Notes: a model not told the origin generated them from the sequence alone. DNA of 64,000 bases from Candidatus Ratteibacteria bacterium (GCA_046296715.1 JBKBIN010000005.1:3621-67620); one strand, 5' to 3'; counted from the first letter of the stretch, positions 1 through 64,000 are shown. A program made the numbers and translations.

Positions 1-409
1 TTTCTCCTATTTGTTTTTCAATATTTTCGTCAATATCAAATTTTTCTCTATATTCTTTATAAAGATTTATAGCAGAATCTATTCGGTTTGTTTTTAAATA
101 AATAGGAAATAAAAAAAGATATGCATTTTTTTGATATTGGGATAGGGGAAACTTTTTTATTATTATTTCAAATTTTTCTATTGCTTGTTCATATTTTTCA
201 AGTTTTATCAGATTATAACCATAAAGTAAATAAACATAATCAATATATTCTTCTTTTCCACTTGCAATATACTGCTCTAAGTATTTATTTGATAATTCGT
301 AAAAATTTTTTTCAGAAGATGTAATTGCAAGTTTTAGATAATTTTTTTCAGTTTCCCCTATCCCACAGAGCACAAGGAGAAGATATAAAAAGGCCTGTTT
401 CTTCAACAT
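1..409 (-). CDS. TPR-like helical-repeat lipoprotein, partial (C-terminus lies beyond the window start)
   Basis: Manual minus-strand translation from the ATG at 407-409 gives MLKKQAFLYLLLVLCGIGETEKNYLKLAITSSEKNFYELSNKYLEQYIASGKEEYIDYVYLLYGYNLIKLEKYEQAIEKFE... It has a signal peptide with a lipobox-like LVLCG and stays open to the window edge. It is absent from the ORF track because no stop lies inside the window. Confidence 0.55.
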   Translation of the reverse strand, partial: MLKKQAFLYLLLVLCGIGETEKNYLKLAITSSEKNFYELSNKYLEQYIASGKEEYIDYVYLLYGYNLIKLEKYEQAIEKFEIIIKKFPLSQYQKNAYLFLFPIYLKTNRIDSAINLYKEYREKFDIDENIEKQIGE

Positions 410-426
410 TCAGAACTCTTTTTGTA

Positions 427-633
427 TTATATCTTTACAACATTTACTGCTTGAAGCCCTTTTTCTCTTTTTACAACTTCAAATTCAACTACATCACCTT
501 CATTGAGGGTTTTATAACCCTGGCTAACTATGGAACTGTAATGAACAAATACATCTTCTCCATTTTCTCTCTCAATGAAGCCAAATCCCTTTTTATTGTT
601 GAACCACTTCACTTTTCCTTTTTCTTTTGCCAC
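427..633 (-). CDS. csp: Cold-shock protein (CspA family)
   Basis: 68 aa with the cold-shock-domain motifs KGFGFI and VFVHYS. GTG start is preceded by a GGAGG SD. Confidence 0.95.
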
Positions 634-654
634 TATTTTCCCCTCCTTTCTCCT

Positions 655-692
655 CCCAGAAATTTAAAATATTTTTATTTTAAATCTCCGGG
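655..692 (-). promoter_or_regulatory. AU-rich imperfect hairpin in the csp 5' leader, next to the SD
   Basis: Perfect 10-bp stem ATTTAAAATA/TATTTTAAAT (662-671 pairs with 76-85 of the same hundred) with a TTTT loop. An interrupted extension reaches CCC/GGG. It lies just upstream of the csp SD on the minus strand. Confidence 0.35.
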
Positions 693-759
693 GTAATCTT
701 TGATTTTGAAGATTGGATTAAGATCCTTCTCAAAATCCTCCTTACTAATTTTTCTAATT

Positions 760-1596
760 TTACATAATTTTTTTAATTCTGTCAATTCTAAATTTTCTTT
801 CCTCTTTCTTCAACTGACAGAAACCTATTAAATATTTTACTCCATTTTCATTTATAATTTCAAGAGGTAAAACTTTCCTCTCTTTCATTTCTTTTTTCAT
901 ATTCATATATTTAATCACAATCTCTTTTTTCTCATTTAAAGCTTTTTCAATTTTCTCTAAAATAACCTTATCAGAGTATATTTTATCTTCAATTTGATTT
1001 ATGTCAAATATTATTCGTCTTAATAAAAAATCTTTCTGATATTTAAATAAAAAAAGCGAATTTAAAGAAATTGCTCTGTATCTTTCTTCCAATTGTTTAC
1101 AAAAAATTTTGAAAATTTCAAATGTTTTTTTGGCATCTTCTTCTGCTCTATGTGCTGTTCCTTCTATATTGTAATATTTTGAAATGGCTTGCAAAGAATT
1201 TTTTCTGAAATTAAAAAATTTTTTTGCAATTAAATATGTATCAATAATTTTTACTTCAGGAAAATCACAACCAGACCTTTCAAATTCTTTTTTTAAAAAT
1301 GAAATATCAAAACTTGCATTATGGCATAATAAAATTTCTCCTTTTATAAAATTGTAAATCTTTTTAACAATATCTTTAAATTCAAAAGCATTTTCTACAT
1401 CAATATCGCTTATTCCTGTTAATTCTGAAATATAATGAGGTATTTTTACTTCTGGATTTATAAATGATGTAAATTTTTCAACAAGATGATCATTTTTGAT
1501 TTTTAAAAGAGATATTTCACAAATTCTGTCAATTTCAGGGTTAAGTCCAGTTGTTTCAACATCAACAACTACTAAATTATTTATTTTTATCTTCAT
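760..1596 (-). CDS. DEDDh 3'-5' exonuclease (DnaQ/epsilon-like) with a C-terminal WYL-like domain
   Basis: 278 aa. Exo motifs VVVDVETTGL, HNASFDISFL and HRAEEDA. The C-terminal segment IVIKYMN..ERKVLPLEI..KYLIGFC..ERKFRIDRIKKI fits the WYL-domain pattern. The start overlaps the upstream stop by 1 nt. Confidence 0.8.
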   Translation of the reverse strand: MKIKINNLVVVDVETTGLNPEIDRICEISLLKIKNDHLVEKFTSFINPEVKIPHYISELTGISDIDVENAFEFKDIVKKIYNFIKGEILLCHNASFDISFLKKEFERSGCDFPEVKIIDTYLIAKKFFNFRKNSLQAISKYYNIEGTAHRAEEDAKKTFEIFKIFCKQLEERYRAISLNSLFLFKYQKDFLLRRIIFDINQIEDKIYSDKVILEKIEKALNEKKEIVIKYMNMKKEMKERKVLPLEIINENGVKYLIGFCQLKKEERKFRIDRIKKIM

Positions 1597-1757
1597 TATC
1601 CAACAAGTTTTAAGTATTTTTCAGGATCTTTTTCAAATTTTTCTTTGCAAGAAGGACTGCAAAAATAATATATTTTTCCATCTTTTTCAAATTTATTTTT
1701 TGTCTCTTTTGATAACCATTTTCTGCAAACTAAATCTTTATATTTTTTCTTTCCCAT
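1596..1757 (-). CDS. Small YHS/TRASH-type metal-binding domain protein (53 aa, below the ORF-track cutoff)
   Basis: Manual translation gives MGKKKYKDLVCRKWLSKETKNKFEKDGKIYYFCSPSCKEKFEKDPEKYLKLVG. It shows C-X21-C-X3-C spacing and the YYFCS..C..F..DPEKY signature of YHS domains. It fits exactly between the flanking genes (2-nt gap upstream, 1-nt overlap downstream). Confidence 0.7.
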   Translation of the reverse strand: MGKKKYKDLVCRKWLSKETKNKFEKDGKIYYFCSPSCKEKFEKDPEKYLKLVG

Positions 1758-1758
1758 T

Positions 1759-2793
1759 TTAACTCCTTATGTATATATTGTTTGAAAAAATCCAGTTTTT
1801 ATCATTGATAAAAACTTCAACTCTATAATTCCCTTCTTTTTCAATTTCAATCTCTTTTTCTTCAATCTCCTCTTCAAAAATTATTTTACCATTTCTTATT
1901 AATTTTGTCTTTGCCTTTAAAGGATTTTTTATTAGTATTATATCTCCAACTTTTCCTTCATCTCCACATACATATTTACCATTTCTTTCCCCAAAATAAA
2001 AACCCAAACTATTAAATATATAATCATTAGCAAAAAATAAGTTTCCCTTTTTTATTGCTTTTAATATATTCATTTTGTCTTTTTGAAAATCAATTTTAAG
2101 TTTTTCTTTTAAATATATGTGATTTCTTAATGTCATAAAAACATTTTTATATGAAAAATTTTTTTTGAAATCAAAAATTTTAAGATAAAAAGGTAAACAA
2201 TGAATATCAAGACCTGCAAAACCTGAGATTTTTCTTTCAAAATTCAATTCATCCCATTTTTTTAAAACATTCTTATCCGGAACATCTATATTTAAAGGGA
2301 AAAATAAATATCTTAAAGGGATGTTATAAATCTTTGTTTTATTTGCCCAATCAAATAAACATGACCATATCTCAAGTCCATCAAAAATACAATCCCATTT
2401 TTCCCATTTATAGTCCTTCTTAAAAAGAAATAGCCGATGTTTACCATATGGATGGACTACCAATTTCATAAATTTTTCGTTATTAAGAATATTTTCAATA
2501 TCTTTTTCATCTGTCCAGTTATTATTTCCAATAAGTATAAAATGATTTTTTTTCTTTTCGTCAACTTCTTCAGAATGAACAACTAAAACATCATTATAAT
2601 AACCTTCAAACTCAAATAATTCTTTATATCTTCCTTTATTTATTATAGGGGTATGCGATGTAAGAACAACAAAATCAAGTTTTGCCTTTTTGCTTTCTTC
2701 AGATATTTTGTAAAAATATTCTTTCCCTCTTTTTAAAGGGAAATGTATATGTATAACTCCAACAACTTCATTATATATTGACTTTTCACACAT
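1759..2793 (-). CDS. PHP/CehA-McbA-like metal-dependent phosphoesterase (family call tentative)
   Basis: 344 aa with an N-terminal GVIHIHF ... VVLTSH histidine pattern typical of PHP-type phosphoesterases. I recognise no other domain. Confidence 0.5.
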   Translation of the reverse strand: MCEKSIYNEVVGVIHIHFPLKRGKEYFYKISEESKKAKLDFVVLTSHTPIINKGRYKELFEFEGYYNDVLVVHSEEVDEKKKNHFILIGNNNWTDEKDIENILNNEKFMKLVVHPYGKHRLFLFKKDYKWEKWDCIFDGLEIWSCLFDWANKTKIYNIPLRYLFFPLNIDVPDKNVLKKWDELNFERKISGFAGLDIHCLPFYLKIFDFKKNFSYKNVFMTLRNHIYLKEKLKIDFQKDKMNILKAIKKGNLFFANDYIFNSLGFYFGERNGKYVCGDEGKVGDIILIKNPLKAKTKLIRNGKIIFEEEIEEKEIEIEKEGNYRVEVFINDKNWIFSNNIYIRS

Positions 2794-2821
2794 ATCATTG
2801 TATTATACCATAAATATATAT

Positions 2822-2893
2822 GGCCCCATCGTCTAATGGTAAGGACAGGTGGTTCTCAGCCATCAGGTACGGGTTCAAATCCCGTTGGGGCTA
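2822..2893 (+). tRNA. tRNA-Glu (anticodon CUC)
   Basis: Cloverleaf read by eye: acceptor GGCCCCA/TGGGGCT, anticodon stem GGTGG/CCATC with loop TTCTCAG, T arm ACGGG-TTCAAAT-CCCGT. No encoded CCA. Confidence 0.85.
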
Positions 2894-2948
2894 AAAATTG
2901 TCTTCTGCATTAAGAGAAACAAAGTTATTCAGAAAAAGGAGGAAAATT

Positions 2949-3749
2949 ATGAAAGGGATTCTTAAAATTAATCCAGAAAGAGTAAAGGACTATCTTGTTG
3001 AATTTTTAAGAGATGAATTTAAAAAAGCAAATAAGGAAGTAGCAATTTTTGGTATGTCAGGAGGTATTGATTCAACTGTTTTAGGATATTTATGTAAATT
3101 GGCTTTTGGTAGAAATAATGTCTATGGAATAATTTTACCTTACAAAAATACACCAAAAGTTTCTGTTGACCATGCTTATCTTGTAGGTAGAACTCTTGGA
3201 ATAAGATATTTAAGATTTAATGTATCTCATCAAATTGATTATTATTTTAAAAATTTCCCTCAAGCAGATAAATTAAGAATAGGTAATAAAATTGCAAGAG
3301 AAAGGATGAGTATTCTTTACGATTTATCATCTCACTTTAATGGATTGGTAGTTGGATCAAGTAATAAAAGTGAGATATATCTTGGTTATGGGACTTTATT
3401 TGGAGATCTTGCTTGGCTTATAAATCCTCTTGGAGACCTTTTTAAAACAGAAATATATCAACTTGCTGAATTTCTTGGAGTTCCAAAGGAGATATTAAAT
3501 AAAAAACCAAGTGCAGAACTATGGGAAGGACAAACAGACGAAGAAGAATTTGGTTTTACTTATGAAGAAGCAGATATTATTCTTTACTATTATATTGAAA
3601 AAAATATGAAACCAGAAGAAATTGTTAATCAGAATAAAAATCTAAATATTGAAATAGTTAAAAAAGTAATTGAAAGGGTTAGACAGACAGAATTTAAAAG
3701 AAAAGGTCCCAAAATTGCAAAAATCCCAGATGAAATAAAATACTCTTAA
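2949..3749 (+). CDS. nadE: NH3-dependent NAD+ synthetase
   Basis: SGGIDS PP-loop and the expected size. The ATG at 2949 has an AAGGAGG SD. The TTG at 2898 used by the ORF track sits 5 nt after the tRNA and is unlikely to be the start. Confidence 0.85.
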   Translation: MKGILKINPERVKDYLVEFLRDEFKKANKEVAIFGMSGGIDSTVLGYLCKLAFGRNNVYGIILPYKNTPKVSVDHAYLVGRTLGIRYLRFNVSHQIDYYFKNFPQADKLRIGNKIARERMSILYDLSSHFNGLVVGSSNKSEIYLGYGTLFGDLAWLINPLGDLFKTEIYQLAEFLGVPKEILNKKPSAELWEGQTDEEEFGFTYEEADIILYYYIEKNMKPEEIVNQNKNLNIEIVKKVIERVRQTEFKRKGPKIAKIPDEIKYS

Positions 3750-3756
3750 TTTTCAA

Positions 3757-5375
3757 TTATCTTTCTTTAATTCTCTCTATTGCAAGATTTATTCTATTTA
3801 TAAGTTCATTAAGTTCTATTGTATTTCTGTTTTTATTTACAAGGATATTTATACCAGGGAGAAAAAATGGTTTTGTAATTATATATTGATTCCCATTCTT
3901 TTCTCCAATAAGTCCTTCAATTGTGAAATAATTATCTTTTATCAATATTTTTCCTTTTATCTCGTTATAGTAAAAGTTAGAAGTTCCAAAGTGTTTAATT
4001 GGGTTGTCTCCACTTAAAGAAGAAAGTATTTCAATTGCACTGAAATTCATTAATTGTTTAACCCCTTTTTTCCTTACTGAATTAAAAAAAGTTTCAATTT
4101 CAAATTTATCTTTACCTATATTAAATTGTCCTTTTATATTCATTAAACCTTCAAACAATATTTTTTCATTAAATGAAAATGCAAGTTTTTTTAAGTTTAT
4201 ATCTTCAATAAAAAATTTACCAATTAAAAAGGAAAAATCTTTGATATTAAGATCAATTTTACCTTTCCCATCATAAAAATTAAAACTTACAAAACCTTGA
4301 AAATCATTATTAAATTTACTTATAACTTTTTCAATTTCAATCTGATGATATTTTAAGTTGTCACAGGTTAAAAAAATTTCAGGTATTTTGAGTTTAAGAT
4401 TTTTAAGTTTTATATCTTTAAAACAGAAATATTTAGATACAAAGATTGCATCTCCGTCAAATTGAATTTTTTTTTTGAATAGTTCAGAATAAAGTTATTT
4501 GAAAAGAGTTTGGCATCATCTGTTTTAAGTTTAAATTTTTTAATTATTTCTTCTGGTAGTATTTTCAAAAACTCATCAAGTGAAAATTCTTCTGTATCAA
4601 AAGAAAATTCAAATTCATTTTGTAAGATAAATCCACTAAATACAAGTTTTTCTCCCTTTTGATTTTTAATTGTGCCTTCTTGTAAGAGAAATTTTTTCTC
4701 AATTGGTAAATATTTGCCTTTTAAAAATATATCAAACTTAGCATCTGAATTATCACAAGAAAGTTCTTTTATTTCAAGATTAAATCTAATTTCTTTTGTA
4801 TTTTCTTTCTCTTTATCAATAAAAATTTTTCCATATATTTTTCCATCAAGAGCCAATTTATAGTTTGTCATTCCAAAAATTTCTTTAAGATTAACTCCAT
4901 TTAACTCTACAATTCCTTCAAACTTCTCTTTTCCCCAATTTGAAAGATTTCCATAAAATTTTAAATTGCCTATATTTTCTATATCAATTTTTGTTGTTGT
5001 AATATTTAGGTTTCCATTAACAATATTACCTTTAACTTTTCCCTCTATCTTTAACTTTTTCCTTTCAGATTTAGAGAAAACTTGGCCAGGCCCTTCAAAA
5101 GCAAAAGCATTTTTTAAAAAATAAGGTTTCAATTTTAATTTATCAATTTTAACAAGTATCCAAGTGTCTTTATATGTAAGGTCTTTTAAGTTTATTTCTT
5201 CTTTTGAAAAATCAATATCCTTAATTGCCCATCTTTCTGTTAAGTTTATATTCCTTATCAAATTTATTCTGAAAAGAATTGAGAGAAAAATAAAAAAAAT
5301 TATTAAAACTACTAAAGGAATAAGAAAAAATTTAATTTTCCTAAAAATTACTTTTTTATTTATTTTCCCTCCCAC
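3757..5375 (-). pseudogene. AsmA-like envelope biogenesis protein, reading frame broken at a T10 (coding-strand A10) run
   Basis: ORFs 4410-5375 and 3757-4158 belong to one gene. After the run at 4467-4476, the alternative frame reads KKKIQFDGDAIFVSKYF...NEKILFEGLMNIKGQF with no stop and joins the 3757-4158 ORF. There is an N-terminal TM anchor. This could equally be a sequencing error. Confidence 0.6.
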
Positions 5376-5893
5376 TTATCATAACAGATTATTTCTTCAA
5401 GTTTTTTTCTATCTTTTGTTTCTTTAAAAACATTTGGATCTTCAGGATATCCAAGAGGTGTGAGAGCAACAACATTTACATCTTCTGGAATTCCAAGAAA
5501 TTTTTTTATTCTTTCGTTATCAAAAGAGCCGATCCAACAGGTGCCAAGACCCTCATTTCTTGCAGCAAGTGTAAGATGGTCTACTGCAATTGCTACATCT
5601 ACAATTACACTATAATCACCCATCCACTTTCCTCTATTGTAATGAATATTTCTACCACATGCAACAATTAACAAAGGAGCCTGAGCAACAAATTCCTGAC
5701 CATCGCAAAGAGCAACCATTTTTCTTTTTATTTTTTCATCTTTTATAATTATAAATTTCCATGGCTGTCTATTACTACCACTTGGTGCTATTCTTGCTGC
5801 ATCTAATATCCTTTTTAGAACATCTTCTGGAATCATCTCTTTTTTATAACTTCTAACACTCCTTCTTGTTTTAATAACTTCATAGAATTCCAT
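5360..5893 (-). CDS. Nitroreductase family protein
   Basis: RRSVRSY and APSGSNRQPW motifs; 177 aa. Confidence 0.85.
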   Translation of the reverse strand: MEFYEVIKTRRSVRSYKKEMIPEDVLKRILDAARIAPSGSNRQPWKFIIIKDEKIKRKMVALCDGQEFVAQAPLLIVACGRNIHYNRGKWMGDYSVIVDVAIAVDHLTLAARNEGLGTCWIGSFDNERIKKFLGIPEDVNVVALTPLGYPEDPNVFKETKDRKKLEEIICYDKWEGK

Positions 5894-5902
5894 AATTCCC
5901 TC

Positions 5903-6235
5903 CTATTTAATCTCAACTTTTCCTGTTTTTGGGTCGTAAACAAATTGCATTCCTTCAGGTGGTTTTGGCATTTCTTCTTTATTAATATAGCCCTTTTCAA
6001 TAAGTTCATCAAGTGAATATGGATATCTCCCTTCTTGAAGTTGAAATGTATGTATTTTATTTCTTAAATATATTATACTATCCATTGATTTTGCTTTTTT
6101 CATTGCTCTTTCCATTATTTTTCCATATTCCCTCGGTGCATTTAAAGGTGTAAGTTCTTGTTCTTTTTTCTTGCTACATCCTATGATAAAAAATAAAAAT
6201 AATATCACTTCTGCAAGAAAAATCATTTTTTTCAT
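5903..6235 (-). CDS. Small lipoprotein, function unknown
   Basis: Signal peptide with lipobox FIIGCS; 110 aa. Confidence 0.6.
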   Translation of the reverse strand: MKKMIFLAEVILFLFFIIGCSKKKEQELTPLNAPREYGKIMERAMKKAKSMDSIIYLRNKIHTFQLQEGRYPYSLDELIEKGYINKEEMPKPPEGMQFVYDPKTGKVEIK

Positions 6236-6330
6236 ATCTACCCCCTTTTTCTAATTATTATTTTAACAAACTTTTTAAATTTTGATAAGTAAACTTTTAA
6301 ATGTTATTATATCTTTAAAAGGGATAATAA

Positions 6331-6960
6331 ATGAATCTGTGGTTAATGGTTGTTAAAGGTGGGTATATAATGATACCCATCTTTACATGTGGTGTATTAA
6401 CTCTTGCAATAATAATTGAAAGATTTATCTATTTAAAAAATTCACAAATTGATAGTGAAAAATTCATATCAGATATAGAAAATCTTATAAAAAAAAGAAA
6501 AATAAGAGAAGCAATAGAAAAATGTGAAAAATATGATAAACCAGTTCCTAATATTATAAAAGCAGGGCTTTTAAAACTTGATAGAACAAGAGACGAGATA
6601 AAAGAAACCATAAATGATTGTGCAAACCATCAAATTCCAGAACTTGAAAAGTATCTTGGAATTCTTGCAACTATTGCTGTAATATCTCCTCTTTTAGGAC
6701 TTCTTGGAACAGTGACAGGGATGATAAAGGCCTTTATGGTAATAGAAATGAAAGAAGGACTTGTTCATCCAGGAGAACTGGCAAGAGGAATTTGGGAAGC
6801 ACTTATTACAACAGTTGGAGGACTTGTTGTAGCAATACCTTCTTATCTTTCTTATAATTATTTTGTATCTCGTGTAAATAATCTAATACTTGAAATGGAA
6901 AAAAGTGCTACAAGATTGATAGACCTTATTTTTTTGATAAAAAGTGAAGAAGAATTATAA
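6331..6960 (+). CDS. MotA/TolQ/ExbB proton-channel family protein
   Basis: 209 aa with the three-TM layout and the conserved LGLLGTVTGMI and GIWEALITTVGGL segments of ExbB/TolQ. Confidence 0.8.
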   Translation: MNLWLMVVKGGYIMIPIFTCGVLTLAIIIERFIYLKNSQIDSEKFISDIENLIKKRKIREAIEKCEKYDKPVPNIIKAGLLKLDRTRDEIKETINDCANHQIPELEKYLGILATIAVISPLLGLLGTVTGMIKAFMVIEMKEGLVHPGELARGIWEALITTVGGLVVAIPSYLSYNYFVSRVNNLILEMEKSATRLIDLIFLIKSEEEL

Positions 6961-7018
6961 CTATCAAATGTTTTAAAATTTTAAAATTCTGAAATTATTG
7001 ATATATAAAAATTTTCAC

Positions 7019-7047
7019 TTGACAAAATTAAAAATAGTATGTAAAAT
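7019..7047 (+). promoter_or_regulatory. Sigma-70-type promoter for the HU gene
   Basis: TTGACA (7019-7024), 17-nt spacer, TAAAAT (7042-7047), about 35 nt upstream of the HU start. Confidence 0.6.
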
Positions 7048-7080
7048 CATATAAAAAAGAAAGAAAGGAGGTGAGAAAGT

Positions 7081-7350
7081 ATGAATAAAGCAGATTTAGT
7101 TGAAGCAGTAGCAAAGGTGGTAGGTACAAAAAAAGCGGCTTCAGCAGCAGTTGATACAGTTTTAGATGCAATAAAAGGTGCTCTTAAAAAAGGAGAAGCA
7201 GTAACTCTTGTTGGATTTGGCACATTCAAAGTTGTTGAAAGGAAAGCGAGAAAAGGAAGAAATCCAAGGACAGGAGAAGAAATAAAGATTCCAAAGAAAA
7301 AGGTTCCAGTATTCAGAGCAGGCAGTGAATTGAAGAAAGCAGTGAAGTAA
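7081..7350 (+). CDS. hup: DNA-binding protein HU
   Basis: 89 aa with GFGTF and RNPRTGEEIKIP motifs. Extended SD AAAGGAGGTGA. Confidence 0.95.
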   Translation: MNKADLVEAVAKVVGTKKAASAAVDTVLDAIKGALKKGEAVTLVGFGTFKVVERKARKGRNPRTGEEIKIPKKKVPVFRAGSELKKAVK

Positions 7351-7357
7351 TTTTTTT

Positions 7358-7392
7358 AAAGGCGGACCTTTATTTTAGGTCCGCCTTTTTTA
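7358..7392. terminator. Rho-independent terminator between convergent hup and lepB
   Basis: GGCGGACC (7361-7368), 9-nt loop, GGTCCGCC (7378-7385), followed by a T run. Confidence 0.8.
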
Positions 7393-7881
7393 TTTGAATA
7401 TTTTAAAATTTTTGAAAGGTGAATATTTAATTATAACTTTGCCATTAATGAGATTTTTATTAATAGGTCCCCAATCTTTACTATCTTCACTTTGATTTCT
7501 GTTATCTCCTAATAAAAAATAACAATCTGAAGGGATTAAAGTTTCTTCAACTAAATATGTAGGTTTTTCTTTTATATAATTTTCTTCTATTCTTTCTCCA
7601 TTTATATAAACATAACCATTTTCAATTTTTATCTTTTCATTTGGCAGTCCAATAACTCTCTTTATTAATATTTCTCTTTTACCTGCCGGAGATATTAAAA
7701 CTACTATATCCTTTCTTTCAATTCTATCGGGTTTTATAGAAATAATTTTATCTCCAATATTTAATGTTGGCTCCATTGAAGATGAGACAATTTTGAAAAA
7801 CTTAATATGCTTAATCCCAAATATATAACCTGTAAAAAAAACTATTCCAATAAAAATAAGATTTTTTATGATTTTAAACAT
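7390..7881 (-). CDS. lepB: Signal peptidase I
   Basis: SSSMEPTL (catalytic Ser box) and GDNRNQSEDS boxes, with an N-terminal TM. Confidence 0.9.
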   Translation of the reverse strand: MFKIIKNLIFIGIVFFTGYIFGIKHIKFFKIVSSSMEPTLNIGDKIISIKPDRIERKDIVVLISPAGKREILIKRVIGLPNEKIKIENGYVYINGERIEENYIKEKPTYLVEETLIPSDCYFLLGDNRNQSEDSKDWGPINKNLINGKVIIKYSPFKNFKIFK

Positions 7882-7899
7882 ATTACTATATTATAAACC

Positions 7900-7929
7900 T
7901 TGACATTTCCATTGTCTAATAGGTATAAC
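7900..7929 (+). promoter_or_regulatory. Candidate promoter for dnaG-rpoD
   Basis: TTGACA at 7900-7905, 18-nt spacer, TATAAC at 7924-7929. Confidence 0.4.
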
Positions 7930-7975
7930 TATTTACAATTATTATTTAGTTATTTTCAGGAGGTATTTTTAATAA

Positions 7976-9709
7976 ATGGAAGGCCGAAATTTAGATTCAG
8001 GTGTTGAAGAAATACTTGAAAAGGTGGATATAGTTGAGATAGTTTCTGATTATTTGAATTTAAAAAAAGCAGGTAAAAATTTCAAAACATTGTGTCCTTT
8101 TCACCCTGAAAAAACACCCTCTTTTTTTGTAAGTCCAGAAAAACAGGTTTTTCATTGCTTTGGTTGCGGAATAGGAGGGAATGCAATAAAGTTCTTAATG
8201 AATATTGAAAAAATATCTTTTTATGAAGCATTAAGATTACTTGCTAAAAGAGTTGGTATTGAAATTTCAAAAAAAGAAGGAGTTAAGGAAAGTGTTGAAA
8301 AAAAGAGGATTTTAAATGCAAATAAATATGCTGCAAATCTCTATAATAAATTTATTTTTTCTCCGTCTGGGAAAATTGCTCTTGAATATTTATATCAGAG
8401 GAATTTAACAGATTCTCATATTAATAACTTTTCAATTGGATTTGCACCTTCAAATAATTTTCTTTTAAGTAAAATTGAAGAAGAAAAATTAAATAAAGAA
8501 GATTTTGTCCTTGCTGCTTTACTTGATGAACAAGGGAAAGAAGACACTTTCAAAAATAGAATAATTTTCCCTATTTATAATATAAAAAATGAAATTATTG
8601 GTTTTGGAGGAAGAGCAATAGATGATCAAGTTATGCCAAAATATTTAAATATAAGAGAAAATATTCTTTTTAATAAAAGCAATTGTCTTTATGGAATAAA
8701 CTGGAGCAAAGAATCTATAAAATTAAAAGGTTTTGTAATTTTAGTAGAAGGATATTTTGATGTTTTAAAAATGCATATAAATGGGATAGAAAATACTGTT
8801 GCACCGATGGGGACTTCTATAACAGAATTACATTTAAATTTGTTGAAAAAAATAACAGATAAAATATTATTACTTTTTGATGGTGATGATGCAGGGATAA
8901 GAGCAGCATTGAGAAATCTTGAAACAATAATTAGAAATGGATTTGAAATCAAAATTTGTATGTTACCTTCTGGTTTTGATCCTGATAAATTTATAGATGA
9001 ATATGGAGTAAAAACAATGTTAAGTTTTATTGAAAAATCACAGGACTTTGTTGATTTTTCAATATCTATAAATTCTCAAATTTATGATATTAAAAATCCA
9101 AAGGGGAAATCAGCAATTATAAAAGAAACACTTAAATTAATATCAAATATTCCAGATGAAATTGAAAGATATGAATTTTTAAAAAAGTTATCAGAAAAAA
9201 TGGAAACAAAAATTGAAGTACTTGAAGATTATATTGAAAAAATAGTTGACGAAAAAAGAGAAGTTGAATATCAGAGTATTTCTAAAACAGAACAAAATTC
9301 TGCTGAAAAATTTTTATTAGAAATAATCTTGAATGATAGAAATTATTTTGAAAAACTTATTAATTATAAAGGACAGATGCCTGAAAAAATTGAAAATTTA
9401 ATATCAATAGGGGAAAAATTAATTGAAAAAAAACTAAAGATAACTCCTTCACTTTTAATTGGAGAATGCAAAGATGAAGAACTTGTAAACCTTATTACAT
9501 CTATTACAATTAAAAATGATAGTGATATTTCAGATGAAAAAAAAGAAAAAATATTCAACGATTGTTTAAAAAAACTTAAAAAGAAGAGATTGTTGGCTGA
9601 AATAGAAAATTATAAGAAGAAAATAAATGAAAAAATAGAAAAAGGGATTGATTATAAGGATGAATTAAAAGAAATGCAAAAATTATTATATCAACTAAAA
9701 AAGGAGTGA
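7976..9709 (+). CDS. dnaG: DNA primase
   Basis: Zinc-ribbon CPFHPEKTPSF..HCFGCG and a TOPRIM region (VEGYFD, DGDDAG). Confidence 0.95.
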   Translation: MEGRNLDSGVEEILEKVDIVEIVSDYLNLKKAGKNFKTLCPFHPEKTPSFFVSPEKQVFHCFGCGIGGNAIKFLMNIEKISFYEALRLLAKRVGIEISKKEGVKESVEKKRILNANKYAANLYNKFIFSPSGKIALEYLYQRNLTDSHINNFSIGFAPSNNFLLSKIEEEKLNKEDFVLAALLDEQGKEDTFKNRIIFPIYNIKNEIIGFGGRAIDDQVMPKYLNIRENILFNKSNCLYGINWSKESIKLKGFVILVEGYFDVLKMHINGIENTVAPMGTSITELHLNLLKKITDKILLLFDGDDAGIRAALRNLETIIRNGFEIKICMLPSGFDPDKFIDEYGVKTMLSFIEKSQDFVDFSISINSQIYDIKNPKGKSAIIKETLKLISNIPDEIERYEFLKKLSEKMETKIEVLEDYIEKIVDEKREVEYQSISKTEQNSAEKFLLEIILNDRNYFEKLINYKGQMPEKIENLISIGEKLIEKKLKITPSLLIGECKDEELVNLITSITIKNDSDISDEKKEKIFNDCLKKLKKKRLLAEIENYKKKINEKIEKGIDYKDELKEMQKLLYQLKKE

Positions 9710-9713
9710 TATT

Positions 9714-10907
9714 ATGGGAAGAAAGAAGAAAACTGCTAAAAATGGTAAAAATTCATCAATTGAAAGCAAAATAAATGAAATAGTTGAACTTGGGAAAAAA
9801 AAGAAGTATCTCTCTTGGGATGATATAAACGAAATTTTGCCTATGGATTTAACTGATGAAGAAGAAATAAATGAACTTTTTGATGAACTTGAATACTATA
9901 ATATTGACATTTATGATGAAGGAGAAGAGGCATTTTTTGGAGAGAAAGAAAAAAAGATTGATACAGAAGAAGCAAGAAATCCTTTAAGAGCATATCTGAA
10001 AGAGGCAGGTACTTATAATCTTTTAACACATGAAGAAGAAATTGAAATAGCAAAAGGGATTGAGGAAGCAAAAAAACAGTTGAGTAGATTGAGCAAACAA
10101 CCAAATCCTTCAAAAAAGCAAATAGAAAAATATGAAAATCAATTGAGAAAATTAAGAGAAAAATTAATAAATTCAAATCTGCGACTTGTTATAAATATTG
10201 CAAAAAGATATAGTAATCCAAAACTTTCTATTCTTGATTTAATTCAGGAAGGGAATATTGGATTGATGAGAGCAGTTGAAAAATTTAAATATAGAACTGG
10301 TTTTAAATTCAGTACATATGCAACATGGTGGATAAGACAAGCGATTACAAGGGCAATTGCAGACCATTCATCTACTATAAGAATTCCTGTTCATATGATA
10401 GAGAAAATAAATAAAGTGAAAAAGATTGAAGCAAAGTTTTCTCAACTTGGAGAAGAAAATGAATTATCAGAAGAAGAAATTGCAAAGGAAATGAACCTTC
10501 CAATAGAAAAAATAAAAAACATAAAAAAATCAATGAGGCCTGATCCAATTTCAATTGATTCTCCTGTAGGAGATGAAGAAAGAACTACTATTGGTGATTT
10601 TATAGAAGATAAGTTTAATCCAAATCCTTTATCACATACAAGACATTCTCTTTTAAAAGAAGAAATAGAAAAAGCACTATCAATTCTTGAACCAAGAGAA
10701 GAAAAGATAATAAGATTAAGATTTGGACTTGATGAAGAAGGTTATCCAAGAACACTTGAAGAAGTAGGACAGGAGTTTAATTTAACAAGAGAAAGGATTA
10801 GACAGATAGAAGCCAAAGCAATACAAAAATTAAAAAATTCAAATAGAGGGAAAAGATTACAATTATTTTATCAAGGAATATTTGATTCAAAATCCATCAT
10901 TAAATGA
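9714..10907 (+). CDS. rpoD: RNA polymerase sigma factor RpoD (sigma-70)
   Basis: Region 2 (LIQEGNIGLMRAVEKF, YATWWIRQAI) and region 4 (TLEEVGQEFNLTRERIRQIE). Confidence 0.95.
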   Translation: MGRKKKTAKNGKNSSIESKINEIVELGKKKKYLSWDDINEILPMDLTDEEEINELFDELEYYNIDIYDEGEEAFFGEKEKKIDTEEARNPLRAYLKEAGTYNLLTHEEEIEIAKGIEEAKKQLSRLSKQPNPSKKQIEKYENQLRKLREKLINSNLRLVINIAKRYSNPKLSILDLIQEGNIGLMRAVEKFKYRTGFKFSTYATWWIRQAITRAIADHSSTIRIPVHMIEKINKVKKIEAKFSQLGEENELSEEEIAKEMNLPIEKIKNIKKSMRPDPISIDSPVGDEERTTIGDFIEDKFNPNPLSHTRHSLLKEEIEKALSILEPREEKIIRLRFGLDEEGYPRTLEEVGQEFNLTRERIRQIEAKAIQKLKNSNRGKRLQLFYQGIFDSKSIIK

Positions 10908-11662
10908 ATTCTATAAAATTTCTTGGAACAGCAGGTGCAAGATTTGTTATGCTTTCTCAATTAAGATCTTCTGGTGGTTTATGGTTTTCAATAAATGGGA
11001 CACAATTTCTTGTTGATCCAGGTCCTGGGACATTAATTAGAGCATTAAAATCAAAACCTAAATTAAATCCTGTTTTACTTGATGCAATTTTTTTATCTCA
11101 CAGACATCTTGACCATTCCTGTGAAATAAATCTTATGATTGAAGCAATGACTGATGGAGGATTTAAAAAGAAAGGAGTAGTTTTTGCCCCTTATGACTGT
11201 TTATACATTGATCCTGTTGTTCTTCTTTATTGTAGGGATTATCTTGAAAGAATTGAAGTTTTAAAGGAAGGCCAAAGATATAATCTTAAAAATTTAATTC
11301 TTGAAATTCCTGGAAAACTTATGCATGGAGTTGAGACTTATGGATTTAAAATTACTGTAAATAATAAACCTGTTTCATATATACCTGATACCTCTTTTTT
11401 CCCTGAGTTAGTTGATTATTATAAAAATAGTGAGATTCTTATCATAAATACTGTTCTTTATGAAAAAAAAGAAAATGTGCAACATTTATGTTTATCAGAA
11501 GCAGAAGAGATAATAAAAAATATAAAACCTAAAAAAGCAATTTTAACCCATTTTGGAATGACAATGTTAAAAAATAAAATATGGGAAAAGAAAGAAGAAA
11601 TTAGCGAAAGAGTTGGAACAGAAGTAATAATTGCAAATGATGGTATGAATTTTGAATTTTAA
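10904..11662 (+). CDS. MBL-fold metallo-hydrolase
   Basis: HRHLDHS motif; 252 aa; ATGA overlap with rpoD. Confidence 0.75.
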   Translation: MNSIKFLGTAGARFVMLSQLRSSGGLWFSINGTQFLVDPGPGTLIRALKSKPKLNPVLLDAIFLSHRHLDHSCEINLMIEAMTDGGFKKKGVVFAPYDCLYIDPVVLLYCRDYLERIEVLKEGQRYNLKNLILEIPGKLMHGVETYGFKITVNNKPVSYIPDTSFFPELVDYYKNSEILIINTVLYEKKENVQHLCLSEAEEIIKNIKPKKAILTHFGMTMLKNKIWEKKEEISERVGTEVIIANDGMNFEF

Positions 11663-12789
11663 ATCCAACCAGTATATTTTGCAAGATATTTACAATACTC
11701 AATAAAATTTCCAAGTGATATATCAGGTGGAACTCCATGGTCACAGGATGGGATATAGCCACCATCTTTAAATAAAAAGGGTATAATTCTGTCCATTTCT
11801 TTCTTCAAAATATCCCCTCCTTTTGCAATCTTCCTTTTATCTATTCCACCAACATAAGCCATATTTTTACCAAATTTTTTTCTGAACTCAACAAGGTCAT
11901 TACCAGCAGCAATCTCAACAGGTATTGTGCAATTTATTCCACTTTCTATCCAAAAAGGGATTATTTCACCGATATAACCATCTGAATCAACCATAATTAT
12001 TTCACATCCACTTTTTTTAAATAAATATGACCATTCACTCCAGCAATCCATTAAATACTTTTTTATCATAAAAGGCGAAATCATACTCTTTTCCTTATAA
12101 GCCATATCTTCATTTATAATCACATAGTCAAATTGAATCTTAGAAACAAGTTTTCTTAAAATATTTAAAACAAAATCTTTCCAGAAATTTACCATTTCAA
12201 GAACAAAGTCCTCTTTTTCTGCCATAAATATACATAAATTTTCAAATCCACACCAGTCCCTTAACTGCCAAAAAGGTCCAGGGAATGATATCCCAAGCAC
12301 CCAATCTCTATCTTTTAAAATTTCGGCTTTTTTATCAATTTCAGGGTCAATCCTTTCAGAAGATTCTGGATTATATCTTTTTTTCATATTTTCCCAATCA
12401 TTTAAATTTTCAACAGGGAATTTATGCCATTTCCTTGTAACAAAATCCTTTGCACATCTTAAATATGTAAAATCATATTTTTCATCAACTTCAACAATTT
12501 CTCCCTTTTGTGTTTGAACAATTAAGTGACCATTTTTCTTTTCTATTATTTTTTCTTCAAAAGGAGGGATTGGAAAAAATGAGTAATGTAGATTTACTTT
12601 TGGCTTTTTTGGTTTTTCTATTTTAACACCAATTTTTTCACATATGTAATCAAACCAGTTAACACTTTCAGGAAGTCCTTCTTTATGCCATCTTTTAAGT
12701 GTTGATTCTCTTGGTCCTCCTGGTGAAAATGGGATTTTATCAACCTTTCTAAATAATAAAGCATTTTTATATCTTTCTCTCTCATTCAT
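11659..12789 (-). CDS. Uroporphyrinogen decarboxylase (URO-D) family protein
   Basis: 376 aa. Overall resemblance to URO-D/MtaA-like TIM-barrel proteins; the call is by similarity impression only. Confidence 0.5.
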   Translation of the reverse strand: MNERERYKNALLFRKVDKIPFSPGGPRESTLKRWHKEGLPESVNWFDYICEKIGVKIEKPKKPKVNLHYSFFPIPPFEEKIIEKKNGHLIVQTQKGEIVEVDEKYDFTYLRCAKDFVTRKWHKFPVENLNDWENMKKRYNPESSERIDPEIDKKAEILKDRDWVLGISFPGPFWQLRDWCGFENLCIFMAEKEDFVLEMVNFWKDFVLNILRKLVSKIQFDYVIINEDMAYKEKSMISPFMIKKYLMDCWSEWSYLFKKSGCEIIMVDSDGYIGEIIPFWIESGINCTIPVEIAAGNDLVEFRKKFGKNMAYVGGIDKRKIAKGGDILKKEMDRIIPFLFKDGGYIPSCDHGVPPDISLGNFIEYCKYLAKYTGWI

Positions 12790-12847
12790 CTTTGTCTCTC
12801 TAAGTATTTCTTTTTAATAAAAAAATTGTATAATAAGAAGTAAAGGG

Positions 12848-13987
12848 ATGCAAGAAAAGTTAAAGTATTTAGGTAATCTTGGAGTATTTGAAGCAAGTGA
12901 TTATTTATTTCAAAAAGAAAGATACACATCTTTTATTTATCCTTCTGTATGTGGAAATAGAATTGTAAAACTTTTTAAAGTTCTACTTACAAATAATTGT
13001 AAATTTAATTGTCTTTATTGTGCTAATAGAAGAGATAGAGATTGCCCAAGATATAGTTTTGATGTTTATGAACTTGCAGAAATTTTTTATTCTATGTGGA
13101 AGAAGAAAATTGTAAGTGGACTTTTTCTTTCTTCAGGAATAGATAAAGATAATAATCAAACTCAAGAAAAAATGATAGATGTTATAAAAGTTTTGAGGGA
13201 AAAATATAATTATAATGATTACATTCATCTTAAAATCTTACCTGGAGTTGATGAATATTTGATAAAAAAAAGTGCAATTTACGCTGATAGGTTATCTTTA
13301 AATCTTGAAGCGATTAACTCTGTATATTTAAAAAGGATATCTAAGGAAAAAAACTTTTCAGAGAACTTATTGAATACACTTAAAAAACTTTCTGATTTAA
13401 ATAAAGAAAAACCTTTAAAAAATGGAATAACAACACAGATTATTATAGGTTGTTCAGAAGAAAGAGATAAGGAAATACTGAGTTTTTCTTATTATCTCTA
13501 TAAAAACTATAATATTTCAAGAATATATTACAGTGGATTTATTCCTGTTTTAAAGACGCCTTTTGAAAATAAAAGACCATGTTCTTTAAAAAGGCAAGTA
13601 AGATTGTATCAAGCAGATATTCTTATAAGAAAATACAAATTTTTACCATCTGAAATTCCTTTTGACAAAAAAGGGAATTTATATTTAAATAAAGAACCGA
13701 AAACTTTATGGGCAGAAAAAAATAAAGAATTTTTCCCCTTAGAAATTAATAAAGCATCATTTTATCAACTAATAAGGATTCCTGGAATTGGGATAAAAAC
13801 TGCAATAAAAATTTTAGAAATTAGAAAAGAAGGAAAAATTAAATCAGAAAATATATTAAGAAAGATAGGAATAAAAATGAAAAAGGCATCACCATATATT
13901 TTAATTGATGGCAAAAAAATAGAAGTAAAAGAAGATGAAGAAAAAGAAAGTGAAATTTATCATACAATTTTTGATGAGGTGATTTGA
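12848..13987 (+). CDS. Radical SAM protein with C-terminal helix-hairpin-helix (putative DNA modification/repair radical SAM family)
   Basis: CKFNCLYC (CX3CX2C) cluster motif. C-terminal LIRIPGIGIKTAIKILEIR is an HhH. Confidence 0.7.
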   Translation: MQEKLKYLGNLGVFEASDYLFQKERYTSFIYPSVCGNRIVKLFKVLLTNNCKFNCLYCANRRDRDCPRYSFDVYELAEIFYSMWKKKIVSGLFLSSGIDKDNNQTQEKMIDVIKVLREKYNYNDYIHLKILPGVDEYLIKKSAIYADRLSLNLEAINSVYLKRISKEKNFSENLLNTLKKLSDLNKEKPLKNGITTQIIIGCSEERDKEILSFSYYLYKNYNISRIYYSGFIPVLKTPFENKRPCSLKRQVRLYQADILIRKYKFLPSEIPFDKKGNLYLNKEPKTLWAEKNKEFFPLEINKASFYQLIRIPGIGIKTAIKILEIRKEGKIKSENILRKIGIKMKKASPYILIDGKKIEVKEDEEKESEIYHTIFDEVI

Positions 13988-13988
13988 A

Positions 13989-14552
13989 ATGGAAAAAAGA
14001 TTTTATACAACTGGACAACTTAGTAAAATTCTTGGAGTAAGTAGGGTTACTGTTTATAAATGGGTAAAGAATAAGAAAATTGAAGGGTTTAGATCGCCTG
14101 GTGGCAGATGGATAATTTCAAAAGAAGTAGTTGAAAGATTGTTTAAAGACAAAAATTTAGAAGAACTTGAAACTGAAAGAGAAATAAAAATTTTAATTGG
14201 TGATGATAATGTTAATATTGTGAATTCATTAAAAGAATTTTTAGAATATAGAAATCCAAATTTTAGAATATTAGGTGCTTATAATGGATTTGAGGTTGGA
14301 AGGTATTTATATAACTTCAAACCAGATATTTTAATTCTTGACATATTTATGCCAGGTATAAGTGGATTTGATATTCTCAATATTATAAAAAAAGATGAGA
14401 AACTGAAAGATATCTCTATTATAGTAATAACAGGTTATTCAGATAAAGAAAACATAAAAAGAGCAAAAGAGAAAGGCGCTGATTATATCTTTATAAAGCC
14501 ATTTGATTATAATGAAATAGAAAAAACAATAAAAAAAATAATTAAGATTTGA
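13989..14552 (+). CDS. Response regulator with N-terminal excisionase/MerR-type HTH and C-terminal receiver
   Basis: YTTGQLSKILGVSRVTVYKWVKNKKI HTH, then a receiver (ILIGDDN ... DILILDIFMPGISGFD ... IKPF). Starts 1 nt after the radical SAM stop. Confidence 0.75.
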   Translation: MEKRFYTTGQLSKILGVSRVTVYKWVKNKKIEGFRSPGGRWIISKEVVERLFKDKNLEELETEREIKILIGDDNVNIVNSLKEFLEYRNPNFRILGAYNGFEVGRYLYNFKPDILILDIFMPGISGFDILNIIKKDEKLKDISIIVITGYSDKENIKRAKEKGADYIFIKPFDYNEIEKTIKKIIKI

Positions 14553-14643
14553 CTTATCTCCTTTACATAAAAAGAATATTTAGGGTAAAATAATAATATG
14601 TTCCCAGAAATTCTTTTTCTAAAAAATCAGAAGGGAGTAAAAA

Positions 14644-15702
14644 ATGAAAGCACTTTTACTTTTAGGTGGCTTTGGCACAAGATTAAGACCATTTACAATA
14701 ACTACACCAAAAGCACTTTTACCACTTGTAAACTATCCTTTCATAGCATATCAGTTTGAATTACTTAGAAAATATAATATAGAAGAAGTTGTTCTTGGAA
14801 TTGGGTATAAAGGTAATGAATTTAAAAAAGCGATTGAGATTGGGAAAAAGATGGGGATTAAGGTCTATTTATCTTATGAAAAAAATCCCCTTGGAACAGG
14901 TGGTGGGATAAAAAATGCTGAAAAATTTTTAAAAGGGAAAGAACCATTTTTTGTATTTAATGGAGATGTTTTGGCAGATTTTAACCTTGAAAAGATTTTG
15001 AATTTTCATAAAGAAAAAAATGCATATATAACTATAGGAATGGTAAAAGTTCCAGATCCTTCATCTTATGGTTTAATTTTAACTGATGACCAGATGAGAA
15101 TATTAAAATTTATTGAAAAACCACAAAGAGAAGAAATTGTTACTGATACAATAAATGCAGGCGTTTATATTTTTCAACCAGAAGTTCTTGAAGAGATCCC
15201 ACAAAATAAAGAAGTTTCTGTTGAAAAGGAAGTTTTCCCAAAGATTCTCCAAGAGGGTAAAGAAATTTATGGATATATTCATTATGGTTACTGGCTTGAT
15301 GTTGGTACAATTGAAAAATTTAAAAAAGGAAATTTTGACTTAATAGATGGAAAAATTGAACTTCTTTATAAAAAATCAGAAGAGAGTTTAGAGAAAAAGG
15401 ATAGTGTTTTAATTGAAAATGAAGTATTTATTGAAGGAAAAGTTGTTGCAGATGAAAATGTTATAATAGGTGAAAATTCAAAATTTAAAGGGAAAGTAAT
15501 TATAGGTAAAAAATCTTTTATTGGTAAAAATTGCTTAATTGAAAATTCAATCATTTTTGAAAATGTTTTTATAGGAGACGAAACTATTATTGAAAACTCT
15601 ATTATTGGAAATTCAGTAGTCATTAAGAATAATTGCGAAATTAGAAATTCAGCACTTTGTGATAATTCTTTTATAAATCAATTTTCTAAAATTTCTAATT
15701 AA
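14644..15702 (+). CDS. NDP-sugar pyrophosphorylase (mannose-1-phosphate guanylyltransferase-like) with C-terminal left-handed beta-helix
   Basis: LLLGGFGTRLRPFT nucleotidyltransferase motif. C-terminal hexapeptide repeats (IGENS.., IGKNC.., IGDET..). Confidence 0.8.
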   Translation: MKALLLLGGFGTRLRPFTITTPKALLPLVNYPFIAYQFELLRKYNIEEVVLGIGYKGNEFKKAIEIGKKMGIKVYLSYEKNPLGTGGGIKNAEKFLKGKEPFFVFNGDVLADFNLEKILNFHKEKNAYITIGMVKVPDPSSYGLILTDDQMRILKFIEKPQREEIVTDTINAGVYIFQPEVLEEIPQNKEVSVEKEVFPKILQEGKEIYGYIHYGYWLDVGTIEKFKKGNFDLIDGKIELLYKKSEESLEKKDSVLIENEVFIEGKVVADENVIIGENSKFKGKVIIGKKSFIGKNCLIENSIIFENVFIGDETIIENSIIGNSVVIKNNCEIRNSALCDNSFINQFSKISN

Positions 15703-15703
15703 A

Positions 15704-17950
15704 ATGGAAATAGTATCAAAAACAAGGTTTTTTAAACCAACTGAATATAGTATATATAAACCAAAAATTTGTTTCATTTCAACATATATTCCAAAACCAT
15801 GCGGAATTGCAACTTTTACAAATGATTTATTAAAACATATAGATAATTATAATATTTTAATACCTTCAAAAGTTATCGCTTTAAATGGAAAGGGAGACTT
15901 TTATAATTATCCTGAAGAAGTTATTAAAACTATTAGTATTGAAGAGATAGAAGATTATAAAGAAGCCAGTAGATTTCTCAATGATTCAGATATTGAAATT
16001 ATTGGGATTCAACATGAATTTGGCATTTTTGGAGGAGAATATGGAGAATATCTTCTTGAATTTCTTAATGAGATAAAAAAACCTTGTGTAACAACTTTTC
16101 ATACAGTTCTTCCAAATCCATCTCAAAAAATGAGGGAAATTGTCAGAAAAATATCAGAAAAGAGTTCATACGTTGTTGTTATGACCAATCTTGGAAGGAC
16201 TTTGCTAAACGATTACTATGGAATCCCAAAAAGAAAGATAGAGTTGATTTATCATGGAGTTCCATTTTTTTATTTAAGACCAACTAATTATTTTAAAGAA
16301 AAATTAAATCTAAATGATAAAACTATCATTTCAACTTTTGGACTTTTGAGTAGAGGAAAAGGTATTGAATATGTGATATATTCACTCCCTAAGATTTTAA
16401 ATGAATTTCCGAATGTAGTATATCTGGTAATAGGTGCTACTCATCCAAATATAGTAAAACAAGAAGGTGAAAGTTATAGAGAATTTTTGATTAAAGAGTG
16501 TGAAAGATTAAATATTGTTGACAATGTAAAATTTATAAATAAATTCTTATCTCTTGAAGAACTACTTGACTATCTTGGAGCAACAGATATTTATATAACT
16601 CCATATTTAAATCCCTCACAGATTACAAGTGGAACTCTATCTTATGCACTTGGTTGTGGGAAAGCATGTATCTCAACTCCTTATCTTTACGCAAAGGATA
16701 TTTTTGAGAATGGTAAAAGAGGTATAATTGTCAATTTCAGAGATCCTGAAAGTATAAGTGATGCAGTTATTTATCTTTTAAAAAATCCAGAAAAAAAGAA
16801 ACAAATTGAAAGAGAAGCATATAAACTTGGACAAAAAATGACATGGGAAAAAGTTGCATGGGAATATTTAACTCTATTTTCAAGAGTAAGTTCAAGTAGA
16901 GGTGAAAGTGCTTCTGTCTATTTTGAAGATAGATTGCTTCCTATAAAACTTACACATCTTGAAACATTAACAGACGATGTTGGTATAATACAACATGCGA
17001 AATTTTCTATGGCTGATAGAAAAACAGGATATACAACAGATGATAATGCAAGAGCGCTTGTTGTTGTAACAAAACATTATAATATGTGCATTGACCAGAA
17101 AAGTTTAAACCTTATAAACATATACCTTAGTTTTATTTATTATATGCAAAAGTCAAACGGAAGATTTCATAATTTACTTGGATACGATAGAAATTTTCTT
17201 GATACAGATGGAGGAGATGATTGTTTTGGAAGATGCATATGGGCAATAGGATATCTTCTTTCAAGTGATTTTGTTTATGAAAATATTAAAGGTGCAGCAA
17301 AACATATTTTTGACTTGGCATTACCTCAAATTGAAAATATAAACTCATTAAGAGGAATAGCAAATTGTCTTATTGGTCTTTATTACTACCTTAAAGTTGA
17401 AAATAATGAAAGAGGGAAAGAAATAGCAAGAAAACTTGCTGAAAGAATGGTTGAAAATTATCAAAATTCAAGAGAAACTAATTGGAAATGGTTTGAAAAT
17501 ATTATAACATATGAAAATGCAAAATTACCATCTGGTTTACTTTATGCTTACGAAATACTAAAGGATAAAAAATATCTTGAAATTGGGATTGAAGCACTTA
17601 ATTTTTTAATTGACTTAACAATTATTGAAAACAGGTTTATTCCTATAGGGAATAATGGATGGTATGTAAAAGGAGGTAAAAGAGCATATTATGATCAGCA
17701 ACCAATTGAAGCAGCATGTATGATAGAAGCATTGAAAATGGCAGAAAAACTTACAAAAGATGAAAAATATGGAAATTTATCTTTGATTGTTTTTGACTGG
17801 TTTCTTGGAAGAAACATTAAAGGAGAGATGATGTATGATCCTGTAACAGGCGGTTGTTACGATGGACTTACAAAATCAGGACCAAATAGAAATCAGGGTG
17901 CAGAATCAACTATTTCTTATTTACTTGCCCGACTTGAAATAGAACAATAA
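15704..17950 (+). CDS. GT4-family glycosyltransferase fused to a ~350-aa C-terminal helical (alpha/alpha-toroid-like) domain
   Basis: 748 aa. The N-terminal half has GT-B/GT4 features (ISTFGLLSRGKGIEY, ITPYLNPSQITSGTLSYALGCGK). The C-terminal half (TTDDNARAL...) resembles six-hairpin glycosidase-like folds; this is inference. Confidence 0.65.
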   Translation: MEIVSKTRFFKPTEYSIYKPKICFISTYIPKPCGIATFTNDLLKHIDNYNILIPSKVIALNGKGDFYNYPEEVIKTISIEEIEDYKEASRFLNDSDIEIIGIQHEFGIFGGEYGEYLLEFLNEIKKPCVTTFHTVLPNPSQKMREIVRKISEKSSYVVVMTNLGRTLLNDYYGIPKRKIELIYHGVPFFYLRPTNYFKEKLNLNDKTIISTFGLLSRGKGIEYVIYSLPKILNEFPNVVYLVIGATHPNIVKQEGESYREFLIKECERLNIVDNVKFINKFLSLEELLDYLGATDIYITPYLNPSQITSGTLSYALGCGKACISTPYLYAKDIFENGKRGIIVNFRDPESISDAVIYLLKNPEKKKQIEREAYKLGQKMTWEKVAWEYLTLFSRVSSSRGESASVYFEDRLLPIKLTHLETLTDDVGIIQHAKFSMADRKTGYTTDDNARALVVVTKHYNMCIDQKSLNLINIYLSFIYYMQKSNGRFHNLLGYDRNFLDTDGGDDCFGRCIWAIGYLLSSDFVYENIKGAAKHIFDLALPQIENINSLRGIANCLIGLYYYLKVENNERGKEIARKLAERMVENYQNSRETNWKWFENIITYENAKLPSGLLYAYEILKDKKYLEIGIEALNFLIDLTIIENRFIPIGNNGWYVKGGKRAYYDQQPIEAACMIEALKMAEKLTKDEKYGNLSLIVFDWFLGRNIKGEMMYDPVTGGCYDGLTKSGPNRNQGAESTISYLLARLEIEQ

Positions 17951-19138
17951 ATGGCAAAAATTATTACTTTTGGCTGTAAAGTTAATCAATATGAAAGTCA
18001 ACTTATAAAAGAAAATATAGAAAATGATGATAACTTTAAATCAGATAATATTGTTATTTTAAATTCATGTTGTGTGACTGAAAAAGCAGAAAAAGAAGTA
18101 AAGAAAAAGATAAAGGAATTATTGAATCAAGGGAAAAAAATATATTTAACAGGCTGTATTTCTGAAAAAAATGGGAAATTAAAAGAGAGTGAAAATTTAA
18201 AGATAATAGAAAAAAGTTTTTTCTTCAAGTTTAAAGATAAAATTGAATATTTCTCTGGACATACTCGTGCTTTTGTAAAAATAGAGGATGGATGCGAAAA
18301 TTTTTGTACTTATTGTATTATCCCTTATGTTAGAGGAAAGGTTGTAAGCAGAAAAGAAAAAGATATTATTGAAGAGATAAAAAAACTTGGCGAAAATGGA
18401 TATAAAGAAATAGTTTTAACTGGTATTAATCTTGGCTGTTACGGAAAGGATAACGGTGAAAGTTTAATTTCTTTAATTAAAAAGATTGAAGATATTGAGG
18501 AGATAAATAGAATAAGATTAAGTTCAATTGAAATCTATTATATTAATGAACCCTTTATTGAATCGCTTAAAAATACAAAAAAGTTTTGTCCACATTTCCA
18601 CATACCTCTTCAAAGTGGTTCAGATAAAATTTTAAGTTTAATGGGAAGAAGATATAATTTTAATGAGTATTACGAAAAGATTGAAATGATAAGAAAAAAG
18701 ATTGAAAAAGTGACTTTTACAACTGATATAATGGTTGGTTTTCCAGGAGAGAAAGAACAAGATTTTGAAAAGTCATGTATTGCGATTGATAAAATAAAAT
18801 TCTTAAAAGTCCATATTTTCTCATATTCTGAAAGAAAAGGGACTTTTGCAATAAATTTACCAGATAAAGTTAATGAAAAGATAAAGAAAGAAAGATTTAA
18901 GAAGTTATATGAAATTTCAGAAATTTCAAGAAAAAAAGTTTTAGAAGAGTTTATTGGGCAAAAATTATATGTTTTATTTGAAGAAAAAGAAGGAAATTTC
19001 TGGAAAGGATATTCAGAAAATTATATACCTATTATTGTAAATTCAGAACAAAATTTAAAAAATCAGATTATTTCTGTAATACCTGAAAGGATTTATAAAG
19101 GTTTTCTTTTAGGTAAAATTTTAAATCAAGGAGATTAG
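17951..19138 (+). CDS. mtaB: tRNA methylthiotransferase, MiaB/MtaB family
   Basis: FGCKVNQYES N-terminal domain and a radical SAM CENFCTYC motif; 395 aa. Confidence 0.75.
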   Translation: MAKIITFGCKVNQYESQLIKENIENDDNFKSDNIVILNSCCVTEKAEKEVKKKIKELLNQGKKIYLTGCISEKNGKLKESENLKIIEKSFFFKFKDKIEYFSGHTRAFVKIEDGCENFCTYCIIPYVRGKVVSRKEKDIIEEIKKLGENGYKEIVLTGINLGCYGKDNGESLISLIKKIEDIEEINRIRLSSIEIYYINEPFIESLKNTKKFCPHFHIPLQSGSDKILSLMGRRYNFNEYYEKIEMIRKKIEKVTFTTDIMVGFPGEKEQDFEKSCIAIDKIKFLKVHIFSYSERKGTFAINLPDKVNEKIKKERFKKLYEISEISRKKVLEEFIGQKLYVLFEEKEGNFWKGYSENYIPIIVNSEQNLKNQIISVIPERIYKGFLLGKILNQGD

Positions 19139-19141
19139 AAA

Positions 19142-19315
19142 ATGAAACCAATATCTCTAATTTTTGGTTTTTTATTATTGATTGCTGGAATTTTTTTTAC
19201 ATTTAAACCAAAAGTCACATATGAGAAAGAATCTACTTCTGATATTATTGCAGTTGTAGGAATTATTTTAATGATAGCAGGAATTGTTTTGTTACTTTCA
19301 CCTTTTTTAAGATAA
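19142..19315 (+). CDS. Small two-TM membrane protein (57 aa, below the ORF-track cutoff)
   Basis: Manual translation gives MKPISLIFGFLLLIAGIFFTFKPKVTYEKESTSDIIAVVGIILMIAGIVLLLSPFLR. It has two hydrophobic helices and starts 3 nt after the mtaB stop. Confidence 0.5.
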   Translation: MKPISLIFGFLLLIAGIFFTFKPKVTYEKESTSDIIAVVGIILMIAGIVLLLSPFLR

Positions 19316-19885
19316 TTAAATAGACCTTGAAGGTGAAATTAAATTAAGTGCCTCTGTTCTTGTTCTTAAATCTCTTAAAAAAATTCCTCTCATAGCACTT
19401 GTTACTATTTTTGCTCCTGGTTTTTTTATCCCTCTCATTATCATACACATGTGTTCTGCTTCAACTATTGCCATCGCTCCTTGGGGTGTTAAAACATCCA
19501 TAATTATATCAACTATTTGATTTGTCATTCTTTCTTGTATTTGTGGTCTTTTTGAAAGAATATCAACAAGGCGAACAATTTTACTTATACCAACAACATT
19601 GTTACCATCTGGTAAATAAGCAATATGTGCTTTCCCAAAAAAAGGTAAGAAATGATGTTCACATATTGAATAAAAATTTACATCTTTAATAAGAACAAGT
19701 TCGTTAAAATCCTCTTTAAATACTTTTCCCAATACTTTTTTTGGATCAACATCTATTCCACTGAAAATTTCTGCATACATTTTTGCAACTCTTTTTGGTG
19801 TATCTTTAAGTTTTTTCTTATCTATATTTTCACCCAATGCTTCTATTATCAATTTCATCCCTTCTTCTATTTTCATTATGTCCAT
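19316..19885 (-). CDS. folE: GTP cyclohydrolase I
   Basis: SICEHHFLPFFGKAHIAY and MCMIMRG motifs. The ATG at 19885 has an AAGGGAGA SD and overlaps the ftsH 3' end by 56 nt. Confidence 0.9.
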   Translation of the reverse strand: MDIMKIEEGMKLIIEALGENIDKKKLKDTPKRVAKMYAEIFSGIDVDPKKVLGKVFKEDFNELVLIKDVNFYSICEHHFLPFFGKAHIAYLPDGNNVVGISKIVRLVDILSKRPQIQERMTNQIVDIIMDVLTPQGAMAIVEAEHMCMIMRGIKKPGAKIVTSAMRGIFLRDLRTRTEALNLISPSRSI

Positions 19886-21692
19886 TTTCGTCTCCCTTTT
19901 TTATTCCAAGAATTTTATCTATTTCTTCTGATGTTAATGTCTCTTTTTCTAAAAGTTCTTTAACAAGAAGGTCAAGTTTATCCCTGTTTTTAATAATAAT
20001 TTCTTTCGCTTTTTTTTCTGCTTCTTCAAGAATTTTTTTGATTTCTTTATCAATTTCTCTTGAAGTTTCTTCACTAAACTCCCTTTGTTGAATAAGATCT
20101 CTTCCAAGAAATACTGTATCATGCTGTCTGAAACTAACAGGTCCTAAGTTTTCACTCATTCCCCATTCGCAGACCATCTTTTTTGCAATTTCAGTTGCAA
20201 TCCTTAAATCATTTTCACTACCTGTAAACTTCTTACCAAAAACTATTTCTTCGGTTGCTCTTCCTGCAAGAAGTGCAGCAAGAGAATTTTTGTAATATAC
20301 ATCGCTTTCAAGAAATCTATCTTTGTCAGGCAATATGTGAGTTATACCAAGTGCTTGTCCTCTTGGGATTATTGTAACTTTATGAACAGGATATACTTCT
20401 GGTAAACTTTTTTGAACAAGAGTATGTCCTGCTTCATGATATGCAATAATTTTTTTCTCCTCTTCGCTTATATATAAACTTTTTCTTTCAACACCCATCA
20501 AAACTTTATCTTTTGCTTCTTCAAAATCAACCATATCAATTTTTTCTTTTCCTTTTCTTGCTGCAAGAAGTGCTGCTTCATTAACAATATTTGCAAGGTC
20601 TGCTCCTGAAAGTCCTGGTGTTGCTCTTGCAATTAGGGATAAATCAACTGTTTCTGAAAGTGGTTTATTTTTTGTGTGAACTTTTAATATCTTTTCTCTT
20701 GCTTTAACATCAGGAAGAGTAACAACAACTGTTCTATCAAATCTTCCAGGTCTTGTTAATGCAGGGTCTAAAACATCTGGTCTATTTGTTGCTGCCATAA
20801 CAATTATTCCTTCATCTGTCTGAAAACCATCCATTTCTACAAGTAGTTGATTTAGCGTTTGTTCTCTTTCGTCATGTCCTCCTCCAAGTCCTGCAAATCT
20901 CTGTCTTCCAACAGCATCAATCTCATCAATAAAAATAATGCAAGGTGCAAGTCTTTTTGCCTGTCTAAATAAATCTCTAACTCTTGCTGCACCAACTCCT
21001 ACAAACATTTCAACAAAATCAGAACCGCTCATACCTAAAAAAGGAACTCCTGCTTCTCCTGCAACTGCTTTTGCAAGAAGAGTTTTTCCTGTTCCTGGAG
21101 GACCGATTAAAAGAACTCCTTTTGGGATTTTTCCACCAAGTTTTTGAAATTTTTTAGGATTTTTTAAAAATTCAATTATTTCTTTTAATTCTTCCTTTGC
21201 CTCTTCACATCCAGCCACATCTTCAAAAGTAATTCTATTTTTAGGATTTGGAATAATTGGTGTACTTTTTGCAAAAGACATAACCCTATTTCTTTCAAGA
21301 TTTGCCTGTTTAATGACTACCCAGAAAATCAAGAAAAAAATCAAAGCAGGAATTAAATATGGAATTAATTCAAAAATCCAACTACCAGGTTCATATTTGA
21401 AAGAAACATTATTTTCAATTAAAATTTTATTTAAATCAGGGTCTTCTCCAAAGTAAGTATAAAAAGTTCTTCCATCTTTTAATTTCCCATAAATAACTTC
21501 TTTTCTTATTGTTAAGACACCTTCAATATTCCCCTTTTTTACTTCATTAATGAAATCACTATAAATTAAGTTTACTTTTTTACTTTCAAATTGTGAAAAT
21601 TTTAAAAGTCCTATAATAAATATCCCTATCAAAATCCATAATAAAAAACCTTTTAAGAAATTCAAATTATTCCCTTTTCCCTTTTCTTCCAT
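19830..21692 (-). CDS. ftsH: ATP-dependent zinc metalloprotease FtsH
   Basis: Walker [12 protein letters not shown] region, and the HEAGH zinc motif. Confidence 0.95.
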
Positions 21693-22705
21693 CCTTTATT
21701 TATTTCCTCCTTTAACTTTTTTATAACTTCTTCAACATTTTGTGAATTTTCTAAAGCACTTATTACTGCAATTCCATCTGCTCCTTTTTCAATAACTTTT
21801 TTTGCATTTTCTATATTTATACCTCCTATCCCAATAAGAGGTATAGAGATTTTCTCTTTAACTTTTTTTAAAATATCTAAACCAATTGGTTCTTTTTCTA
21901 ATTTTGTTGGTGATTTAAAAATTGACCCAATAGCAAAATAATCTATGTCTTTTCCTTTTAATCTCTCTATTTCCTCTACATTACTTATTGAAACTCCAAC
22001 TATTTTTTCTGGTATTATTTTTCTTACATCTTCAATATCTAAATCATTCTTTCCTATATGAACTCCATCTCCATCGCATAAAAAACATATATCAACTCTG
22101 TCATTAATTATATATATTATCTCATCTGGAATATTTTTTTTCAAGAAATTTGCTATTTTCAAAAAAAATTTTGAATTTTCACCCTTATATCTAAGTTGGA
22201 CTATGTCAGGTTTTCCTTTAATTACTCTTTCAGCAAAATTTAAAAAATTTTTTTCATCTTCTTTTAGATTAAGTATTACATAAAAGCAAGGCAAATTTAT
22301 TTTTTTTCTTGAAATTTTACTAATAACTTTTTTCTCACATTCATAAATTTCAAATCTTAAATTATGAAAGAAAGAAAAATAATCAGGATTAATAATTTTT
22401 GAATACTCTTCAATAACTCTTATCGCTTCTTCAACTCTAAAAAAATTATTTTCTATAAGTTGTCTTAAATTTAATTTCTGTTTTTTATCAAATTGTCTTC
22501 CAATATCTTTTTCAACATCTCTTTGACTTTTTAATTTTTCAGATGGAAAATAATTTAATATACCTTTTGAAAACTTATGTCTTATTTCTTTTATTTTTTC
22601 TAAAAGTTGCTTATCCTCGCATATAAATCTTACGGACTCTTCAATTACTCTTAAACCTTCTCTTGCTCTGTTAAAATTTACATCAACAATCCTTAAAATT
22701 TTCAT
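21662..22705 (-). CDS. thiE: Thiamine-phosphate synthase with a ~135-aa N-terminal extension
   Basis: The C-terminal ~210 aa look like ThiE/TMP-TENI (VQLRYKG, GVHIGKND, IGIGGI). The N-terminal domain (MKILRIVDVNFNRAREGLRVIEE...) is extra. Confidence 0.75.
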   Translation of the reverse strand: MKILRIVDVNFNRAREGLRVIEESVRFICEDKQLLEKIKEIRHKFSKGILNYFPSEKLKSQRDVEKDIGRQFDKKQKLNLRQLIENNFFRVEEAIRVIEEYSKIINPDYFSFFHNLRFEIYECEKKVISKISRKKINLPCFYVILNLKEDEKNFLNFAERVIKGKPDIVQLRYKGENSKFFLKIANFLKKNIPDEIIYIINDRVDICFLCDGDGVHIGKNDLDIEDVRKIIPEKIVGVSISNVEEIERLKGKDIDYFAIGSIFKSPTKLEKEPIGLDILKKVKEKISIPLIGIGGINIENAKKVIEKGADGIAVISALENSQNVEEVIKKLKEEINKGWKKREKGII

Positions 22706-23165
22706 TTATTTTCTTTATTAAATTTGTTGTTGAATATTTTTTATATAAAGGGACGATAACAATCTTCCCTCCATATCTTTCAATAATATCTTTTCCTACA
22801 ACTTCTTCCTTTTTATAATCTGCTCCTTTAACTATAAAATTCGGTAAAATTGCTTTTATTAATTTTTCTGGTGTCTTTTCTTCAAATATAACAATATAAT
22901 CTACCATTGAAAGTGATGAAAGAATTTCACATCTTCCTTTTTGGTCAATTATAGGTCTTTTTTTTCCTTTTATCATTCTAATTGATTTATCACTATTAAG
23001 CCCAACTATCAAAATATCTCCAATTGACTTTGCTTTTTTTAAAACTTTTATATGCCCTGGATGTAGAATGTCAAAGCAACCATTTGTAAAAACAATAGTT
23101 TTCCCTTCTTTTCTCAAATTTGAAGATATTTTTTCTATTTCTTCAATAGATTTTATTTTATCCAT
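22683..23165 (-). CDS. hldC: D-glycero-beta-D-manno-heptose-1-phosphate adenylyltransferase (RfaE domain II type)
   Basis: Cytidylyltransferase motif TNGCFDILHPGH; 160 aa. Confidence 0.85.
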   Translation of the reverse strand: MDKIKSIEEIEKISSNLRKEGKTIVFTNGCFDILHPGHIKVLKKAKSIGDILIVGLNSDKSIRMIKGKKRPIIDQKGRCEILSSLSMVDYIVIFEEKTPEKLIKAILPNFIVKGADYKKEEVVGKDIIERYGGKIVIVPLYKKYSTTNLIKKINENFKDC

Positions 23166-23167
23166 TT

Positions 23168-23749
23168 TTAAAATTCTTCTTCAATCAGAAAGCATAGAAG
23201 GTGGTAAATAATTAAATGTACCTGTTGAACTTTATATGTTTCTTTTGATGGGACTGCAATAATAAAGTCGGATATCTTCTCAAGAGTATTAGGGGTCTTC
23301 CCTGTAATTGAAATGACCTTAATTTTCTTTTGCTTTGCAATATTTGCTGCTTTAATTACATTTTTTGATTCTCCAGAAGTTGAAAAACATATAAGAATAT
23401 CATTTTCTTTGCCAATAGCCCTAACTTGTTTTGAAAATACTTCATCAAATGAATAATCGTTTGCTATACTTGTTAAAACAGAAGAATCTGTTGTTAAAGA
23501 AATAAAAGGAAGGGGTTCTCTTTCTTTCTTAAATTTATTAACCATTTCTCCTGCAAAATGTTGACAGTCAGCGCTACTTCCACCATTTCCACAAAGAAGT
23601 ATTTTATTCCCATTTTTTATACATTCAACAATGATTTCTGAAATTTTTATAAGATTTTCATTAAATTGATTTGAAAAAACAGAATTAACAAGTTCTAAGT
23701 GGTCTTTTACTTCTTTTTCTAAAAATTCAAGTTTCTTTTGCTTGGTCAT
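23168..23749 (-). CDS. gmhA: Phosphoheptose isomerase
   Basis: SIS domain with CGNGGSSADCQHFAGE. Confidence 0.9.
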   Translation of the reverse strand: MTKQKKLEFLEKEVKDHLELVNSVFSNQFNENLIKISEIIVECIKNGNKILLCGNGGSSADCQHFAGEMVNKFKKEREPLPFISLTTDSSVLTSIANDYSFDEVFSKQVRAIGKENDILICFSTSGESKNVIKAANIAKQKKIKVISITGKTPNTLEKISDFIIAVPSKETYKVQQVHLIIYHLLCFLIEEEF

Positions 23750-24272
23750 TTTTTTCTACCTTTCCAATAATATTTGTAACATAAATTTCTATATTCGCTA
23801 TTCTCTCAATTCCAATTGTATCTTGTAGATATCTTTTTATTAACTCCTGAATAGTACTGCATGTCTCTGTGATATTTAATTGAGAAATTATTTTTAAATT
23901 TACTTTTGTTTCAAGGCCTCTTGAAGTGACAAATGCTTTAACTTTTATACCTTCTATACCCTCTATATGTTTAATTATTGTTGAGCTAATATAATCTTCT
24001 ATTGCTTTAAGAGAAATTTTTACTTTTCCTCCTGGATTATCAAAAGAAACTGCTTTCGTTCTATAAATATAATCAATCCAGTTTACTATCCATAGTATTC
24101 CTATAAATAAAACTATTATTGCAAAAAATCCGACATTAATAGAATTCTTTTCAATAAAATTTATAAAACTTTGACATAATTCTTTATTTGAAAAAAATGA
24201 AAGAAGACAAAAAACAAAAATTATGCCCATCATTATATAAATACCTCCAACAATTCTGCTCCATATCCGCAT
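23727..24272 (-). CDS. Membrane protein, function unknown (possibly an AmaP-like anchor)
   Basis: Two N-terminal TM helices followed by a soluble domain; I recognise no motif. Confidence 0.4.
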   Translation of the reverse strand: MRIWSRIVGGIYIMMGIIFVFCLLSFFSNKELCQSFINFIEKNSINVGFFAIIVLFIGILWIVNWIDYIYRTKAVSFDNPGGKVKISLKAIEDYISSTIIKHIEGIEGIKVKAFVTSRGLETKVNLKIISQLNITETCSTIQELIKRYLQDTIGIERIANIEIYVTNIIGKVEKNDQAKET

Positions 24273-24334
24273 GTGTCCCCCTATTTTTTATATTTTCTTT
24301 AATTTTTTGAAAATAGTCAAATTTTCTTACTTTT

Positions 24335-25663
24335 TTAATTTTTAAAACTTTTTTTAAATTGAGGTAAATAATCTTTGTTTTTTTCAAATAATTCATTAAC
24401 TAATTGTCTAATTTCTCTTAAAGATAAAACACTTGCAGTTAAAGGATCATAACATACAGCATAATATACCATTTCAGGATTTCCAGTTAAAGCACCTTCA
24501 ACAGCCATTTCCTCAACAGTGATGTTTATGTTATTTAAAGCCGCACATTGTGGAGGTAAGGACCCAACATGGATATAATTGAAACCTCTTCTATTGACAA
24601 AAACTGGAACTTCAACACAGGCACCGTATGGAAGATTGGTGATTATATTTTCATTAGGAACATTTCCATTAAATAAATATGGTTCACCTCCTAAATAAGC
24701 GTTGATAATATAAGAAGCATATTCGTGTCCTCTTTCAAGATTAACTGGTTTTTGGAGGTATTTTCTAATTTCATCCTTCCATATATTTTCTCTTTTAAGA
24801 TATTCTTTTAAAATATATGCGTATTCTCCTGGATTCCAACCAGTTCCAGGCAAACAGTACTTTTCAATTAAATCTTGTCTCTTTCTAAACCACCAGTTAT
24901 ATTCTGAATTATGTCCACTTGATTCTGTTACATAATATCCGAGTGCAAGAAATATCTCATTTCTTACAATCTCCTGTTTATAAATTTCTTCATTCTCTAA
25001 AATTGCTTTTCTTATCAATGGATAAGCATCTTTTCCATCTTTTTTAAATTCAATAAACCATGCTTGATGATTAATTCCTGCACAAAAATAATCAATTTGG
25101 TCAATCTTTGCTTCTATCCAGTTTGCAAGCATTTCTGCTGTCCCCTGAACACTATGACATAAACCAGTTATTTTTAAATGAGGGTAGTTCTTCTGCATTG
25201 CTCTACATAACATTGACATTGGATTTGTATAATTAAGAAAAATTGCATTGGGACAAAGTTGTTCAATATCTTTACATATATCAAGCATAATAGGAATTGT
25301 TCTTAAAGCACGGAAAATTCCAGCAACTCCTCTTGTGTCTCCAACACAGAAATCAACTCCATATTTCTTAGGAATTTCTATATCATATCTCCATATTTCA
25401 ACTCCACCTACAAGTATTGTACATATAACTGCATCTGCATCTTTTAGTGCTTTTCTTCTGTCCATTGTAACTTCAAGTTTTGCAGGATATTTTCCTGTTT
25501 CAATAATTTTTTCAACTGCTTTTTTAATAAATTCAAGTCGTTCTTCATTAATATCCATTAGAGAAATAGTAGAATCTTTTAAAAGAGGAAAAGTAAGAAT
25601 GTCTCTTACAAGAGCCCTTGTAAAACCAAAACTTCCTGCACCAATAAAAGCAATTTTAGCCAT
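24335..25663 (-). CDS. Glycoside hydrolase family 4 (NAD-dependent alpha-glucosidase/alpha-galactosidase type)
   Basis: N-terminal Rossmann motif [13 protein letters not shown], plus conserved NYTNPM and GLCHS motifs. Confidence 0.85.
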
Positions 25664-25737
25664 AAAATCCTCCTCTAAAATGATTATTATTTTAAACTTT
25701 TTACTTTATATGTCAAAGATTATGATAAAATTTAATA

Positions 25738-26412
25738 ATGGTTGAAAATTACTCAATTTTGTTTAGTTTTATAGGTGGAATTGGTTCTTTTTTTAGTCCA
25801 TGTATTTTGCCTTTGATTCCCGTTTATATTTCATATATCACTGGTTATTCATTAGAGGAATTAAAAGAAAAAGAAAATCTTTCATATAAAAAAATCCTTA
25901 TTTCTTCAATATTTTTTATTATCGGCTTTACTTTTATCTTTACTTTACTTGGTGCATCTTCCACTTTTATAGGAAATTTTTTAGGAACAAAAAAAACAAC
26001 TTTCAAGTATATAGGTGGGGCAATAATGATTATTTTTGGGCTTCACATACTTGGAATTTTAAAAATCAAAAAGTTGTATCAAGAAAAAAGAATAAAAATA
26101 AAAAAATTTAATTATAGATATATAAGTTCATTTTTTTTAGGAGTTGGTCTTGCTGGTGCATGGACTCCTTGTGTTGGGCCTGTTCTTTCTTCAATATTAA
26201 TTCTTGCTTCTATGGAAAATACTATAAAAAGAGGAATGCTTCTTTTATTTTTTTATTCTCTTGGAATGGGAATTCCTTTTATCTTAATGACTATTTTTTT
26301 AAAGAAAACAATTCCTTTTTTGAGTAAAATAAAAAGACATTTCAGAAAAATTGAAGTTTTTATGGGTTGTTTACTTATCTTCTTAGGATTTTTTTTAATA
26401 ATTAAATTTTAA
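25738..26412 (+). CDS. ccdA: Cytochrome c biogenesis/thiol-disulfide transporter CcdA (DsbD TM-domain family)
   Basis: FSPCILPLIP and WTPCVGPVL cysteine motifs; 6 TM. Confidence 0.85.
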   Translation: MVENYSILFSFIGGIGSFFSPCILPLIPVYISYITGYSLEELKEKENLSYKKILISSIFFIIGFTFIFTLLGASSTFIGNFLGTKKTTFKYIGGAIMIIFGLHILGILKIKKLYQEKRIKIKKFNYRYISSFFLGVGLAGAWTPCVGPVLSSILILASMENTIKRGMLLLFFYSLGMGIPFILMTIFLKKTIPFLSKIKRHFRKIEVFMGCLLIFLGFFLIIKF

Positions 26413-26545
26413 CTAATTTCTCAAATTTTCTCTAAAATTTTATTTAATTTCACTTCATCTATTTTGCCTATTTTTATATATATCCTTAAGTTTAATTTCC
26501 GCAATTGTAATTAATGTAAAATCAGATGCTTTTGTTATCCCCAAA

Positions 26546-26618
26546 TTACACCTACGAGGTGACGGGTGGGAAAGAAGGATTGACTTGGGACTTGGCAATC
26601 TTGTACTAAAATTTTAAT
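26546..26618 (+). repeat. Copy A of a ~70-nt GC-enriched intergenic element (candidate structured RNA or REP-like element)
   Basis: TTACACCT-ACG-AGGTG hairpin, GTGGGA, GGATTG..CAATCT stem, TTGGCAATC, AAATTTTAAT. It aligns with 39198-39265. Confidence 0.5.
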
Positions 26619-26642
26619 AAAAAGATTGACTTTTTTTATTTT

Positions 26643-27164
26643 TTAATGTTCTTCTAATATAGCATTTATATACCTTTCCATTTCTTTATCGCTACAATAG
26701 TTTGATGTGAATAATACTTGATTTTTTTTATTTATAAATATTAAAGCAGGATCATAAAGTTTTTTTAAATATTCAGCATAAGCCTTTATTATGTCAAGTT
26801 GATAATCCGAAAGATCGTTTATAAATGTCCATTTTATACCCGAAACATCAGCAATTTTTTTAAGGTCACTTGTTGGACAACTTGCAAGTGTAATTGTAAC
26901 AAAGACAACTTTATCTTTATATTTTTGGTAAAGTTTTGCTAACTGTTTAAGTTGTTCAATTGTATTAGGTGCCATACTTCCACCACAATATACTTTCATA
27001 AATTGAATAATTTTAGGTTTATCATATTTATAAAGTTGAAAATTCTTCCCATAAATATCATTTGCAATAATATTAGGTGCTATTTTTTTATCTTCTGCTA
27101 TTGTTTTAGATAAAAATCCGGAAATAAAAATAGTTAGAAATAATACAAAAAATTTATCTCTCAT
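26643..27164 (-). CDS. Secreted thioredoxin-fold (TlpA/redoxin-like) protein with CGGS in place of CxxC
   Basis: The ATG at 27164 has a GGAGGG SD. Signal peptide present. Redoxin-like layout with VYCGGSMAP at the active-site position. Confidence 0.55.
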   Translation of the reverse strand: MRDKFFVLFLTIFISGFLSKTIAEDKKIAPNIIANDIYGKNFQLYKYDKPKIIQFMKVYCGGSMAPNTIEQLKQLAKLYQKYKDKVVFVTITLASCPTSDLKKIADVSGIKWTFINDLSDYQLDIIKAYAEYLKKLYDPALIFINKKNQVLFTSNYCSDKEMERYINAILEEH

Positions 27165-27175
27165 TTTACCCTCCA

Positions 27176-27868
27176 CTATTTTATGTATGAAGCAAGTTTT
27201 GGTCCAAATAATCCGATAATCAATCCTATCAAGATCATCAAAATAGCAATTATTTTAATTATTATATTACCTAACTTTGAAATTTTGATTTGTAATTTTT
27301 CTCTGACACCACCACCTAAAACTGCTAATGGTATTACAGGAATACCATGTCCTAATCCAAAAACAAAAAGTAGAAAACTGCCTTCAAGAATTGTTATTTC
27401 TTTTGCCATAATATATACAATTGCTGGCATTATTAAAGCAGTAGCACAAGGTGCCCAACCAAAAGCAAATAGAACACCAAGCAGAAAAGACGATATTGCA
27501 ATTGGTAAATCAATAATTTTAAATCCAAATTGCTGAAAAAAAGAGATATTGCTTGTTTTTTTCTTTGAAAAATGTTTTAAAATACCGAGTTGTTGCAAAC
27601 CAAAATAAATGAGAATAATTCCAGCAACTGCAAAGAAAATATGAGAGTATCTTACAAATTTTCCAATATATGAAACAAATAAACCAAATATGAAAAATAC
27701 CAAACTTAAACCAGCAGTAAAACATATTCCAAGTATCAATCCTTGTTTTAGATTTTTACTTTCACCAATAATAAAAGAAAGAGTTGCCACAATTATTGCT
27801 ATAGAACAGGGGGATAAACTTGTCATAATACCAAGTAAAAACATTCCAAAGATTGTAATATTTTCCAT
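27176..27868 (-). CDS. Second CcdA/DsbD-TM-family protein
   Basis: LSPCSIAII and GWAPCATALIMP cysteine motifs; multi-TM. Confidence 0.8.
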   Translation of the reverse strand: MENITIFGMFLLGIMTSLSPCSIAIIVATLSFIIGESKNLKQGLILGICFTAGLSLVFFIFGLFVSYIGKFVRYSHIFFAVAGIILIYFGLQQLGILKHFSKKKTSNISFFQQFGFKIIDLPIAISSFLLGVLFAFGWAPCATALIMPAIVYIMAKEITILEGSFLLFVFGLGHGIPVIPLAVLGGGVREKLQIKISKLGNIIIKIIAILMILIGLIIGLFGPKLASYIK

Positions 27869-28014
27869 TTTATACTCCTTTTATTCTGGTTGTTTTAAAA
27901 TTTTTATTTTTAAAAGCAAAGAAGATTTTAATCCTCAAATGTATCCTTTTTCCCACTTTTTCTTAGGAACATATATTCAAAAAGACCAACCAGAATAAAC
28001 CTATAAAAATTTTA

Positions 28015-28209
28015 TCATTTCAGTAAAAAGCCAAAAATTTTCTTTGATAATCTTAGTTGCAACAAAACTATAATAGATGTGATACTTATACCAAGTGCAC
28101 CTGAATTTTTACCTAATAAATTATTTAATGTTTCCTTGGGAACGAGATATAAGAAAATACTGACCAGAATCAAGACATTAAGAATCATTGGTAATATTCC
28201 TAAAAACAT
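28015..28209 (-). CDS. 64-aa membrane ORF, possibly the truncated N-terminus of a COG0701-type permease
   Basis: Hydrophobic, and LLGKNSGALGISITS resembles the region before the CSC motif of such permeases. No continuation is found downstream. Weak call. Confidence 0.25.
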   Translation of the reverse strand: MFLGILPMILNVLILVSIFLYLVPKETLNNLLGKNSGALGISITSIIVLLQLRLSKKIFGFLLK

Positions 28210-28626
28210 CTTTAACCCTTTTTATCCTATATAGTTTCTTTTTTCAGAATTAAAAAAATTATAGCACAGTAAATAAATACATACCAAATCTTCTATTTCA
28301 CTTTTTTGACTTAATAAAAAGCCATAGTATTCGCAATTTTGTTTTATCCTAAAGGGCTTTAAAAATATCGGAAATTTTATCTATTTTTAAAAAATAATGC
28401 TCAAAATCAGGTAATCTATAGATGAATTACTCTTGTATTCCTTGAATATCCTATCTTTCCAAATAGCAGTAAATAATTTTCCTATTTCCTTCTCAACTTC
28501 TCATTCTTTACACTAATAATCTTTCAAAAATTTGGATGGTATTACATAGTTCTCAAATTCTACGAAATTTTAAAATTTAGTAAAATTTGGGAAATTTAAG
28601 TATAATTTAACTAAAAGGTAAAAACT

Positions 28627-29718
28627 ATGAAAATATGTATACTTGCTGGAGAAAAATCGGGTGACAATTATGGTTCACTTTTATGTAGAAATTTTAAGAA
28701 ATTAAAGCCAGATATATTTATTTTTGGGACAGGTGGAGAAATGATGGAAAAAGAAGGAGCAAATTTAATAAAAGGTATACCTTTTGGATATATGGGTTTT
28801 TCAGGTATTATTAAAAAAATTTTCTCATATCTTTCTTCTTTAAAAAAAATCTTAAACGAGATAGAAAAACAAAATCCAGATATTATAATATTTATTGATA
28901 ATCCTGGTTTTAACCTTGAAATTGCAAAACGACTAAAAAGAAGATATAAAACCTGTTATTATATACCTCCTAAAATCTGGGCTCATAATTATAGAAGGGT
29001 AAAAATTTTGAAAAAATATATTGATTTTGTTATACCAATTTTTGAATTTGAAAAAGATATATATATGAAAGAAAATATTCCTGTATTTTATTTTGGACAT
29101 CCAGTTGTTGACCTTATAAATATTGGAGAAAAAAAAGAAAGTTTAATGGAAAATAGATATATAATAGGAATTTTGCCAGGAAGTAGGAGAGAGGAATTGA
29201 TATATAATTTACCTGTCATGAAAAAAATTTTGGAAAATTTGAAAGATGATTTAAATTTTAAAGTTTTGATATCTGCAATAAATGAAGAATTTAAAAAACT
29301 TATTTATATGTTTTTCAAAAACTCTAATTTTGAGTATGAAATAGAAAATGACCTTTATTCTATAATTCAAAATTCCAATCTTATTTTTGCAGTTTCAGGC
29401 ACAGTCAATCTTGAAGTTGCATACTTTAAAAAACCTATGATTGTATTTTATAAAACTTCTTTTTTAAATTATCTTTTGTGTAGATTAATTGTAAAAGTAA
29501 AGTTTATAAGTCCTGTTAATATAATTTTAAATGAAAAACTTTTTCCTGAGTATATCCAGAATTTTAAGGTAAAAGATGTCGTCAATGATATAATTGATAT
29601 AATAAAAGAAGGTGAAATTTACAAAAAACAGATGATAGGTTTTAAAAAAATTAGAGAACTTTTAGATAGAAAGAATGTAAGTGAAAAAATTTGTAGATTT
29701 ATTCTTGAAAGGAGTTAA
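28627..29718 (+). CDS. lpxB: Lipid-A-disaccharide synthase
   Basis: N-terminal ILAGEKSGDNYG motif; 363 aa. Confidence 0.85.
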   Translation: MKICILAGEKSGDNYGSLLCRNFKKLKPDIFIFGTGGEMMEKEGANLIKGIPFGYMGFSGIIKKIFSYLSSLKKILNEIEKQNPDIIIFIDNPGFNLEIAKRLKRRYKTCYYIPPKIWAHNYRRVKILKKYIDFVIPIFEFEKDIYMKENIPVFYFGHPVVDLINIGEKKESLMENRYIIGILPGSRREELIYNLPVMKKILENLKDDLNFKVLISAINEEFKKLIYMFFKNSNFEYEIENDLYSIIQNSNLIFAVSGTVNLEVAYFKKPMIVFYKTSFLNYLLCRLIVKVKFISPVNIILNEKLFPEYIQNFKVKDVVNDIIDIIKEGEIYKKQMIGFKKIRELLDRKNVSEKICRFILERS

Positions 29719-29721
29719 ATT

Positions 29722-31512
29722 TTGATAAAAGAGTATTTAAGATTAAGGAATTACATTAAAATATACTGGAAATATGTTTTAGTTGGTGGCATTCTTTCAA
29801 TTTTTTACATTATTTTAAATTTTTTATCATTTACTTCTGTCATTCCTCTGATAGATAGAATTCTTTCTAATAAAAAAATAACTCTTCCTGAAAATCTTCC
29901 AAGTTTTATCGGAATTAAAATTCAACCTTTAATTGAAAAAATTAATTCCTATCATCCCCTTGTAGTTTTAAAATATCTAATTCTTTTTATAGTTTTAACT
30001 TTTTTTCTTAAAGGTATTTGTTTTTATTTCAGTAACCTTTTTTTCAGATTGTTTTCAACAAAAATCCAGACAGATTTGAGAGATAAAGTATATACTAAAT
30101 TTTTAAATCTTTCTCTTGATTTCTATAATTATACTCAAACTGGAGAATTAACAACAAGGATTGTATATGATATAGGACTGCTTAATTATGTTTTTGAAAT
30201 ATTTTTTCCAGGTTTTATATTTCCAATCTTTCTTATAATAAGTTATCTTTCAATAATTTTTATAATTGACTGGCAGATGAGTATTGTTTCAATTTTAATA
30301 TATCCTGTAATACTTGTACCTGTTTCAAACTGGACAAAAAAGTTAAGAAATCTTGGGAGAAAAATTCAAGAAACATATGGTAGAATAGGGAATTTTATAA
30401 ATGAGAGTGTTTTTGGTCAGAGAATTATAAAAGCATATAACCTTGAAGAGAGGATGTTAAAAAAATTTAGAAAAGAAAATGAAAATATTTTCAAAACAAT
30501 TATGTCAATAAATAAAAGGATTTTATTAATTGAACCTTTTACTGATTTTTGTGGTGCAGTTGCAACTGGTCTAATTATATTTTACGCAGGAAATAAAATT
30601 CTTACTGGTGCAATTACTGCTGGTTTTTTATCACTTTTTTTCTTTGGCCTATTTTCAATAATAAGTCCTCTTAAAGGAGTTATGCAAACATATGCTCATA
30701 TAAAACATGCAAGTTCTGTTTTACCAAGAATTTTTTTCATCCTTGATTATAAAATACAGGTAAAGGATGAAGGTGAAAAAATTTTTGAAGGATTGAAAGA
30801 AAAAATTGAATTTAAAGATGTTTCCTTTTCATATAATTCCAATTTTGTTTTGAAAGATATAAATCTTGTTATCAAAAAAGGTGATAAAATAGGGATTATT
30901 GGAAAAACAGGTTCAGGCAAAAGTACTTTAGTAAGTTTATTAATTAGGTTTTTTGATCCAACAGAAGGAGAAATTTCAATAGATAGAGAAAATATAAAAA
31001 ATTTTAAACTTTCTTCATTGAGAAAACATATAGGTTATGTCTCACAGGACCCTATAATCTTTTATGGAACTGTAAAAGAAAATATAACTTTAGGAGAAAA
31101 TAATGACGAAAAATTTAAAGAAGTAATAGATATAGTTGGACTTTCAAAATTTGTAAATGAATTACCGGAAAAAGAAAATACAATAATTGGGGAAAGAGGA
31201 GTAAATTTATCAGGCGGACAGAAACAATTAATCTCAATAGCAAGGGCAATATATAGGAATCCTGAAATATTAATATTTGATGAAGCAACTGCCTCTCTTG
31301 ATAGTGAATCAGAAAAAATAGTTCAAAAAGCAATTGATAAAATAATGGAAGGAAGAACTGTTTTTATTGTTGCTCACAGATTGTCAACAATTAAAGAAGC
31401 AACAAAAATAGTTGTTCTTGAAAATGGAAAAATAGTTGAACAAGGAACCCATTCTGAATTATATGAAAAGAAAGGGCTTTACTACAAATTTTTAACTTTA
31501 CAGCAATTATAA
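29722..31512 (+). CDS. msbA: ABC transporter permease/ATPase, MsbA-like lipid exporter
   Basis: Six-TM domain plus an NBD (GKTGSGKST, LSGGQKQ, ILIFDEATASLD). Sits next to lpxB. TTG start. Confidence 0.75.
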   Translation: MIKEYLRLRNYIKIYWKYVLVGGILSIFYIILNFLSFTSVIPLIDRILSNKKITLPENLPSFIGIKIQPLIEKINSYHPLVVLKYLILFIVLTFFLKGICFYFSNLFFRLFSTKIQTDLRDKVYTKFLNLSLDFYNYTQTGELTTRIVYDIGLLNYVFEIFFPGFIFPIFLIISYLSIIFIIDWQMSIVSILIYPVILVPVSNWTKKLRNLGRKIQETYGRIGNFINESVFGQRIIKAYNLEERMLKKFRKENENIFKTIMSINKRILLIEPFTDFCGAVATGLIIFYAGNKILTGAITAGFLSLFFFGLFSIISPLKGVMQTYAHIKHASSVLPRIFFILDYKIQVKDEGEKIFEGLKEKIEFKDVSFSYNSNFVLKDINLVIKKGDKIGIIGKTGSGKSTLVSLLIRFFDPTEGEISIDRENIKNFKLSSLRKHIGYVSQDPIIFYGTVKENITLGENNDEKFKEVIDIVGLSKFVNELPEKENTIIGERGVNLSGGQKQLISIARAIYRNPEILIFDEATASLDSESEKIVQKAIDKIMEGRTVFIVAHRLSTIKEATKIVVLENGKIVEQGTHSELYEKKGLYYKFLTLQQL

Positions 31513-33579
31513 TTTATCTTCTGGTAAATCAAACTCTTCAAAACCAATTTTAAAAGCAGGTGAGTCCTTTTTTAATCTAAAATCAAATTTTTCTAAATTA
31601 TAAAATTTTGGGTCATCAATTAAAGAATTTATATCCATCATCTTTTCTTGCCATTCCTTAAAAGTATATTGTTTGCCTGTTCTATCAAAAAATTTTATTT
31701 CACCTTTTCCAATTTTCCAGTATAAATTTTTATCAAAGACAAAGTTAAAATCAAGCCCTCCTACAATCCATTCTTCAGTTTCTCCTACAACAATATTTTT
31801 TTCAAATGTAAATCTTTTATGTGGTTCAGGTCTTGTTAATTGAATCTGTTGATATTTTCCAAAAGCAAAGATATTATTCCTTACAATATTTTCTCTCCCA
31901 TAGTGTTGATGAAAGCCGCCATGAGTTGTATTATAAACTAAGTTTTTTTCAGCGATTATATATGAACTTCCCTCATCAAAATATATTCCCCACCCTCCAT
32001 ACCAGTATCCATAAATATCATGGAAAATATTATTAGAAATTAAAGTTTTTGGTTGTATTCCAAGAGTATATATTCCACCCATATCACTTAAAATTGGGCC
32101 ATCACCATTTGTTTTTTTACCTATATGGTGAACACAATTAAATTTAACAATATTTCCACCTGCAAGTGTTTTTCCATATCCCCATGTCCATCCAATACTT
32201 ATTCCAGTGTAATAAAAGTCATAAATATTATTATTCAAAATAAAATTATCGTAACTCTGTCCAATCCATATGCCAACTGCACTATGGAAGATTTTACCAC
32301 CATCTTTTATAATACATTTACTTATCTCATTTCCAAATGTTTGCAATTTTTTTTCTTCTCTTATAATTCTTTCTCCTATTTTAATTCCACCTGCTCCTAA
32401 ATCATAAATTTTACAGTTGATAATTTTGTTGTTTTGACATCCCTTCCCAAGTTCAATACCATAGTTTCCAATATGAGATATTTCACAGTTTTCAAATTTA
32501 CAGTTTCTCATTCCTTCACAATAAATGCTTCCCGGAACTTCTACACTTGCCTGAGCAAAACCACCAACATCTTTACCTCTTAAACTATTCTCAGGGAAAT
32601 ACCATTCAGTGTGAGAAAAAGTAAGATTGTAAAATTGAATATTTTCAACAAATTTATCTTCTTCTGGTTTACCAATAATTTTTATAACATTTTCAATTTT
32701 TGGGACAATAAATTCAAAATTTTTTTTAATTTTTTCAGGGAAGTAATATAATTTCTCATTCCCAAAATCAATATACCAGTTGTTTTTATCAAGAAATTGC
32801 AGTAAATTTTCAATATAATAAAGGTCGTCTTTCTGTGGTTTAAAAACAGTTCTTTTTTTAAATACAATAATTCCTTTATATTTATCAATTGATAAAATTG
32901 GTAATCTTGATTCAACCCATTTTGTCATCAATATAACTTCTCCATTTTTATATTCAATTAGATTTTCAATATCCTGTTTATTAAAAATTGCTTTATAAAC
33001 TCCCTCATTCCATTGTTTTTTTTCATCTTCTTCGCATAATCCATAAATTTTCAAATAACCTGTCTTTGGATATCTTGCTCTATCTGTCCTTTCTCCATTT
33101 ACCCATAAATTTCTAAATTTTTTCCCCTTTATTTCAAAAACAAAAACTTGATTTTGATTGATTTTGGTAATTTCCCAGTTTTCAAGTTTTTCGCCTCCAC
33201 TTATTACAACTTTCTCATTTTTATATGGCATTATGATAACAGGGAATTCAGAAGTTCCTGAATGTTGGTGATCTATCTCTATTGGTTTTTCAAGAAAATA
33301 TGTTCCACCTTTTATCATAATTACAACTGGTTTTTTTAAAGTCCCTTTGTTTTTCTGTTTTATATTTTTAATTTCATCTATGGCTCTCTGAATTGTTAAA
33401 AAAGGACCGTCATTTTTACTCCTTCTAACCAATCTTCCTGAAAAAGTATCATCACCATTTTTTGAAACATAAAGAACTTCACATTTTTTAATATCCATAT
33501 TTGCCTCCAGTTCCTTTTTACAAGAAAAAAGAAAAAATATGCTAAATACAATTATAAAACTTTTTCTCATATATTTCAT
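31507..33579 (-). CDS. Right-handed parallel beta-helix (pectate-lyase-fold) lipoprotein
   Basis: Lipobox FLFSCK and the N-terminal YVSKNGDD..GPFLTIQRAIDE motif. Repeated NNxI/GGxxI beta-helix turns. Confidence 0.7.
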   Translation of the reverse strand: MKYMRKSFIIVFSIFFLFSCKKELEANMDIKKCEVLYVSKNGDDTFSGRLVRRSKNDGPFLTIQRAIDEIKNIKQKNKGTLKKPVVIMIKGGTYFLEKPIEIDHQHSGTSEFPVIIMPYKNEKVVISGGEKLENWEITKINQNQVFVFEIKGKKFRNLWVNGERTDRARYPKTGYLKIYGLCEEDEKKQWNEGVYKAIFNKQDIENLIEYKNGEVILMTKWVESRLPILSIDKYKGIIVFKKRTVFKPQKDDLYYIENLLQFLDKNNWYIDFGNEKLYYFPEKIKKNFEFIVPKIENVIKIIGKPEEDKFVENIQFYNLTFSHTEWYFPENSLRGKDVGGFAQASVEVPGSIYCEGMRNCKFENCEISHIGNYGIELGKGCQNNKIINCKIYDLGAGGIKIGERIIREEKKLQTFGNEISKCIIKDGGKIFHSAVGIWIGQSYDNFILNNNIYDFYYTGISIGWTWGYGKTLAGGNIVKFNCVHHIGKKTNGDGPILSDMGGIYTLGIQPKTLISNNIFHDIYGYWYGGWGIYFDEGSSYIIAEKNLVYNTTHGGFHQHYGRENIVRNNIFAFGKYQQIQLTRPEPHKRFTFEKNIVVGETEEWIVGGLDFNFVFDKNLYWKIGKGEIKFFDRTGKQYTFKEWQEKMMDINSLIDDPKFYNLEKFDFRLKKDSPAFKIGFEEFDLPEDKL

Positions 33580-33608
33580 AATACACCTTGTGTGTATATT
33601 TTGAAAGG

Positions 33609-33636
33609 TTGACAGATTTATTAATTTTTATATAAT
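33609..33636 (+). promoter_or_regulatory. Consensus sigma-70 promoter for the ABC/GldG-like operon
   Basis: TTGACA (33609-33614), 16-nt spacer, TATAAT (33631-33636). Confidence 0.65.
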
Positions 33637-33662
33637 TTTTAGAAAAACAAAAAAGGAAGAAA

Positions 33663-34595
33663 ATGGTTGAGGCAAAAAATCTTACAAAGTATTATGGAAA
33701 AACGAAAGCAATAGAAAACGTTAGTTTTTTAGTTGAAAAGGGAGAAATAGTGGGACTTCTTGGTCCTAATGCTGCTGGTAAAACAACAATAATGAGAATT
33801 TTAACATGTTTTTTAACTCCAAGTTCAGGGACTGCAATAGTAAACGGATATGATATTCTTGAAAATCCTCTTTTTGTTCAGAAAAGTGTAGGGTATCTAC
33901 CTGAGAAAAATCCATTATATGAAGAATTTACTGTTAGTGAGTTTTTAAATTTTGTTTGTGAAATGAAAGGAATAGTAAAAAAAGATGAAAAAAAGAGAAG
34001 AATTTCAAAGGCACTGGAAGAATGTGGACTTTTAGAGGTTGAAAATAAAAGTATATACAAACTTTCAAAAGGATATAAACAGAGAGTAGGAATAGCACAG
34101 GCAATTTTAAATGACCCTCCAGTTTTAATACTTGATGAACCGACAATAGGCCTTGACCCAAAACAGATTATTGAAACAAGAAATTTAATAAAAAGTTTAG
34201 CAGGTAAAAGAACAATTTTTCTTTCAAGCCATATTTTACCAGAAGTAAGTATGGTTTGTGAAAGAGTTATTATTATAAATGAAGGGAAAATTGTCGCAAT
34301 TGATACAATTGAAAATTTGACAGCAAGGTTGAAAGGAGTAATTGAAATATATCTTGAAATTGATGGAGAAATTGAAAAAGTAAAGGCAGTTATTAAAAAT
34401 ATCCCTGGAGTAAAAAGTATAAATGTTATTTCTGCTGGAGAGGGGAAAGTGAATAGTTATAATATAATTGCAGAAAGAGATATAAGAAAAGAGATTTCAG
34501 AAAAAATTCTTATCAATAACTTTGGACTATTAAGTATGAGGATTAAAGAGATGTCTCTTGAAGATATTTTCTTAAAACTAACAACAAAGGAATAG
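33663..34595 (+). CDS. ABC transporter ATP-binding protein (GldA-like, ABC-2 type)
   Basis: Walker A GPNAAGKTT, signature LSKGYKQR, Walker B LILDEPT. Confidence 0.9.
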   Translation: MVEAKNLTKYYGKTKAIENVSFLVEKGEIVGLLGPNAAGKTTIMRILTCFLTPSSGTAIVNGYDILENPLFVQKSVGYLPEKNPLYEEFTVSEFLNFVCEMKGIVKKDEKKRRISKALEECGLLEVENKSIYKLSKGYKQRVGIAQAILNDPPVLILDEPTIGLDPKQIIETRNLIKSLAGKRTIFLSSHILPEVSMVCERVIIINEGKIVAIDTIENLTARLKGVIEIYLEIDGEIEKVKAVIKNIPGVKSINVISAGEGKVNSYNIIAERDIRKEISEKILINNFGLLSMRIKEMSLEDIFLKLTTKE

Positions 34596-34597
34596 AA

Positions 34598-35362
34598 ATG
34601 AAAGTATTGCCTGTTTTTAAAAAGGAAATTAAAAGCTATTTTATATCTCCAGTTGCCTATGTAGTTATTCTTATCTTTAATCTCATATGTGGTTTTATTT
34701 TTTATGCTTTAACTGCCTATTATTCAATTATTTCAATGAGATATTCATATTCACCCTATCCATATTTTACTCTTTCTCCAAATGAAATGGTTGCTCGACC
34801 TATGTTCCATAATATGGCTATAACATCTTTATTTGTACTTCCTCTTTTAACAATGAAATTATTTTCAGAAGAAAGGCGACTTGGGACAATAGAACTTTTA
34901 TTTACTTATCCTTTAAAAGATTCAGATATTTACTGGGGAAAATTTCTTGCCTGTTTTTCAGTTTTTATTATTATGACTTTGATACCATTTTCTTATATGT
35001 TTATTCTTGAAAAGTGGGTGAATTTTGACAAAGGTGTACTTTTAAATGGTTATCTTGGCATTCTTCTACTTGGCGGAAGTTTCATTTCTATTGGTATTTT
35101 AATCTCCTCCCTTACTGAAAGTCAGATTATTTCAGCAATTATAACTTTTGGAATTTCTTTACTTTTCTGGATTATAGGATGGATATCTGAAATTTTTACA
35201 AAATATTCAAAATTTTTTGATTTTATATCTCTCTATAACCATTATGAAAACTTTCCAAGAGGGATACTTGATACAAGAGATTTAATTTTCTATTTAAGTG
35301 TTTTGATTTTCTTTTCATTTTTAACATTGAGGATACTTATTTCAAAAAAATATAGGGGCTAA
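34598..35362 (+). CDS. ABC-2 type permease (GldF-like)
   Basis: 254 aa, six TM, immediately after the ATPase. Confidence 0.8.
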   Translation: MKVLPVFKKEIKSYFISPVAYVVILIFNLICGFIFYALTAYYSIISMRYSYSPYPYFTLSPNEMVARPMFHNMAITSLFVLPLLTMKLFSEERRLGTIELLFTYPLKDSDIYWGKFLACFSVFIIMTLIPFSYMFILEKWVNFDKGVLLNGYLGILLLGGSFISIGILISSLTESQIISAIITFGISLLFWIIGWISEIFTKYSKFFDFISLYNHYENFPRGILDTRDLIFYLSVLIFFSFLTLRILISKKYRG

Positions 35363-35363
35363 A

Positions 35364-36704
35364 ATGGTTGAAAAGAAATTTTTTTATAGAATTAATGCAT
35401 TTTTAATGGTTATAATCTTTCTTGCAATTGTTATATTTGTTAACCTTATTTCTGAGAAAAATTATAAAAGGATTGACTTGACAAAAAATAAAATCTATTC
35501 AATCTCGTCCCAGACAAAAAAAATCATTAGAAGCTTAAAACAACCTGTTGAAATAATTATTTTTTATAAAGAAAAAATAGACGAGAAAACAAAAGAGATT
35601 TTTGAGCAATATAGAACTAATTCAAAATTTATAAACTATAGATTTGCTGACCTTGATAGGGATGTTTTGCTTGCAAAAAAATATGGAATAACAAGTTATG
35701 ATACAATTTTAATAATGTCAGGAGATAAATATGAAAAAATTTATAGCCCAGATGAAAAAAATATAACTTCTACTATTTTAAAACTGATAAAAGAAGAAAA
35801 GAAAAAAATTTATTTTACAACAGGGCATAGAGAAAAAAGATTAGATGAAAAATTAAGTAGTTTAAAAGATTATCTTGAACAGGAGAACTACATAATAGGT
35901 GAAACATTAATATTAAGAGACGGCATTCCTGAAGATTGTGATATTCTTGTAATATGTGGGCCTGAAATTGATTTTGTTGATAAAGAAATTGAAGAGATAA
36001 ATAATTTCATAAATAGAGGAAAGAGATTACTTTTATTTTTAGAGCCAGGTAATTTTCCTGTTATAAAAAATTTCCTTAATTCTTATGGAATTAAAATTGA
36101 TAATGACATAATTATTGACCTTGCAAGCAGAAGATTTCTTGGAGACCCTTTAAGTCCATTGATCATTGATTATCCATATCACCAAATTACAAAAGAAATT
36201 TCAAATTCAGCATGTGTCTTTTCGTCTGTTAGAAGTGTAAGGTTAGAAGAAAATCTGCCACCAGACATTAAAGGTGATATTCTTGCGAAAACAAGTTCTG
36301 CATCATGGGCAGAAAAAAGTTTAAAAGAGATAGAAAAGGGTAAGGTTAAGTATGACGAAAATGATGAAAAAGGACCTATTCCTGTTGCTATTATTGTAGA
36401 GAAAGAGATAAAAGAAAAAGACCAAACAAAAAAATCTTATATTGCAGTTTTTGGTGATTCTGATTTTATTTCTGATAAAATGATAAATTTTTCTGCTAAT
36501 AAAGATTTTGTTTTAAATACAATTAACTATCTTGCAGAAGAGGATATATTAATTTCTATTAGAGAGAAAAAAGAGGAAAATCAACCATTAATTCTTACAG
36601 AAAAAGCAGGAAAGTTTCTATTCTTCTTACCTGTAGTTATAATTCCAGTTTTGATAATAATTTTAGGTGGATTTATTACATTTAGAAGAAAACTTATTTG
36701 CTGA
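35364..36704 (+). CDS. GldG-like ABC transporter auxiliary protein
   Basis: N- and C-terminal TM anchors flank a large periplasmic domain. Position after the GldA/GldF-like genes. Confidence 0.7.
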   Translation: MVEKKFFYRINAFLMVIIFLAIVIFVNLISEKNYKRIDLTKNKIYSISSQTKKIIRSLKQPVEIIIFYKEKIDEKTKEIFEQYRTNSKFINYRFADLDRDVLLAKKYGITSYDTILIMSGDKYEKIYSPDEKNITSTILKLIKEEKKKIYFTTGHREKRLDEKLSSLKDYLEQENYIIGETLILRDGIPEDCDILVICGPEIDFVDKEIEEINNFINRGKRLLLFLEPGNFPVIKNFLNSYGIKIDNDIIIDLASRRFLGDPLSPLIIDYPYHQITKEISNSACVFSSVRSVRLEENLPPDIKGDILAKTSSASWAEKSLKEIEKGKVKYDENDEKGPIPVAIIVEKEIKEKDQTKKSYIAVFGDSDFISDKMINFSANKDFVLNTINYLAEEDILISIREKKEENQPLILTEKAGKFLFFLPVVIIPVLIIILGGFITFRRKLIC

Positions 36705-36706
36705 AA

Positions 36707-38032
36707 ATGAAGATATTTAAAAAAACTTTGTTCCTTTTTATTATCTTAACTGTTGTGGTTATTTATTATTTTTATCAGAATAAAATTTCCTTGAAAAAGG
36801 AGAAAGAAGAAAAAAAAGTATTTATCTTTGAAAAAGATAAGATAAATTTTGTTTTACTAAAAAGTAAAGATAAAGAAATTGCAATTGAAAAGAATGAAAA
36901 TGGAAACTGGATTATAAAAGGTAAAAATTATGAATGTGATAGAAATGAAATAGAAAGTTTAATAAGTAAAATATCTTCACTTGAAATTGAAAGAAACATT
37001 GGAAATGTTGAAGATTTAAATATCTATGGACTTTTAAACCCTGAAAAAACAATAGAAATTCATTATGATGGAGAAAAACAAACACTTTATATAGGGGATG
37101 AAACACCATCTGGAAGTTATCTTTACACAACAAAAGATAAAAATGAGGTCTTTCTTGTATATAAATGGGATTTAAATAATATCCTTGAAAAAAATGAATT
37201 TGACTTAAGAGAAAAAAGGATAATTCCTACTGATATATATAAATCAGAAGTAGAAGAGATTGAAATAAAAAAAGAAAAGATTGTTTTCTTATTTAGAAAA
37301 TATGGAGAAAAATGGTATATTGAAAGTCCTGTAAAAGACCTTGCAAGTGAAGAAAAAGTTGAAAGGATAATTGAAAATTTAATAGACCAAAAAGTAAACT
37401 CATTTGAAGAAAAGAAAAATCAGAAAGAGTGTGGGCTTGAAAATCCCAAAATAATATTCAAAATAAAGGTAAGAGATAAAGAATATTTTGTATATTTTGG
37501 TAAAAAAGAACAGAATAAGTATTATTCTAAGAACTCATTAAAGCCATACATATTTCTTGTAGATGATAGAATAGTTGATGATATCCCTGAAAGTATAAAT
37601 GATTTAAGAGAAAGAAAAATATTTGATATAAATATTCCAGAGATTGTTGAATTTTCCATTGTAAAAAAAGATAAAGAGTTGAAAATCATAAAGGTAAAAG
37701 AAAAATATTATATTGAAAAAGACAGAAGTAAAAAAGTTTCAAAAGATAAGGTTGAGGACTTTTTGCATGACTTAAAAAATCTTGAAATTGATGAGTTTAT
37801 TGATTATTCAAAAGAAAAATTAAGTGAACTTTCTCTTTCTCAGCCATCTTTAAAAATAATTGTTAGGGATGAAAAATCTAAAACAGAAATTGATTGTGGG
37901 AAGAAAATAGAAGATAAAATATTCTGCTTTCATCCCAAAAGAAAAATTATATTTACAATTTCTTCTTCTGATTTTGAAAAGATTGACAAACAAGAGGAAT
38001 TTTTTATTGAACAAAAAGAAAAAGATAAATGA
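36707..38032 (+). CDS. DUF4340-like protein (usual partner of GldG-like proteins)
   Basis: N-terminal TM and a repeat-rich periplasmic body. I prefer the ATG at 36707 over the TTG at 36698. Confidence 0.55.
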   Translation: MKIFKKTLFLFIILTVVVIYYFYQNKISLKKEKEEKKVFIFEKDKINFVLLKSKDKEIAIEKNENGNWIIKGKNYECDRNEIESLISKISSLEIERNIGNVEDLNIYGLLNPEKTIEIHYDGEKQTLYIGDETPSGSYLYTTKDKNEVFLVYKWDLNNILEKNEFDLREKRIIPTDIYKSEVEEIEIKKEKIVFLFRKYGEKWYIESPVKDLASEEKVERIIENLIDQKVNSFEEKKNQKECGLENPKIIFKIKVRDKEYFVYFGKKEQNKYYSKNSLKPYIFLVDDRIVDDIPESINDLRERKIFDINIPEIVEFSIVKKDKELKIIKVKEKYYIEKDRSKKVSKDKVEDFLHDLKNLEIDEFIDYSKEKLSELSLSQPSLKIIVRDEKSKTEIDCGKKIEDKIFCFHPKRKIIFTISSSDFEKIDKQEEFFIEQKEKDK

Positions 38033-39210
38033 GTAGAACTATAAAAACATTAATTTTTCTAATTCTTGTATTTTTAGTTTTCTTCCCTTTTATAAAAATT
38101 TCTCAAAAAAGATATCTACCAAAAATAAATATAATTAATGGAGAGATTAAAGAAGGTGATATACTTGGAGATATTTTAAGATTAAAAGGAATATCAGATT
38201 ATGAAAGGGGTATGATTATTAAAAAATTAAAAGAGGTATTTGATCCAAGAAAGAGTAAAATTGGCGATACTTGGGAGATACATTTTTCAGTTGATGGCAA
38301 TTTTTTAAAGTTAAGATATTTTAGTAAGCCATTCCACTATTATATTGTTGAAAAAAAAGCGGATGAATTTACTGCCTATATTGAAGAGATAGAAAAATAT
38401 AAAAAAAATTTTATAAAAACAGGAATTCTAAATGCATCATTGTATGAAAGTATGGCAAATTTAAATATAAATCCTGAAATAATTATTCAATTTGCAGAAA
38501 TTTTTGAATCAAAGATTGATTTTTTTACTGATTGTCAGAATGGTGATAAATTTTCAATAATATGGGAAAGTTGGACAGATAAGAATGGTGAAATTTTAAA
38601 GGATATAAAGGTTATTGCAGGAAAATATGAATCAGGGAATCAGAAATATTATGCTTTCTATTTTGAAAAAGGAAATTTTAAAGGTTTTTTTGATGAAAAA
38701 GGGCAAGGGCTTGAAGGGTCATTTTTAAAAGCACCTTTGTCGTATAGAAAAATAACATCCTTTTTTTCTCATTCAAGATTTCATCCAATTTATAAAATTT
38801 ATAGACCTCATTATGGAATTGATTACTCAGCACCTATTGGAACTCCTGTTTCATCTATTGGGAACGGAACTGTCATTTTTGTTGGTTATCTTGGTGGTTA
38901 TGGAAAATGTGTAAAAATAAAACATTCAAATGGTTATATCTCTTATTATGGACATTTAAGTAAATTTGAAACGGGAATTTATAAAGGAAAGAAAGTTAAA
39001 AAAGGAGATGTTATTGGATATGTAGGTATGACTGGTATTGCAACAGGGCCTCATCTTGATTTTAGAGTCCAAAAAGATGGTAAATTTATTGATTTTTTGA
39101 AGTTGAAATTTGTTCCCGAAAAAAATATACCCGAAGAATATAAAGAAGAATTTGAGAATTTAAAAAAAACCTATTTTGAAATTTTAAACAATTCCTCTTA
39201 CACCTCGTAG
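38029..39210 (+). CDS. M23 family metallopeptidase
   Basis: HYGIDYSAPIGTPV and GMTGIATGPHLDF motifs. Confidence 0.9.
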   Translation: MSRTIKTLIFLILVFLVFFPFIKISQKRYLPKINIINGEIKEGDILGDILRLKGISDYERGMIIKKLKEVFDPRKSKIGDTWEIHFSVDGNFLKLRYFSKPFHYYIVEKKADEFTAYIEEIEKYKKNFIKTGILNASLYESMANLNINPEIIIQFAEIFESKIDFFTDCQNGDKFSIIWESWTDKNGEILKDIKVIAGKYESGNQKYYAFYFEKGNFKGFFDEKGQGLEGSFLKAPLSYRKITSFFSHSRFHPIYKIYRPHYGIDYSAPIGTPVSSIGNGTVIFVGYLGGYGKCVKIKHSNGYISYYGHLSKFETGIYKGKKVKKGDVIGYVGMTGIATGPHLDFRVQKDGKFIDFLKLKFVPEKNIPEEYKEEFENLKKTYFEILNNSSYTS

Positions 39211-39265
39211 GTGTTAGTGGGAGATGAAAGAGGGTCAATGGTTTTGGCGATCCATAAATTTTAAT
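39198..39265 (+). repeat. Copy B of the ~70-nt GC-enriched element
   Basis: TTACACCT-CGT-AGGTG hairpin, GTGGGA, GGGTC..GATCC stem, TTGGCGATC, AAATTTTAAT. It overlaps the last four sense codons and the stop of the M23 peptidase gene. Confidence 0.5.
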
Positions 39266-39311
39266 TGGAAATCTTGAATATTGTTAAAAAATAAAATATA
39301 ATTTTAAAAAA

Positions 39312-39396
39312 GCCGGGATGGCGGAATGGAAGACGCAACGGACTTAAAATCCGTTGGGAGCTTGCTCCCGTGAGGGTTCGACTCCCTCTCCCGGCA
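39312..39396 (+). tRNA. tRNA-Leu (anticodon UAA)
   Basis: Acceptor GCCGGGA/TCCCGGC, anticodon arm ACGGA-CTTAAAA-TCCGT, long variable arm, T arm GAGGG-TTCGACT-CCCTC. Confidence 0.9.
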
Positions 39397-39439
39397 TCTT
39401 TGTTTTGAATAACCAGTAAGTAAAGTCGGACTTTGAAGA

Positions 39440-40373
39440 TTAAATTTCTCTTAATTTATTTAAAAATTCCTTTTCAACTTCATCTAATTGAGTAAAAAGC
39501 CGTTTTTCTGTTAGATCAAAAGAGCGTCTGGGAATTCTATCAATTGAAGAAGTATTTCTCTGGTCTCCATTATGGAAACACCATCCAGCAGCACCATTTT
39601 CTTTTGCACCAAGGAAATCATCTAAAAAATCTGAAAGTTCTGGTTCCCAGTCCTTATTAAATCCTCTACGAAATGGTTCTTGATATAGCAATGACACAAT
39701 CTTTCCTATTTCTTCCATCATCTTATAATACTTCCTTGTAATTTTCCCTGTTTCTTTTGGAGAATTAGGATTTCTTGGGCGATGAATTGCAAGAAAATCA
39801 ACGCCAGTATATAAAATGTATTTAGCCATAGTTTCTATATCCATATCTCCTGAATGTGAAGCAGTGATTAGCAGGTCAGGATTTAATTTTTTAATTTCAT
39901 CTCTTATTACTTTTAAATCTTCAAAACTTACATATCTCTGATTTTTTAAGTTTCTTTCGTTAGCAAGATCTATATAATAGTTTTTAAAATCTTTTAAATT
40001 TTTTATAAGGTTTAAACAAGCATTTAAATGGGACTCTAAGTTTTTAAATCTGGGAATACCAACAATTTCATCCTGTCTTGAAAAAGTTATGTCAACTATT
40101 ATACCAATTTTATAGCATTCATTCAGTATAAATTTAAGACGGGAGAAAAATGGTTCTCTTAAATTTCCTTGATTGTCAACACACGATATATCTTTTCCAA
40201 ATCCATTCCATGTCGCCCAAACTCTTATCCAGTTAAAATTGTATTTTTTTTATATCTTGCAAATCTTCCGAAATAAATCCTTCCTGAGCACCACATCCAG
40301 CAAAATAGCTTATCCCAAGTAAAAAAACAGATTTACTGTTAATTTTAAAAAAATCTTTCTCAATCCCAAGCAT
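39440..40373 (-). pseudogene. GH5-like (clan GH-A TIM-barrel) glycoside hydrolase, frame broken at a T8 (coding-strand A8) run
   Basis: From the ATG at 40371-40373: MLGIEKDFFKINSKSVFLLGISYFAGCGAQEGFISEDLQDIKK, then a stop. The adjacent frame continues YNFNWIRVWATWNGFG...DLANERN...SHSGDMDIETMAKY into ORF 39440-39844. Removing one A from the run at 40244-40251 restores a 310-aa protein. Confidence 0.6.
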
Positions 40374-40419
40374 TTGACCTTTTTTAGAATTATAATTTAA
40401 TTTTGATAAAAAATAAAAT

Positions 40420-41508
40420 TTATTCAGGTGTTTTTAAAAAATAGAATTTTTGAAAAAAATAAAGCATCAAAACAAAAAGACCAGTTAGAATAAATCCTTC
40501 TGAAATCCCAAAGATATTACTAAGAAAACCAATAAAAATGGGACCGGTAAACCATCCAAAACCGATAGTTGTTTCATTAAATTCTGTTGAATATCCCTTT
40601 TTAGCGATTTCAGAGAATACAAGTTTGAAGGAAAGAGCAGAACTAATCCCAAGTATTGAAACAGATATAAAATGTAAAATAGAGGTTTTGATAATACCAG
40701 TAATCAATATTGAAGACCCTGCAATTGAATAAGAAAAAAATAATTCTTTTTCTCCTGGTTTTAAATTTAATCTACTTAAAATCAAAAAAGTTAAAAATCT
40801 TACAGTTAAAAGAGAACCTATTATATTGCTTATTGTTATTGTTGAATATCCTATCTCTCTGGCAAGTTTTGGGAAAAGATAAAGTATTGCAGATAGACAA
40901 AAGAAATTTAAGGTATTTGCAAGAACATATTTTTTAAATTCCTTGTCAAATTTTTTTCTTGTTTTGAATTTTTCTGGTAGATTTTTATAAAATTTGAGAA
41001 ATTTTTCAAAATACAAGATATTTAATAAAAAGCATAAAGAAGAAAGGACTCCACAAACAAAAAATGGTAGAGTTTCATTTATTTTAAAGAAAATTCCTGA
41101 TATAAAAACACCACCAACAACTCCTAAAGCCCAGAAAATATTGTATTTATCAATTTCATTTATACCAACAAATAAAGATTGAACAGATGGCCAGAATCTA
41201 CTGTAAAAAATACTGTTTAAAGTTATAAATAAAAGAAAAAATTTAAATTTATTTAAAAATGGCATGGAAAAATAAATAATTCCTATTGGAAGGCAGACAA
41301 AAATAAACCAAGGAAAATGTTTTTTAAAGTTTAATTTATAGGAAATGAAAAGAGAAAGAGTATAAAAAAAACTGCTTAAAAACCCAGTAATCCCAAGCAT
41401 TAAAGGAGTTGCTGAAAATTTAGAAATTATATATAATGGGATAGAAATATTACTTATATAAAGGGCAAAAGAAATTAAAAAAGTTGTAAAACAAAGAAGA
41501 AGTATCAT
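40420..41508 (-). CDS. MFS transporter
   Basis: 362 aa, about 10-12 TM helices. The family call comes from topology only. Confidence 0.6.
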   Translation of the reverse strand: MILLLCFTTFLISFALYISNISIPLYIISKFSATPLMLGITGFLSSFFYTLSLFISYKLNFKKHFPWFIFVCLPIGIIYFSMPFLNKFKFFLLFITLNSIFYSRFWPSVQSLFVGINEIDKYNIFWALGVVGGVFISGIFFKINETLPFFVCGVLSSLCFLLNILYFEKFLKFYKNLPEKFKTRKKFDKEFKKYVLANTLNFFCLSAILYLFPKLAREIGYSTITISNIIGSLLTVRFLTFLILSRLNLKPGEKELFFSYSIAGSSILITGIIKTSILHFISVSILGISSALSFKLVFSEIAKKGYSTEFNETTIGFGWFTGPIFIGFLSNIFGISEGFILTGLFVLMLYFFQKFYFLKTPE

Positions 41509-41515
41509 TTAAGTT

Positions 41516-42871
41516 TTATTTTGAATTCAAAACATATCTTGATAAAATTTCAAATAATTCATCTTCTAAAGATTTTTTTCTTCCAGCAAGATTTTCAGTC
41601 TCATAAGGGTCGTTTTTAAGGTCAAATAAAAATAAACAATCTTTATCTTTATCAAATACACCTTTATAATTTTCAGTTCTTACCATATATTGAAACATAT
41701 CAAAATCAAATATCTCACTTAATGCAAAATTTCTCTTTTTTTCTTCAAAAAGATTTTCGCCAACTGCTCTTTCTGATTTTTTTATGCCAAGTCCATAAAG
41801 AAGTGTAGGGAAAACATCAATAATTTCAACAATTTTTTCTGAATTTTTTCTTAAATGTTCATTTTTATCTGGCCATTTTATAATTAAAGGGATTTTAACA
41901 CTCTGCTCATAAAAAACTTTTTTATATAATAAATTATGGTCTCCAAGCATTTCTCCATGGTCAGACCAAAGGATTATTATAAGTTGGTCAGGTGGTCTTT
42001 TTTCATAATATGTTTTTAAAATTTCTCCTATCCAGTAATCAACAAGAGAAATTTTACCATAATAACATGCTCTTATCTTTCTAATTATTTCAGAATTAAG
42101 TCCTCTAAAAATTTCTCTTTGTTTTTCCATTATTTTTTTAGTTTTGTGTGGCAATTTCCCATCTATTTTTTCTTCTTTGATTTCTTCAGGCATGTCTTCA
42201 GGTAAATACATTTTTGCAAACCTACCAGGCGGATCCCATGGTTCATGAGGAGAAGGAAAACCAACAAAAAGACATAATGGCTTATCAAAACTATATTCTT
42301 TTAAAAATTCACATGCTTTTTTCCCAACATAACTGTCAAGATAATCTTCTTCTGGTAGAGGGCTTGGACGTGTTGAAAATTTGTCTCTTTTCCTATAATC
42401 TTCTCTAAATATTTCAAGTAGACCTTTTTCTTTCAAATAATCTGTCATATATGAATCAGTTTTAACTGTTGCATGAGGACCAGTTGTTTCATGAACATAA
42501 TCAATTCCTCTTTTTTTCATATAATCTTCCATTATTTTCATATGGAAATTTTTATGTTCATAAAAATGGGATTTACCAATATAGGCAATAAACCAGCCAT
42601 TTTTTTGTAAGTGATGGAAAAAAGTTTCATCTTCTGCAGGTAAAGAACCTCTATTTTGCCAAATTGTGTGTTGATGAGGATAAAGACCACTTACAAATGA
42701 GGCTCTTGCTGGCATACATAAAGGGGAGACAGTGTAAGCATTCTTAAATACAACACCTTCTTTAGCGATTTTATCAATATTCGGTGTTTTAATTATTTTA
42801 TTCCCATATGCTCCAATACAATCACTTCTTAACTGGTCAGGCATAAAAATAATAATATCCTTTTTGTCCAT
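41516..42871 (-). CDS. Sulfatase (formylglycine-dependent)
   Basis: SPLCMPARASFVSG matches the C-x-P-x-R formylglycine motif. N-terminal MPDQLR also fits. Confidence 0.9.
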   Translation of the reverse strand: MDKKDIIIFMPDQLRSDCIGAYGNKIIKTPNIDKIAKEGVVFKNAYTVSPLCMPARASFVSGLYPHQHTIWQNRGSLPAEDETFFHHLQKNGWFIAYIGKSHFYEHKNFHMKIMEDYMKKRGIDYVHETTGPHATVKTDSYMTDYLKEKGLLEIFREDYRKRDKFSTRPSPLPEEDYLDSYVGKKACEFLKEYSFDKPLCLFVGFPSPHEPWDPPGRFAKMYLPEDMPEEIKEEKIDGKLPHKTKKIMEKQREIFRGLNSEIIRKIRACYYGKISLVDYWIGEILKTYYEKRPPDQLIIILWSDHGEMLGDHNLLYKKVFYEQSVKIPLIIKWPDKNEHLRKNSEKIVEIIDVFPTLLYGLGIKKSERAVGENLFEEKKRNFALSEIFDFDMFQYMVRTENYKGVFDKDKDCLFLFDLKNDPYETENLAGRKKSLEDELFEILSRYVLNSK

Positions 42872-42886
42872 TTCTTTATTGATTTT

Positions 42887-43666
42887 TTAAAAATTTACTG
42901 AGGCCAGTTTCAAATATGCTTCAAAAAGGACTTTATAATATCTTAAAAATCTTTCTGGTTCAGGATTTGATAGTATTTCTGCAAGACAGAAGTTTTTAAA
43001 GTTTATACTTTTAAGTAATCTGAATAATTCAAGCCATGGATAATTATTACAAAGTTCATTAATATGGACTATATCAATTTTATCTTTTAAAAGATTAAAA
43101 TTTTTTTCAATTGAGCCTGTTTCATCCAAGTCATCTGGCATATTTGAGTTCCAACATACATAACAATTAGGGTGGTCTGCTATATCAATAATCTGTTTTA
43201 TATATACAGGCTTTGCTATTTCTCTTCCATGGACTTCTAATCTAATTTTTATTCCATAATCATAAGCAAATGATGAAACTTCTCTTAATGCCTTTCCTAT
43301 CTGTTCAATTGTTTTTTCTTTTGGTACACCTTCAGGGAAAGCATTTGGTCTAACCTTTATACCTTCTGCTCCTATATCTTTTGCCAAAATTACATATTCT
43401 TTTGTCCCTTCTATATTTTTCTCTAATACTTCTTTATCAGGACTGTGATATTCAAAGATTGTTCCAAGACCTACAAGTTTTACTTTTGAATTTTCAAATT
43501 TTTTTCTAACTTCTTCTCTCTCTTTTTTTGTTAAATTTGATTCTACTTTGTGTTTGTGCTGAGTTCTTAGTTCTACTCCTTCATATCCAAGTTCTTCACA
43601 TTTTTTTATAATAGTATCTAAATCCCATTCTGCTGCAATCATATAGGTTACAATTCCAAGTTTCAT
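42887..43666 (-). CDS. Sugar phosphate isomerase/epimerase (xylose isomerase-like TIM barrel)
   Basis: 259 aa with the typical GYEGVEL...E..H pattern. Confidence 0.75.
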   Translation of the reverse strand: MKLGIVTYMIAAEWDLDTIIKKCEELGYEGVELRTQHKHKVESNLTKKEREEVRKKFENSKVKLVGLGTIFEYHSPDKEVLEKNIEGTKEYVILAKDIGAEGIKVRPNAFPEGVPKEKTIEQIGKALREVSSFAYDYGIKIRLEVHGREIAKPVYIKQIIDIADHPNCYVCWNSNMPDDLDETGSIEKNFNLLKDKIDIVHINELCNNYPWLELFRLLKSINFKNFCLAEILSNPEPERFLRYYKVLFEAYLKLASVNF

Positions 43667-43678
43667 TTCCCCTCCTTT

Positions 43679-44695
43679 TTAAAAATCAATTATTTCCTCT
43701 TTTTCTATTGATTCAATCATTTTTTCTATTATTTTTACATTAATTAATCCATCTTCAGGTTTAATTATAGGTTGTTTATTCTCATATATACAATCAATAA
43801 AATGTTGAATGGGCAAAGAAGCAAATCCAAAGGGTTTATTATCAACTGGTGTATAACCTGGTAAAAATGGAAAGAGGGTTTGATTTTTTATATCAGAAGA
43901 TATTTTATTTATAGATTCATTGAAATCACACACTAATCTACCTTTGCTCCCTTCGAGTTTAAAATAAAAGTCAACAAGTGCTGGCCAGGATTCTGGTATA
44001 ATCCAGGAAGTTTCTAATGTTGCATAAAATTTACCAAAATCTAAGACAGCAGTCACTGAATCATATGTGTCAACTCCATAACTTGAAAGAACTCCTTTTT
44101 TACCAACAGCATAGATTTTTTTAGGTAAAGATTTTGAAAACCATATAACAAGATCAACAATATGGGGAAATAAGAACCAGTGTGGTCCAGATTTACCAGA
44201 CCATGTAAACCATTTTAAAGGAACATCAATTCTATCACTCAATCTTGAATAGATAAATGATATTTCTCCAACTTCTCCTTTATCAAAACTTTCTTTTAAA
44301 TTTACAAAATATGGATTAAATCTATTATGGAAGTCAGTCATAAGGATTTTTTTAGATAGATTGGACTGTTTTACCATTTCTTCTGCATCTTTTAAACTTG
44401 TTGCCATCGGTTTTTCTACAAGAACATTTTTTCCCTTTTTTAACATTTCACAAACTATATCTTTATGAGCAAAATCAGGAGTTGCTACAGAAACTGCTTG
44501 AATTTCTTTGTCTTCTGCAATTTCTTTGTAATCTTTCGTATATCTTACATTATATTTTTCACTTATTTCTTTTGCTCTCTTTTCATTTATATCACAAATT
44601 TTTACAAGTTCTGCTTTTTCATATGTTTTATAAGTATGAACATGTATTTCTCCAAAAATTCCAGTTCCAATAACTGCACATTTTACTTTTTCCAA
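43679..44695 (-). CDS. Gfo/Idh/MocA family oxidoreductase
   Basis: N-terminal Rossmann motif KCAVIGTGIFG and the EKP motif (VLVEKPMA). Confidence 0.85.
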   Translation of the reverse strand: MEKVKCAVIGTGIFGEIHVHTYKTYEKAELVKICDINEKRAKEISEKYNVRYTKDYKEIAEDKEIQAVSVATPDFAHKDIVCEMLKKGKNVLVEKPMATSLKDAEEMVKQSNLSKKILMTDFHNRFNPYFVNLKESFDKGEVGEISFIYSRLSDRIDVPLKWFTWSGKSGPHWFLFPHIVDLVIWFSKSLPKKIYAVGKKGVLSSYGVDTYDSVTAVLDFGKFYATLETSWIIPESWPALVDFYFKLEGSKGRLVCDFNESINKISSDIKNQTLFPFLPGYTPVDNKPFGFASLPIQHFIDCIYENKQPIIKPEDGLINVKIIEKMIESIEKEEIIDF

Positions 44696-44791
44696 CTTAT
44701 TTCCTTTTTAGTTGTTTTTGATTATAAAATTTTTATAAGGAGATGTCAATTTAAACTTGACATTTTAAAAATAAAAAAGAAAATTAAAAGT

Positions 44792-46648
44792 ATGAGAAAA
44801 AAGAGCTTAGAAAAAATTGAAAAAGCGATTGAATATATTGGGAAGTTAAATAATACAAAAATTGTTAAGGAACTTTCGTGGAGTTGGAATCCTTTTTGTG
44901 AAAGTTATAGATATTTTGACTATTCTAAAAGTGAGGAATATAAAGCAAAAATTACAAGAAACAAGCATATTATTGTAAGGATTTATCCTAAAAAAATTGG
45001 AAAGACCCAGAGTTTTAACGGAAAGAAAGAATATATAATATTTGGAGAAAAAGTTTACAGAAAAACAGATATGGAGATAGTTTCTAATTTTATTCTTGAA
45101 TTTTTAAAAAAGAGGAATTTTGTTTTAGATAATGTTGTTTTAAAAATAAAAAATGAAAAAAGAATTGAAATAATGTTTGATAATCATATAGCAGAAATAG
45201 AAGTTATAAGAACAAAACCAAATTTTGAGTTTATCTTAAAGGATAAAGAATCTGAAAGGCCTTATTTTTGTTCGCCTAATCATCAATATATTTTTAAAGT
45301 TAAAAGCAATATTGAAGTGGATAAAAATCAAGAAATTTTGATTGATTATGAAGAAAGTGAAATTGCAACAACTGGTAACTCTCCTATTGCTTTGATAAAG
45401 AAGGCAATATACGGTTTTGGTAGTTATAATTTAAGAGGTTTTTATTCAGACGAAGGACTTTTTCCTGAAGTTAAACATGGTATAAGACAAATAGTTTATG
45501 GGAATCTTGCAGGTAGTATTGTAGGAGCAAGTGTTTTTGTTAGGGTTGCAGAGAGATTAAAAGGTAATACATGGTATACACTTGCTTCTGGGATTTTGGC
45601 TTTTATAAGAGCTCCTGCTGAAGTATATTTTATGAAAAAATCATTAAAACTTACTGAAAATTTTCCATCATCACTTGTGCAAAAATTTTTTGAAAAAGGA
45701 AAGATTAAAGAAATTTATGAGAGTAAAGAAATTAGGACATGGAGAAATTTTGAAAGGGAAATTTTCAATATTTTGAAAAATAAGCAAGATTTTATATCTC
45801 TTGCAGAAAAATATTCAAATATAAAATTTCAGATTTATAAACTTGTTGAAAAACAGAAAATAGAAGAAATTTACAGGATGCTAAAAGATGAGTTTAACAT
45901 GTCTTTTGAAGAATTGGAAAAGATTAAATATTTTGTAATGCATTTGAAAACTATAGATACTGAAAGAATTATTGAAGAAATCAAGAAAGAAATAAATGGT
46001 CTATATGAGAAAAAAATTTTGAAAATTGGAGGAGAATATATGTTTTTTAAATATATTGATGAAATATTTAAAGAAAATTTGATAAGATTGCCTGTTAATA
46101 AAGCATTTAAGTTTTTAAATGACAGATTGAAAGATGAAGAAAGAGAACCAACCAAAGAGGAAGTTTCAAATTTTATAAGTATATCAAAAAGAAGGATTGA
46201 ACCATTTAGATTTCTTGATTTATTTACTTTTTTCTCTTTATTTATTATGGGATATCTTGCAACTTTTTTAAAAGGATTAAAGGATATGACAATTCTAATT
46301 TATTACATTTTTTATGGAGCAATATCAAATATAATTGTTGCAGCTGTTACAAGATATGGTGGACAAGTAGGACTCCAATATTTGTTTAAAGGACTTGAAA
46401 ATGCTCCAAATATAACAAGTGCTGCTGATGCTTGGAATGAATATAATTCACACATTATGAGATTATGGGCTGTCTTTTCATCACTTGGTATGATAATAGG
46501 AATTTTAGGCAAGGTTTTTTCAGATTTGACAAAAGGTTTTTCAAGATATTTTGTTGAAGGTGTTGCTTTAATTTTATATGTAATGGCTATAAGAGAATGG
46601 TTTTTATATTATCAAAATTTAGAACAAAGAAGTAAAATTGGAGAGTAA
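44792..46648 (+). CDS. Orphan 618-aa membrane protein, no recognisable domain
   Basis: The ORF-track start at 44465 runs antisense through the oxidoreductase gene. The first plausible start is the ATG at 44792, which has a weak SD. The protein has a soluble N-terminal ~200 aa, a hydrophobic pair near aa 235-280, a coiled-coil-like middle and 3-4 C-terminal TM helices. Confidence 0.6.
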   Translation: MRKKSLEKIEKAIEYIGKLNNTKIVKELSWSWNPFCESYRYFDYSKSEEYKAKITRNKHIIVRIYPKKIGKTQSFNGKKEYIIFGEKVYRKTDMEIVSNFILEFLKKRNFVLDNVVLKIKNEKRIEIMFDNHIAEIEVIRTKPNFEFILKDKESERPYFCSPNHQYIFKVKSNIEVDKNQEILIDYEESEIATTGNSPIALIKKAIYGFGSYNLRGFYSDEGLFPEVKHGIRQIVYGNLAGSIVGASVFVRVAERLKGNTWYTLASGILAFIRAPAEVYFMKKSLKLTENFPSSLVQKFFEKGKIKEIYESKEIRTWRNFEREIFNILKNKQDFISLAEKYSNIKFQIYKLVEKQKIEEIYRMLKDEFNMSFEELEKIKYFVMHLKTIDTERIIEEIKKEINGLYEKKILKIGGEYMFFKYIDEIFKENLIRLPVNKAFKFLNDRLKDEEREPTKEEVSNFISISKRRIEPFRFLDLFTFFSLFIMGYLATFLKGLKDMTILIYYIFYGAISNIIVAAVTRYGGQVGLQYLFKGLENAPNITSAADAWNEYNSHIMRLWAVFSSLGMIIGILGKVFSDLTKGFSRYFVEGVALILYVMAIREWFLYYQNLEQRSKIGE

Positions 46649-46649
46649 A

Positions 46650-47066
46650 ATGGGAAAATTAAAGAGATTTGGTGTCTCAATGGAAGAGGGTTTGTTAAAA
46701 AAATTTGATAATTTTATTAAAAGACAGAAATATAAAAATAGGTCAGAGGCGATAAGAGATATTATAAGGGAAAAGTTTGTTGAACAAGAATGGGAAAGAG
46801 GAAAAGATGTAGTCGGATGTATTGTAATTGTTTATGAGCATGATGTAAGAGAAATTGTGGATAGAATAATAGATATCCAGCATAAATTTTCGTCTTATAT
46901 TATATCTTCTCAACATATTCATATGGATGAAGAAAATTGCATGGAGATAATTGTTGTTAAGGGGGATGTGGAGAAAATAGAAGAGTTATATTTTTCGTTG
47001 AAATCCCTTAAAGGAGTTAAGTATTCTAAGGTAACAAAAGCGACTACAGGTAAAAGAATAGAATGA
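46650..47066 (+). CDS. nikR: Nickel-responsive regulator NikR
   Basis: Ribbon-helix-helix N-terminus (RFGVSMEEGLLKKFD...RSEAIRDII). The C-terminal domain has YEH and HIHMDEENC (H-x-H-x5-C nickel ligands). Confidence 0.85.
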   Translation: MGKLKRFGVSMEEGLLKKFDNFIKRQKYKNRSEAIRDIIREKFVEQEWERGKDVVGCIVIVYEHDVREIVDRIIDIQHKFSSYIISSQHIHMDEENCMEIIVVKGDVEKIEELYFSLKSLKGVKYSKVTKATTGKRIE

Positions 47067-48019
47067 GAATTATCTTAACTGGTGGAGCAGGTTTTATCGG
47101 AAGTTGTTTTCTTGATTACTTAAATAGAAAAGGGATAAAAGAGATAGTTGTTGTTGATCATATAAATCAAGAGAAAAAGAAAAATATAGAGAATAAAAAA
47201 TTTAAGGAGTATTATGATAAGGATGAATTCCTACTAAAAATTGAAAAAAAATTTGATAAAAATTTTGATTTCTTAATTCATCTTGGCGCATGCACAAATA
47301 CAAGAGAAACTAATATTGAATATGTCATAAGAAATAATTTTATCTACTCAAAAAAACTTGCTCTTTTCTGTCTTGAGAATGATATTGAATTTATTTATGC
47401 TTCATCTGCTGCAACATATGGAAAAGAAGAAAAAAATTTCTCAGATGATGAGAATAACATTGAAAATTTAGTTCCTTTAAATCTTTACGGACTTTCAAAA
47501 AATCTTTTTGATATATGGGTTGTCTTAAATAAATTTCATAATAATTTTGTTGGACTAAAATTTTTTAATGTTTATGGACCAAACGAAAAACATAAGGGAG
47601 AAATGAAAAGTGTAATTTCAAAAGGATATGAACAGATAAAATATACAGATAAAATAAGATTGTTTAAATCATATAGAGAAGATTATAAAGATGGGGAACA
47701 AAAAAGGGATTTTATTTATGTGATGGATGTTTGTGATGTTATTTGGTTTTTTATTGAGAATAGAAAGAAAAAGGGCATTTACAATGTAGGAACAGGAAAG
47801 GCAAGAAGTTTTAATGAATTGGCTAAAATTTTATTTAAATATCTAAACAAAAGAGAAAATATTGAGTATATTGATATGCCGGACGACATTAAAGATAAAT
47901 ATCAGTATTTCACACAGGCAAATATTGAAAAGTTAAGAAAAGCAGGGTACAGAAAAGATTTTTTAGATTTGGAAGAAGGAATAAAAGAGTTTATATCAGT
48001 TATTTTGCTTGAAAAATAG
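47063..48019 (+). CDS. hldD: ADP-L-glycero-D-manno-heptose 6-epimerase
   Basis: TGGAGFIGS Rossmann motif, SDR-type YGLSK, 318 aa, overall HldD-like layout. Confidence 0.8.
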   Translation: MRIILTGGAGFIGSCFLDYLNRKGIKEIVVVDHINQEKKKNIENKKFKEYYDKDEFLLKIEKKFDKNFDFLIHLGACTNTRETNIEYVIRNNFIYSKKLALFCLENDIEFIYASSAATYGKEEKNFSDDENNIENLVPLNLYGLSKNLFDIWVVLNKFHNNFVGLKFFNVYGPNEKHKGEMKSVISKGYEQIKYTDKIRLFKSYREDYKDGEQKRDFIYVMDVCDVIWFFIENRKKKGIYNVGTGKARSFNELAKILFKYLNKRENIEYIDMPDDIKDKYQYFTQANIEKLRKAGYRKDFLDLEEGIKEFISVILLEK

Positions 48020-48045
48020 AGATAATTCAATTATTATATTATAAA

Positions 48046-48120
48046 GCCCCTGTAGCTCAGGAAGGATAGAGCAGCGGTTTCCTAAACCGCGTGTCGCCCG
48101 TTCAAGTCGGGCCAGGGGCA
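48046..48120 (+). tRNA. tRNA-Arg (anticodon CCU)
   Basis: Acceptor GCCCCTG/CAGGGGC, D arm GCTC/GAGC, anticodon arm GCGGT-TTCCTAA-ACCGC, T arm GCCCG-TTCAAGT-CGGGC. Confidence 0.9.
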
Positions 48121-48141
48121 TTCAGGAAAAACAGAGGGAAA
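48093..48141 (+). repeat. Direct repeat copy 1 (tRNA-Arg 3' part plus 21 nt of flank)
   Basis: GTCGCCCGTTCAAGTCGGGCCAGGGGCATTCAGGAAAAACAGAGGGAAA, identical to 48279-48327. Confidence 0.95.
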
Positions 48142-48278
48142 AGGAGAGACAAAAGGATAGGGAAGGAACTTTAAACGGGCGACACAAAGGGGTTATAGGG
48201 GAAAGGATTGTCCCCTATGTTTTTCGTAGTGGGGGGAGGACTATATCAGGAAGGGGGAAGCACCCCCTCCTGAGATAA
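48142..48278 (+). other. 137-bp GC-rich, hairpin-dense insert between the repeat copies (candidate ncRNA or integration scar)
   Basis: Hairpins at 48195-48218 (8-bp stem) and 48247-48272 (10 bp with one bulge). 48173-48185 is complementary to the tRNA variable/T-arm segment. The composition contrasts with the surrounding sequence. Confidence 0.5.
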
Positions 48279-48327
48279 GTCGCCCGTTCAAGTCGGGCCA
48301 GGGGCATTCAGGAAAAACAGAGGGAAA
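48279..48327 (+). repeat. Direct repeat copy 2
   Basis: Perfect 49-bp copy of 48093-48141; period 186 bp. Confidence 0.95.
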
Positions 48328-48364
48328 TGAATAGGAGAAAAAATAAAAAAAGGAGGTGAGAAAG

Positions 48365-48649
48365 ATGGCAAAATTTATAATGTTTAGTACTTTGACAGAA
48401 AAGGGGGCAAAAACAATAAAACAAAAACCAGATAGGATAAAAGAAGTAAATAAAGAGATTGAAAAAATGGGTGGGAAAATCTTGGAGCAATATGCTATTT
48501 TAGGTCCCTTTGATTTTCTTACAATTATAGAGGTAGAAAATGAAAAAGTCGCTGCAAAAATTTCTCTTGAATTTGCACAAAGAGGGAGTGTAAAAATAAC
48601 AACATACCCAGCAATTGATATAGATGATTTTATAAATATGGTAAAATGA
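48365..48649 (+). CDS. GYD domain-containing protein
   Basis: 94 aa (MAKFIMFSTLTEKGAKTIK...GPFDFLTIIE...) fits the GYD family pattern. The ATG at 48365 follows the extended SD AAAGGAGGTGA. Confidence 0.75.
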   Translation: MAKFIMFSTLTEKGAKTIKQKPDRIKEVNKEIEKMGGKILEQYAILGPFDFLTIIEVENEKVAAKISLEFAQRGSVKITTYPAIDIDDFINMVK

Positions 48650-49416
48650 AATGCAGATTAATTTTATGTGATAATTACGATCCCTTTTTTAATATGGCTT
48701 TTGATTATTATTTTTGGAAAAAATCTGAAAAATTTGAAAACTTGCCTGTTTTGAGATTCTATAAATGGGAGCCAGTTGCTGTTTCAACGGGATATAGACA
48801 AAAAATAAGTAAATTGATTAATTTACAATTCTGTAAAAAAAATAATATCCCTGTTGTTATGAGGCCTACTGGTGGAAGTGCAATTTTTCATGATGTAGAA
48901 ATAACCTACTCTTTATCTGCAAATTTATCACATCATAAATCTTTTTCATCTCCTTATCTTACTTATTTAACCATAAGTAAAGGGTTAATAAACGGTATAG
49001 AAAAATTTGGAATTAAACTAAAAATTAGAGGATTTTCTCAAGGGAAAGAGCCATCTTTTACAGATATGCCATGTTTTTCTTTATCTTCAAGACATGATAT
49101 AGTTTTTAATGAAAAAAAGATTATTGGTTCTGCTCAAAGAAGAAACAATTTTTCTTTTTTACAGCATGGTTCAATTTTAATTGATATTAGAAAAGATTTA
49201 TGGGAAAATATATTTTTAGAGAAAGTTGATTTTTCAAAAATTGGATGTTTGAGTGAATTTGTTTCTGTAAATCAAGAAAAGTTAGTTGAATTTTTAAAAA
49301 ATGGGATAAATGAAGTTTTGAATTTTGAAATATATGAGGATTATCTCAAAGAAGAAGAGAAAAGGGAAATTGAAATTATAGAAAAAAAACTAAAAACGGA
49401 GGGGAAATATGAATAA
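48646..49416 (+). CDS. Lipoate/octanoate-protein ligase family (BPL/LPL catalytic domain) protein
   Basis: RPTGGSAIFHD and KIIGSAQRR motifs; 256 aa; ATGA overlap with the GYD gene. Confidence 0.75.
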   Translation: MKCRLILCDNYDPFFNMAFDYYFWKKSEKFENLPVLRFYKWEPVAVSTGYRQKISKLINLQFCKKNNIPVVMRPTGGSAIFHDVEITYSLSANLSHHKSFSSPYLTYLTISKGLINGIEKFGIKLKIRGFSQGKEPSFTDMPCFSLSSRHDIVFNEKKIIGSAQRRNNFSFLQHGSILIDIRKDLWENIFLEKVDFSKIGCLSEFVSVNQEKLVEFLKNGINEVLNFEIYEDYLKEEEKREIEIIEKKLKTEGKYE

Positions 49417-50158
49417 ATTTTTAGAAAATCTTGGAGTTCAAAGTTATTGTTTCAGGAATTTTAAAGATAATAAAGTTGTGGCAAAGATGATAAAAGAATT
49501 AGGTTTAAACAAGATTGAATTGTGTGGAGTTCATATTGATTTTTTTGATACAAGCAAGTTTAAAGATGTAATTTCTATTTATGAAGAGGAAGGCGTAAAG
49601 ATTTATTCAATAGGAGTTCAATATTTTTCAAATAATGAAATAAATGAGAGGAAGTATTTTGAATTTGTTAAAATTTGTGGAGCAAAATACATAAGCGCTG
49701 ACTTTGATATAAATAAAATTTTTGATTGTTTTAAAGTTGCTGAAAAACTTGCAGAAGAATATGATGTTAAAATTGCTATTCATAATCATGGAGGATGGCA
49801 CTGGCTTGGGAATATCCAGACGCTTGAATATGTTTTTAAAAATACTTCTGAAAGAATAGGACTTTGTCTTGATACTGCATGGGCACTTGATTCAAGGATA
49901 GACCCATTAAAAATGATAGAAACATTTAGTAAAAGATTATATTCTCTTCATTTGAAGGATTTTATTTTTGAAAGAGATAGAAGAGTTGTTGATGTAATTT
50001 TGGGAGAAGGCAATATTGATTTAGAAAAAATTGTTAATAAACTTAAAGATATAAATTTTTCTGGACCACTTATTATTGAATATGAAGGAGAACCAGAAAA
50101 TCCCCTTCCATCTATTAAAAAGGGAATTGAGAATTTCAAAAAAGCAGTCAAATTATAA
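49409..50158 (+). CDS. Sugar phosphate isomerase/epimerase (xylose isomerase-like TIM barrel)
   Basis: 249 aa with IAIHNHG and LHLKD motifs. Confidence 0.7.
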   Translation: MNKFLENLGVQSYCFRNFKDNKVVAKMIKELGLNKIELCGVHIDFFDTSKFKDVISIYEEEGVKIYSIGVQYFSNNEINERKYFEFVKICGAKYISADFDINKIFDCFKVAEKLAEEYDVKIAIHNHGGWHWLGNIQTLEYVFKNTSERIGLCLDTAWALDSRIDPLKMIETFSKRLYSLHLKDFIFERDRRVVDVILGEGNIDLEKIVNKLKDINFSGPLIIEYEGEPENPLPSIKKGIENFKKAVKL

Positions 50159-51788
50159 AGTAACTAAGGGTATTGTTTTTGATTTTGATGGAACACTTGT
50201 AATTTCGCCAATTCCTTTTAAAAAGATAAAAGAAAAGATTTTAAAAGAGGCAAAGAAAAGAAATTTAAGATTTAAAAAAGAACTATCAATACTTGAATTA
50301 CTTGATTTTATTAAAAAAGAAAATAGAAAAAAAGGTAAGGAATTTTATATCATAGGGCATAAGATTTTAAAGGAACAAGAAATAAAAGCAAGTCAAAAAG
50401 CAAAATTAAGGGAAGATGTTATAAAAACACTTAACAACCTTAAAAAAAATAATATTAAAATCGGAATTATCACAAGAAATTGTAAAGAATCAGTTATCAA
50501 TGTTATAAATAAATTTAAAATTCCTTACGATATTCTTTTAACAAGAGAGGATGTAAAGAAAGTTAAACCAAATACCTATCACATTGAAAAATGTTTAAAG
50601 TTGATGGATTTAAAAAAAGATGAAGTGATTCTTGTTGGAGACCATCCTTTTGATATTAGATGCGGAAAAAAATTAAACATTAAAACCATTGGAATTAAAA
50701 GTGAAAACATAGATGAGCGACTATTATATAAAGAAGGAGCAGATTTTTTAATTGATGAGATTAGTGATATTGAATATTTAATTGGCTTAAAAAGTTTTAA
50801 ACAAGGTAAACTTCCTAATAAATTTTTAAGATATTTACTTGAAAAATATACAGATAAAGGCAAAAATATAATTTCAAAAGCAAGTATAGGAAGTGATTGT
50901 GCTATCTTTAAGACAAAAACCAACACAATATTTGCAAAAACTGATCCTATAACACTCACTTCTGAAGATATTGGTTTTTATTTAGTTAATATAAATGTTA
51001 ATGATATTGTAGTTATGGGCGGGATCCCTAAATATTTCCTTTGTACAATTTTATTCCCAAGTGGAACAAAATTCCAAGAGATTGAGAATGTTTTTTTGAA
51101 AATAAGAGAAGAATGTGACAAGTTTAATATAAAATGGGTTGGAGGGCATACAGAAATAATATCTGATATAAAGAGACCTATTTCAGTTGGTTTTGTTGTT
51201 GGAGAAAAAATGAAAAAAATTGATTGTTCAGAGATAAAACAAGGAGATAAAGTTTTCCTTTTAAAAGAGATTGGGATAGAGGCTGCTTCAATTTTAGTTA
51301 GAGAGAAATACAAAGGACTAAAAAAATTTTTTTCAGAAAGATATTTGAAAAAAATTAAAAATTCAATTTATAATCCAGGAATAAGTGTTTTTAAAGAAGG
51401 AGTAATTTTATGGAAAAATTTTAAAATAAAATCTATGCATGATCCAACAGAAGGCGGTATATCAACAGGTTTATATGAAATTTCAGAAAATAAAAATGTA
51501 GGGATATTGGTAGATATTAAAAAACTAAAATTTTATAAGCCACTGATTAAGTTTTGTAAGATTTTTAATCTTAATCCTTTTGGTGTAATTTCTTCTGGTT
51601 GTATAGTTGGAATAGTTGATAAAAAAGAGGTAGAAAAAATGATTGAGTTTTGTAAAAAAAGAAATATTAAGGCTGAAATTATTGGTGAAATTGTAAAGGG
51701 AAAAGGTGTATTCTATTATGAAAAAGGGAAAAAGAAAAGATTTCCTAAATTTGAAAGAGATGAGATAAATAAAATATACCAAAAATGA
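50082..51788 (+). CDS. Fusion protein: N-terminal HAD-like phosphatase plus C-terminal PurM/AIR-synthase-related domain
   Basis: HAD motifs FDFDGTL, ITRN and VGDHPFD. The C-terminal half (GSDCAIF..., VNDIVVMGG, GGHTE) is PurM-superfamily-like. The start is uncertain: ATG 50082, TTG 50076 or TTG 50127, all of which overlap the upstream gene. Confidence 0.65.
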   Translation: MKENQKIPFHLLKRELRISKKQSNYKVTKGIVFDFDGTLVISPIPFKKIKEKILKEAKKRNLRFKKELSILELLDFIKKENRKKGKEFYIIGHKILKEQEIKASQKAKLREDVIKTLNNLKKNNIKIGIITRNCKESVINVINKFKIPYDILLTREDVKKVKPNTYHIEKCLKLMDLKKDEVILVGDHPFDIRCGKKLNIKTIGIKSENIDERLLYKEGADFLIDEISDIEYLIGLKSFKQGKLPNKFLRYLLEKYTDKGKNIISKASIGSDCAIFKTKTNTIFAKTDPITLTSEDIGFYLVNINVNDIVVMGGIPKYFLCTILFPSGTKFQEIENVFLKIREECDKFNIKWVGGHTEIISDIKRPISVGFVVGEKMKKIDCSEIKQGDKVFLLKEIGIEAASILVREKYKGLKKFFSERYLKKIKNSIYNPGISVFKEGVILWKNFKIKSMHDPTEGGISTGLYEISENKNVGILVDIKKLKFYKPLIKFCKIFNLNPFGVISSGCIVGIVDKKEVEKMIEFCKKRNIKAEIIGEIVKGKGVFYYEKGKKKRFPKFERDEINKIYQK

Positions 51789-51810
51789 AAAAAAATGGTA
51801 AAATGATTAT

Positions 51811-52182
51811 ATGGAAGCAAAAAAAATACTTATAATTGAAGACGATCCAGAAGAAAGATTGATTTTAAGTAGAGAATTAAAAAGAAATGGATATATTGTT
51901 TATGAAGCACCAACAGGAGAAGAAGGTCTAAAAATTTTTAAAGAAGATAAACCAGATTTAGTAATTCTTGATGTTATGTTGCCAGGAATTGATGGATGGG
52001 AAGTTTTAAGAAGAATTAAAAAGGGTTTTTTGAGTAGAAAGGTGCCAGTTATGATGCTTACAGGAAAAAGTCAAGACATTGATAAAATAAAGGGTTATGA
52101 AATTGGTGCTGATTATTATGTAACAAAACCTTATAATGTCAATAAATTATTACCTGTTATAAAGAGTTTAATTGAAAAATAA
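51811..52182 (+). CDS. Single-domain response regulator (CheY-like receiver)
   Basis: ILIIEDD, DLVILDVMLPGIDG and KP motifs; 123 aa. Confidence 0.9.
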   Translation: MEAKKILIIEDDPEERLILSRELKRNGYIVYEAPTGEEGLKIFKEDKPDLVILDVMLPGIDGWEVLRRIKKGFLSRKVPVMMLTGKSQDIDKIKGYEIGADYYVTKPYNVNKLLPVIKSLIEK

Positions 52183-52183
52183 A

Positions 52184-53152
52184 ATGGTTGTTAATCTACC
52201 TCCACAATTTCATGAAAAAGAATCAGAATTAAAAAAAGCAAAAACAATAGAAGAAAAAATTTCTATTCTTGAAGAAATGCTGGCAATTATGCCAAAGCAT
52301 AAGTCAAGTGAAAAACTTCAAGCACTTTTAAAAAGTAAAATTTCTAAATATAGAAAGATGCTTGAACAACAACCAAAAACGAAAAAAAAATCTCCGATCC
52401 CAATAATTCAAAGAGAAGGGGCTGGACAAACTGTTATATGTGGACCACCAAATTCTGGCAAATCCACTCTTCTTTCAAAATTGACAAAAGCAAATCCTGA
52501 AATAGGTGATTATCCATTTACAACAAAAATACCTATTCCAGGTATGATGGATTATGAGGATATAAAAATACAGATAATTGATACACCTTCTCTATCTATG
52601 GAATTTACTGAAAACTGGGTAGGTGATTTTTTGAGAAAAGCAGATTCTTTAATATTCTTATTTGATCTATCATCTGATTTTATTCTTGAGGAAATTGAAG
52701 AATCACTAAAAGTTCTTGAAAAGTTTAAAATAAAAGAAGAGGATGGATTTAAGTTTAACAAAAATATTATCTGGGTAGGAAATAAAATTGATTTACCAGA
52801 AAGTAAAGATATAAAAGAAATTTTTTTAGAATTTTATTCTGATAAAATACCTGAAATAATTACAATTTCAGCAAAAAATAATGAGAATCTTGAGATACTT
52901 AAAGAAAAAATCTTTATTTCTCTTGACATAATAAGGGTCTATACCAAAATACCTGGAAAACCACCTGACACTGAAAATCCCTACACATTAAAAAGAAATA
53001 CAAAAGTTATAGAACTTGCAGAGATTATTCATAAAGACCTTGTTAAGAACTTTAAATATGCAAGATTATGGAGACACGGAAATGATAAGTTTATAATCGC
53101 TGGAAGAGATTATGTTCTTTTTGACAAAGACATTATTGAAATACACGCATAA
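52184..53152 (+). CDS. DRG/Rbg-like OBG-family GTPase with C-terminal TGS-like domain
   Basis: The N-terminal helix KHKSSEKLQALLKSKISKYRKML resembles the DRG N-terminus. G1 GPPNSGKST, G3 DTPS, G4 NKID. The ATG lies 1 nt after the CheY stop. Confidence 0.7.
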   Translation: MVVNLPPQFHEKESELKKAKTIEEKISILEEMLAIMPKHKSSEKLQALLKSKISKYRKMLEQQPKTKKKSPIPIIQREGAGQTVICGPPNSGKSTLLSKLTKANPEIGDYPFTTKIPIPGMMDYEDIKIQIIDTPSLSMEFTENWVGDFLRKADSLIFLFDLSSDFILEEIEESLKVLEKFKIKEEDGFKFNKNIIWVGNKIDLPESKDIKEIFLEFYSDKIPEIITISAKNNENLEILKEKIFISLDIIRVYTKIPGKPPDTENPYTLKRNTKVIELAEIIHKDLVKNFKYARLWRHGNDKFIIAGRDYVLFDKDIIEIHA

Positions 53153-53159
53153 ATATTTA

Positions 53160-53187
53160 TTGACTTTTTTAAAATTCGCAATATAAT
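53160..53187 (+). promoter_or_regulatory. Near-consensus sigma-70 promoter for the rpsF operon
   Basis: TTGACT (53160-53165), 16-nt spacer, TATAAT (53182-53187). Confidence 0.65.
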
Positions 53188-53252
53188 AAATAATAAACAA
53201 CAGAGAAAATAAGAGAAAATAAAGATTCTGTTAAATTAGAGGAGGTAAAAAT

Positions 53253-53585
53253 ATGTTGAGAAATTATGAGTTATGTTTTTTAATAAAAGCAGATTTGCCA
53301 GAAGAAGATTTTAATAAGGAAGTTGATTTTATTGAGAGAGTTATTTTAAGAGAAGGAGCAGAAATTGTAAAAAAAGATAATCTTGGAAGAAAGACACTTG
53401 CTTATCCAATAAAAAAGAAAGAGGAAGCAATTTATTATATTTTCTACATAAAAAGCACACCAGACAAAATTTCAAAAATTGAAAGTGAATTTTATAGAAG
53501 AGAAAACATATTGAGATATTTATTTTTAAAGAGGAAAAAATTTGATTTTAAGGAGGAAGTTAATGCCGGGTCCGTTTCTCAATAA
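53253..53585 (+). CDS. rpsF: 30S ribosomal protein S6
   Basis: MLRNYELCFLIK...GRKTLAYPI is typical of S6. Conserved rpsF-ssb-rpsR-rplI order. Confidence 0.95.
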   Translation: MLRNYELCFLIKADLPEEDFNKEVDFIERVILREGAEIVKKDNLGRKTLAYPIKKKEEAIYYIFYIKSTPDKISKIESEFYRRENILRYLFLKRKKFDFKEEVNAGSVSQ

Positions 53586-53961
53586 AGTTTTTTTAATAGG
53601 AAGATTGACAAGAGACCCAGAATTAAGATATACAACAAATGGAAAAGCAGTTGCTACTTTTGGCTTTGCCGTTAATAGAGAATATTTATCAAAAGGGGAA
53701 AAGAAAGAAGATACTTGTTATTTAAATCTTGTTGTTTGGGGCAAACAGGCAGAAATTTGTGCTGAATATCTTAAAAAAGGAAATTTAATATTTGTTGAAG
53801 GTTCTTTACATTACAGAAGTTGGGAAACAGAGAATAACGAAAAGAAATCAACCATAGAAGTCAAAGTTGAAAGATTTCAGTTTTTAGAAAAACCAAATAT
53901 TGAAATAATTGATGAAAAGGAGGAATTGGAAAATGGCGAAGAAGAAGAAGAAAGTTTGTAA
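53563..53961 (+). CDS. ssb: Single-stranded DNA-binding protein
   Basis: NKVFLIGRLTRDPELRYT OB-fold start and an acidic C-terminal tail. The ATG at 53563 follows AAGGAGG. Confidence 0.9.
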   Translation: MPGPFLNKVFLIGRLTRDPELRYTTNGKAVATFGFAVNREYLSKGEKKEDTCYLNLVVWGKQAEICAEYLKKGNLIFVEGSLHYRSWETENNEKKSTIEVKVERFQFLEKPNIEIIDEKEELENGEEEEESL

Positions 53962-54148
53962 GTTCTGCCAAGAGAATTATGAAGAAATTGATTACAAAGA
54001 CATAGGAATTATAAGAAGGTATATAACACCGAGAGGGAAAATTATTTCTTCTAAACAGTCAGGTACATGTGCTAAGCATCAAAGAGCACTTGCAAAAGCA
54101 ATAAAAAGAGCAAGGTTTGTAGGTTTTCTACCATTTGTTAAAATATGA
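53933..54148 (+). CDS. rpsR: 30S ribosomal protein S18
   Basis: CKFC..IDYKD...RRYITPRGKI...GTCAKHQR. The ATG at 53933 follows AAGGAGG. Confidence 0.95.
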   Translation: MAKKKKKVCKFCQENYEEIDYKDIGIIRRYITPRGKIISSKQSGTCAKHQRALAKAIKRARFVGFLPFVKI

Positions 54149-54159
54149 TAAGGTGAAAA

Positions 54160-54609
54160 ATGAAAGTCATATATATTAAGGACTATCAAAATAAGTATAA
54201 AAAGGGAGAAATAAGGGAAGTTAAAGATGGATTTGCAAGAAATTTTTTAATTCCTTATGGGTATGCTCTTGAAGCAACTGAACAAAATATACGACTTTTA
54301 AAAGAGAAAGAAAAAATAGAAGAGTTAAAGAAAAAGAAGAAATTAGATCAAGCAAGAGAATTAAAAAATATTTTAAAAGAAAGTTCAGTTACAATACAGG
54401 CAAAAGCAGGTAGAGATGAAAAACTTTTTGGAGCGATAACTAATGAAATAATAAGTGAAGAAATAAAAAAACAACTTAATATTGACATAGAAAAACATCA
54501 AATAATCCTTGAAGAACCAATTAAAAAACTTGGAATATATAAAATTCCTATAAGATTAGCAGAAGGATTAGAAGGTGAAATAAAAGTTTGGATAGTAAGA
54601 GAAAAATAA
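54160..54609 (+). CDS. rplI: 50S ribosomal protein L9
   Basis: MKVIYIKD...GEIREVKDGFARNFLIP. Confidence 0.95.
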   Translation: MKVIYIKDYQNKYKKGEIREVKDGFARNFLIPYGYALEATEQNIRLLKEKEKIEELKKKKKLDQARELKNILKESSVTIQAKAGRDEKLFGAITNEIISEEIKKQLNIDIEKHQIILEEPIKKLGIYKIPIRLAEGLEGEIKVWIVREK

Positions 54610-54610
54610 A

Positions 54611-55966
54611 ATGCCTAAAAAAAAACAAGAAGTACCCATTGATAGAATTCCTCCACAAAATATAGACGCAGAAAAAGCACTTTTAGGATGTATGCTTCTT
54701 GATGAGGAGGCAAGAATTAAAGTTCTTGAAAATTTTAAGCCTGAATTTTTTTATAATGAAGCACATCAGAAAATTTTTTCTTCTATTGTAAAACTTTTTG
54801 AAAAAGGGGAAAAGTGCGATTTTATAACTTTATCCGACTCTTTAAGAAGTGAAAATTTGCTCGATGAAGTTGGTGGAGTTGAATACCTTTCTCACATAGT
54901 TGAGAGTGTTCCTACATCTGCCTATGTTGATGAATATATGAAGATAGTCAAGGAAAAATATATATTAAGGACTCTAATTTCAAATGCAACAAAAATAATT
55001 ACAGAAGCATATAATCAACAAGATGAAATTGAAACACTTTTAGATAAAGCCGAATCCTTAATATTTGAGGTAAGTCAGAATAAAATAGAAAAAGAAGCAT
55101 ATCCTTTAAAAATTCTTGTTAGAGATGCAATTGAAAATATAGAAAAAATTCGTGAAAGGAAAGGCTATGTTACAGGACTACCAACTGGATTTATTGATCT
55201 TGATAAAATGACAACTGGACTTCATCCATCTGATTTTATCATTATTGCTTCAAGACCATCAATGGGAAAAACAGCTCTTGCTTGTAATATAGCATTAAAT
55301 TTGAATTCTGGTTTTGAAAAAGTTCCTACTCTAATCTTTTCTCTTGAAATGAGTAAAGAACAAATTGTTCAGAGGATGTTATGTAGCGAAGCAAAAGTAA
55401 ATATTTTAAAATTAAGGCAGGGAGTTCTCTCAGATAAAGAGATAACTAAATTGCTCCTGGCAGCTTCTCATCTTGAAGCATCTCCAATTTTTATTGATGA
55501 TACTCCATCTTTAAATATTTTTGAATTAAGAGCAAGGGCAAGGAGATTGAAAGCAAAAGAAAACATTCAAATTATAATTATTGATTATCTACAATTAATG
55601 AAAGGCAAAGGGAAAGCAGAAAATAGACAACAAGAAATAAGTGAAATATCTGCTGCTTTAAAATCACTTGCAAAGGAGTTAAATATACCTATCATTGCAG
55701 TTTCTCAATTAAGTAGAGCTACTGAACAGAGAGCCGATAAAAAACCTCAACTTGCAGATTTGAGAGAAAGTGGTTCAATAGAGCAAGATGCAGATCTTGT
55801 GTTACTCTTATACAGAGAGGAATACTATAACGAAACAGAAGAGAATAAAGGTAAAGCAGAAGTTATAATTGCCAAACAAAGAAATGGTCCCACTGGTTCT
55901 ATTTTTCTTACATTTTTAGAAGAATATACAAGATTTGAAAATTATACTCCAAGAGAAGAAATATGA
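54611..55966 (+). CDS. dnaB: Replicative DNA helicase
   Basis: PPQNIDAEKALLGCML N-terminus, Walker A SRPSMGKT, IIDYLQLM, and SQLSR motifs. Confidence 0.95.
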   Translation: MPKKKQEVPIDRIPPQNIDAEKALLGCMLLDEEARIKVLENFKPEFFYNEAHQKIFSSIVKLFEKGEKCDFITLSDSLRSENLLDEVGGVEYLSHIVESVPTSAYVDEYMKIVKEKYILRTLISNATKIITEAYNQQDEIETLLDKAESLIFEVSQNKIEKEAYPLKILVRDAIENIEKIRERKGYVTGLPTGFIDLDKMTTGLHPSDFIIIASRPSMGKTALACNIALNLNSGFEKVPTLIFSLEMSKEQIVQRMLCSEAKVNILKLRQGVLSDKEITKLLLAASHLEASPIFIDDTPSLNIFELRARARRLKAKENIQIIIIDYLQLMKGKGKAENRQQEISEISAALKSLAKELNIPIIAVSQLSRATEQRADKKPQLADLRESGSIEQDADLVLLLYREEYYNETEENKGKAEVIIAKQRNGPTGSIFLTFLEEYTRFENYTPREEI

Positions 55967-56736
55967 AAAAAATTTTCCAAGAGATTGGCAGTAAATTCAT
56001 ACTCCTCCTTAAATACATTGGTTCACTTTCCATTCTTATTTCCTCTTCCTCAAAAAAAATGTTTAAAGTTAAGAAAAAAGAAGATGTTGTTAAATATATA
56101 AATGAAATTGGCACAAACTCATTATTTCTTGTTGAAATAATTGCTTTTTTTACTGGAATGGTTCTTGTTATGGAAACAGTTCATACACTTAAAAAATTTG
56201 GTGCAGAAATGTATTCAGGTGGCCTTGTAGCCATTTCAATGATTAGAGAACTTGGTCCTGTTCTGATTGCTTTAATTGTTGCTGGAAGAGTTGGTGCTTC
56301 AATTGCTGCTGAAATTGGAGTTATGAAGATTACAGAACAGATAGACGCTTTACAGGTTATGGCAGTTGATCCTGTAACTTATCTTGTTAGTCCAAGAGTT
56401 ATTGCTGGAATAATATCATTACCATCTCTTTTTATTATAAGTTTTTTTATCTCAATTATTGGGGGTTTTTTTGTAGGTGTTTTTATGGTTGGTATTCCCT
56501 CAGGTGTCTATTTATATCAGAGTTTTAAATATGTAAATATTAAAGATTTTCTTATAGGGATTTTGAAGGTCTTTGTTTTTGCAGTTATAATAATAAATGT
56601 TTCTGCATATGAAGGACTTAATGCTTATGGAGGAGCAGAAGGAGTAGGAAGGGCTTCAACAAATGCTGTTGTAACCTCATTTTTTCTAATTATTCTTGCA
56701 AACCTAATTATAACTGGTCTTTTCTATTTTGTATAA
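55963..56736 (+). CDS. mlaE: MlaE-family ABC transporter permease
   Basis: 257 aa with the conserved RELGPVLIALIVAGRVGASIAAEIG..M..TEQIDAL block. Confidence 0.85.
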   Translation: MKKIFQEIGSKFILLLKYIGSLSILISSSSKKMFKVKKKEDVVKYINEIGTNSLFLVEIIAFFTGMVLVMETVHTLKKFGAEMYSGGLVAISMIRELGPVLIALIVAGRVGASIAAEIGVMKITEQIDALQVMAVDPVTYLVSPRVIAGIISLPSLFIISFFISIIGGFFVGVFMVGIPSGVYLYQSFKYVNIKDFLIGILKVFVFAVIIINVSAYEGLNAYGGAEGVGRASTNAVVTSFFLIILANLIITGLFYFV

Positions 56737-56737
56737 A

Positions 56738-57478
56738 ATGGAAAGAATAATTTCTGTTAAAGATTTAAGTGTAAAGATTGGGGATAAAGAAGTTTTAAAA
56801 GATATAAATTTTGAGGTTGAAAAGGGAGAGTCAGTTGTTATAGTTGGTCCTTCTGGATGTGGTAAAACGATTCTGGCAAAGACAATTCTTGGGATAATAA
56901 AACCATATAAAGGAGAAATTTATATTTTTGGACAGAATATATTAAATTTGAAAGAGGAAGAGTTAAAAAAAATAAGAGGGAAGATAGGTATGGTATTTCA
57001 AAATTCTGCTTTATTTGATTCTTTAAGTGTTTGGGAAAATGTCGGCTTTTATTATCTTTATCATACAGATAAAAGCAAAGAGGAAATAAAAAGTTATGCA
57101 ATTGAAATTTTAAAATCACTTGGACTTGATGAAAGTGTTTCTGATATGATGCCTGAGCAATTAAGTGGAGGGATGAAAAAGAGAGTATCAATTGCAAGAG
57201 CTTTAATTTCAAAACCAGAGATAATATTTTATGATGAACCAACAACCGGACTTGATCCTATAACAAGTGAAAATCTAACACTCTTAATAAAAAGAATACA
57301 TCAGGAATTTAATACAACTGATATAACTATAACACATGATGTAAAACTTGCAAGTAAAATAGGAGAAAAATTGATTTTAATTGACCAAGGGAAAATAGTT
57401 GAAATTGGGACATATGAAGAATTAAGAGAAAAAAGTAAGCATCCTATAATAAGAAGTTATGTTGAAATGGGAGGATAA
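56738..57478 (+). CDS. mlaF: MlaF-like ABC transporter ATP-binding protein
   Basis: Walker A GPSGCGKT, signature LSGGMKKR, Walker B IIFYDEPT. I prefer the ATG at 56738. Confidence 0.85.
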   Translation: MERIISVKDLSVKIGDKEVLKDINFEVEKGESVVIVGPSGCGKTILAKTILGIIKPYKGEIYIFGQNILNLKEEELKKIRGKIGMVFQNSALFDSLSVWENVGFYYLYHTDKSKEEIKSYAIEILKSLGLDESVSDMMPEQLSGGMKKRVSIARALISKPEIIFYDEPTTGLDPITSENLTLLIKRIHQEFNTTDITITHDVKLASKIGEKLILIDQGKIVEIGTYEELREKSKHPIIRSYVEMGG

Positions 57479-57479
57479 A

Positions 57480-58613
57480 ATGGAAAAAAGAACAACTGAA
57501 CTAAAAGTTGGGATTTTAGTTTTTGCTGCTATTATAGGTGTTATCGCTTTTATCTTTACTCAGACAAGGATAGGTAAATGGACTGGTTATGAAATAGGAG
57601 TTTTGTTTGATTATGTTAGTGGACTTGAAATAGGTAGTCCAGTAAGAGTAAGTGGAGTAAGAGTTGGAGAAGTAAAAAAAATTGAAATATTATATGAAGA
57701 AAAACCCAAAGTTTTGGTTAAGTTAAAAATAAATCCAACAGTAAGAATAAGTAAAAATAGTAGATTTACAATTAAAACACTTGGGATAATAGGAGAAAAA
57801 TATATAGAGATATTTCCTTCAACTGGGAAAGATTTTGTAAAAAGAGGAGAGATAGTTGAAGGCGAAAATCCTTTATCAGTTGATAAGATTGCAAATATGG
57901 GAGAAGAGATACTTATAAATTTGAATAAGATATTGTCAGATGTAAGAGAAATAACAGGTGATAAGGAAGTAAAGTTCTGGATAAAAGAAATACTTGCAGA
58001 TTCTAAAAATACTATAGAAAAAATAAACAATTCTTTTGAAAAGATAGACCAACTTGCAGACGGACTTTCAAAAACAAACCAAAATTTAAATTCTTTTATT
58101 GAAGAGAACTCTCCAACTATTAAAAAAGTCATAGAAGATACCGATTCATTTCTTGTATCTGGGAAAAAAGAAATGGAAGAGACAATGAGAGATATAAGAA
58201 ATTTCCTTACTATTAAAGATAGAGCAGATACTCTTCTTTCAAGTTTTACAGACACATCTTATGAGATTAAAAATGCTTCCTTAGAGTTTAAAAACACATC
58301 TTTACAAATAAAAGAATTTTTTGAGAAAATTGAAAAAGAAGGACTTATAGCAAAGATTATGAAAGAAGAACAAATGGTAGATGATATTAAAAAAGAAATA
58401 GAAATTTTGAAAGAAACGACTGTGAAAATTAAAGATGCATCTGAAAAGTTAAGTTCAACATTAGAAAATATGAATACAATTTTAATAGAATTAAAAACAG
58501 GCAAGGGAAGTATAAGTAAATTTTTATATAGCGATGAACTTTATAATGAAGTTTTAAACTTTGTTAAAGAAATAAGAGAAAATCCTTGGAAACTATTTTT
58601 TAGGAGAAGATGA
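57480..58613 (+). CDS. mlaD: MlaD/MCE-domain protein with a long C-terminal coiled-coil extension
   Basis: N-terminal TM plus an MCE domain (GLEIGSPVRVSGVRVGEV), then ~230 aa of helical, heptad-like sequence. The ATG at 57480 follows GGAGG. Confidence 0.8.
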   Translation: MEKRTTELKVGILVFAAIIGVIAFIFTQTRIGKWTGYEIGVLFDYVSGLEIGSPVRVSGVRVGEVKKIEILYEEKPKVLVKLKINPTVRISKNSRFTIKTLGIIGEKYIEIFPSTGKDFVKRGEIVEGENPLSVDKIANMGEEILINLNKILSDVREITGDKEVKFWIKEILADSKNTIEKINNSFEKIDQLADGLSKTNQNLNSFIEENSPTIKKVIEDTDSFLVSGKKEMEETMRDIRNFLTIKDRADTLLSSFTDTSYEIKNASLEFKNTSLQIKEFFEKIEKEGLIAKIMKEEQMVDDIKKEIEILKETTVKIKDASEKLSSTLENMNTILIELKTGKGSISKFLYSDELYNEVLNFVKEIRENPWKLFFRRR

Positions 58614-59962
58614 AAAAAGAAAAAAGTATTTTTGTTTGTTCAGAATGTGGATATCAGTCAGTTAAACCACTTGGAAGATGTCCAAATTGTAATCAGTGGA
58701 ATACTTTTATAGAAGAATTTTATACTTTACCTGAAAGATTTGAAACTAAGGAGATGATTTATCCAAAGAAATTATCAGAAATTGAATTTGAAGAAAAAGC
58801 AAGAATAAAAACAGGGATTGAAGAATTTGATAGAGTTCTTGGTGGTGGAATTGTTAAAAAAAGTTATATTCTTATTTCAGGAGAACCAGGGGTAGGGAAA
58901 TCAACTTTACTATTATCCGTGTGTGGAAATTTAGCCAAAAATGGTTATAAAGTTCTTTATATAAGTGGTGAGGAATCAGAAAGTCAGATAAAAATGAGGA
59001 GTAAACGGCTTGGCATTGATACAGATCTAATTTATTTATTAACAACTTCTGAAATAAATACAATTAAAAAAGGGCTTGAAAAAATAAAACCTGATTTTAT
59101 AGTTGTAGATTCAATTCAAACTGTTTATAACCCAGATATTCCAACAATCCCAGGTTCAGTTACACAGGTAAGAGAAAATGCAAATTTTTTTATGAGATAT
59201 ACGAAGAATAATGATTGTTCTACCTTTCTTGTAGGACATATAACAAAAGAAGGAGTTGTCGCTGGGCCAAAAATCCTTGAGCATATTGTTGATGCTGTAA
59301 TTTATTTTGAAGGAGACATAAGGACAAACTTAAGGATATTGAGAAATATAAAAAATAGATTTGGTTCAACAAATGAAATAGGGGTTTTTTCAATGGAAGA
59401 AAGTGGTTTAAAAGAAGTTCCAGATGCTTCTATGCTTTTTATTCAGGATATAGAGAAAAATCTTCCAGGTAGAACTATATTTCCGACAATTGAAGGAACA
59501 AGGACAATTCTTGTTGAAATAGAAGGACTTGTAACTCCGACATATTATGGTGTCCCAAGGAGAACAGTTTCAGGAGTTGACTATAATAGAGTTTCATTAA
59601 TAATTGCAGTTCTTGAGAAAAAATTAAAATTAAATTTTAATACATATGATGTTTATGTAAATGTTGGTGGAGGAATGAAAATAAATGAAGTTGGTTCAGA
59701 TTTAGCAATTAGTATTTCTTGTGTATCTTCTTTAAAAGATATTCCACCTATTAAAAATACTGTCTTAATAGGAGAAATTGGACTAACAGGAGAAATAAGA
59801 GGTGTTGAAAATATAAATTTAAGATTAAGAGAGTGTGAACGACTTGGAATTGAAAAGGCAATAATACCTGAAAAAAATAAAAATGATATTTCTGTTAAAA
59901 ATATAAAAATATATCCTGTTCGTTTTTTATATCAGGCATTGGAGATAGCACTTAATCTTTAA
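58610..59962 (+). CDS. radA: DNA repair protein RadA
   Basis: Zinc finger CSECGY..CPNC, Walker A GEPGVGKST, KNRFG motif, and a Lon-like C-terminal domain. Confidence 0.95.
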   Translation: MKKEKSIFVCSECGYQSVKPLGRCPNCNQWNTFIEEFYTLPERFETKEMIYPKKLSEIEFEEKARIKTGIEEFDRVLGGGIVKKSYILISGEPGVGKSTLLLSVCGNLAKNGYKVLYISGEESESQIKMRSKRLGIDTDLIYLLTTSEINTIKKGLEKIKPDFIVVDSIQTVYNPDIPTIPGSVTQVRENANFFMRYTKNNDCSTFLVGHITKEGVVAGPKILEHIVDAVIYFEGDIRTNLRILRNIKNRFGSTNEIGVFSMEESGLKEVPDASMLFIQDIEKNLPGRTIFPTIEGTRTILVEIEGLVTPTYYGVPRRTVSGVDYNRVSLIIAVLEKKLKLNFNTYDVYVNVGGGMKINEVGSDLAISISCVSSLKDIPPIKNTVLIGEIGLTGEIRGVENINLRLRECERLGIEKAIIPEKNKNDISVKNIKIYPVRFLYQALEIALNL

Positions 59963-60028
59963 TTTAACTTCATTATAGATAGTTTAGAATTTCCAATCTT
60001 TTCATAATGGGATTATAATATTTAAAAA

Positions 60029-60110
60029 GCGAGGGTGGCGGAGATGGCAGACGCGCTGGACTTAGGATCCAGTGGGGAAACCCGTGAGGGTTCAAATCCC
60101 TCCCCTCGCA
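60029..60110 (+). tRNA. tRNA-Leu (anticodon UAG)
   Basis: Acceptor GCGAGGG/CCCTCGC, anticodon arm CTGGA-CTTAGGA-TCCAG, long variable arm, T arm GAGGG-TTCAAAT-CCCTC. Confidence 0.9.
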
Positions 60111-60159
60111 TTTTGTTTTGTAAGTAAGATGAATTTAGAATAAAAGGAAGGAGGAAAAA

Positions 60160-62544
60160 ATGAGGCAGATTATTTATTTAAAATATGGATGGAAGTTTAA
60201 AAAGGGAGATTTTCCTGATGCGATAAATTTTGATTTTGATGATTCTGACTGGGAAGAGATAAGAGTTCCACATGATTGGGCAATAAAAGGTCCATTTTCA
60301 CCAGAAAATGATAAAAGAATGCATAAAAGGATAATAGATGGAAAAGAAGAGATTATTTATTCTACAGGAGTTACTGGTGGACTTCCAATTGATGGTATAG
60401 GATGGTATAGGAGAAAAATTGAACTTAAAAATATTAAAGAAAAAAGAATAAGAATTGAATTTGATGGTGTTATGAGTAATAGCCAAGTTTATTGTAATGG
60501 TATTTTTGTTGGAAGTTGGCCATATGGATATTCTTCTTTTGCATTTGATATAACTGATTTTGTAAAAGAAGGAGAAAATTTAATCGCAGTTAGAGTTGAT
60601 AATAAACCAAATGCTTCAAGATGGTATCCAGGAGCAGGTATTTATAGGAATGTTCGTATTGTTATATTAAATCCTATCCATATTTCATTGTGGGGAACAT
60701 ATATTAAAACAATAGATATTGACGAAAGACAAGCAAAGATATATATCAAGACAGAGATTGAAAATTATTTGATTAAAGATAAATATATTGAACTTGAAAC
60801 TAAAATATTATCACCAGAAGGGAAAGAAGTAGTAATAGAAAGCACTAAAAAGCAAATTGGTATTGAAGGTTTTTTTGAACAGGAAATTTTTATTGAAAAT
60901 CCTTTATTATGGTCAATTGAAAATCCTAATTTATATAAAGCATGTTCAAGTTTAAAATTAGATGGTCAACTGGTTGATTATTATGAGACAATTTTCGGTA
61001 TAAGAGAAATTTATTTTGATTCTGAAAAGGGGTTCTTTTTAAATGGAAAACCAGTTAAGTTTAAAGGTGTGTGTCTACATCATGACCTTGGGCCACTTGG
61101 AACTGCAGTAAATAAAGCAGCAATAAAAAGGCAACTAACAATACTTAAAGAAATGGGAGCAAATGCAATAAGGACAAGTCATAATCCACCGGCACCTGAA
61201 CTTCTTGATCTTTGTGATGAGATGGGTTTTCTTGTAATTGATGAGGCGTTTGATGAATGGAAGATACCAAAATGTGAGAATGGATATAATAAATTTTTTG
61301 ATGAATGGGCAGAAAAGGATTTAAGGAGTATGATAAGAAGGGATAGAAATCATCCATCTGTAATTATGTGGAGTATTGGAAATGAAATACCAGAGCAGAA
61401 CGATCCTGTAAATGGACCTAAACTTGCAAAATTTTTACATAATATCTGTAGAGAAGAAGACCCAACAAGACCTACAACAACAGCAATGAATTGGGGAGAA
61501 AATGCTATTAAAAATGGGTTTGCACAAGTTGTTGATATTCCTGGTTGGAATTATCAACCACATTTATATGGGAAATTTCATCAACTTTTACCTAAAAAAC
61601 CTATGTATGCAAGTGAAACTTCTTCCTGTATTAGCACAAGAGGTGAGTATTATTTCCCTGTTGAAGAAGAGATTGATTTAAAAAGACCCAATTTACAAGT
61701 AAATAGTTTTGATTTATCACATCCTATTTGGGCTACAACTCCAGATGTTGAATTTAGAGCACAGGATGAGCATCCTTTTATAATGGGAGAGTTTGTTTGG
61801 ACTGGTTTTGATTACCTTGGAGAGCCAACTCCTTATAATGAAGAATGGCCAAGCAGAAGTTCATATTTTGGGATTGTTGACCTTGCTGGAATACCAAAAG
61901 ACAGATTTTATCTTTATCAAAGTAGATGGGCAAATAAAGGAACTTTACATATAGTCCCACATTGGACACTTCCTGGATATGAAGGTAAACAAATTACCGT
62001 TCAAGTATATAGTAGTTGGGATACTGTTGAAGTTTTTGTAAATGGTGTTTCTTATGGAAAGAAGACAAAACATTCCAGAGGACTTATTAATAGATATAGA
62101 TTGGTCTGGAATGGAGTAATATATGAACCTGGAGAAATTAAGGCAGTTGCTTATGGAAAAAATGGAAAAATTGAAAAAGAAACTATTGTAAAAACTGCAG
62201 GAAAACCAGTAAAAATTAAACTTATTACTGATAAAGGAACTATTAAAGCGGATGGAGAAGATATGGCTTTTGTTAATGTCAAAGTTATAGATGAAAATGG
62301 AAATTTATGTCCATATGCAGATAATTTGATTTATTTTAGTATAAAAGGCCCTGCTGAAATAGTAGGTGTTGACAATGGAAATCCTATATCAACTGAACCA
62401 TTCTGTGCAAATTACAGAAAAGTTTTTAATGGGATGTGTGTTGTTTATATAAGGTCGTTATTGAATAAAAAGGGAGAAATAAAATTGTCTGTCCAATCTG
62501 AAGGACTTATAGGAGATGAAATTGTAATTAAAGCAGAAGGTTAA
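60160..62544 (+). CDS. Glycoside hydrolase family 2 (beta-galactosidase/beta-glucuronidase-like)
   Basis: 794 aa with RTSHNPP, WSIGNE (acid/base region) and the multi-domain GH2 layout. Confidence 0.85.
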   Translation: MRQIIYLKYGWKFKKGDFPDAINFDFDDSDWEEIRVPHDWAIKGPFSPENDKRMHKRIIDGKEEIIYSTGVTGGLPIDGIGWYRRKIELKNIKEKRIRIEFDGVMSNSQVYCNGIFVGSWPYGYSSFAFDITDFVKEGENLIAVRVDNKPNASRWYPGAGIYRNVRIVILNPIHISLWGTYIKTIDIDERQAKIYIKTEIENYLIKDKYIELETKILSPEGKEVVIESTKKQIGIEGFFEQEIFIENPLLWSIENPNLYKACSSLKLDGQLVDYYETIFGIREIYFDSEKGFFLNGKPVKFKGVCLHHDLGPLGTAVNKAAIKRQLTILKEMGANAIRTSHNPPAPELLDLCDEMGFLVIDEAFDEWKIPKCENGYNKFFDEWAEKDLRSMIRRDRNHPSVIMWSIGNEIPEQNDPVNGPKLAKFLHNICREEDPTRPTTTAMNWGENAIKNGFAQVVDIPGWNYQPHLYGKFHQLLPKKPMYASETSSCISTRGEYYFPVEEEIDLKRPNLQVNSFDLSHPIWATTPDVEFRAQDEHPFIMGEFVWTGFDYLGEPTPYNEEWPSRSSYFGIVDLAGIPKDRFYLYQSRWANKGTLHIVPHWTLPGYEGKQITVQVYSSWDTVEVFVNGVSYGKKTKHSRGLINRYRLVWNGVIYEPGEIKAVAYGKNGKIEKETIVKTAGKPVKIKLITDKGTIKADGEDMAFVNVKVIDENGNLCPYADNLIYFSIKGPAEIVGVDNGNPISTEPFCANYRKVFNGMCVVYIRSLLNKKGEIKLSVQSEGLIGDEIVIKAEG

Positions 62545-62547
62545 AGG

Positions 62548-63645
62548 ATGGAAAAAGATTTTGATGTTATTGTTATTGGTGCAGGAGTAATAGGGTTATC
62601 AATTGCTTATGAATTATCAAAAAAATACTCAGTTGGTTTGATTGAGAAAAATAAAAAATATGGACTTGAGACAAGTTCAAGAAATAGTGAAGTTATACAT
62701 TCAGGAATACATTATCCAACTGGTTCATTAAAAGCAAAGTTGTGTGTTCAAGGAAATGAATTAATTTATGAATTTTTAAAAGAAAACAATCTTATTTATA
62801 AAAAAACAGGAAAATTGACAGTTGCAGTAGAACCAAATGAAATAGAAGAGATAGAAAGATTATATAAGCAAGGGATAGAAAATGGAGTTTGTGATATTAG
62901 AATAATTGAGAAGAAAGAAATAAAAAATTTTGCACCTGAAATTGAAGGAATTTGTGCTTTATATACTGGTTCAACAGGAATTTTAAATGTTCATAATTTA
63001 ATGGATTGTTTATATGAAAAATTTCTAAATAATGGTGGAATTGCTGGTTTTGATGAAAAGGTTATAAATATTGTGAAGAAAAATGGAAATTGGATTGTAG
63101 AAACAGAAAAAAGTAAATATTTTTCAGAGATAGTAATAAACTGTGCAGGCCTATATGCAGAAGAAATTTCAAAAAAACTTGGTTTTAATTATGAAATTTT
63201 CTGGGTAAAAGGTGATTATTTTACGATTTCAAAAAAATTTAGTATTCCTTTACTTATTTACCCAGTTCCAATGAAAGAAGGGCTTGGAATACATTTAACA
63301 CCAAGATTTGATGGAATTTTAAGGGCAGGACCTGATGTAGAGTATGTTGAAAAAAAATATCCACCATATCCTACTGAAAAGGAAAATTCAATATTTAAAG
63401 TTGATGAAAATAAAAAGGAATTTTTTTACAATCATATTAAAAAGTTTATTCCATTAATTGAAATAGACGATTTAATCCCAGAAAGTTATGGTATAAGACC
63501 GAAATTACAAAAAGAAGGTGGAGAATTTAAAGATTTTATTATAAAACAAGAAGTCCCTGGCTTTATAAACTTAATAGGGATAGATTCTCCTGGATTAACT
63601 TCTTGTCTTTCAATTGCTAAATATGTAAAAGATCTTATTTTCTGA
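62548..63645 (+). CDS. FAD-dependent oxidoreductase (DAO family, L-2-hydroxyglutarate oxidase-like)
   Basis: DVIVIGAGVIGLS dinucleotide motif; 365 aa. Confidence 0.65.
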   Translation: MEKDFDVIVIGAGVIGLSIAYELSKKYSVGLIEKNKKYGLETSSRNSEVIHSGIHYPTGSLKAKLCVQGNELIYEFLKENNLIYKKTGKLTVAVEPNEIEEIERLYKQGIENGVCDIRIIEKKEIKNFAPEIEGICALYTGSTGILNVHNLMDCLYEKFLNNGGIAGFDEKVINIVKKNGNWIVETEKSKYFSEIVINCAGLYAEEISKKLGFNYEIFWVKGDYFTISKKFSIPLLIYPVPMKEGLGIHLTPRFDGILRAGPDVEYVEKKYPPYPTEKENSIFKVDENKKEFFYNHIKKFIPLIEIDDLIPESYGIRPKLQKEGGEFKDFIIKQEVPGFINLIGIDSPGLTSCLSIAKYVKDLIF

Positions 63646-64000
63646 AAATAACAGATACCCCTGACAAAATAAGAATAAGTGAAAATGCTTTTCTTAAATT
63701 TTTTTTAGGAAGGTTTATACTAATTTTAGCACCGATTTGAGCACCTATAACTGAAGTTAAAGAAAGTAATAAACCAATTTTTATATTTATAAGGTCTCTA
63801 ATTATGTATGCAATACTTCCTGAAATAGAATTAAAAAGTATCGCTATAAGTGCTGTTCCAATTGCATAATGTATTGAAATTTTAAGAAATATATAAAGTA
63901 AAGGAATAATTAAAACTGCACCACCAACACCACAAAGCCCTGATACAAAACCAGAAAAAAAACCAATTAAGATTCCTACTAATTTATTATATGAAATTGT
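63635..64000 (-). CDS. TauE/SafE-family membrane transporter, partial (N-terminus beyond the window end)
   Basis: Manual minus-strand translation gives ...GILIGFFSGFVSGLCGVGGAVLIIPLLYIFLKISIHYAIGTALIAILFNSISGSIAY...GAQIGAKISINLPKKNLRKAFSLILILSGVSVIFRK with the stop at 63635-63637. It converges on the previous gene with an 11-nt overlap. Confidence 0.65.
   Translation of the reverse strand, partial: TISYNKLVGILIGFFSGFVSGLCGVGGAVLIIPLLYIFLKISIHYAIGTALIAILFNSISGSIAYIIRDLINIKIGLLLSLTSVIGAQIGAKISINLPKKNLRKAFSLILILSGVSVIFRK

Follow-up and report, generated by a model that had tools for sequence, protein, structure and literature searches.

The direct repeat that follows tRNA-Arg(CCU) in the 64,000-nt stretch of DNA analysed here (the window) has a period of 186 bp. 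We think it probable that this period is one unit of a tRNA-linked RNA repeat element, and that the element belongs to a new family built like the RtT element of Escherichia coli. The family is without a match in Rfam, and its members are RtT-like elements linked to tRNA and tmRNA genes.

A repeat unit directly 3' of tRNA-Arg(CCU)

ARAGORN and Rfam agree on a tRNA-Arg(CCU) gene at 48046-48120, where the earlier note on this DNA had placed it, and the 49-bp perfect repeat described there is present (48093-48141 = 48279-48327, period 186, zero mismatches; Table 1). The first 28 nt of copy 1 (Y1) form the 3' end of the tRNA, comprising the end of the variable loop, the T arm, the 3' strand of the acceptor stem and the discriminator; this 28-nt tRNA part has two exact occurrences in the window, with 0 expected from shuffles. 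The insert between the copies (137 bp) contains no ORF. As had been noticed, it is G+C-rich and bears two strong hairpins (P2 and P4), with a G+C content of 47-56% in 100-nt windows against 27.5% for the window as a whole. Islands of at least 50% G+C (80-nt windows) are found only at the four tRNA genes, the tRNA-Arg island extending through the insert, and seven weaker islands at 45-47.5% lie elsewhere in the window.

Upstream of the conserved core lies a segment, y', that is antisense to the tRNA. In inverted repeat I8, 48171-48185 is complementary to 48091-48105 over 15 nt with one mismatch. The antisense match reported in the earlier note is thus present, with an exact length of 12 nt rather than 13 (48174-48185, reverse complement of 48091-48102). 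The calculated duplex energy of y' is -26.0 kcal/mol with tRNA-Arg and -21.7 kcal/mol with repeat copy 2. The gene downstream of the repeat encodes a GYD-domain protein, again as first described (Pfam E = 1.2e-26); its ATG, at 48365, is located 37 nt past copy 2 and is preceded by a AAGGAGGTGA Shine-Dalgarno sequence. A crude motif scan of the window (H.LRH[TS], YxDD) found no recombinase motif and one match to the YxDD pattern (FLDDF, minus strand near 39628).

Table 1. Features of the repeat unit and its 5' flank, in window coordinates.
Feature	Position	Strand	Evidence or remark
Candidate promoter-like site 5' of tRNA-Arg(CCU), TTGAAA / 17 nt / TATTAT	48009-48037	+	Consensus scan, 10/12 matches
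tRNA-Arg(CCU), complete, CCA not encoded	48046-48120	+	ARAGORN; Rfam tRNA, 59.1 bits
Repeat copy 1: Y1 (48093-48120) and 21 nt of spacer	48093-48141	+	
Purine-rich spacer	48121-48169	+	Alignments: length 10 to ~60 nt, sequence differs by lineage
Anti-segment y' (TTTAAACGGGCGACAC)	48170-48185	+	Inverted repeat I8; antisense to tRNA-Arg variable loop, T-stem 5' strand and part of T loop
Conserved core: AAAGGGGT, P2, U-rich joiner, TGGGGGGAGGA, P4, linker GATAA	48186-48278	+	Covariance model R1
Hairpin P2, 9 pairs, 8-nt loop, followed by U run	48194-48219	+	Resembles an intrinsic terminator
Hairpin P4 (TCAGGA-A-GGGGG AAGCA CCCCC-TCCTGA), 6+5 pairs, one bulged A	48246-48273	+	
Y2, repeat of the final 28 nt of tRNA-Arg(CCU)	48279-48306	+	Start can pair with y' to give closing helix P1
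First 21 nt of the spacer, repeated	48307-48327	+	Read as the start of a truncated second unit

The unit is conserved behind tRNA-Arg(CCU) in related lineages

The flanking epimerase assigns the contig to Candidatus Omnitrophota. Relatives were reached with its protein and with two DNA patterns. In every relative reached, the module lies 3' of tRNA-Arg(CCU) (L001, L011-L014, L015-L022, L035 and L039; at least 10 independent assemblies). These assemblies came independently from NCBI, ENA and JGI, and since the module was recovered from at least 10 of them it is very unlikely that the repeat is an assembly artefact. The number of units varies. Loci L011-L019, L022 and L035 contain one unit, L039 contains one unit and a truncated second, and L020 and L021 contain two, and in L001 the tRNA is followed by three or more copies of its 3' part, arranged around an assembly gap, with a truncated unit at the end. 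The window contains one full unit and the first 49 nt of a truncated second. We read its extra 21 nt as the start of a second unit because most single-unit relatives duplicate the 28-nt tRNA part only, and because the arrays of L001 and L039 likewise end in truncated units.

The core (~93 nt) varies very little between lineages, as does the second tRNA 3' copy, and the spacer is unalignable. The orthologous cores are 0.90-0.97 identical to that of the window. Identity to the window at four-fold sites of the flanking epimerase and LplA genes is 0.49-0.81 (0.71-0.81 for L001 and 0.49-0.64 for all other relatives). Judged from these alignments, the Arg(CCU) copy is vertically inherited and under purifying selection, since its core has kept 90-97% identity while four-fold sites have kept 49-81%. 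At the position that matches the candidate promoter of the window, the relatives have TTGACA and an extended -10 element. A small ORF of 16 codons in the L001 spacer was rejected, as the relatives do not conserve it.

The second tRNA copy is altered in several relatives, with C56 changed to U in the T loop of Y2 in L011, L015 and L020, U54 changed to G in L035, and damaged acceptor strands in L012 and L019. Because these T-loop positions are universally conserved in tRNA, Y2 is not kept as a working T arm.

The same core occurs behind many tRNA genes and tmRNA

The core is also found 3' of tRNA genes for Leu-UAA, Leu-CAG, Leu-UAG, Leu-GAG, Val-CAC, Val-UAC, Ser-UGA, Lys-CUU, Gly-UCC and Arg-GCG, and 3' of tmRNA, so that with Arg(CCU) its hosts number at least 11 tRNA species and tmRNA. 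In L015, it is present behind tRNA-Leu(UAA) too, where it lies between Leu-specific sequences. The copies follow a common plan: y' is antisense to the variable region, T-stem 5' strand and T loop of the local tRNA, the core follows, and the unit ends in a sense copy (Y) of the local tRNA from the variable region to the 3' end. At every locus with the upstream gene present, the element is located directly 3' of a tRNA or tmRNA gene and is co-oriented with it. As far as can be read from sequence, one and the same core behaves as a cassette in which y' and Y match the local tRNA.

The specificity of the anti-segments was scored by duplex energies; a search for perfect runs was too noisy. In a 15 x 15 matrix, 11 of the 15 anti-segments have their own tRNA as best partner, and for a twelfth (tmRNA, L040) the sole better partner is another tmRNA copy. 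The remaining exceptions are an artefact of the purine-rich spacer of the window, a Val copy that prefers a closely related Val tRNA, and a chimeric copy with a Val-type y' behind a Ser tRNA. Two further chimeras, L036 and L023, whose 3' copy comes from a different tRNA or from tmRNA, suggest that copies have recombined.

When one genome per species was scanned, several MAGs of Omnitrophota and Candidatus Ratteibacteria proved to be carriers, the largest number of loci in one genome being five (STE_142, 5; SRP231805_co4_9, 5; KM4337-25, 3; DG_1_4.bins.104, 3). The element is modular, with a short or a long linker, an optional domain of ~150 nt (L027) and a second core type, and many contigs break at it. 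At tRNA-Leu(UAA) it is absent in the window and present in L015, L025, L026 and L045. Comparing the empty site of the window with the filled site of L045, we found the upstream flank 95% aligned and synteny stopping at the tRNA; none of the loci compared gave a clean pair of empty and filled sites whose flanks could be aligned.

Predicted RNA structure of the element

A covariance model (R1) built from the core finds all copies. In the window it has a single strong match (48186-48284, 115.3 bits); the other match is weak (14.6 bits, E 0.33) and corresponds to the reverse strand of P4. The hairpins are kept at homologous loci, as would be expected of the structured insert that had been proposed. 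P2 has compensatory changes in eight of its nine pairs among 36 distinct sequences. None of 500 shuffles reached the observed values for percent paired, for pairs with two-sided change, for cells with such change or for the covariation score, and the count of further pair types showed no excess over shuffles (437 of 500). P4 is invariant in all copies, an invariance that is not independent evidence because the search pattern lay inside P4. G-U pairs occur only when the plus strand is read (GGGTGACAC in y' of L020, and P2 of L044), which argues for an RNA with the same strand as the tRNA.

The tRNA and element together have a fold z-score of -4.3, and the element alone has one of -2.7. In the predicted minimum-energy fold of the element alone, y' pairs with Y2 (P1) and closes a junction that bears P2 and P4. 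No pairing partner was found for the conserved G-runs AAAGGGGU and UGGGGGGAGGA. The one extra helix proposed by RNAalifold, between the 3' strand of P2 and the downstream G-run, was set aside as uninformative because any pyrimidine run pairs with the G-run. A minihelix of the P4 3' strand with the acceptor 3' strand was also rejected on inspection by eye, with six pairs for Arg and none possible for Leu.

Searches for known families

Rfam identified tRNA only in the window (47000-49500, with no RtT at E up to 10), and tRNA and tmRNA only in the related loci, including the copy with the ~150-nt domain and the second core type. The RtT family (RF00391, gathering threshold 45 bits) was absent from eight related loci at E up to 0.1 and from L030 (2700-3200) at E up to 10, whereas the positive control gave four E. 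coli matches of 133-138 bits. A match to a known RNA family or IS, raised at the outset as a possible refutation, was not found for the insert. A group I intron in tRNA-Arg(CCU) was rejected, the anticodon loop being intact and no intron family matching. No small self-cleaving ribozyme (hammerhead, hairpin, twister, pistol, hatchet or HDV-like) matched in Rfam at E up to 10; by eye, the CUGAAGA of the long-linker copies is without the GAAA and stem II of a hammerhead.

A MITE or other transposon was likewise rejected. The element lacks terminal inverted repeats of its own; its end sequences are derived from the tRNA and change with it. The repeat ranges from 28 to at least 49 nt, which is better explained by array periodicity than by a fixed target duplication. 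In viral contigs, two element-specific (type-A) patterns gave 0 matches, and the 15-mer GAGGAGCGAAGCGAC occurred at 123 sites, none near a tRNA, which is the chance level.

A proposed route from transcript to element RNA

By analogy with RtT, the element would be co-transcribed with tRNA-Arg(CCU) from the tRNA promoter. The tRNA would fold before the element and be cut out, the downstream RNA could close on itself through y':Y2 (P1) to give a three-helix RNA, and the machinery of tRNA 3' processing would fix its 3' end at the duplicated acceptor end. The number of units would rise and fall through recombination between tRNA 3' copies. Of the three explanations in the earlier note, a structured, co-transcribed small RNA with a tRNA-like 3' handle is the closest to this proposal, and it fits the E. 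coli precedent.

Several observations sit uneasily with it. P2 and its U run are terminator-like and could halt transcription ahead of P4 and Y2. The y' segment is a better partner for the real tRNA than for Y2, with pairing that reaches 2-3 nt further, and the simple P1 model leaves this unexplained. Recognition by RNase Z and the CCA-adding enzyme is uncertain because CCA is not encoded and because Y2 forms no minihelix if y' holds the T-stem 5' strand. As to how matching y' and Y arise at a new tRNA, the integrase, transposase and simple target-duplication models each fail some feature.

Alternative explanations

We hold it possible but unlikely that the element is primarily a selfish mobile element, non-autonomous and targeting tRNA and tmRNA genes in their 3' part, whose RNA has no host role. 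It might pass through an RNA intermediate with y' as the target guide, and insertion would duplicate the tRNA from the variable loop to the transcript end. Its multiple copies in single genomes, its many tRNA species with matching ends, its presence or absence at tRNA-Leu(UAA), the truncated and chimeric copies (L001, L039, L023, L029 and L036), the frequent contig breaks, and a y' that crosses the duplication boundary to pair deeper into the intact tRNA than into the copy would all be in keeping with such an element. The high identity of the Arg-CCU orthologues relative to their four-fold sites, however, is unexpected for dead copies, and remaking y' for each new tRNA has no known mechanism. 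Nor was there a clean empty/filled pair, a linked reverse transcriptase or recombinase (the crude window scan gave the one YxDD-pattern match), or a match of either type-A pattern tried to viral contigs. The tiny non-autonomous tRNA-targeting element suggested in the earlier note holds as far as a multi-copy family tied to tRNA 3' ends is concerned. For its other part, insertion, we saw neither an event nor a pair of empty and filled sites, and the Arg copy appears to descend vertically and to be under selection. We consider a "long tRNA" highly unlikely, even though it is the nearest-neighbour optimum of 48046-48306 (-106.6 kcal/mol, against -96.7 with the cloverleaf enforced, at 37 C; -51.2 against -46.9 at 65 C). 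In this fold the tRNA-Arg 5' half would form the acceptor stem with Y2, which would also provide the T arm; the first 3' part would be sequestered by y', and the core would be displayed as a giant variable arm. The insertion point is in the variable region, which tolerates long arms, and the first copy offers y' more complementarity than Y2 does. Against it stand the T-loop and acceptor changes in the Y2 of relatives, the 3' copies of another tRNA or of tmRNA in L036 and L023, which cannot pair with the upstream 5' strand, and the E. coli RtT, which duplicates 19 nt only and is without the T-stem 5' strand; co-transcriptional folding, too, favors the normal tRNA.

We give very little credence to a purely DNA-level element, in which the repeats and hairpins would act in DNA that is single-stranded or cruciform, as a site for recombination, replication or a nuclease, and the RNA would be irrelevant. 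GCGAAGC-type motifs form very stable DNA mini-hairpins, and GCGAAGC, GCGTAGC and GCGCAGC are found in the relatives and in RtT; DNA hairpins also tolerate G-T wobble, and arrays and rearrangements occur at the element. On the other side, the element always comes directly after a transcribed tRNA or tmRNA gene and shares its orientation, the window, at 27% G+C, has its other islands of at least 50% G+C at tRNA genes only, and the E. coli rtT is a detected RNA. A decayed attL/attR scar of an integrative element, or an assembly artefact, deserves next to no credence. Integration classically leaves a duplicated tRNA 3' end behind (PMC9897764), and a real island uses the same tRNA-Arg(CCU) in a sister lineage, but that island sits at the anticodon loop and leaves a 40-nt 5' fragment of the tRNA, and is thus a different event. 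An artefact is at odds with the independent assemblies, and the scar put forward in the earlier note is refuted in practice by the tandem arrays, the covariation in P2 and an insert that is structured, multi-copy and conserved far beyond neutral sites at the orthologous locus in many lineages. An attP carries the sequence of one tRNA, so that a single tRNA site would be expected, and this core stands behind at least 11 tRNA species and tmRNA with ends specific to each; nor would an att site need an antisense segment.

Significance

The elements provide a comparative framework for the tyrosine-tRNA repeats of E. coli, as they show the same plan in a distant phylum with an unrelated core. The RtT plan thereby changes from a single-organism curiosity to a class that covers a dozen tRNA species and tmRNA and is under purifying selection, and its testable parts are defined: the guide, the GA/GA centre, the boundary at the variable or T loop, and the 3' tail. 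There are practical consequences as well. The elements break metagenomic assemblies at tRNA genes, and annotation pipelines would read the tRNA 3' fragments that they make as integration scars or pseudo-tRNAs.

A more far-reaching proposal, to which we assign a distinctly low probability, is that the E. coli RtT and the Omnitrophota/Ratteibacteria elements form one widespread class of retargetable RNA cassettes whose guide directs a reaction of the tRNA or tmRNA 3' part. The guide may be the bipartite antisense segment, with its GA/GA centre, that crosses the duplication boundary. The reaction could take place at the RNA level or be RNA-templated, as ligation, exchange of the 3' part, or copying. 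If true, this would explain both the colonisation of new tRNA genes with matching ends and the conservation of the cassette, and the cassettes would represent guide-directed elements of a new kind, lacking protein genes of their own.

Comparison with known systems

MITE-like repeats and BIME/REP elements are likewise short, G+C-rich, hairpin-forming, multi-copy, intergenic and modular. The present element differs from them in its strict location at tRNA and tmRNA 3' ends, its tRNA-specific ends and its fixed orientation. Islands between the att fragments of integrases share with it a direct repeat of the tRNA 3' portion that flanks an insert and leaves the tRNA intact, whereas the insert here is a conserved, gene-free cargo of 137 bp that carries an antisense segment and occurs at many tRNAs and in tandem. 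Spacer RNAs of tRNA operons, such as the 3' external transcribed spacer of leuZ, which is a sponge for sRNAs, resemble it as by-products of tRNA-precursor processing with a possible role of their own, but are without a tRNA 3' copy, an antisense segment, tandem units or a multi-locus family.

The closest counterpart is RtT. Repeats behind the tyrosine tRNA genes of E. coli have been known since the late 1970s and the rtT RNA since 1991; those of the tyrT operon are 178 bp long and each ends in the last 19 nt of tRNA-Tyr. The tyrT/tyrV locus contains four RtT copies (Rfam RF00391; gene rttR), each with a 22-nt segment antisense to the T arm, a core and the final 19 nt of tRNA-Tyr, and rttR is annotated as starting 7 nt past tyrV and ending at the duplicated CCA. 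The antisense segment pairs with tRNA-Tyr through 10 pairs, a 2x2 GA/GA internal loop and 10 more pairs (-35 to -38 kcal/mol), and the closing helix of the Rfam consensus joins GGGGAAGGAU with the duplicated AUCCUUCCCC. RtT RNAs are described as being released from tRNA operon transcripts during processing (PMC4986893; PMC3318445), RNAs of the family are reported to adjoin several tRNA species (PMC4986893), and one paper notes a resemblance of rtT to BIMEs (PMC2965389). The function of RtT is described in the literature as unknown, and the analogy thus explains the form of the present element and not its purpose.

There are clear differences between the two. The RtT core has no detectable homology to the present core, and R1 finds nothing in the E. 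coli locus; in sequence similarity to RtT, the short-linker copy of the window and the second core type are no better than shuffles. The duplication starts in the variable loop here (28 nt, the whole T arm) and in the T loop in RtT (19 nt), CCA is not encoded in the tRNA of the present element, and tmRNA genes are also used, unlike in RtT. The hosts are an Omnitrophota-like lineage of thermal springs and a gamma-proteobacterium, respectively. As the window copy shows no significant similarity to RtT, the link rests on architecture together with one motif in the relatives. Both elements are located directly 3' of a tRNA on the same strand and in tandem, both have units made of a spacer, a T-arm antisense, a structured core rich in G+C and a repeat, in sense orientation, of the tRNA 3' end, and in both the antisense segment and the 3' copy close the structure. 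The GA/GA internal loop of the RtT antisense duplex is also found in the Val, Lys, Leu-UAA and tmRNA copies. The motif is the 16-mer TGAGGAGCGAAGCGAC, which is common to one E. coli RtT copy and the type-A long-linker copies L025, L027 and L047, and in E. coli and the long-linker copies alike it lies directly before the tRNA 3' copy.

A genomic island and a conserved reading frame near tRNA-Arg(CCU)

In one sister lineage the epimerase gene that flanks tRNA-Arg(CCU) is separated from it by a genomic island encoding a type I restriction enzyme, a tyrosine integrase and a ParE-like toxin. The tyrosine integrase lies directly upstream of the intact tRNA-Arg(CCU), and the tRNA fragment left adjoining the epimerase gene consists of the first 40 nt. 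The island integrated in the anticodon loop of tRNA-Arg(CCU), and its integration and the repeat element are two separate events.

A conserved ORF of 617-727 aa, located upstream of the NikR-like gene in the window, has a counterpart in every syntenic relative (L001-L006, L008-L014) and no match in Pfam.

Variation among element copies

The P2 core hairpin of the window copy, followed by TTTTT, fits the pattern of an intrinsic terminator. The Arg and Leu copies share this T run, which the Val and tmRNA copies lack. In the copy behind tRNA-Leu(CAG), the U-rich joiner and the G-run are separated by an additional G+C-rich domain of ~150 nt. This copy had no match in Rfam, and more partial units come after it. 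In the Ratteibacteria MAG STE_142 (L029, L038, L043), short tandem CAGTGATTAGTGA-like repeats fill the spacers that separate the elements from tRNA or tmRNA genes. Numerous contigs terminate within or next to the element (L011-L014, L023, L024, L031, L032, L036, L044, L045), and short-read assemblies appear to be broken by it at tRNA genes.

Positions of features in the window and in related loci (L049, E. coli tyrT/tyrV locus; other L-numbers, Omnitrophota/Ratteibacteria assemblies)
Feature	Locus	Positions	Strand
P2 and T run	window	48194-48229	
ORF upstream of NikR-like gene	window	44465-46648	
ORF upstream of NikR-like gene	L001	1730-3586	
Island-related site	L003-L006	~5066-5105	
Island-related site	L016	~11127-11470	-
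Island-related site	L018	~1135-1497	
tRNA-Leu(CAG) copy with extra domain	L027	955-1200	
Second element type	L030	2790-2920	
Second element type	L037	705-850	
Second element type	L043	from 7150	
Second element type	L044	from 190	
Second element type	L029	2030-2260	
GA opposite GA (or GCA)	L049	1380-1400, 1660-1690	-
GA opposite GA (or GCA)	L025, L030, L034, L042, L043	antisense segments	

A second element type and likeness to the E. coli RtT repeat

We found a second element type, occurring in tandem with the first, whose core is unlike that of the first and reads GGGAGCGAAGTAAGAAATTGCGACGGGTAGGAG...GGCCGACCCGAG...GGCGAGGGCGCC; it had no match in Rfam. Only the tRNA from the T loop onward is duplicated, the same boundary as in RtT, the repeat of the E. 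coli tRNA-Tyr operon, and the antisense segment spans the T loop and the 3' strand of the T stem.

GCGAAGC, GCGTAGC and GCGCAGC recur immediately 5' of the tRNA 3' copy, in the linkers of L025, L026, L045 and L047 as well as in the E. coli RtT copies. GNA-loop mini-hairpins of this kind are highly stable in DNA. For four tRNA types of this element family, a GA in the antisense segment faces GA (or GCA) of the tRNA, while for targets that lack GA (Arg-CCU, Leu-CAG) the antisense segment is fully complementary. The RtT antisense segment of E. coli likewise places GA opposite GA (or GCA) of its tRNA.
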